DNA of 29,462 bases from IMG/VR virus record IMGVR_UViG_3300014656_004474, positions 1 through 29,462 of that record, one strand, 5' to 3'. Each line of letters begins with the position of its first letter. Positions within the stretch are counted from its first letter, which is position 1. The position numbers and the translations under genes were made by a program. This document shows, one piece after another, positions 1-29,462 of the stretch. The notes beneath the pieces are model-generated. The model saw only the letters and a program-made list of their open reading frames with translations. It was not told the DNA's origin and searched no databases. Origin of the DNA: a virus. Lineage: Duplodnaviria; Caudoviricetes.

Positions 1-366
1 AAACGAAAAGGCGACTATAACAGAGTGAAACGTTTTGCCTATTTGGAAGAGGATATAAATCATATTCAAACTCTTCCCAATATCGACTTGAAAAACAACA
101 TTTGGGTTTCCGTCCACCCTTGCCAGACGGCAGAAAAGATCGTCAAGCTGTTCAATAAATCTAAAGTTCATGCACTGATCATAATGCCCTGCTGTCATGG
201 TAATTCAAATGATATATTCGCTAAAGCTTGGCTCAGACGAAAGTTAAGCGAGTATGATTTGTGGACATATTATCTCGCAAAGAAAATCAAGAACGCGAAG
301 GTAAAAATTGTCACTGATATAAATTGTATCAGCCCTCGAAACAATATCATTGTCGCTGTGCGATAA
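1..366 (+). CDS. SAM-dependent methyltransferase, C-terminal part (Methyltransf_32/METTL25-like); 5' truncated by window edge
   Basis: Frame is open from base 1. Motifs VSVHPC, LIIMPCC and terminal SPRNNIIVA resemble the LHACG / VPCC / SPRN pattern of this family. Confidence 0.55.
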   Translation, partial: KRKGDYNRVKRFAYLEEDINHIQTLPNIDLKNNIWVSVHPCQTAEKIVKLFNKSKVHALIIMPCCHGNSNDIFAKAWLRRKLSEYDLWTYYLAKKIKNAKVKIVTDINCISPRNNIIVAVR

Positions 367-376
367 GAGAGAACAC

Positions 377-1261
377 ATGATCGGGTTTGATGTTATATCT
401 TACCTCGATGACCGGGACATTGACTACAGAACATCGGGGAAGAACGTGGGTAGTGGCTGGATTGGAATAAGGTGTATTTTTTGTGGGGATAACTCCTTTC
501 ATCTGGGCATAAATCTTGAAGCGGCATCCTACAGCTGCTTCCGATGTGGCGCCAAAGGAACCGGTATCGCCCTCATCGCCGAACTGGAACATTGCTCAAA
601 AAAGCAAGCTTACGCCATCACCAAAAAATTTCTGAATTTGGATGCAGCCATCGCTCAAAGATACAAAGAACCTATCTATACTGATGAAGTGAAGCTGAAA
701 GGACTGACGAAAGAATTTCCTCAAGAACATCTCGACTACCTCAAAAATAGAAACTTCGATCCTGCTTTCTTGATTCGCAGGTACAATCTATACGCAGGAA
801 CTTACATCGGGGATTTCAAATTCAGAATCGTTGCCCCAGTCTACTTGGATAACACACTTGTGTCGCTTGTTGGGCGTGACATCACAGACAAATCAGATCA
901 GAGATACAAAGCATTAGCAGTTTCCAAATCAAAGATGCCTCTAAAATCTACGCTGTATAATATAGACTCAGTACAACGAGATGCAATAATCGTTGAAGGG
1001 ATTACAGACGTGTGGCGAATAGGGGATGGGTGTGTTGCGACGCTGGGAACTAAGGTGACAAGCGATCAAGTTCTTCTCTTGAGAGGAATCAGAAACGCAT
1101 ACGTCTTATTTGATGCTGAAGCGAAAAATGAAGCTGAGAAGCTTTCTGTGATGTTACAGGGGATTGTTGAGCATGTAGAGATCATCTTGTTGGATCAAGG
1201 AGATCCTGCAGAACTCCGCGAACATGAAGTGCGATTATTGAGAAAGGAGTTGATGACATGA
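377..1261 (+). CDS. DNA primase (Zn-finger + TOPRIM)
   Basis: CIFC...H...CFRC zinc-binding domain, RIVAPV, GRD, IIVEGITD, LFDAE, DPAE TOPRIM motifs. ATG 377 preferred over TTG 350. Confidence 0.9.
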   Translation: MIGFDVISYLDDRDIDYRTSGKNVGSGWIGIRCIFCGDNSFHLGINLEAASYSCFRCGAKGTGIALIAELEHCSKKQAYAITKKFLNLDAAIAQRYKEPIYTDEVKLKGLTKEFPQEHLDYLKNRNFDPAFLIRRYNLYAGTYIGDFKFRIVAPVYLDNTLVSLVGRDITDKSDQRYKALAVSKSKMPLKSTLYNIDSVQRDAIIVEGITDVWRIGDGCVATLGTKVTSDQVLLLRGIRNAYVLFDAEAKNEAEKLSVMLQGIVEHVEIILLDQGDPAELREHEVRLLRKELMT

Positions 1262-1467
1262 AAAGGTCTATCAAGTGGCACGAGGAATGCTTAAAAAACA
1301 TGAAAGGAACGCTGGATAGAATTGATGAGGATATTGCCCGCATGGTAAAACATAAAGGTATAATCCAAAGAGAAATTGATTTTCTGAAACTTCAAATCGA
1401 TGAGGCTACAAAAAAGAAAAAAGACGGTTTTGACAACTATCTATTTTTGAGAAAAAAAGGAGCTTAA
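1258..1467 (+). CDS. hypothetical coiled-coil protein
   Basis: ATGA overlap with primase stop, AAGGAG upstream, heptad-like sequence. Confidence 0.7.
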   Translation: MKRSIKWHEECLKNMKGTLDRIDEDIARMVKHKGIIQREIDFLKLQIDEATKKKKDGFDNYLFLRKKGA

Positions 1468-1470
1468 AAT

Positions 1471-1866
1471 ATGAGTCAAACACCAGGTGAAGCGATTCGA
1501 GCCTATTGCGTACATTGCAATGGAGGAGTATATTCGGAAGTAAAAGAATGCAATGCAAATGGGGAGTGCCAATTTTGGAAGTATCGACTTGGAAGAGGAC
1601 GCCCTTCTGTCAAACTGATTCGGAAATTCTGTCTCGACTGCATGGGGGGTTACAAAGACCTTGTTCGAACATGCATTGTGGAAGATTGCTATTGCTTTCC
1701 TTATCGATTCGGGACGAATCCAAACAGAGGCGAAATGTCAGACGAGAGAAGGGAGATGCTCTCTGTTGCACTGAGTAGAGGGAGAGCAATGAGAGCAGTC
1801 TCACGAACGAGAACCCGAACTCCAGAACCTATAGTTATCAAACGAACGAGAGGAGTTACACAATGA
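1471..1866 (+). CDS. Cys-rich protein with two tandem IRxxCxxCxGG...C...C..YRxG repeats
   Basis: AIRAYCVHCNGG...C...CQFWKYRLG and LIRKFCLDCMGG...C...CYCFPYRFG; AAGGAG RBS. Confidence 0.75.
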   Translation: MSQTPGEAIRAYCVHCNGGVYSEVKECNANGECQFWKYRLGRGRPSVKLIRKFCLDCMGGYKDLVRTCIVEDCYCFPYRFGTNPNRGEMSDERREMLSVALSRGRAMRAVSRTRTRTPEPIVIKRTRGVTQ

Positions 1867-2222
1867 CAGAAGAACCCAAAGATGCAAAGCCCGATCCTCT
1901 GCCCGAAGAGGTCAAGAAAATATTGAACAAAATGAGGAAGATGGAATATCATATGCTGATAGAAGCAGGCTGGTGCCCAACCTGTTGTCGAGAGCACACT
2001 ATTGAAGGGCAGTCAAAATGTCCATCTTGCATGGAGAAACATCGCATCCGTACATTTAACAAAAGAAGAAGCACATGGCCTGGGACACGCACGATCTATG
2101 GAGGAAGAGGCAGACCCCCAATCGGATGTGACTATACTCCAAAATCTTACAATCATAAACCATGGGAACCAGGAGGTCGAGGAAGACCACCAAAAAGTGC
2201 AAAACAGAGAGGAGGAGCATGA
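1863..2222 (+). CDS. Zn-ribbon protein with two AT-hook-like GRGRPP motifs
   Basis: CPTC...CPSC; GGRGRPPIG and GGRGRPPKS; coupled ATGA start with GAGGAG RBS. Confidence 0.7.
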   Translation: MTEEPKDAKPDPLPEEVKKILNKMRKMEYHMLIEAGWCPTCCREHTIEGQSKCPSCMEKHRIRTFNKRRSTWPGTRTIYGGRGRPPIGCDYTPKSYNHKPWEPGGRGRPPKSAKQRGGA

Positions 2223-2548
2223 TGAAAATATTATTAATTGGAGTTGTGATGACAATGCTGCTATGCTCACCAGCACAAGCACAGATGCCTGGACAAGAAG
2301 GCGTCATCGTTATGAAAATGACAGGGGTATGTTTGACAAAGAACTACCATGATGACTGGGTGAACGCTGAAGTAGCAGGGGACATGGAAGGAATAACCAA
2401 TTTAGTCTTCTCAGGACGATGCTTCCTCGTCGAGAAAGGGGAGCGAGTGCTTGTCATCGAAAGCAGTTGGACTCTGAGAAAAGTAAGAATGAGATCAGGC
2501 CCATACAAAGGAAGAGCAGGGTGGGTGTATATGGAGGCAGTAAAATAG
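2219..2548 (+). CDS. secreted protein with signal peptide, SH3-like C-terminus
   Basis: MMKILLIGVVMTMLLCSPAQA signal peptide (AxA); KVRMRSGPYKGRAGWV; GGAGGAG RBS before ATG 2219. Confidence 0.65.
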   Translation: MMKILLIGVVMTMLLCSPAQAQMPGQEGVIVMKMTGVCLTKNYHDDWVNAEVAGDMEGITNLVFSGRCFLVEKGERVLVIESSWTLRKVRMRSGPYKGRAGWVYMEAVK

Positions 2549-2565
2549 GCCTTGACAAAAAGAAA

Positions 2566-2720
2566 GTCAACTACCGTCAGCTAAAGCAGGCGGCTTGTAA
2601 CTGTCGGCTATAAGCCGACTGCCACGTATGGCAGATTGACTGCTGCCCTACAACCAATATTGATTGCAGCGATGTAATCAGCGATTGCGGAGTAACCGCA
2701 CGATATACAAGAAAACAAGG
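2566..2720 (-). ncRNA. predicted TnpB omega/reRNA scaffold; guide continues into 2565-2546
   Basis: Established architecture: scaffold overlaps the tnpB 3' end and right end. 5' boundary is a guess. Confidence 0.55.
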
Positions 2721-3684
2721 ATTGAGACTTACGATTATGCTTATCAATACAACCACATTCAGGGCAAGTTCTCGAAGTATTTCGAGGGTCAACCAGACTC
2801 ACGAAAACACCGGCGATTTTTGCCTTGTATTCGATAAACTTTTTCAACTGATCAAATCCCCAAGAGCTATGTTGTCTCCGCTGCTTCTTTCTTGCAACCG
2901 TTCTGGAACGGATACCCCTCAAATCTTCAAGGGCAATGCCTCTCCCAGTGTCTTTTGCTTTTTTAACAATCTTCTTGGAGATTACATGATTAACGTCTTT
3001 GGCAAAACGAGTTTCTTTTCTCTTGCGCTTCTTCAGAATCCGTTTAGCCGATTTAGTTTGTTTGCTTTGAAGTTTCGCTCTCAATTTGGCATGGCGTTTT
3101 CTAAGGGCGTTGACCGTATCGCCAGAATATTGAACACCATCGGAATCGAAGGCAATATTTTTTATTCCCAAATCCACGCCGATAAACTCGTCAGGATTGT
3201 TGGCAGGTGGTTCAGGAGCGTCAACTACCGTGGCAAGATAAAAGATTTTATCCCGATAGATGAGGTCGGTTTGCCTTACAATTCGGTCAAGCCTTGCTTC
3301 CTGATAAGCTCCAATTCTAATCGGGATAATTTGTCGGCCTTCCAAGGTCAGGAGAGAAACTTTATCCAATCCCTTCCAGGACAGGATTCTTTGATCGTAA
3401 ACAACGGCTCCGCGGGGTTTGAATACTGGCAGAATTTTCTTATCCCGTTTATAAGCTTCACAAGTTTTAGAAATTGCCCTGATTGTAAGCTGAGCAGAAA
3501 GACCAAATTCTTTTCTGATGTCCCGATAAACGCATTGCTGAAGCCTTATTTTATTGGCTGTTTTGAGTTCAAAGGCTTTGTTTGCAATACAATTACAGGC
3601 TTTATTAAAACGCTCCATAGTTTCAAGGAGAATTTTATGTTGCTCATCTGCGGGAGCAAGTTTTATCATCAGTGTTTGCTTCAT
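2608..3684 (-). CDS. tnpB: RNA-guided endonuclease TnpB
   Basis: RuvC-I GVDLG, RuvC-II IALEDL, Zn finger CPECG...CISCG, RuvC-III ADYIAAINI; catalytic D/E/D intact. Confidence 0.95.
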   Translation of the reverse strand: MKQTLMIKLAPADEQHKILLETMERFNKACNCIANKAFELKTANKIRLQQCVYRDIRKEFGLSAQLTIRAISKTCEAYKRDKKILPVFKPRGAVVYDQRILSWKGLDKVSLLTLEGRQIIPIRIGAYQEARLDRIVRQTDLIYRDKIFYLATVVDAPEPPANNPDEFIGVDLGIKNIAFDSDGVQYSGDTVNALRKRHAKLRAKLQSKQTKSAKRILKKRKRKETRFAKDVNHVISKKIVKKAKDTGRGIALEDLRGIRSRTVARKKQRRQHSSWGFDQLKKFIEYKAKIAGVFVSLVDPRNTSRTCPECGCIDKHNRKSQSLFSCISCGYSAIADYIAAINIGCRAAVNLPYVAVGL

Positions 3685-3690
3685 GATCTT

Positions 3691-3719
3691 AATATAAACA
3701 TATTGAAATTAAATGTCAA
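3691..3719 (-). promoter_or_regulatory. sigma70 promoter for tnpB1, leaderless
   Basis: Minus strand TTGACA-N17-TATATT, then 6 nt, then ATG. Confidence 0.75.
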
Positions 3720-3812
3720 TAGTTTTTTAACTTGGAACAGGCTAAAGCATCCCGCCTAAAGGCGGGGGCTTCCGCTTCGCTCCTCCCCAAGGGCGGTGTA
3801 TTAAATTTTCTC

Positions 3813-3841
3813 TTGACAAAGCGAAAGTCAATGTTTATCTT
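3813..3841 (+). promoter_or_regulatory. sigma70 promoter upstream of structured leader
   Basis: TTGACA(3813)-N17-TATCTT(3836); overlaps a TTGAC-N9-GTCAA inverted repeat. Confidence 0.7.
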
Positions 3842-4053
3842 ATACACAATAGCGATCCAGGCCGCTGTATAAAAGATGATCGACAAAAGCGGGACGAGGA
3901 AATGAGAACTAAAATAATCAACACCCTTTTGAAGGGGTGGGCAAGGTCATCTAACCGTCCCTTAGATCGTCTTGCCTGGAAACAAGAACAACTAAGGTTC
4001 TCACATCCATTCACTTCCTAAGTTGATCTTGCCCAAACCTTCAAAAGGGTGTT
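3841..4053 (+). ncRNA. structured leader / C4- or CI-like cloverleaf antisense RNA
   Basis: ~29-bp closing stem 3921-3949/4024-4052 enclosing three arms whose loops complement 3856-3862, 3891-3896 and 3897-3909. Confidence 0.6.
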
Positions 4054-4069
4054 TCTATTTGAGGCATTC

Positions 4070-4510
4070 ATGAAAGTCCTCGTCACAGGCGACAGAAACT
4101 GGTCGAACAGAGCAGTCATTCGACACGCTCTTCTCAATCTTCTTCCTGATGATTCGATCATCGTTCACGGCGCAGCGAGAGGCGCCGATTCAATCGCAGG
4201 AGAGATCGCAAAGAAGTGGGACATCAAAGTTCTCATTTATCCTGCTCAATGGGAAGTATATGGAAAAGCTGCTGGCCCGATCCGCAACAGACAAATGCTC
4301 ACTGAGAATCCTGACATCGAATTAGTTCTCGCATTCCATAACAATATCGAAAAAAGCAAAGGCACAAGAGACATGTGCTCTATAGCTGATAAGCAAGGTA
4401 TTCCGATTCAACTCTACACAGAATCAGGAATGATACCTTGTTTAAAGTTCCATAAGATAGATAGGAGGTTAACAAATGTCCCGTCACGCACTCAAAATTC
4501 TCGCGGATGA
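4070..4510 (+). CDS. DUF2493 / SLOG (YspA-related) protein
   Basis: KVLVTGDR, IIVHGAARGAD, YGKAAGPIRNRQML, VLAFH, SKGTRDM. Confidence 0.85.
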   Translation: MKVLVTGDRNWSNRAVIRHALLNLLPDDSIIVHGAARGADSIAGEIAKKWDIKVLIYPAQWEVYGKAAGPIRNRQMLTENPDIELVLAFHNNIEKSKGTRDMCSIADKQGIPIQLYTESGMIPCLKFHKIDRRLTNVPSRTQNSRG

Positions 4511-5906
4511 CAAAAACATAATCAGTTATCGAAAGAAACTCCGACCCCTTTGTGGTGATCTTATAACTGCAACGATTCTCTTCCAACAAATTTTGTACTG
4601 GTGGTTTCATAACAAAGAGAAGCCTTTCTATAAATACAGACTCCCTCTAAAAAAGCGTGAAGATGAATCACAGGTGCAATATGATGAACGTGCAAAATTT
4701 TATAATGAAGGTGATTCATGGTGTGAGGAACTGGGGTTTTCAAAAGATGAATTTGACACTGCTCTGAAAAGAATTGCACATAAACGAGGGGACGCTGTTA
4801 TAGATGCAGACAAATATCCCATTAAGCTTTTTATCGAATATTACACCACTTTAACCCGCGTCACCTATTACAACATCTGTGATGCTCAGGCATTAAATGA
4901 CATCATTACAAATCATTACTCGAAAAGCGACAATCCCGATTTACGTCCTTACGAGAAACCCGATTTACGAGCAGCGACAATCCCGAAGGAGAATAACAGA
5001 ACAGAGAGTACTTCAGAGAATACTTCAGAAACTTTTTCTAAAGAAAAAGATCACTCCTTTCAGGAGGAAGCAACGAATGAAGAACCTGTTGTAGCAAAGG
5101 ACTTTGTGGGGCCTGAGAACATACATGGCTTGAAAGAAAAGATTGTCGTTGTTCCTGAAGAATCAAAGAGTGTCTATGCTGCTGTCATTGACTATTGGAA
5201 CTCAAAGGGTTTAACTCAACACAGAGAAGGTACAAAACGTCACGATGAGATCATCCGCTTGCTTCATAAGTTTGCTTTGGGAATCTTTCCATACAAAGTT
5301 GAGCAGGAGCGTTTCAAAGGGAAAAAATTCAAGAGGAAGGATTTCATCAAATCGATTGATCAGTTTGCTCTTGCCGCAACAGACCCTGATTATGAGGCGT
5401 CGATTGGCTCTTCCTATAAAGAGAAACTTCGCAAAACACCCCTTCATGAATTCTTGTGGAACACATTTTCAAATGGTGAAATCCACAAATCGTTGTTTCT
5501 GCACTTTTTTGAAAATGATGCTAAACTTGTAACAGATAAGTATTTAAAGGATGAAGATCCGGGATTGACGAAGGCAATCATGGATGAGTATCAGCGACAG
5601 CAACTTGGCACGAAGGATGAGATAAAATCGAAAGGACCATTTGTAAAGGCGACGAAGCGATTGAAGGCATTTCTCGAAGTGAACAAAAAGAGACTTATGC
5701 CGGGGCGCAATCTCTCAGATGAAAACATTGCTCGATGGCTTGTGACCGCTGTTACAAACGCATCAAGAGGAAAAGCTATTTCAGCAGCCTTTCTTGCCTC
5801 TGATCTCACCTATGAACAAATCTTGCCTATATACCTTCAAAATGAAGCAATCTTCACGCGAACAGACGGAGAGCGAACACCAAAATACAAGATGGTGAAT
5901 AATTAA
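4476..5906 (+). CDS. phage replication initiator / replisome organiser-like protein
   Basis: N-terminal winged-HTH-like ATILFQQILYW...FYK...SWCEELGFS; low-complexity linker with DNA repeats and TSENTSET; GGAGG RBS. Confidence 0.6.
   Translation: MSRHALKILADDKNIISYRKKLRPLCGDLITATILFQQILYWWFHNKEKPFYKYRLPLKKREDESQVQYDERAKFYNEGDSWCEELGFSKDEFDTALKRIAHKRGDAVIDADKYPIKLFIEYYTTLTRVTYYNICDAQALNDIITNHYSKSDNPDLRPYEKPDLRAATIPKENNRTESTSENTSETFSKEKDHSFQEEATNEEPVVAKDFVGPENIHGLKEKIVVVPEESKSVYAAVIDYWNSKGLTQHREGTKRHDEIIRLLHKFALGIFPYKVEQERFKGKKFKRKDFIKSIDQFALAATDPDYEASIGSSYKEKLRKTPLHEFLWNTFSNGEIHKSLFLHFFENDAKLVTDKYLKDEDPGLTKAIMDEYQRQQLGTKDEIKSKGPFVKATKRLKAFLEVNKKRLMPGRNLSDENIARWLVTAVTNASRGKAISAAFLASDLTYEQILPIYLQNEAIFTRTDGERTPKYKMVNN
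4926..5030 (+). repeat. iteron-like direct repeats, putative origin
   Basis: AGCGACAATCCCGA at 4926 and 4973; CCCGATTTACG at 4935 and 4959; TACTTCAGA at 5009 and 5021. Confidence 0.6.
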
Positions 5907-5919
5907 AAGGAGAAAAATC

Positions 5920-6207
5920 ATGAAAGCGAAAGTGGTAAAAGTTCCTGTGGGTCCAGCGCCAGAGGAGGTTAGAAGGTGTTGGGTTGGGGTTGTATTGGAG
6001 GTCATCCGGATGCCACAATTCTGTGGCGAGAGAGATTTCCTAACGGGAAAGGACCTCCCAAATAGGAGGGGATTTATGGCTAATACATGTTGTGCTATCT
6101 CGGCTCTTAGGCAGAAATCTCTTGATGCTGCCAAGTGGTTTGAACAGAATCTTCCATCGGATAACCATCATCTATGTTTTGGTCCAGATGAAATGGAAAT
6201 TCTTTAA
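5920..6207 (+). CDS. hypothetical protein
   Basis: AAGGAG RBS, 95-aa ORF in operon. Confidence 0.7.
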   Translation: MKAKVVKVPVGPAPEEVRRCWVGVVLEVIRMPQFCGERDFLTGKDLPNRRGFMANTCCAISALRQKSLDAAKWFEQNLPSDNHHLCFGPDEMEIL

Positions 6208-6499
6208 AAGAAGAACAACGTGAGTGATTTGATCGAAGGATTTAAAATGGAAACTGTAACTAATGATTTGCCTGATAGGTTGTAAGTAGGAGTTACCGTT
6301 TATAGTAAACTGATCGTATGGTGGCATCGAATAGAATTGCAGCATCATACCAGTGTAGGGTATAAAATGGTACGAGTGGTTCATTGAAAAAAGAGTAAAG
6401 AGGAATATGCCCTCTACTTATCCTATCAGGCGTATGCATAAAACTGAGATAAAAGGAGAACAACATGAGTGATTTGATCAAAGAGTTTAAAGGTGAAAC
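6205..6499 (+). repeat. 50-bp direct repeat (6205-6254 / 6450-6499) duplicating RBS and start of the HD gene
   Basis: 42/50 identical by manual alignment. Confidence 0.85.
6270..6431. ncRNA. unassigned structured RNA or MITE-like insert
   Basis: Nested inverted repeats: 6270-6279/6422-6431, 6283-6289/6414-6420, 6294-6304/6361-6372, 6316-6323/6343-6350. Confidence 0.45.
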
Positions 6500-7049
6500 G
6501 AAGATCATCAAGCGGAAAGGTATAAAGGAACTGATCGAGTGGCTTGAAGGAACTGACTTCTTTACCGCTCCTGCATCAACGAAGTATCATGGAGCGCATG
6601 ACAAAGGACTTGCATTGCACAGTTTGTCCGTTCTCGACGCGGCGATGGAGCTGAAGAAGTTTACGGAAGTCGATGTGAAGGACGAATCAATTGCGATCTG
6701 TGCTCTATTCCATGACATTTGCAAAGTAGATTTCTACACGATGGAAATGAGAAATAAGAAGATTGATGGGAAGTGGGTCGAGGTTCCTTTCAGAACTGTG
6801 AAAGATCAATTTCCTATGGGTCATGGGGAGAAATCTGTCTATCTCATTCAGAAGTTCATGGACCTGACTGACGAAGAAGCCCTTGCAATTCGTTGGCACT
6901 TAGGAGGGTTCGATCCTGCTGTTCATTTTAACTATCCGAGCGGGGCTTCATGCAATCAGGCATTCAAACAGAACAAACTTGTCTCATTGATTGCTTGCGC
7001 TGATCTGACTGCAACGTATCTGCTTGACGAATGGGAGGAAGAAAAATGA
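6465..7049 (+). CDS. HD-domain phosphohydrolase (YhaM/Cbf1-like HD)
   Basis: APASTKYH, GLALHSLSV, LFHDICK, GHGEKS, AIRWH, AD. Confidence 0.85.
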   Translation: MSDLIKEFKGETKIIKRKGIKELIEWLEGTDFFTAPASTKYHGAHDKGLALHSLSVLDAAMELKKFTEVDVKDESIAICALFHDICKVDFYTMEMRNKKIDGKWVEVPFRTVKDQFPMGHGEKSVYLIQKFMDLTDEEALAIRWHLGGFDPAVHFNYPSGASCNQAFKQNKLVSLIACADLTATYLLDEWEEEK

Positions 7050-7255
7050 TAAGAATACCTGAAGAGTCTGGTTTCTATTTTGCAAAATTGGAACACGGCA
7101 AATGTTTCAATCTGATTGTGCGAGTCGAAGGAGTGGCACCGATGTTATACATCTCCTATGCTCTTGACATGGGAATCTATGGCCCAAGAATTGCAGCCAT
7201 AAAGCCTTTTCAGATTAATGAATGGGGACCAAAAATAGAGGAGCCAAAATGCTGA
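7046..7255 (+). CDS. hypothetical protein
   Basis: ATGA overlap with HD stop, GGAGG RBS. Confidence 0.6.
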   Translation: MIRIPEESGFYFAKLEHGKCFNLIVRVEGVAPMLYISYALDMGIYGPRIAAIKPFQINEWGPKIEEPKC

Positions 7256-7382
7256 AGCAGCATTAGATTTTCTCAAAACCGATCATTTCTATCACGTCCT
7301 TTGAGCATAGAATCAACGAACGTCTGAAAGACGACACTCATCATGTTGAATAATTCAAATTGAACCTAGGAGTCAAAATCTC

Positions 7383-8906
7383 ATGTCAGCTTGGACACGG
7401 CGCACTGTGGATTCCTCAGACGAGCAGGTGATTGCCCTTGGCATGGTCGTCTCTGACATCTTCCTATCAAAGATGCAAGGCCTTTTCAACTCTGATTTCT
7501 TCATCAATGACAGTCTGAAAACAATCTGCTTGTGGTGCATGAGCTATTATAAAGAATATCAAAAAGCACCCAAAGACCATATTCAAGACATTTTCAATGA
7601 GAGAAAATTTGGAATTGATAAGGCAGATGCAAAACTGATTGAGGAGTTCTTGGTCATTCTCAACAAACGGTTTGTTGATTTCGAAGGACCGGTCAACGAT
7701 GATTACTTTCTCAATAGATCAAAGAAGTATTTCACCAAACAGAATTTGAAGGTCAGAGCGGAGCGTGTTAGAAATCTTCTTGAACTTGAGAAGATTGATG
7801 AAGCGGAAGCGGAGATGAGTGATTATAAAGAGTTCTCCATCGCAACATCGCCTGCAATTTCACCCTTTGACAAAGAATTGATGAGAAGAATTCTCAACAA
7901 GGAGGATCGCAGTCTGTTTCAATACCCTGGAGCACTGGGGCAGATCATAGGCCCGATTGAGAGAGGCTGTTTGTATGGTGTATTGGGTTTGTTCAAACGC
8001 GGAAAAAGTTATTTCTTAGTAAATACAATGACTTTGGCTGCCTCGTTTCGCAGGAACGCCTTGCTTGTCTCATTAGAAATGGAGAGTATACGAATCGCTG
8101 AAAGAATCATTCGAAACATAGGAACATTCACAAAACCAAAAGATCAGTTCTTTCCGTGCTTCGATTGTGAGAAGAATCAAAAAGGATCATGTAACAAATC
8201 CCAACGTGTAAATGAAGAATCTCTTCTTATCAATGGGAAGAAGCCAAAATTTGATCCATCAATGACCTACAAGCCCTGTACTGTATGTCGTATCATTGAT
8301 CCAAGAGAGTTTGAAGTTGCAACATGGTTCGAGAAGATCGACTATCCTGATTTGTCAATTAAAGGAATGAATAAAGCGACAGGTGCATTTACAAATATGT
8401 TTGGCGACAACATACGGATGCTCACATATCCAAAATATTCAGCGACCATTCGAGACATCGAGCGTGATATTCGTTTGCTTGAAGAAAAAGAAATGTTCAT
8501 TTGTGATATTATCGGAATAGATCAACCGAGCAATCTTAAACCTGAAGACCCCCGCGAGAAAAGAGTTCAGCAAATCGATCAAATTTGGATGCGTTTGTCT
8601 CAGATGGCATCTGAGCGTCAATGCGCTGTATTCGCACCTTCACAAGGAACCCGTGGAGCCATTTATAAAGCGAACACCGATCAAACAGACATTGCAGAAT
8701 GGATAGGGATACTTGGTCATGTCGATGGGATGATTACTCTGAATCAGACGAAGATGGAAAAGATTGAGAAACTTATGAGGGTGGGGATGCTTGTGGGTCG
8801 TCATGATGATTATGCAGAGTCTCAAAACGCTTTACTTCTCACGAACTTCGGGGCCGGTCAATTCTGGGCCGGTTCCATTTTGGTGTCTTGTAACGATGAC
8901 GATTGA
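7383..8906 (+). CDS. DnaB-like (SF4) replicative helicase with Cys-rich insertion
   Basis: Walker A GLFKRGKS, VSLEM, Walker B IIGIDQ, APSQ, GR finger region. Confidence 0.85.
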   Translation: MSAWTRRTVDSSDEQVIALGMVVSDIFLSKMQGLFNSDFFINDSLKTICLWCMSYYKEYQKAPKDHIQDIFNERKFGIDKADAKLIEEFLVILNKRFVDFEGPVNDDYFLNRSKKYFTKQNLKVRAERVRNLLELEKIDEAEAEMSDYKEFSIATSPAISPFDKELMRRILNKEDRSLFQYPGALGQIIGPIERGCLYGVLGLFKRGKSYFLVNTMTLAASFRRNALLVSLEMESIRIAERIIRNIGTFTKPKDQFFPCFDCEKNQKGSCNKSQRVNEESLLINGKKPKFDPSMTYKPCTVCRIIDPREFEVATWFEKIDYPDLSIKGMNKATGAFTNMFGDNIRMLTYPKYSATIRDIERDIRLLEEKEMFICDIIGIDQPSNLKPEDPREKRVQQIDQIWMRLSQMASERQCAVFAPSQGTRGAIYKANTDQTDIAEWIGILGHVDGMITLNQTKMEKIEKLMRVGMLVGRHDDYAESQNALLLTNFGAGQFWAGSILVSCNDDD

Positions 8907-8937
8907 ATAGTTGATGTTGACGACAGTGAGTAGGATT

Positions 8938-8957
8938 TTTTAAAAAAAGTGTATACT
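8938..8957 (+). promoter_or_regulatory. putative phage promoter motif TTTTAAAAARAGTGTATAMT, copy 1
   Basis: 18/20 identical to 23479-23498; ends in -10-like TATACT; intergenic before queD. Confidence 0.6.
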
Positions 8958-9009
8958 AAATGTACTTGAATAAAAAAGCGTTTATTAAAAAGACCGGGAG
9001 GTTATTGAA

Positions 9010-9393
9010 ATGTTGTCAATCTGTAAACAATTTGAGTTCCATGCGGCACATCATTTGCCTGATCACGAAGGAAAATGTAAACAAATTCATGGACATACCT
9101 ATCGGTTAGAAATTGAAGTAGGGGGTCCTAAACAATCATCGGGGCCTGAAAGGGGGATGATTGTAGACTTTGGCAAAATCAAAGAAGTCGTTCATCGTTG
9201 TATTATTGACGAGTTGGATCACACCGACTTGAATTTACGATGGGCGAATCCTACAGCAGAGGAGATGGTTGATTCTTTTTCATATCAATTATATGAGGCT
9301 TTTTTTAGGCAGTTTGGCACTGACGTTGTTCTCCTACGAATTTCCTTATGGGAAACGAGTGATTCATGTGCGACATGGAGGGCAGATTTATGA
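9010..9393 (+). CDS. queD: 6-carboxy-5,6,7,8-tetrahydropterin synthase
   Basis: FHAAH, CKQIHGHTY (CxxxHGH), DF, LDH, NPTAE, LWET. Confidence 0.93.
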   Translation: MLSICKQFEFHAAHHLPDHEGKCKQIHGHTYRLEIEVGGPKQSSGPERGMIVDFGKIKEVVHRCIIDELDHTDLNLRWANPTAEEMVDSFSYQLYEAFFRQFGTDVVLLRISLWETSDSCATWRADL

Positions 9394-10757
9394 AGGTTGT
9401 AACAGAAGCAATGAGGAAAAAATGCAGCGATGGTAAAAAAGGAAACAAAAATCCAAGTTATGTTCCTCCTTTGCCTGTGAAATTATCCTCTGATGAGAAT
9501 GAAAAACACTTTTCTTATTTGGTTGGGTATTGGATAGGAGACGGCTTAAAAACCCAAACTAATTTGGGGTTTGCGGTTAGAAATAATAAAATCTATATCG
9601 ATGATTTGGTATTAAAAGCCTCGGTCATTCTTGATTCCAAATTATATTTTCGATATGCCGAGAAAAGTTGTGAATTGTTTTTTCACGCAGAAACCAAGGG
9701 GTTGCAATCACGAATAAAGGAGGAACTTTCTAAGAAGACAATCATAACAAAACATCCTTGGGAATTCATTTGCGGGTTTCTTGATAGTGATGGTTGGGTT
9801 TCTTTTTCTGATAGCAAAAAGACAGGTATAACCATAGCCTTCAGCAATACAAATATGGATTATTTACTGCTGCTGGGCTTTGTTTTGGACAGCGTTTTAA
9901 TACCATATAGAATTAAATTGACAAATGATTATAAGAAAGGCTATAAGCATAGTTGGCATTTGTCAATTGCAACTTCGGCTGCGGTTTATGTGTTAGCAAA
10001 CAAATTGCTGCCAATAACAATTGATGATAAGAAAAAAGAGAAATTTTTGTTGCTTATTGATCATTTCAATACTTTGCATAATAATCAAACCATACCTATC
10101 TGCGAAACCTTCAAAGGAATTCAAGGGGAAGGAAAATCAATAGGGATGGTACAATTTTTTGTAAGAGCTGCTACCTGTGATATGAAATGCAAAATTTGTG
10201 ATTCAATGTATAGCTGGGGAAAAGGTAAAAAAAGAACACTATTAAGTTTATTACAGGAATGCATTGAGAGTAATTGTCATAGTATTTGTTTGACCGGAGG
10301 GGAAATTGCTCAATTTGAAGACAAGTTATCTGCATTTATAGGGATGCTTAGAGCAAATGATTTTCACATTGTTTTGCAGACAAACGGATTGCATTATAGT
10401 AGAAGTTTTGATATGGTTCATACGGTATCAATGGACATAAAAACACCTTGTACAGGAGAAAAAAGTAACGAGGATTTAATCCTCAAATTAAATCCAAAGA
10501 AAGATGAAATAAAAACTCTCATATTTGATGAGGATGATTATGAATATGCCATAAAGGTAAACTCCCTTGCGAAAAAAATAGGACTGCCTCAGGTATTACA
10601 GCCCTGTAATTCTGTAGGAAAGGATTGCCTCACTTCATTGATAGAAAAATACAAATGGATTTGTGCATTGGTACTACGTGATAGACGATGGTCTTCTGAT
10701 ATACGAGCCCTCCCTCAATTGCATGTACTGATTTGGGGAAATGAAAGAGGCAGATAA
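9390..10757 (+). CDS. queE: LAGLIDADG endonuclease fused to 7-carboxy-7-deazaguanine synthase (radical SAM)
   Basis: N-terminal NUMOD3-like motif, YLVGYWIGDG and FICGFLDSDG. From ~10092: ETFKGIQGEG, FVR, CDMKCKICD (CxxxCxxC), LTGGE, TNG, DIK, PQLH. Confidence 0.88.
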   Translation: MKVVTEAMRKKCSDGKKGNKNPSYVPPLPVKLSSDENEKHFSYLVGYWIGDGLKTQTNLGFAVRNNKIYIDDLVLKASVILDSKLYFRYAEKSCELFFHAETKGLQSRIKEELSKKTIITKHPWEFICGFLDSDGWVSFSDSKKTGITIAFSNTNMDYLLLLGFVLDSVLIPYRIKLTNDYKKGYKHSWHLSIATSAAVYVLANKLLPITIDDKKKEKFLLLIDHFNTLHNNQTIPICETFKGIQGEGKSIGMVQFFVRAATCDMKCKICDSMYSWGKGKKRTLLSLLQECIESNCHSICLTGGEIAQFEDKLSAFIGMLRANDFHIVLQTNGLHYSRSFDMVHTVSMDIKTPCTGEKSNEDLILKLNPKKDEIKTLIFDEDDYEYAIKVNSLAKKIGLPQVLQPCNSVGKDCLTSLIEKYKWICALVLRDRRWSSDIRALPQLHVLIWGNERGR

Positions 10758-10772
10758 GGTGATCAATGTTCC

Positions 10773-11324
10773 GTGAGAGACCTACGAGAAATAGTGTATC
10801 ATGATGTTCTGAGGGAATATGGCTATCTTCGTCATTCAAGATATTTTCCAAAAGAACTCGAACACTATAACCCAATAGGTTTGACGAAGAAAGAATGTGT
10901 CGAGTTATTTGCGTATATCGTCGAACATGTTCCGGAGGAACTGCAAAGCCACTTGCCCAAACATGTGCAGCAACTTTACAACTACATTTTTATTGATGAA
11001 ATCAAATCGAGATCGGGGTATATGTCGGAATTCAAATATGTAAGGAAGTGTGACACTTTTGGAAATACGGAAGGCACTCAAGCATTTCTGATCAATGAGA
11101 TGTTAGTGAAGGGCGGATATACTTTGCCTGAAATTGCTCGCGCTGCGGGATGCAACGTGCAAAGAATCAACAGTCACCTAAATGCAATCAGAAGAAAATT
11201 TGCAGATTCGCATATAATTGTTACACAGAAGAGGGGAAGACTCAGCCGTTATTATTTGAAAGAAAGGAAGAAGAATGGAAAAACCGTTCATAAAAAACCT
11301 ACTGTTCAAGCTCTTGTTCAGTAA
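10773..11324 (+). CDS. C-terminal HTH DNA-binding protein
   Basis: YTLPEIARAAGCNVQRINSHLNAIR helix-turn-helix pattern. Confidence 0.6.
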   Translation: MRDLREIVYHDVLREYGYLRHSRYFPKELEHYNPIGLTKKECVELFAYIVEHVPEELQSHLPKHVQQLYNYIFIDEIKSRSGYMSEFKYVRKCDTFGNTEGTQAFLINEMLVKGGYTLPEIARAAGCNVQRINSHLNAIRRKFADSHIIVTQKRGRLSRYYLKERKKNGKTVHKKPTVQALVQ

Positions 11325-11859
11325 AGAGGGATTTGGTTTTAATCCTGATGATCCAAATCTCAAGAATACCCCTGATCGGCTCATGAGAATGTATTGTAAT
11401 GAGTTTTTCCGAAATGTCGATCAAGATCCAAAAGAGATTGCTTCGTTTCCCAATGAAGGATACGATGAAATTATTATGCTTGATAACATCACATTCACAT
11501 CAATTTGTAGCCATCATTTTTTACCGTTCCAAGGTCATGCTTGGTTACTTTACATACCTGATGCGTCTTTAGTCGGAGCATCAAAGCCTGTACGAATCAT
11601 AGATTTCTTTTCACGCAAGCCACAATTGCAAGAGCGTCTTTGTATGGATGTCATAAATCATTTTGTTCAAGGAGTGAAACCTAAAGGTGCAATGCTTGTT
11701 ATGAGAGCAGGTCATGGATGTATGACGTGTCGAGGAGTTAATGTTGAATCAATTTCGGGCATGACGACTTCAGCCATCTATGGAGCATTCAAAGAACAGA
11801 CTGTCAGAAATGAAGGACTCGATCTGATCAAGATTTCCATTATGGATAGGAGGGGATAA
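11275..11859 (+). CDS. folE: GTP cyclohydrolase I
   Basis: TPDR, SICSHHFLPF, GASK, PQLQERL, HGCMTCRG. Confidence 0.93.
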   Translation: MEKPFIKNLLFKLLFSKEGFGFNPDDPNLKNTPDRLMRMYCNEFFRNVDQDPKEIASFPNEGYDEIIMLDNITFTSICSHHFLPFQGHAWLLYIPDASLVGASKPVRIIDFFSRKPQLQERLCMDVINHFVQGVKPKGAMLVMRAGHGCMTCRGVNVESISGMTTSAIYGAFKEQTVRNEGLDLIKISIMDRRG

Positions 11860-11862
11860 TTT

Positions 11863-12150
11863 ATGACCGAGAAGACTAAGGTTCACCCATTTAAACTTAT
11901 CGACAAAAAGAAAATCGACGACGAGACACCAGTAGGCATTACACAGGATGATATTATAAAAAAGACCACTGAACTTTGTGAGATGATTGAAGCATACGAA
12001 GGTTATGAAGCACGAGCAGCAGCCTATGCCTGTTTTGAAATCGTTGTTTATGGAGCAAAGTCAAATTATGAGGCGTTGGGAATTCTCGCTGACGTAATGA
12101 TGGAATATCGTGAGGTAAGCGAAATGATTGCCTATGAGGAAGGAGAGTGA
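11863..12150 (+). CDS. hypothetical protein
   Basis: GGAGG RBS, coupled ORF. Confidence 0.65.
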   Translation: MTEKTKVHPFKLIDKKKIDDETPVGITQDDIIKKTTELCEMIEAYEGYEARAAAYACFEIVVYGAKSNYEALGILADVMMEYREVSEMIAYEEGE

Positions 12151-12419
12151 GTAAGATGACCAAGAAGCAAATTGAAAAATCATACCAGACAGTATTGAAT
12201 GACCGACAAGGAATGCTCCATATCTTTGGCGAGATAAGAGATGCCATCGGTATGGAGTACAAAGAAGGCATTGCTCCAGAAGCTGTTCTTAATGGTGTGC
12301 AAAGGCTGATAAAAATTGGCAATCTTACACCATTTACATTTACTCAATTACAAGAATGGGGTGAATCTATTTGGCAAGAAATGCTGGACAAAGATACAGA
12401 AATAGTGGAGTCACCATGA
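12147..12419 (+). CDS. hypothetical protein
   Basis: GTGA overlap, coupled at both ends. Confidence 0.6.
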   Translation: MSKMTKKQIEKSYQTVLNDRQGMLHIFGEIRDAIGMEYKEGIAPEAVLNGVQRLIKIGNLTPFTFTQLQEWGESIWQEMLDKDTEIVESP

Positions 12420-13462
12420 AACGAATTATTGATGTGCCCATCGAGTCCCTCGAAGAACGTTATTCCGCCAACTGGCAAAGGTGGTTCAAATCAGAATACG
12501 AACGTCTTGGAGTTCCTTATATTCGAATCAATCCTGAACCTCTTTCTGATAAGATCAGAGATGGGAGATTTCTCGACATCTGCGGAACGAATTATTACAA
12601 AGCAATGCAACTCGCTGAAATCTGCAAACTCACCTACGAAGGCAAGATCACGAACAATGATGCATTTCTTATCCATGATTACTGGTATCCCGGTATTGAG
12701 ATGCTGGCTTACCTTCGCGATGCAATGAAAATTGACTTCAAGATTTACGGGTTGCTTCATGCTGGCACCTACGACGATTCAGATTTCATCACTCAAGTAG
12801 GAATGGGTTATTGGGGTGAACATCTGGAGAATGCATGGTTGAGGATTTGCGACAAAATATTTTTGCAGACTCAATGGCACAAAAACCTGATCGTATCGAA
12901 GCGTGATGTTGATCCGAAGAAGCTCGTTATAACAGGGCATCCTACATATTATGAGCAGGATCCATCGAAGTTCAAGAAGGAAAAAATCGTTGTGTTCCCT
13001 CATCGACTCGATCTCGAAAAGCATCCTGAGCTGTTTGATTATCTTGCCAGTATCCTACGATCTGAGTTTCCTGATTGGAAATTTGTCAGGACAAAGGAGG
13101 TCACAAAGACGAAGCAGGAATATTATAATCTTCTTGAACGGGCGACGATTGCGGTCAGTTATGCATCTCAAGAGAATTGGGGGAACGCAATGCAAGAGGC
13201 GGTCTTCGCTCGATGTTATCCTGTTGTTCCTGATCGTATCGCTTACGCTGAGATGTACTACCCTATTTTCAAATTTGGAACGATGGCCGAATCAATTGCA
13301 ATCGTTCGTGATATAATAATAATGAAAGAGCGAAGTTATGGTGATTGGCAGGGCCATCGGATGCAAAAGTATGATTTTCCACTTAACCAAAATAGGTTTG
13401 ATCTTCTCAAAAAAGGTGAGCATGCGATTGAAAATATGGTGAATGAGATCATGAAAGGATGA
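12416..13462 (+). CDS. GT-B glycosyltransferase, GTDC1/QTMAN (DUF3524)-like
   Basis: VVFPHRLDLEKHPE, QENWGNAMQEA (ExxG..xxEA), PVVPDRIAYAEMY. Confidence 0.75.
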   Translation: MKRIIDVPIESLEERYSANWQRWFKSEYERLGVPYIRINPEPLSDKIRDGRFLDICGTNYYKAMQLAEICKLTYEGKITNNDAFLIHDYWYPGIEMLAYLRDAMKIDFKIYGLLHAGTYDDSDFITQVGMGYWGEHLENAWLRICDKIFLQTQWHKNLIVSKRDVDPKKLVITGHPTYYEQDPSKFKKEKIVVFPHRLDLEKHPELFDYLASILRSEFPDWKFVRTKEVTKTKQEYYNLLERATIAVSYASQENWGNAMQEAVFARCYPVVPDRIAYAEMYYPIFKFGTMAESIAIVRDIIIMKERSYGDWQGHRMQKYDFPLNQNRFDLLKKGEHAIENMVNEIMKG

Positions 13463-14391
13463 CGATGAAGATTGCTGTGGACAGTGGTGCTCATTCTTTG
13501 TTCAAAAAATATACGAAAAAAGATAATCAATCTCAATTTGATTTCTCATTTTATGAGACAGATGAATTTTGGGCATATGTTGATAACTACTGTGCTTGGC
13601 TGCACGAGAACAAAGACAAAATCGATCTCTATGTGAATCTCGATGTCATTAGCAACGCTGAACTGACGTGGAAGGTGCAGAAGTACATGGAGAGCAAAAA
13701 CCTCAATCCTCTACCTGTCTATCATACAGGCGAAGATATTTCATGGTTGAAGAAGTACATAGAGAATTATGAATATTTTGCCATTGGTGGTCTTGGTCAG
13801 CAAATGACGAAAAGTAGATGGTTGATGAATTCAGGTGATATTGTTTTTGACTTGATCTGTGACAGTAAAGGAATGCCAAGAAACAAAGTTCATGGGTTCG
13901 CAATGACATCGCCTGATTTGATCGTTGAATTCCCTTTTTTCTCAATAGATTCAACAAGTTGGATGCAATTCGGAAAATACGGCATAATTATTACCCCTAA
14001 AAAGAAAAACAATCATTTCGTCTATGATGAATCTCCACATATCATTTCAGTATCAGCAAGAAAGAAAAGTAAGATGAAAGCGGAGAATTTTGTTCATCTG
14101 TCTCCTGAAGTTCAAAAACAAGTTCATGAATATCTCGAATCAATCGGTCTTAAAATGGGCAAATCAATCCTCGAACATGTTAATTTTGATCAAACAAGAG
14201 GTGAGTTTCCTATCTCAAAAACAGAGGTGTCTGATCAAGAGAAGGTCATTGAAAAAGGGGTGTGCAATAATGCGACGATGAGAGATCAAGCGAATTTGAG
14301 TTATTATTTAGCGCTGGAGGAAAGCATACCCCCATGGCCTCGTCCGTGGAAGAGAAAAAGGAAAGCACTGTTGACGAAATTTCCTATTTGA
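13459..14391 (+). CDS. TGT/DpdA-like guanine transglycosylase
   Basis: DSGAHS, NLDVI, PVYH, AIGGL, HGFAMT, SIDSTSW; located in the deazaguanine cluster. Confidence 0.75.
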   Translation: MTMKIAVDSGAHSLFKKYTKKDNQSQFDFSFYETDEFWAYVDNYCAWLHENKDKIDLYVNLDVISNAELTWKVQKYMESKNLNPLPVYHTGEDISWLKKYIENYEYFAIGGLGQQMTKSRWLMNSGDIVFDLICDSKGMPRNKVHGFAMTSPDLIVEFPFFSIDSTSWMQFGKYGIIITPKKKNNHFVYDESPHIISVSARKKSKMKAENFVHLSPEVQKQVHEYLESIGLKMGKSILEHVNFDQTRGEFPISKTEVSDQEKVIEKGVCNNATMRDQANLSYYLALEESIPPWPRPWKRKRKALLTKFPI

Positions 14392-14405
14392 AAGGAGGTG
14401 AGAAA

Positions 14406-14627
14406 TTGGCGAAAGCGAAAGAAGTAAAGCCCACAATGGCGGAACTCCTTGATGGGCTACGGAAGTTGGCAGATAATTGTATAGCAGATGCCACGAAGAT
14501 TGACGCCGGTGAACATGGTGCGAACACTGCCTGCGCGAGAGTGAGAAAGAGTATGCAGTTGATCAAAAAGATCGCACAGCAGATTCGTACGGAATCTCAA
14601 GCATTGAAAAACAATCGAAGGGCGTAA
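14406..14627 (+). CDS. histone H1-like (Hc1-type) small DNA-binding protein
   Basis: DATK...GANTACARVRKSMQLIKKIAQQIR resembles the GNKAAGTRARK pattern; AAGGAGGTG RBS before TTG. Confidence 0.6.
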   Translation: MAKAKEVKPTMAELLDGLRKLADNCIADATKIDAGEHGANTACARVRKSMQLIKKIAQQIRTESQALKNNRRA

Positions 14628-14646
14628 AGAGCGCCGGCAGAATTAG

Positions 14647-14680
14647 AACTCTGCCAGACTGAGGTTTGGCAGAGTTTATT
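14647..14680 (+). terminator. 13-bp hairpin, possible terminator or attenuator
   Basis: AACTCTGCCAGAC-TGAG-GTTTGGCAGAGTT followed by TATT (weak U-tract). Confidence 0.5.
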
Positions 14681-14694
14681 AAAAAGGAGAATTC

Positions 14695-15045
14695 ATGAGC
14701 ACAAAAATCTATATCATCGTCCGGACACAATTTGAAAGAAGTCATTACTGGAAAGATGCGCCTCTTGAAGTTGATTTTCTCAGGGCGCCGCATCGTCACA
14801 TTTTTCATGTTGAAGTGAAACTCCCTGTTACTCATAATGATCGTGATTTGGAGTTTTTCGTTATAAAGCGATTCCTCGATGGCACAATAGTAAAATTGCA
14901 TCCCTCTTTTGAACTCAAGGACAAAAGCTGTGAGATGATCGCTGAAGGAATTCTCAAAGCAATTCAAGACAAGTTCGGATTCAAAAAGGATGTATCTGTT
15001 TCTGTGTCGGAAGATAATGAGAACGGAAGCGTGGTGGAGACTTAA
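14695..15045 (+). CDS. dpdL: QueD-paralog T-fold protein, DpdL-like (putative CDG decarboxylase)
   Basis: LRAPHRHIF (LxxxHRHxF in place of CxxxHGH), RDLEF, SCEMIAE, VSEDNENG. Confidence 0.7.
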   Translation: MSTKIYIIVRTQFERSHYWKDAPLEVDFLRAPHRHIFHVEVKLPVTHNDRDLEFFVIKRFLDGTIVKLHPSFELKDKSCEMIAEGILKAIQDKFGFKKDVSVSVSEDNENGSVVET

Positions 15046-15046
15046 A

Positions 15047-15184
15047 ATGAAAGTGCAATGGCGATTGGTCAATATTGAAACAAAGGGGTTATCGCTGCCC
15101 TCGGAGAACCTTTTGATGTTAATGAGTTGTTTAAAGAAGAATGGGAAAGACAATTCAAAGGAACTGGAGCCGGAGAACCTGTAG
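15047..15184 (+). CDS. small hypothetical protein
   Basis: GGAG RBS; fills gap between neighbours. Confidence 0.4.
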   Translation: MKVQWRLVNIETKGLSLPSENLLMLMSCLKKNGKDNSKELEPENL

Positions 15185-15196
15185 GAGTGCTTGCTA

Positions 15197-15439
15197 ATGG
15201 CAATTGTAATCAGAGGAAAGTATAAAAACAAAAAGGTGATGATTCAACAATGGTGCAACGATTGGTTTAGTGTTGACGTTGATGGGTTACCTGTTATTCT
15301 CAGTCCTACTCAGCTCAAATTGACTCCTCACGAAGCTGAAAACGTGGCACTCAGACCTACTGGATTTATGTTCGCACGATTTCTGTTGGCTCCTACATCA
15401 GATAAATGTTTTATATTTAAGAAAAGGAAACTAAAGTGA
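15197..15439 (+). CDS. hypothetical protein
   Basis: AGGAG RBS. Confidence 0.6.
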   Translation: MAIVIRGKYKNKKVMIQQWCNDWFSVDVDGLPVILSPTQLKLTPHEAENVALRPTGFMFARFLLAPTSDKCFIFKKRKLK

Positions 15440-15451
15440 AAGGACAAATTG

Positions 15452-15793
15452 ATGGTGCTCTATCTCGCTGGTAATTTTGTTACTCTTACAAATCTCGACA
15501 AAGAACGAGCACTGAAGGATACAATTCTTGCTCGCGGAAAAGAATATCATCGGTTAGTTTCATACTATTATCCCAAGACCGTGGACACTGTTTTAACTTT
15601 GAAAAAAGAGGAAATGCAAAATGACAGCAATGGGACGATTCGAGACCGACTTTCTTCAGGCAAAAAGAAACGCCGAAAAAATGTCAAAGATGCTTCTGAA
15701 AAAGTATCAGTGGATGAAAAGCTACCGATTTCTCGGCGACGTAGCGTTCAAACCAAACCGAACAAAAGAGTCAGTCGATCTCGCACAAAGTAG
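15452..15793 (+). CDS. hypothetical protein; resembles the N-terminal segment of DpdA/TGT-like proteins
   Basis: VLYLAG...RLVSYYY, then a basic tail overlapping the next ORF. Confidence 0.5.
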   Translation: MVLYLAGNFVTLTNLDKERALKDTILARGKEYHRLVSYYYPKTVDTVLTLKKEEMQNDSNGTIRDRLSSGKKKRRKNVKDASEKVSVDEKLPISRRRSVQTKPNKRVSRSRTK

Positions 15794-16199
15794 GGGCGAA
15801 GAAATCTCGTTTGGTTTGAACATGGAGCTTTTGTATCTTGATCTCAAAGGTCAGGAAAAAAAAGCTGAGATCATCTTCCGTTTCAAATCCAAGCCATTTT
15901 ACGATGTGTATTTCAAGCCTTACAAAAAGAATCCAACAACTGAAAATCTCATCGAACAATTCAAAGATACATGGGTTATTTGTGGATCGGGCAATATGCC
16001 TGAGTCTCCAAAAGCATTTGCAGTGTTCAAAGTCAGCGAATTGCCAACGGGCTGTTTTGTTCCTTGTCATGAACACGGGAAGATCATAAAATTCAAAATT
16101 GCTTTTGCGAAATGGGTGCAGTGGAACTCAACAGGTCAAATAATCAATCTGTTTGGTGGCAACATCATTGATGACCTGTTTGGTCAGATAAGGATGTGA
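15621..16199 (+). CDS. hypothetical protein, possible PD-(D/E)xK fold
   Basis: 192-aa ORF with GAGG RBS; SVDL...YLDLKG is a weak motif only. Confidence 0.55.
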   Translation: MTAMGRFETDFLQAKRNAEKMSKMLLKKYQWMKSYRFLGDVAFKPNRTKESVDLAQSRGEEISFGLNMELLYLDLKGQEKKAEIIFRFKSKPFYDVYFKPYKKNPTTENLIEQFKDTWVICGSGNMPESPKAFAVFKVSELPTGCFVPCHEHGKIIKFKIAFAKWVQWNSTGQIINLFGGNIIDDLFGQIRM

Positions 16200-16200
16200 C

Positions 16201-16419
16201 ATGATCGAACTAACTAATAAACAAGAAAAGGAACTTCGTCTCATAGCTAAGGCAGGTTTAAATTTAATGGAAATAGCAAAAAGCACACCTGATCTCAAAG
16301 TAGATGTGTTAATTGCCCTTAATGAGATTCATCATCTTGAAAAGAGATGGTTTGTATTACAAGGGATTGATCGCACTGAATTTAACAATCAGATAAGGAG
16401 GGAAAATGAACCTAAATAG
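16201..16419 (+). CDS. hypothetical protein
   Basis: AAGGA RBS, coupled. Confidence 0.6.
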   Translation: MIELTNKQEKELRLIAKAGLNLMEIAKSTPDLKVDVLIALNEIHHLEKRWFVLQGIDRTEFNNQIRRENEPK

Positions 16420-17455
16420 AGTACAGTTATTAGAGGCGTTACAACTTGCCCGCCCAGGACTTTCAAAAAAGGAATTTTTGGAGGAGGCAGTCCGATTCAT
16501 CTTTAATCCTCATGAGATAGCTACCTTCAATGACCAAATTTGTATCCTCATTCCCTTCGAAACGGGATTGAAGTTCTCTGCAAATGGAGATGAACTTTAC
16601 AAAATCCTCGATGGCATCAAAGAAGATGAAGTTGAAATCACCGTCGAAGATGAACAGGTTCTGATCAACAGCAAAAAAACGAAGGCAGGACTTTCAACAA
16701 TCGTGGGTGAGAAGGAGCGTGTTGATACATTGATTTCAAGAATCCGCGATGTGATGAATGTGAAGGGATTCTGGCGTCGATTGCCAAAGAACTTCATCGA
16801 AGGTGTTTCTCTGTGTATGTTCTCAGCATCAAGAGATATGACAACAGGTGCGTATTGCTGCGTCGCTGCAAAAGACGACAAGATTTACTCGACGGACAAA
16901 CTTCGCATAAGCCGCTTTGTGATGGATGGTGAAGTGAAGGAACTTTTGATTCCTGCTCGTGACGCAATCGAGCTTGTGAAATACCCCGTCATAAAATATG
17001 GAAAGTCAGGAGAATGGATTCACTTCATGACAAGTGATGGGGTGATGTTCAATTGTCGAACGATGATTGGTGAATACCCATACAATCTCGATAGATTCTT
17101 CATTCCTGTCAAGGGCAGCTTCACAATTCCCGTAGAACTTCAAGATGCAATGAAGAATGTTGCGATCATGGCTGCGGGCGATGTTGACATTGCAAAGATG
17201 GTCGAAATGAGAATAGAGCCTGGCAAAATCACTTGCAAGAGTGAGAAAGAGAGGGGATGGCTGATCAAAGAGGTTGACTTTGATGGTTACGATGGTGACC
17301 CGATCATCTTTCATATCAACCCTGTTTTCTTCGCTCAGATTCTTACCAAGACAACTTCAATTTGGCTGAGACAAGGGGAGCAGGAGCCACCTGACAAAGG
17401 CGTTTTCATTCGTGACAATTTTACCCACATCATTGCTTTGGGAAAGGAAGACTAA
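16406..17455 (+). CDS. DNA sliding clamp (DnaN/beta-like)
   Basis: 349 aa; STDKLRI, GEYP, INPVFFAQIL correspond to beta-clamp ATDxxRL, GxYP, FNxxYL; clamp loader nearby. Confidence 0.75.
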   Translation: MNLNRVQLLEALQLARPGLSKKEFLEEAVRFIFNPHEIATFNDQICILIPFETGLKFSANGDELYKILDGIKEDEVEITVEDEQVLINSKKTKAGLSTIVGEKERVDTLISRIRDVMNVKGFWRRLPKNFIEGVSLCMFSASRDMTTGAYCCVAAKDDKIYSTDKLRISRFVMDGEVKELLIPARDAIELVKYPVIKYGKSGEWIHFMTSDGVMFNCRTMIGEYPYNLDRFFIPVKGSFTIPVELQDAMKNVAIMAAGDVDIAKMVEMRIEPGKITCKSEKERGWLIKEVDFDGYDGDPIIFHINPVFFAQILTKTTSIWLRQGEQEPPDKGVFIRDNFTHIIALGKED

Positions 17456-17460
17456 AGAAG

Positions 17461-17622
17461 ATGGAACTAACAATTTATCAAAGAATTATTTTATTGACTT
17501 TATCAAGAATAGTTTGGCTTTTATATAAATCTGAAACCACCTTAGGGAACTATCTCTATGGAATAGCAATAGATGGTAAAATAGAAGATTCGTTTGATAA
17601 TGTCATTGGTAAGATCGGTTAA
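17461..17622 (+). CDS. small hypothetical protein (53 aa, not in ORF track)
   Basis: MELTIYQRIILL...GKIG fills the gap. Confidence 0.45.
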   Translation: MELTIYQRIILLTLSRIVWLLYKSETTLGNYLYGIAIDGKIEDSFDNVIGKIG

Positions 17623-17633
17623 AGGAGGTTGCC

Positions 17634-18062
17634 GTGCATCAGACCTTCGTTAATGTGAACGACAAGTCATTTGGTTTTGTAAATCCTAAGGAAGCATTTA
17701 CATATCTTATGAGCCTTGCTATTCGCCGCTCAGAGTGCATGGATTTGAGTGCTATAAAAGAGAATCTCTGCACAGCATGTGATCTTGTGTCTGAGATGTC
17801 AACGATCAAAGCAGACGAGTTGGATATGTTAAAAGAGCCTGGTAAACTGAGTTTCAAAAGACTTTCAACGCGAATGACAGACGCAAAAAGTTTCATCGCC
17901 AATATTTATGACAAAAAGAGATTGTTGCTCATATGGGGTGACTTGATGATGTCAGTCGATGAAAAGCCTCTTCTCAGGGGATTTGGGTTTGGTTCAAAGA
18001 AGCATGTTGGCAATGAACTTGGCGATGCTGAAAAACTCAGTGTAATGAGGTCTCACAAGTGA
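17634..18062 (+). CDS. hypothetical protein
   Basis: AAGGAGGT RBS, GTG start. Confidence 0.7.
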   Translation: MHQTFVNVNDKSFGFVNPKEAFTYLMSLAIRRSECMDLSAIKENLCTACDLVSEMSTIKADELDMLKEPGKLSFKRLSTRMTDAKSFIANIYDKKRLLLIWGDLMMSVDEKPLLRGFGFGSKKHVGNELGDAEKLSVMRSHK

Positions 18063-18075
18063 AAGGAAGAGGAAA

Positions 18076-18231
18076 GTGATTAAAGACAGAGCACCTTTTA
18101 AAGAATGGCTAATAAAAAACGGAACTAAATTTAAAGATTTAAATATACTTATTCAAGGAGAAGAAATGGAAGAAGCAATTTTGGAAGCTATGAGTGCTTT
18201 GGATAGAGCAGAACATCCTATAGAGCATTAG
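18076..18231 (+). CDS. small hypothetical protein (51 aa, not in ORF track)
   Basis: GTG start with purine-rich RBS; ends 2 nt before polA. Confidence 0.45.
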   Translation: MIKDRAPFKEWLIKNGTKFKDLNILIQGEEMEEAILEAMSALDRAEHPIEH

Positions 18232-18233
18232 TA

Positions 18234-20843
18234 ATGAAAAAACTTACAGTAAAGCCATTCTTCACTTCAGACGAAGAGCCTACTTCTATGAGAGTTAGTG
18301 GGTCGCAGGATAGCGACTGCTTGAAGTGTGGGCTATTCAGACTCGTAAAGAGTCCAAAGATGAAGCCTACAGGACAAGGCGAGCTTAAAATTTTTCTTTT
18401 AGGAGAAGCGCCTGGGAGAGTCGAGGACGAAAAAAACACGCAGTTTGTAGGCGATGTGGGTGATTTTCTTCGAGATAAACTTACCGAGAGAGGACTTGAT
18501 CTTGATCGTGATTTCTATAAAGACAATTCTTTGCGGTGTCGTCCATTTATTGTGAAAAAAGGAAGAGAATCAAATCGTCCCCCAAAAAGAAATGAGCTGA
18601 AGTTTTGTCGTCAGCATCACCTTGACTACATAAGAGAAATGAAGCCCGACTTCATCTGGTTGATGGGAAAAGCTGCAATTGAATCATATTACATGGACCG
18701 TTTCTCTGATGAAGAAGGAACCGATCTGACCCCTTCACGATGGCGTGCTCTTTGCATCCCTGATCCTTATTCAAAAGCATGGGTGATTCCTTTGTTTCAC
18801 CCAAGTTATGCCATGCGAAATGAACATGACAATTTAACAATCTCCCAATATGAAAGAGACCTCGACTTTGCAATTTCATGTTTGAAAAAAGATCCACCCG
18901 TCTTCTTCAATCCTTATGACAAGATTGAAATTATCAAGGACTTTAATGAGATTGTCCAATTTCTAAAAGATATTATTGCAAATCCCCCTGAGTTTTTTAC
19001 ATTTGATTATGAAACAACAGGACTAAAACCATTTAACAAAGGACATAGGATAGCGTCTATATCATATTGTGATTCTGACAATGTTGCCTACTCATTTCCA
19101 ACAGAACATCCTTGTTTTACTCTTGAACAACAAAGACAGATCATGGAACTCTGGGCACAAGTGCTACAACTTGATTGTGGTAAAACTGCTCATTCCTTAA
19201 AGTTTGAAGATGTTTGGTCGCAATGTAGGGCAAAAACAAAAGTGAGAAATTGGACATGGTGCTCAATGAACGCTGCCCACATTCTCGACAATAGAAAGTC
19301 ATTCTCAGGCTTGAAGTTTCAAGCATTCATACGATGGGGCATTGACGATTATGATAAGAAAGTAAGACCTTTCCTTCGCTCAAAAAAAGGTTCTGATTTC
19401 AATAAAATCTTTGATGCCCCGCTCGATGACCTCTTGCTCTATGGTGGCATTGACTCATTGCTTGAGCGCAAGTTGTACCTTGAACAAAAAGAAGAAATGA
19501 CTCCGAAGCTGAGAGAAGTAAATGATTTTTTCCTCGATGGTCTTATTGCTTTTGCTGACATTCAAATGAATGGCATTTGCGCTGATAGAAAATTTTATGA
19601 AGGTGTGGATAAAGAGATTGAAGATACAATGGTCAATATTATAAAAGACCTTCTATCTTCCGATGAAGCTTTGTTGTTTAGGCAACAAATGGGACATGAA
19701 TTATCATTGACTTCAGACTACGATTTGCGTGATTTGTTCTTCAAAGTCCTCAAGCTCCCCCCCGGAAAAGAAACTGATGGTGGAAAGTTTTCTGTCGATG
19801 CGAGTGTGCTGAAAGGATTGAAATCCCCATTTGCAAAGAAGTTGATGAATTTCAGTAGACTTGACAAGGTGAAAGGCACTTACATTGGTCAGTTTCTACG
19901 TGAAATTGATGATGATGACAAACTCAGACCTTTCTTCGATCTTCACAAGGCAATTTCATACAGGAGCAGCAGTTCCCGTCCCAATTGGCAAAACATTCCT
20001 GTGAGAAACAAAGAAGCAAAAAGATTGACGAGATCAGGCATTCACCCTTCCCCTGGCAATATCATTCTCGACTTCGACTTTTCAGGAGCTGAAGTTAGAA
20101 TAGCTGCAATCGTATCAAAGGATCCTGTTCTCAGGGCCTATATAAATGACCCAACATCTGATATGCATCGTGATCTTTGCATGGAATTGCTCAGGCTCAA
20201 AGAAAAACAGGTCACAAAGGACCTGCGATTCCACGCGAAAAACAGTTTTACATTTGCTCAGTTTTATGGGTCATATCATGTGAGTTGTGCGGAGGGTCTT
20301 TGGGAAATATTTAATTCGGATGATGATCTGAAGACGACGAATGATGTCCACATACTCGATCATTTATCTAATGTAGGCATCACAAGCTATGAAGAGTTTG
20401 AGGAGCATGTAAGACAGATTGAAACGAGGTTTTGGAAGAAGTATCATGTATTCAAAAGATGGCAAGAGAAGACGTGGGCTTTTTATGAAAAGCATGGCTA
20501 TATTGAACTTTTGAGTGGATTCAGATGTTCGGGCTACATGACGAGAAATCAGATTCTCAATCTGCCTATTCAAGGCCCTGCTTTTCACTGTTTGCTTTAT
20601 TCTCTGATCAACATTCACAATGAGCTTTTAGACAGACGTTTATACACAAAAATCATGGGTCAGATTCACGATAACTTAATTTTCGACTGCAAGCCTTCTG
20701 AGAAAAAAGAAATCATGGAATTGTCAAATTATATTGTATCAACACAGATCAGAAAGGATTGGAAGTGGGTAACCGTTCCTCTCGAAATTGAATTTAGTGA
20801 ATCTAAAGTAGATGGCAACTGGTGTGAGATGGAGGACTTATGA
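18234..20843 (+). CDS. polA: family A DNA polymerase with N-terminal family-4 uracil-DNA glycosylase and 3'-5' exonuclease domains
   Basis: UDG: CLKC, GEAPG, FVG, CRP, HPSY. Exo: FDYETTG. Pol: PNWQNIP, DFSGAEVR, RFHAKNSFTFAQFYG, QIHD. Confidence 0.93.
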   Translation: MKKLTVKPFFTSDEEPTSMRVSGSQDSDCLKCGLFRLVKSPKMKPTGQGELKIFLLGEAPGRVEDEKNTQFVGDVGDFLRDKLTERGLDLDRDFYKDNSLRCRPFIVKKGRESNRPPKRNELKFCRQHHLDYIREMKPDFIWLMGKAAIESYYMDRFSDEEGTDLTPSRWRALCIPDPYSKAWVIPLFHPSYAMRNEHDNLTISQYERDLDFAISCLKKDPPVFFNPYDKIEIIKDFNEIVQFLKDIIANPPEFFTFDYETTGLKPFNKGHRIASISYCDSDNVAYSFPTEHPCFTLEQQRQIMELWAQVLQLDCGKTAHSLKFEDVWSQCRAKTKVRNWTWCSMNAAHILDNRKSFSGLKFQAFIRWGIDDYDKKVRPFLRSKKGSDFNKIFDAPLDDLLLYGGIDSLLERKLYLEQKEEMTPKLREVNDFFLDGLIAFADIQMNGICADRKFYEGVDKEIEDTMVNIIKDLLSSDEALLFRQQMGHELSLTSDYDLRDLFFKVLKLPPGKETDGGKFSVDASVLKGLKSPFAKKLMNFSRLDKVKGTYIGQFLREIDDDDKLRPFFDLHKAISYRSSSSRPNWQNIPVRNKEAKRLTRSGIHPSPGNIILDFDFSGAEVRIAAIVSKDPVLRAYINDPTSDMHRDLCMELLRLKEKQVTKDLRFHAKNSFTFAQFYGSYHVSCAEGLWEIFNSDDDLKTTNDVHILDHLSNVGITSYEEFEEHVRQIETRFWKKYHVFKRWQEKTWAFYEKHGYIELLSGFRCSGYMTRNQILNLPIQGPAFHCLLYSLINIHNELLDRRLYTKIMGQIHDNLIFDCKPSEKKEIMELSNYIVSTQIRKDWKWVTVPLEIEFSESKVDGNWCEMEDL

Positions 20844-21133
20844 TCATCGCAAAGAAATATGAAGTGCCTGACTCATGCCCTGGCAAATGCCCAGGACAAA
20901 AAGAATTGTTTCATCAAGGCGGATTGTGCCATTATTGCCCTATTTTTCAGTGCGGAAAAATAGAAGCTCCACCTGAGTATGCAGACAAAGAGGGTTTCTT
21001 TTGTCTCTGTGAAGCTGATGATTACAGACTTGATTGGGCAAAAACATGGTCAGAATGGTTCAAAGGTGATATGAAAGAATACCCTGTTCTTCCTTTACAT
21101 ATAAGCACATATAAGAAAGGAGCGAAAAAGTAA
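20840..21133 (+). CDS. Cys-rich hypothetical protein; stop codon supplied by IS end
   Basis: ATGA overlap, GGAGG RBS; TAA 21131-21133 lies inside the IS right end. Confidence 0.65.
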   Translation: MIIAKKYEVPDSCPGKCPGQKELFHQGGLCHYCPIFQCGKIEAPPEYADKEGFFCLCEADDYRLDWAKTWSEWFKGDMKEYPVLPLHISTYKKGAKK

Positions 21134-21144
21134 ACTACTGTCAG

Positions 21145-22251
21145 CTAAAGACAGACAGCTTTAAGGGGAATATGAGAACACAAGTCCAGCATACTCACAT
21201 CTTTTCGGCCTGGTTTACAAAGCAGGCCCAACTGTGCAATATTCTTTGCCGCATTTGTATCGGCGTCAGCAACATTACCACAATTTGGACAACTAAAGTG
21301 CTTGCCATTTCTATTACCAAGATGCCTACACACATTACAAATCTTGCTCGTATAGCGAGGATTAACCACTTTAAGAGGAACGCCAGCAAGTTTAGCCTTG
21401 TATTCAAGAAAAGAACGAAGTTGAAAGAAAGCCCAAGAGTGGTGTTTTCTTCTTTGGGCTTTTCTTACAGTGGTCCTTTCCCTGATATGGGTCAAATCTT
21501 CGATAGCAATTCCCTTATTGAGAATCCTTGCTTTTTCAACGATTGTTTTGCTGATAGTGTGATTGGTAATAGTAGCGTGTCGTTGTTCTCTGCCTTTAAG
21601 CCGTTTCAGAAGTTTTTCGCTTCCGGGCGTGCCTTTGCTTTGAACACTGTGACGCACTTTAAAATATTTATCTCGAACCTTATTGAGACTTTCAGAACCA
21701 AAATTTGTACCATCGGACAATGTAGCAACATCAGTAATTCCAAAGTCCACACCTATGAACTCTTCAACATCTTTCATCGCTTCTTCAGGAATTTCAACAG
21801 TCTGGAAAAGAAAAAACTTGCCTTTCTTAGTTACAAGGTCTGCTTCTCCTTTAATGTACGGCAAGTATTTGGGATTATGGCAAACAAAGGGTATTTTCAA
21901 CCTACCATCAATAGACCAGATAGAAACGGCGTTGTCTTTTTTGTAAGAAAGAATGCGGGCATCATAAGTAATAGCTCCGAGAGGCTTAAAGGACCGCTTC
22001 GTTTTTTTATCTTTTTTGTAAGCATTGGCAACTTTACTGATACACCTTACAAGAGCTTGGGCAGAAAGCTTAGAAGAGTCCTTAATTTGACGGTAGGTAA
22101 GATGGTGGAGTTTAAATTGGTTAAAAACCTTATTAACCCAAGCAACTTCGGAAATCTCATTACAGGTGCGATTACATTCTTTAATGGTCTCAACAAGAGA
22201 ACGTGCTTGTTCGTCAGAAGGCAGAAGTTTTATTTGCAATGTTAATTTCAT
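21145..22251 (-). CDS. tnpB: RNA-guided endonuclease TnpB
   Basis: GVDFG, IAIEDL, CNVC...CPNCG, ADTNAAKNI; catalytic triad intact. Confidence 0.95.
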   Translation of the reverse strand: MKLTLQIKLLPSDEQARSLVETIKECNRTCNEISEVAWVNKVFNQFKLHHLTYRQIKDSSKLSAQALVRCISKVANAYKKDKKTKRSFKPLGAITYDARILSYKKDNAVSIWSIDGRLKIPFVCHNPKYLPYIKGEADLVTKKGKFFLFQTVEIPEEAMKDVEEFIGVDFGITDVATLSDGTNFGSESLNKVRDKYFKVRHSVQSKGTPGSEKLLKRLKGREQRHATITNHTISKTIVEKARILNKGIAIEDLTHIRERTTVRKAQRRKHHSWAFFQLRSFLEYKAKLAGVPLKVVNPRYTSKICNVCRHLGNRNGKHFSCPNCGNVADADTNAAKNIAQLGLLCKPGRKDVSMLDLCSHIPLKAVCL

Positions 22252-22257
22252 AGTGCT

Positions 22258-22285
22258 ATTATAGTCATATATTTGAAAATGTCAA
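22258..22285 (-). promoter_or_regulatory. sigma70 promoter for tnpB2, leaderless
   Basis: Minus strand TTGACA-N16-TATAAT, then 6 nt, then ATG. Confidence 0.75.
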
Positions 22286-22355
22286 GAACTATTTTAAAGA
22301 AGGAAGAGGCAATTCCTCTGCCAGCTAAAGCAAGCGGTCTCCTTGCCCCAAACTT

Positions 22356-22559
22356 ATGAAAGTCACCAGTTCAAATATCGCAGATATATTGTATAATGAA
22401 GATACAAATGAGTTAGCAGTTGAATTTTTAAATGGGAGCATTTATGTTTATCAAGATGTTCCTGAGCACATTTTCACTGAGTTTCTTGAGGCTGAATCAC
22501 ATGGCAAATACTTCTATGCAAATGTAAGAGATAGATTCATATTCAGAAAGGAAAGATAA
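22356..22559 (+). CDS. KTSC-domain protein
   Basis: VTSSNI..I.Y......L.VEF.NG..Y.Y..VP......F..A.S.GKYF...VR. Confidence 0.9.
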   Translation: MKVTSSNIADILYNEDTNELAVEFLNGSIYVYQDVPEHIFTEFLEAESHGKYFYANVRDRFIFRKER

Positions 22560-22560
22560 C

Positions 22561-23478
22561 ATGCCCCTCCATCTGCAATACAGACCTAAAAATTTATCAG
22601 AACTGATTGGCAACGAGTCAATTAAAATCAGCCTTCAATCAATCTTTGATCGTGAAGACAAGCCCCATGCTTTTCTATTTTCAGGTCCTCCGGGAAGTGG
22701 CAAAACGACTTTGGGTAGAATTATCGCAAACATGCTCAATTGTTCTCCAGAAGATTTGCATGAGTATAACAGTGCCAATACTCGTGGTATCGACACAATC
22801 AGAGATATTTCCGAAGGCGTTCATTATGCTGCACTTGTTGGGAAAGTACGTGTCTACATCTGTGACGAAGTACACCAATGGACTTCCCAAGCGATGAATG
22901 CCTCCTTGAAATTATTGGAAGATACTCCAAAGCACGTCTACTTCATCCTCTGCACGACCGAGCCTGAGAAACTTCTGAAGACGATTCGGACTCGTTGTAC
23001 TACATTTCAAACCTCATTGCTCACGGAAGCTCAGATGAAAAAACTGATTGCATGGGTTCTCAAGGAAGAGAAAATCAAAGACTATCCTGAATCCATCATC
23101 AAAGAAATCATCCGAGTCAGTGAAGGGTGCCCTCGTCAAGCCCTTGTAATTCTCGATTCCATCATTGATATTGAAGATGAAAAGAAAGCCCTCGAAGCTG
23201 TTTCAGTTGTGACAATCGGCGAAGCGGAAGTAATTAACATCTGTCGATCACTCCTTGCTCATGAACGGTGGGGGGAGATGAAAGGAAAAGTGAAGGAAGT
23301 TCTTGCAAACACTGAGCCTGAAAAACTTCGCTATGCGATATTGGGATATATGGGAACGGTGTTGCTTAATAAGGATAAAGACGAGAGGCTGTCGGAACTG
23401 ATAGACATCTTTTCTGAGCCAACCTATTCAACAGGACGTGCGGGAATTGTGAATATGTTATATCTCGCCTGTCAGTAA
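22561..23478 (+). CDS. clamp loader AAA+ ATPase (DnaX gamma/tau-like)
   Basis: YRPK, GPPGSGKTT, DEVH, LKLLED, TIRTRC, GCPR. Confidence 0.9.
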   Translation: MPLHLQYRPKNLSELIGNESIKISLQSIFDREDKPHAFLFSGPPGSGKTTLGRIIANMLNCSPEDLHEYNSANTRGIDTIRDISEGVHYAALVGKVRVYICDEVHQWTSQAMNASLKLLEDTPKHVYFILCTTEPEKLLKTIRTRCTTFQTSLLTEAQMKKLIAWVLKEEKIKDYPESIIKEIIRVSEGCPRQALVILDSIIDIEDEKKALEAVSVVTIGEAEVINICRSLLAHERWGEMKGKVKEVLANTEPEKLRYAILGYMGTVLLNKDKDERLSELIDIFSEPTYSTGRAGIVNMLYLACQ

Positions 23479-23498
23479 TTTTAAAAAGAGTGTATAAT
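23479..23498 (+). promoter_or_regulatory. putative phage promoter motif, copy 2
   Basis: TTTTAAAAAGAGTGTATAAT; 18/20 identical to 8938-8957. Confidence 0.65.
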
Positions 23499-23519
23499 GA
23501 GAGAAAGAAAGGATAAAGT

Positions 23520-24032
23520 ATGGCTTTCAAAGATGACATCAAATTGGACCTCAATCATCTCGACAAAAACGCTATTGACCAGCCGGAGCTCTATGAGGAG
23601 TGGTCGAGGAAGTGGGCAGATGCAGTGCAGGAACGCGATCAGTTAAAGGAACATCTTTCTGTAATGAAAGCAGAAGTTGACGAAAAGATTCGTGCAAGCC
23701 CAAAAGAATATGGCTGGTTTAATGAAAACAAGTCGCCAACAGAAGCATGGGTATCTAATCAGATCATTCTCAGTGATGAGGTACGAAGTGCCACAGAAGA
23801 ATTCCTCAAAGCTCAGAACGATGTGAATATCATGGCAATTTCAAAAGAGACTCTTGAGCATCGCAAATTCGCTCTTGGTGTTTTGACAGACCTTTATAAG
23901 GGGAACTATTTCGCGGCCCGGTCAAGATCCGACCCAAATTATAAAGAGAAAATTTCTGAAGAAGGAAGGAGAGCGCAAGAAGAGCATTTAGAGGAAAGTC
24001 CAAGGGCAAGAAAGAGGAGAGGTCATGAATAA
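23520..24032 (+). CDS. helical protein, possibly UvsY-like recombination mediator
   Basis: Coiled-coil character and position before SSB and RecA; function is inferred. Confidence 0.5.
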   Translation: MAFKDDIKLDLNHLDKNAIDQPELYEEWSRKWADAVQERDQLKEHLSVMKAEVDEKIRASPKEYGWFNENKSPTEAWVSNQIILSDEVRSATEEFLKAQNDVNIMAISKETLEHRKFALGVLTDLYKGNYFAARSRSDPNYKEKISEEGRRAQEEHLEESPRARKRRGHE

Positions 24033-24195
24033 CACCATTTTGACTATAATCTTCGTTATTTTGACCCCTTTTTTAGTTTATGTGTTGTTTCGCATAGGTT
24101 CATCTGCGATCTTCAGATCGTGGTTTGAATCAAAACGTGAATTTGAAAAAAAAGGAGGAGAAAATGGACGCAAAGACAAGACGCAAGTTGGCTAA
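24025..24195 (+). CDS. small membrane protein (56 aa, not in ORF track)
   Basis: MNNTILTIIFVILTPFLVYVLFRIG hydrophobic helix; GAGGAGAGG RBS. Confidence 0.55.
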   Translation: MNNTILTIIFVILTPFLVYVLFRIGSSAIFRSWFESKREFEKKGGENGRKDKTQVG

Positions 24196-25171
24196 GGAAG
24201 AAATGCGGAAACGGCAAGATGAATCATATAAGAAGAAAGATGATTCAGGAAGATTCAAAACAATTTTTAACGACAAGTTCCCTGCTGACAAAAAGTTCAA
24301 ATGTGGGGAAGGGGAACATTCCCTTGATTTCATTCCTTTTGTCGCAGGATCAAACAACCCCAATGTGAAGGAAGGAAAGCTGACCTATATTCTCGATGTT
24401 TGGGTTCACAACAAGGTGGGTATCAATGAGGACAGTTATATCTGTATGAACAAGACATTCGCAAAGCCTTGTTCCATTTGTAATTACCAAGCGGAACTTA
24501 TCAAGCGTGAGGAGGATGATGATATTGTCAAAGCTCTCAACCCCACACGCAGAGGCATCTACAACATCTGGTGCCATGACAACCCAAAAGAAGAAGCAAA
24601 AGGCGTTCAAATTTGGGACGTGTCACATTGGCTTTTTGAATCAAATGTCATCGAACAGGCGAAACTGAAGAAAGGTGGAGGATACATCTATTACACCGAC
24701 ATCGACGATGGAAAGGTTGTATCTTTCAGACGGACAGGGTCGGGCGCGACAAATACAAAATTCGTCGCCATTACATTTGAAGATCGTGAAGAAACCCTAC
24801 CTGACGAGATTGTGATGGGCGTTTACAATCTTGATGAATTGCTTCACATTCCCACGTTTGAAGAAGTCGAGACTGCTTTCTTTGGCAAAGCGAAGGGTGA
24901 GAAGGAGAAAAAATCAGAAAGGAAAGAAGAACCAATTCCTCCGGAACAAACATCTGAAGAAGGAGATGTTCCCGAAGAACTTGGAGAGCCCGTCTGCCCA
25001 TCTGATTATGTGTTTGGCGTTGATTTCGGCGATTATGACGAATGCGACGATTGTGAGGTGAGGAAGGATTGTAGGGCAAAGAAACGGGAGTTGAAGGAGC
25101 CTAAAAAGGAGGAAGAACTCAGAAAAGAGGAGGAAAAGAGAGATCCGGAACCTCGTAGGAGAAGGAGATAA
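24164..25171 (+). CDS. gp32-like single-stranded DNA-binding protein
   Basis: WVH...YIC......PCSIC Zn site, YNI, GVQIW, acidic tail; AGGAGG RBS before ATG 24164. Confidence 0.7.
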   Translation: MDAKTRRKLAKEEMRKRQDESYKKKDDSGRFKTIFNDKFPADKKFKCGEGEHSLDFIPFVAGSNNPNVKEGKLTYILDVWVHNKVGINEDSYICMNKTFAKPCSICNYQAELIKREEDDDIVKALNPTRRGIYNIWCHDNPKEEAKGVQIWDVSHWLFESNVIEQAKLKKGGGYIYYTDIDDGKVVSFRRTGSGATNTKFVAITFEDREETLPDEIVMGVYNLDELLHIPTFEEVETAFFGKAKGEKEKKSERKEEPIPPEQTSEEGDVPEELGEPVCPSDYVFGVDFGDYDECDDCEVRKDCRAKKRELKEPKKEEELRKEEEKRDPEPRRRRR

Positions 25172-25173
25172 TC

Positions 25174-26244
25174 ATGGAGAGACGGAGAAGCAGGGCTGTA
25201 GAAGAGGTAAAGGAAGCATCAAAAAAAACAGAAGTGTTCCCGCCAGAAAAAAGGTTATTGCTCCCTACAGGCAGCACTCTTCTCAACCTTGCTTTTTCTG
25301 ACTCCTATGAAGGAGGAATTGCTCCTGGCAGCATGATAAACATTGTCGGGGATTCATCGGCAGGAAAGACGTTCGTTCTTTGGACCATCTTTGCTGAAGT
25401 CGCCCGCCATCCTGATTTTAAACACTATCGCTTAATCTATGATGAATCTGAAGCAGCCTTTTTCATGCACATTGCGAAGCTGTTTGGCTTGCCTAATAAT
25501 CGTGTTGAGACGGACATTCGATCTGCGACGATTCAAGACTTCTATCGCAATGTCCTACAGAACATTAAAGAAGAGAGACCTTGTATCTACGGACTCGATT
25601 CATTTGATGGAGTATCATCTCTTGAAGAACAAGGAAGAGCGGACGACATTGAAAAAGGCAAAGACATCAGTGGCAGCTACAAGATAGAGAAAGCGAAATG
25701 GGGAAGTGAAATATTCCGAAACATTGTTGACAACCTTGAGTCCACGGACTCTGTATTGATCGTTGTGTCTCAAACTCGTGACAACATCGGTGTGACATTT
25801 GGTGATAAAAAGACACGCAGTGGGGGAAATGCTCTTCGCTTTTACAGCACACACGAAATTTGGCTTTCTGTTGTGGGGCACGAAAAAGCAAAAGAGCGAG
25901 AAATTGGCGCCAATATTCGCTTCCGAGTGAAGAAAAACAAATTGACAGGTAAAAGACGTGATGGGTGGTTCACTATTTTTTTTGATTATGGTATTGACGA
26001 CATTACAAGCTGCATTGATTTTCTCATTGACGAGAAGATTTGGTCATTGCAGAAGGGTGGGAAAATTCTGACAGGAGGAGACATATTTCCCGATATGAAC
26101 AAGAAAGATTTAATCCATCTTATTGAGAATAAGAGTATGGACGATGAACTTCATAAACTTGTTGGTCAGACATGGGCTGAAATTGAGGAAGCTCTGAAGC
26201 TCGACCGCAAACCCCGTTACTCTGTTGACGATATTGAGGATTAA
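25174..26244 (+). CDS. RecA/UvsX-like recombinase
   Basis: PTGSTLLN, GGI, GDSSAGKT, DSE, LDS, SQTRDNIG, SGGNALRFYS, KNK. Confidence 0.92.
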   Translation: MERRRSRAVEEVKEASKKTEVFPPEKRLLLPTGSTLLNLAFSDSYEGGIAPGSMINIVGDSSAGKTFVLWTIFAEVARHPDFKHYRLIYDESEAAFFMHIAKLFGLPNNRVETDIRSATIQDFYRNVLQNIKEERPCIYGLDSFDGVSSLEEQGRADDIEKGKDISGSYKIEKAKWGSEIFRNIVDNLESTDSVLIVVSQTRDNIGVTFGDKKTRSGGNALRFYSTHEIWLSVVGHEKAKEREIGANIRFRVKKNKLTGKRRDGWFTIFFDYGIDDITSCIDFLIDEKIWSLQKGGKILTGGDIFPDMNKKDLIHLIENKSMDDELHKLVGQTWAEIEEALKLDRKPRYSVDDIED

Positions 26245-26400
26245 ATGATTAGAATGTGCGAGTTTTGCAAGAAAGCACCAGCTACTTGCCTTATAACAAG
26301 AATAATTCAACCAAGTTGGCCTCATTATGCATGTGATGAATGTGCCAAGCAAAAAGATCACATGAAAATAAGGGAGCTTTCTTATGCAGATTATTGTTGA
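26245..26400 (+). CDS. small Zn-ribbon protein (51 aa, not in ORF track)
   Basis: MCEFCKKAPAT...ACDECA; GAGG RBS. Confidence 0.55.
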   Translation: MIRMCEFCKKAPATCLITRIIQPSWPHYACDECAKQKDHMKIRELSYADYC

Positions 26401-27223
26401 CGCAAATTCCATCTGTCACAAGATGAAACATACGATGGGAGAACTCTCCTACGAGGAAAAGAAGGTGGGAATTATATTTGGCTTTCTCCGTCAAATGCTT
26501 TCCATCGCAAAACGATTTGATACGAATCAATTCATTTTTTGTTGGGACTCACACAGTAGAAAACGAGTCGAAATTTGTCCTGCTTACAAAGCAAATCGGC
26601 ATAAAGAACTGACCGAAGAAGAAGAGGAACTGAATGCACTTTCTTATGCTCAATTTGATGAACTGAGAACGGCGATTCTCCCAAAACTTGGTTTCAGAAA
26701 CAACTTCATCGCTGAAGGGTATGAAGCGGATGACATCATTGCGAAGATAGTTAAAGATAACGGATATAAATTTATTATTGTGTCCACTGACAATGATCTA
26801 TTTCAGCTTCTCAGCCCTCGTGTCTCAATGATGATCGATCTTAAAAAGCCCCTTTATACCGAAGCTTCTTTTCATGAGGAATATAATCTCACTCCTGATC
26901 AATGGATATGGGTCAAAGCAATAGCAGGTTGTCCAGGAGACGGTGTCATTGGACTCGAAGGAGTAGGAGTGAAAACAGTAACAAAATATCTTCATAAAGA
27001 ATTACCACTAAGCAGTAAGGCAAATATGGCAATACTAACGGCGTGTGACAAAATTAAATTGAACAAACGCCTTGTTGCTTTACCATTTGAAGGCATCAAA
27101 AACTTCACTCTTCTTGAGGATAAATTATCTCTTGATGGGTTCATCAATGTTGCAAATCAATATAGGTTCAATTCATTTCTCAAACAGGACAATTTGAAAG
27201 TCTGGAAACGAGTGATCTTTTAA
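26384..27223 (+). CDS. 5'-3' exonuclease / flap endonuclease
   Basis: IVDAN, CWD, YKANR, EADD, STDND, H3TH GCPGDGVIG..GVGVKT. Confidence 0.92.
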   Translation: MQIIVDANSICHKMKHTMGELSYEEKKVGIIFGFLRQMLSIAKRFDTNQFIFCWDSHSRKRVEICPAYKANRHKELTEEEEELNALSYAQFDELRTAILPKLGFRNNFIAEGYEADDIIAKIVKDNGYKFIIVSTDNDLFQLLSPRVSMMIDLKKPLYTEASFHEEYNLTPDQWIWVKAIAGCPGDGVIGLEGVGVKTVTKYLHKELPLSSKANMAILTACDKIKLNKRLVALPFEGIKNFTLLEDKLSLDGFINVANQYRFNSFLKQDNLKVWKRVIF

Positions 27224-27238
27224 TATTATGGAGGAATC

Positions 27239-27412
27239 ATGGAGAAAGAAGAACTTGAAATTGTTGAACAAGCAGAAGCAATCCTCAACAAAGAAAGCTT
27301 TAGAGGTTACTATGACGGAGCAGATGCCGCTGTTTTTGATGAGGCTGTTCGATGGATTGAAAAAGCTAAAATACTGATTCAAAAAAGCCCCTGCCCCAAA
27401 ATATCTGACTGA
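27239..27412 (+). CDS. small hypothetical protein (57 aa, not in ORF track)
   Basis: GGAGG RBS; fills the gap. Confidence 0.5.
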   Translation: MEKEELEIVEQAEAILNKESFRGYYDGADAAVFDEAVRWIEKAKILIQKSPCPKISD

Positions 27413-27426
27413 GAAGAGGTGCTCAC

Positions 27427-28521
27427 ATGTTGCAGCGACTTCGGCTTTTTAACTTTCAATCACACCAAAAGACTGAATTTGAGTTTTCACCAAATGTCAA
27501 TGTAGTTACCGGAGCGAGTGATTCAGGCAAAAGCACAGTTATCAGGGGACTTCAATGGGTTTTTGATAATCGTCCTCCGGGTGACGCAATCAAGAATTGG
27601 TACTCACAAGAGCGAGACAAGATCGCCGTTGATATTGATTTTTTTGAATTAACGTCTCTTAGAAAGGAACGTTTGAAAGGAAAGTCAAGATATGTGATTG
27701 GTGATGAGATATTTGAGGCGATTAAACAAGATGTTCCAGAAGAAGTTTCTACACTCGCTAATTTAAGCGAATGTAATATCCAATCACAACATGAACCATA
27801 TTTCTTTTTGAATGACACGCCCGGCGAAGTCGCACGGAAGTTAAATGACCTTGTTGGGCTGAACATAATTGACACAATCTTCAGGAATCTCGATTCAAGA
27901 ATTCGTCGAGTATCATCAGACATTCGAACCTCCACTTCAACCATAACGAACTTAAAGGAAGAACTTGAAAGTCTGGCGCATGTTGATGCACTTTATGACG
28001 AAGTGGTTGAACTCGAAGAACTGGTCAAGAAAGCTGAAGAACTGGGGAAAGAAACTGAGGTCTTAAAAAACCTCATCTTTCATCTTGACCAAATTGAGAT
28101 TGAGCTGGCTACTATATCTTATCCTTTCGAGGCGGAAGAGCAAACATCTACTCTCCTTGTTGAGATTAAGAAGTTCGGAGAAAGCCAGAAAGAATGTGAC
28201 ATTCTCACAGGTCTCATTTCCTCCTTGCTTGTTTCATCGGATGACTTGAAAGTAGAGACAGATTGGCTTGAATGTGAGCCTTTGTGTGTTGAACTTTTCA
28301 ATCTGCTCAAGGAGCAGGACGAAGTGGCGAATGATTGTGTTGAGCTGACGAGATGGGTGAATAAAATTCGCTCCGACAACAAAACCCTTGAGTATGAATC
28401 AAAGCAAGTGGGCGTATTATTCACTAACTATATTGCCAAATTGCGCTCTGTTAAATTGTGTCCGATTTGCAAGTCAAAAATAACTGAAGCAACGATTAAA
28501 ATGATTGAGGAAAGCTTATGA
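27427..28521 (+). CDS. SbcC/Rad50-like ATPase, N-terminal half
   Basis: NFQSH, Walker A GASDSGKS, Q-loop, coiled coil, ends just after Zn-hook CPIC; no signature motif or Walker B. Confidence 0.85.
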   Translation: MLQRLRLFNFQSHQKTEFEFSPNVNVVTGASDSGKSTVIRGLQWVFDNRPPGDAIKNWYSQERDKIAVDIDFFELTSLRKERLKGKSRYVIGDEIFEAIKQDVPEEVSTLANLSECNIQSQHEPYFFLNDTPGEVARKLNDLVGLNIIDTIFRNLDSRIRRVSSDIRTSTSTITNLKEELESLAHVDALYDEVVELEELVKKAEELGKETEVLKNLIFHLDQIEIELATISYPFEAEEQTSTLLVEIKKFGESQKECDILTGLISSLLVSSDDLKVETDWLECEPLCVELFNLLKEQDEVANDCVELTRWVNKIRSDNKTLEYESKQVGVLFTNYIAKLRSVKLCPICKSKITEATIKMIEESL

Positions 28522-29417
28522 TTCTTGCCTTGTTACCTGATATTCATTTACGATCATCAAATCCAGAAAACCGCATTGACAATTATGAGGAGTCATTGTG
28601 GAAAAAACTGCGATACATACGGGACTACCCTTACAAAACCAAAACGACACGACCTCCCGATTTGGTGTTTCTTCAGCCCGGAGATTTTTTTGATGGACCG
28701 ATTCAATCAAACGCCCTTCTGTCCCGTTGTTTTGACAATTTAGCTCATCGTACCATTTATACCGTGTGGGGACAGCATGATATGAAATACCGCACAAAAG
28801 GGAACACTGCGCTTGATGTATTGATTGCAGGGGAGATCGTTGAATTCAGAGCATCAACCATGCTAACAAAACAGGTGGTTTTATACAGTTGTTCGTATGA
28901 TGAAGAGATTCCTGAGATTGAAGACCCAAAAGACCTTAATATCCTTCTCATTCACAAAATGATCGTTGAGGAAAAGATATGGGAAGAACAGGTTGAGTAC
29001 ACATGGGCGAACACGATCCTGAGACAAACAAAGTTTGATCTGATCGTGTCAGGTGACAATCATCAATCATTCATTGTTGAGCACAAAAATCGACTGCTTG
29101 TAAATTGCGGCAGCCTAATGAGAACCCGTAAGGATCAGATCAATCACAAACCAATGTTCGTCATCTATGACACAGACACACGAAAGTACCAAAAGGTTTA
29201 CATTCCCATAAAGCCCGCTGAAGAAGTATTTGACATGGCAATGCTTGAACGTGAGAAGGAGAAAGACGAAAGACTCTCTGCATATGTGGAAGGACTTATG
29301 GAGGGGTGCGAGATCGGTCTCGATTTCAAAGCAAATCTGTTTGCTGCAATCAAAACAAATAAGGTCAATGAATCTGTAGAAACGATCATAAAGGAGGCCA
29401 TGCAAGATGGAAACTGA
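28518..29417 (+). CDS. SbcD/Mre11-like metallophosphoesterase nuclease
   Basis: DIH, GDFFD, GQHD, H, GDNH, NCGS. Confidence 0.9.
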   Translation: MILALLPDIHLRSSNPENRIDNYEESLWKKLRYIRDYPYKTKTTRPPDLVFLQPGDFFDGPIQSNALLSRCFDNLAHRTIYTVWGQHDMKYRTKGNTALDVLIAGEIVEFRASTMLTKQVVLYSCSYDEEIPEIEDPKDLNILLIHKMIVEEKIWEEQVEYTWANTILRQTKFDLIVSGDNHQSFIVEHKNRLLVNCGSLMRTRKDQINHKPMFVIYDTDTRKYQKVYIPIKPAEEVFDMAMLEREKEKDERLSAYVEGLMEGCEIGLDFKANLFAAIKTNKVNESVETIIKEAMQDGN

Positions 29418-29462
29418 TGACATCATCAAAGATTTGAATGAACTACAAAAACAAATTGTTGA
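29407..29462 (+). CDS. start of next ORF (truncated)
   Basis: AAGGAGG upstream; METDDIIKDLNELQKQIV open to window end. Confidence 0.5.
   Translation, partial: METDDIIKDLNELQKQIV

Follow-up and report, generated by a model that had tools for sequence, protein, structure and literature searches.

A family of leader RNA elements with loops antisense to their own upstream sequence, found ahead of replication genes in tailed phages

To our knowledge, control of phage genes by an RNA from the same strand is known mainly from two systems, namely the C4 RNA of phage P1 and the CI RNA of phage P4. The C4 antisense RNA is processed by RNase P to a species of about 77 nt. The antisense loops of C4 RNAs are variable in sequence (PMC5320573, PMC8546580, PMC4919922, PMC2864571), and P4 CI RNA arises from the leader of the replication genes and pairs with the same transcript, leading to premature termination (PMC4825925). 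In this article, we describe an uncatalogued RNA design, unrelated to C4 and CI, that recurs across phages whose primases share a median identity of 37%.

The starting point is a 29.5-kb virus record (29,462 nt in total, referred to as the window) that contains genes for a primase, an O-like initiator, a DnaB helicase, the queuosine pathway, polymerase A and recombination, nearly all of them on the + strand, and for which groundwater metagenomes are the best-matching public sequencing runs. A preliminary description of this sequence had proposed a cloverleaf RNA whose three loops are antisense to its own leader, placed ahead of the replication operon. Every motif it quoted is found at its position, and the placement is confirmed: the element sits between a sigma70-type promoter (3813-3841) and a SLOG gene starting at 4070, with the initiator and helicase genes further downstream on the same strand. 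Positions 3849-4060 are a promoter-led leader that consists of a 5' hairpin, purine-rich sites, and a 28-bp stem followed by a U-tract. The features are as follows, in window coordinates.

3813..3841, + strand: predicted sigma70-type promoter (-35 box 3813-3818, 17-nt spacer, -10 box 3836-3841)
3849..3868, + strand: 5' hairpin A, whose loop carries site a (3856-3862), complementary to the loop of arm 2
3873..3881, + strand: site j, a 9-bp complement (one G-U pair) of 3965-3973, identical in the sister allele L022
3891..3896, + strand: site t1, complement of loop 1; its counterpart in the related locus L114 has other letters
3897..3910, + strand: site t3, complement of loop 3, overlapping the ribosome-binding site and start codon of the leader ORF
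3902..4021, + strand: leader ORF of 39 codons that runs through the stem; the frame is also open in L022
3920..3949, + strand: S5, the 5' strand of the long closing stem
Within the stem, + strand: alternative hairpin (predicted antiterminator) formed by the 3' part of S5 with 3965-3976
3955..3961, + strand: loop 1, antisense to t1
3970..3987, + strand: arm 2 hairpin, with loop a' (3974-3980) as the predicted kissing partner of site a
3996..4019, + strand: loop 3 (b'), pyrimidine-rich, antisense to t3 and directly 5' of the 3' stem strand
4024..4053, + strand: S3, the 3' strand of the long closing stem
4052..4060, + strand: U-tract after the stem (7 T of 9; 8 of 9 in L022)
4070..4510, + strand: SLOG-family (YAcAr) gene, the first gene after the element
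4476..5906, + strand: probable replication initiator, O-like (phrog_9773, E 1e-6), overlapping the SLOG gene
7383..8906, + strand: DnaB-like replicative helicase

The promoter is identified by its consensus match alone (10 of 12 positions), has identical boxes in L022, and places the predicted transcription start near 3848. The stem and the U-tract are predicted from their sequence to form an intrinsic terminator with a very large loop; the terminator scan that we used accepts only loops of 3-8 nt, and the combination is absent from its list. The initiator gene is syntenic with winged-HTH genes of the relatives.

Several neighboring features of the window deserve mention in their own right. 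A TnpB-only IS605-type element (2567-3826, with tnpB at 2608-3684 on the - strand) is inserted in the leader promoter, and because the -35 region occurs on both of its flanks (2551-2570 and 3812-3831), the promoter appears to have been rebuilt after the insertion. The left-side copy lies behind the same TTGAC motif and is matched, apart from two early mismatches, by the predicted guide, the sequence beside the right end; in the empty allele L022 (1797-1770, - strand) this motif has one base changed, as expected for escape from cleavage. A second TnpB element lies at 21145-22350 on the - strand, whose ends have short motifs in common with those of the first. The region 9010-14391 holds QueD, QueE, FolE and a TGT/DpdA-like gene, which make up a 7-deazaguanine DNA-modification cluster; the QueE-like radical SAM gene (9366-10757) has an N-terminal LAGLIDADG-like domain, possibly the remnant of an intein or intron, and queD-like genes recur next to the helicase in many related loci. 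Finally, a 50-nt direct repeat (6205-6254 and 6450-6499, 84% identical) covers the ribosome-binding site and gene start ahead of an HD-domain gene, with a 20-bp stem between the two copies.

The closing stem was originally given as 15 perfect base pairs extending to about 29; the perfect part in fact comprises 16 pairs (3920-3935 with 4038-4053), followed by a 2x2 internal loop and a further 12 pairs. Among the inverted repeats listed for the window it is the longest (33-nt arms, 88%), and the fold is markedly more stable than that of shuffled sequences, with z scores of -5.25 for 3841-4053 and -7.42 for 3920-4053. The cloverleaf is not the preferred RNA structure: it lies 3.1 kcal/mol above the best fold, which is a rod, and in RNA arm 2 is paired with a probability of 0.88, arm 1 with 0.06 and arm 3 with 0.01. 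It is the best fold only under DNA parameters, where this applies to both strands. The three-armed cloverleaf is not the conserved feature. What the closed core does offer is three recognition segments that are mostly unpaired (0.60-0.81). The match of site j, the U-tract and the alternative hairpin inside the stem were all missed at the preliminary stage.

The complementarity between loops and leader stands, with matches of 6, 7 and 7 Watson-Crick pairs for loops 1, 2 and 3, respectively. Its significance was assessed with 20,000 dinucleotide shuffles of the leader in a test that is post hoc, the loops having been taken from the earlier finding. Single matches occur in 4.3%, 0.09% and 11.2% of the shuffles for loops 1, 2 and 3, so that only the loop-2 match is rare when taken singly, while all three matches occur jointly in none of the 20,000. 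Two separate pairings had been proposed for loop 3. The first is present as described; the second contains a mismatch and overlaps the first at 3903-3905, and we therefore treat both as one site. A fourth match, of 9 bp between 3873-3881 and 3965-3973, is co-linear with two of the others.

For a comparison among related phages, a helicase alignment was used to choose the best 80 of 184 related viral loci, of which 58 hold the whole interval from primase to helicase. Elements were selected by rules blind to complementarity, namely a stem of at least 26 bp with 40-105 nt inside it, a T-rich tail, and a position before the helicase. Within these best 80 of 184 loci, the layout was found between primase and helicase in 19 of the 58. 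Altogether, 21 of 82 sources passed the selection (the 19 loci, the window and L022), and after dropping L134 and L175, whose elements are identical to another, 19 non-redundant elements remained.

Tested against 200 shuffles, the 80-nt leader pairs with its own inner region more strongly than 95% of them in 16 of these 19. The failures are L114, L127 and L155, and L114 misses because its site a falls outside the 80 nt. As a control, 29 other long stems from the same loci were subjected to the same test; two pass, one of which (L173) itself lies upstream of a helicase. The mean pairing score is -24.7 kcal/mol for cognate and -13.1 kcal/mol for non-cognate combinations, with the own leader being the best partner in just 11 of the 19 elements, and a loop-loop pair of -6 kcal/mol or better exists in 10 of the 19 cognate combinations, against 20 of the 342 non-cognate ones. 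Loops and leader sites change together among the relatives, as the preliminary description had anticipated. In L114, the nearest relative of the window by primase, the loop TTTCGGGC faces GCCCGAAA, the counterpart in the window being ATCCAGGC facing GCCTGGAA, and two further sites are kept in the window's order with other letters. The close relatives L133, L139 and L140 have similar stems and a site b that is altered together with its partner. Three recognition sites, as originally claimed, are present in the window, L022 and L114; in most other members there are two.

Since MAFFT failed to register all 18 divergent members, pair counts were taken from seven hand-picked members of one layout, the window excluded, with a structure drawn from one member, which favors that structure. 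In this alignment 77% of cells pair (64% when shuffled); changes on both sides affect 34 of the 60 pairs, among them 4 of the 6 kissing pairs. A covariance model built from the seven members yields 20 matches at E up to 1 in the 82 sources. The window scores weakly against it (26.5 bits, E 0.11), so that its membership in the family rests on layout, position and the comparison with L114. A relaxed scan, in which up to three stems were tested per locus, gave shorter-stemmed candidates in five more loci. On a quick primase tree with weakly supported deep branches, the element label needs 7 changes. In 11 of the 19, the first gene after the U-tract encodes 411-518 aa, which is the size of an initiator, and lies just before the helicase, with HTH_36 hits in 5 of these 11; in the remaining 8 an extra gene comes first or the gene call is ambiguous. 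We conclude that these sequences are a real, conserved and uncatalogued RNA element family, which likely gates the phage replication genes.

Closely similar copies are few. A metagenome pattern search returned 102 loci, among which L022 is the sole homologue besides the window's own record, the other 100 being chance hits. The core of L022 is unchanged except for two A-to-G changes, both of which yield G-U pairs in the cloverleaf arms, and its leader, longer by 10 nt, has a different sequence across 3884-3914. The rewritten leader still pairs, at -11.8 kcal/mol with loop 1 and -16.2 kcal/mol with loop 3 (-14.3 kcal/mol for loop 3 in the window). The change A3894G in site t1 retains pairing as G-U, and T3850C in hairpin A turns a U-G into a C-G pair. 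Because the L022 leader complements both ends of loop 3, the two overlapping loop-3 matches of the window may be the remnant of one longer site. A contig from sequencing run X6 carries the L022 allele. Another from run X2 (record 2), in the pieces of it that are visible, keeps 3836-3880 and arm 2 and differs in arm 3; this homologue was missed by the metagenome pattern because the gap range of the pattern was about 2 nt too short. Exact DNA patterns of the element gave no match in viral contigs or genome contigs, a further exact-pattern search gave 11 hits that were all due to chance, and searches for loci by initiator or by a single helicase returned no locus. Among cultured phages, neither the element nor the initiator has a match, and only distant helicases were found. 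The listed sequencing runs that contain the sequence include none of RNA, a result without bearing on expression.

The sister allele also differs downstream of the element, where an extra low-GC gene of about 270 codons (L022 722-1522, - strand) stands between the U-tract and the SLOG gene. It weakly resembles RlmN/Cfr radical-SAM RNA methyltransferases, far below family cut-offs, and is flanked by a short repeat containing a ribosome-binding site; contigs of both alleles occur in run X6. The same position is occupied by rtcB in L125 and by a T5orf172 gene in L133, and the site between the U-tract and the downstream genes looks like an insertion hot spot.

The behavior of the growing transcript was modeled by equilibrium folding without pseudoknots. 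In truncated transcripts of eight members, pairing between the leader and the inner region persists until about half or more of the 3' stem strand has been made. For the window, hiding 10 nt gives a stem probability of 0.03 in the presence of its own leader, 0.86 with no leader and 0.65 with foreign leaders; averaged over the family, and with 14 nt of the 3' strand concealed, the corresponding values are 0.26, 0.73 and 0.60. The effect of the leader on stem probability exceeds 0.3 in 11 of 19 members with 14 nt hidden and in 9 of 19 with 10 nt, and in no member does the own leader raise stem formation by more than 0.01. Because it lowers the probability of the nascent stem, the leader is predicted to be an antiterminator. 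In 9 of the 19 members, pairing of the inner region with the 5' stem strand likewise exceeds the null, as the inner region repeats the start of the 3' strand; the window's alternative hairpin is present in the fold, yet does not beat the null (142/200). Between the last leader site and the stem, 12 of the 19 have a linker of at most 15 nt, compared to stems of 26-35 bp. In A-form geometry one base pair takes up about 2.8 A, and the shortest linkers are therefore too short to span the stem. Leader pairing would ring the 5' strand, and a 3' strand still bound to the polymerase could presumably not wind through.

Attenuation by RNA-RNA pairing, as originally proposed, remains the best reading of the element, predicted from folding and from matched letter changes. 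We favor, at a probability of roughly 0.5 and on the strength of the modeling, an attenuator whose terminated product would bind new leaders in trans and force their termination. During synthesis, the 3' stem strand would emerge only after the leader had paired with the inner segments; the alternative hairpin would aid this pairing, the terminator stem would be held open, and the polymerase would proceed into the replication genes. Once the long stem is closed, the short linker and the topology would block the leader from its own inner segments, so that the finished RNA would offer its loops only to other molecules, and it is for this reason that we prefer termination in trans to a switch confined to one molecule. 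A nuclease would probably trim the leader off the terminated RNA, an assumed step; if untrimmed, this RNA would carry free targets and could titrate itself. The terminated RNA would present its loops to other transcripts, kissing hairpin A and zipping onto j, t1 and t3, and a nascent leader bound in this way would release the stem of its transcript for closure at the U-tract. As each termination would add one repressor, the replication genes would be on early and shut off later, and the changing letters would confer specificity on each phage lineage.

The preliminary description had also suggested a role in immunity. Tyrosine integrase, ParA, resolvase and S24 repressor were found in none of 41 related records, 10 of which are at least 90% complete, which leaves prophage immunity unsupported, and a PHROGs scan of 146 of the 215 ORFs of two near-complete carriers found terminase, head and tape-measure genes and no lysogeny module. 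With the four lysogeny and plasmid marker families absent from these records, nothing points to a need for copy control or immunity, other carrier states being possible, and replication timing or the exclusion of kin fits better. A more ambitious form of the proposal, which we put forward tentatively, is that the element might be a protein-free autoregulator with one promoter and one strand, in which the terminated leader is the repressor carried inside its own terminator loop, providing an RNA-only shut-off of replication and a code for superinfection exclusion. Under the autoregulator interpretation, many orthogonal specificity groups might exist among 80-100-kb tailed phages without integrases and classical repressors.

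The same folds could also serve an attenuator that works only in cis, with a ribosome occupying the leader ORF, a leader-binding protein (for example, the initiator) or the speed of the polymerase deciding between them. We regard such a cis-acting switch as possible, at odds clearly lower than those of action in trans. All observed pairings can form inside one nascent molecule, and in the window and L022 site t3 spans a ribosome-binding site and start codon whose frame is kept despite the 10-nt difference. Four members (L166 8300-8470, L174 8420-8620, L184 8315-8510 and L162 8100-8340) place a start codon 2 nt ahead of the stem, and their ORFs of 4-5 codons end at similar points inside the 5' stem strand; the order of inner sites differs in some of them, and the four may be a ribosome-coupled subtype. 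Across the family, however, a leader ORF with a ribosome-binding site that is open through the stem is found in 3 of 19 members (null 1.8), and the enrichment for an ATG close to the stem is slight (12 of 19 compared to 8.2, p 0.047; p 0.08 and 0.12 for other windows). The letters of the leader vary among members, unlike those expected of a site needed by a ligand or protein, and both kissing partners are displayed in hairpin loops, an arrangement that is typical of intermolecular recognition, as in plasmid antisense RNAs. The sign of the switch could also be reversed, in which case the leader would aid the terminator by opening the alternative hairpin and the finished RNA would activate the replication genes in trans. 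S5 could indeed be freed by sites a and j, whose partner is the 3' strand of the alternative hairpin, and a precedent is IsrK, which activates its own read-through transcript (PMC4825925). The cognate leader nevertheless lowers stem formation in most members of the nascent-RNA model, and site b pairs beside the 3' stem strand, enclosing S5 in a loop, and we consider the reversed sign quite improbable.

Two further explanations give the inner matches a different purpose. The element could be a stand-alone structural RNA, forming dimers or rings through leader-loop pairing, or a single-stranded origin DNA, in either case with no gating of transcription; the closed form displays both halves of every pairing, the cloverleaf is the best fold on both strands with DNA parameters, and the initiator gene adjoins the element. 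We judge this improbable, given that the differences between paired sites of the window and L022 produce G-U pairs on the + strand and A-C mismatches on the other, that a promoter precedes the element and a U-tract follows it, with a ribosome-binding site close downstream in most members, and that the cognate leader specifically suppresses the stem. Alternatively, a separate RNA from the opposite strand could be the regulator, as in pT181, and the inner matches would serve solely as the antiterminator. The logic and the class of target gene are those of pT181 and pIP501 (PMC5703833), and promoter-like matches on the opposite strand occur in 3 of the 19 members; no consensus promoter was found on the opposite strand over the window's element, by an insensitive scan that detected the sense promoter in just 4 of 19. 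This last explanation appears very unlikely to us. Termination by the element's own product acting in trans remains the preferred reading.

Catalogued RNA families and other kinds of element were considered as well. When the window was searched with the Rfam covariance models, nothing reached gathering score, and the region 3700-4200 at E up to 10 gave just 4 weak, unrelated matches; among the relatives, 9 loci searched at gathering score and two members searched at relaxed E likewise gave none for the element. In a related phage, a Twister-P5 ribozyme scores above gathering at L180 1316-1370. Known ribozymes and riboswitches were rejected because the element has no Rfam match, and a tRNA gene because ARAGORN finds no tRNA-like gene. 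The flanks lack the target-site repeat of a miniature transposon, and the upstream hairpin travels with the element. A conserved leader peptide was rejected because the ORF is kept in the window and L022 and not family-wide, and control via hiding of the downstream ribosome-binding site because that site lies outside the stem.

If the terminated RNA acts in trans, the element would reveal a way in which phages that lack repressors or integrases can time or cap their replication and keep out kin, and its variants would be natural orthogonal RNA-triggered terminators for synthetic circuits. We found no description of this design in the open literature, where motif lists in supplements could hold one.

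Like P4 CI, the element lies in the leader of replication genes, and its target is upstream of the RNA (PMC4825925). Unlike the arrangement with P4 seqC, the window has no downstream target within 440 nt (PMC4825925): helices of -12 kcal/mol or better are formed by 17 of 19 leaders compared to 3 of 76 downstream 110-nt windows, and by none downstream in the window. In addition, a 28-bp stem of its own and a U-tract form the end of the element, and the carriers are tailed phages of about 83-99 kb in which no integrase was detected, which is different from P4. With neither an Rfam match nor a downstream target and with a terminal stem of its own, the element does not belong to the C4/CI class to which it had been likened.

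The similarity to C4 (RF01695; PMC5320573, PMC8546580) consists of exposed loops antisense to the own transcript, of variable loops that set specificity, and, in the window, of one site covering a ribosome-binding site. The differences from C4 are that the core has 134 nt and is closed by a long stem (77 nt in C4), that it precedes initiator and helicase genes whereas C4 controls an antirepressor gene, and that the leader ORF is not conserved in the element family. The Gifsy-1 IsrK RNA (PMC4825925) resembles the proposed product in being a short terminated RNA that acts in trans on read-through transcripts of the same promoter; IsrK activates translation via a downstream target, whereas the targets of the element are upstream and the predicted outcome is termination. 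The zipper-type attenuator cATT of pLS20 (PMC13401043) likewise has a long stem-loop, an upstream hairpin and read-through as the default. In cATT, termination takes place at a separate hairpin, and the antiterminator arises when the 5' strand of that hairpin prolongs the long stem, whereas in the element the long stem is itself the predicted terminator, with the leader pairing inside its loop; the U-tract directly follows the long stem in the window and in the selected members.

The plasmids pT181 and pIP501 (PMC5703833, PMC5415839) have an intrinsic terminator just before the initiator gene that is kept open by upstream sequence until an RNA blocks that sequence; the element has the stem, the U-tract and the position, and a switch of this logic is predicted for it. 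Their RNA comes from the opposite strand and has its own promoter (PMC5703833), whereas the antisense segments of the element are on the same strand, inside the terminator loop. In about 210 nt, the layout of the element unites the logics of P4 and pT181.
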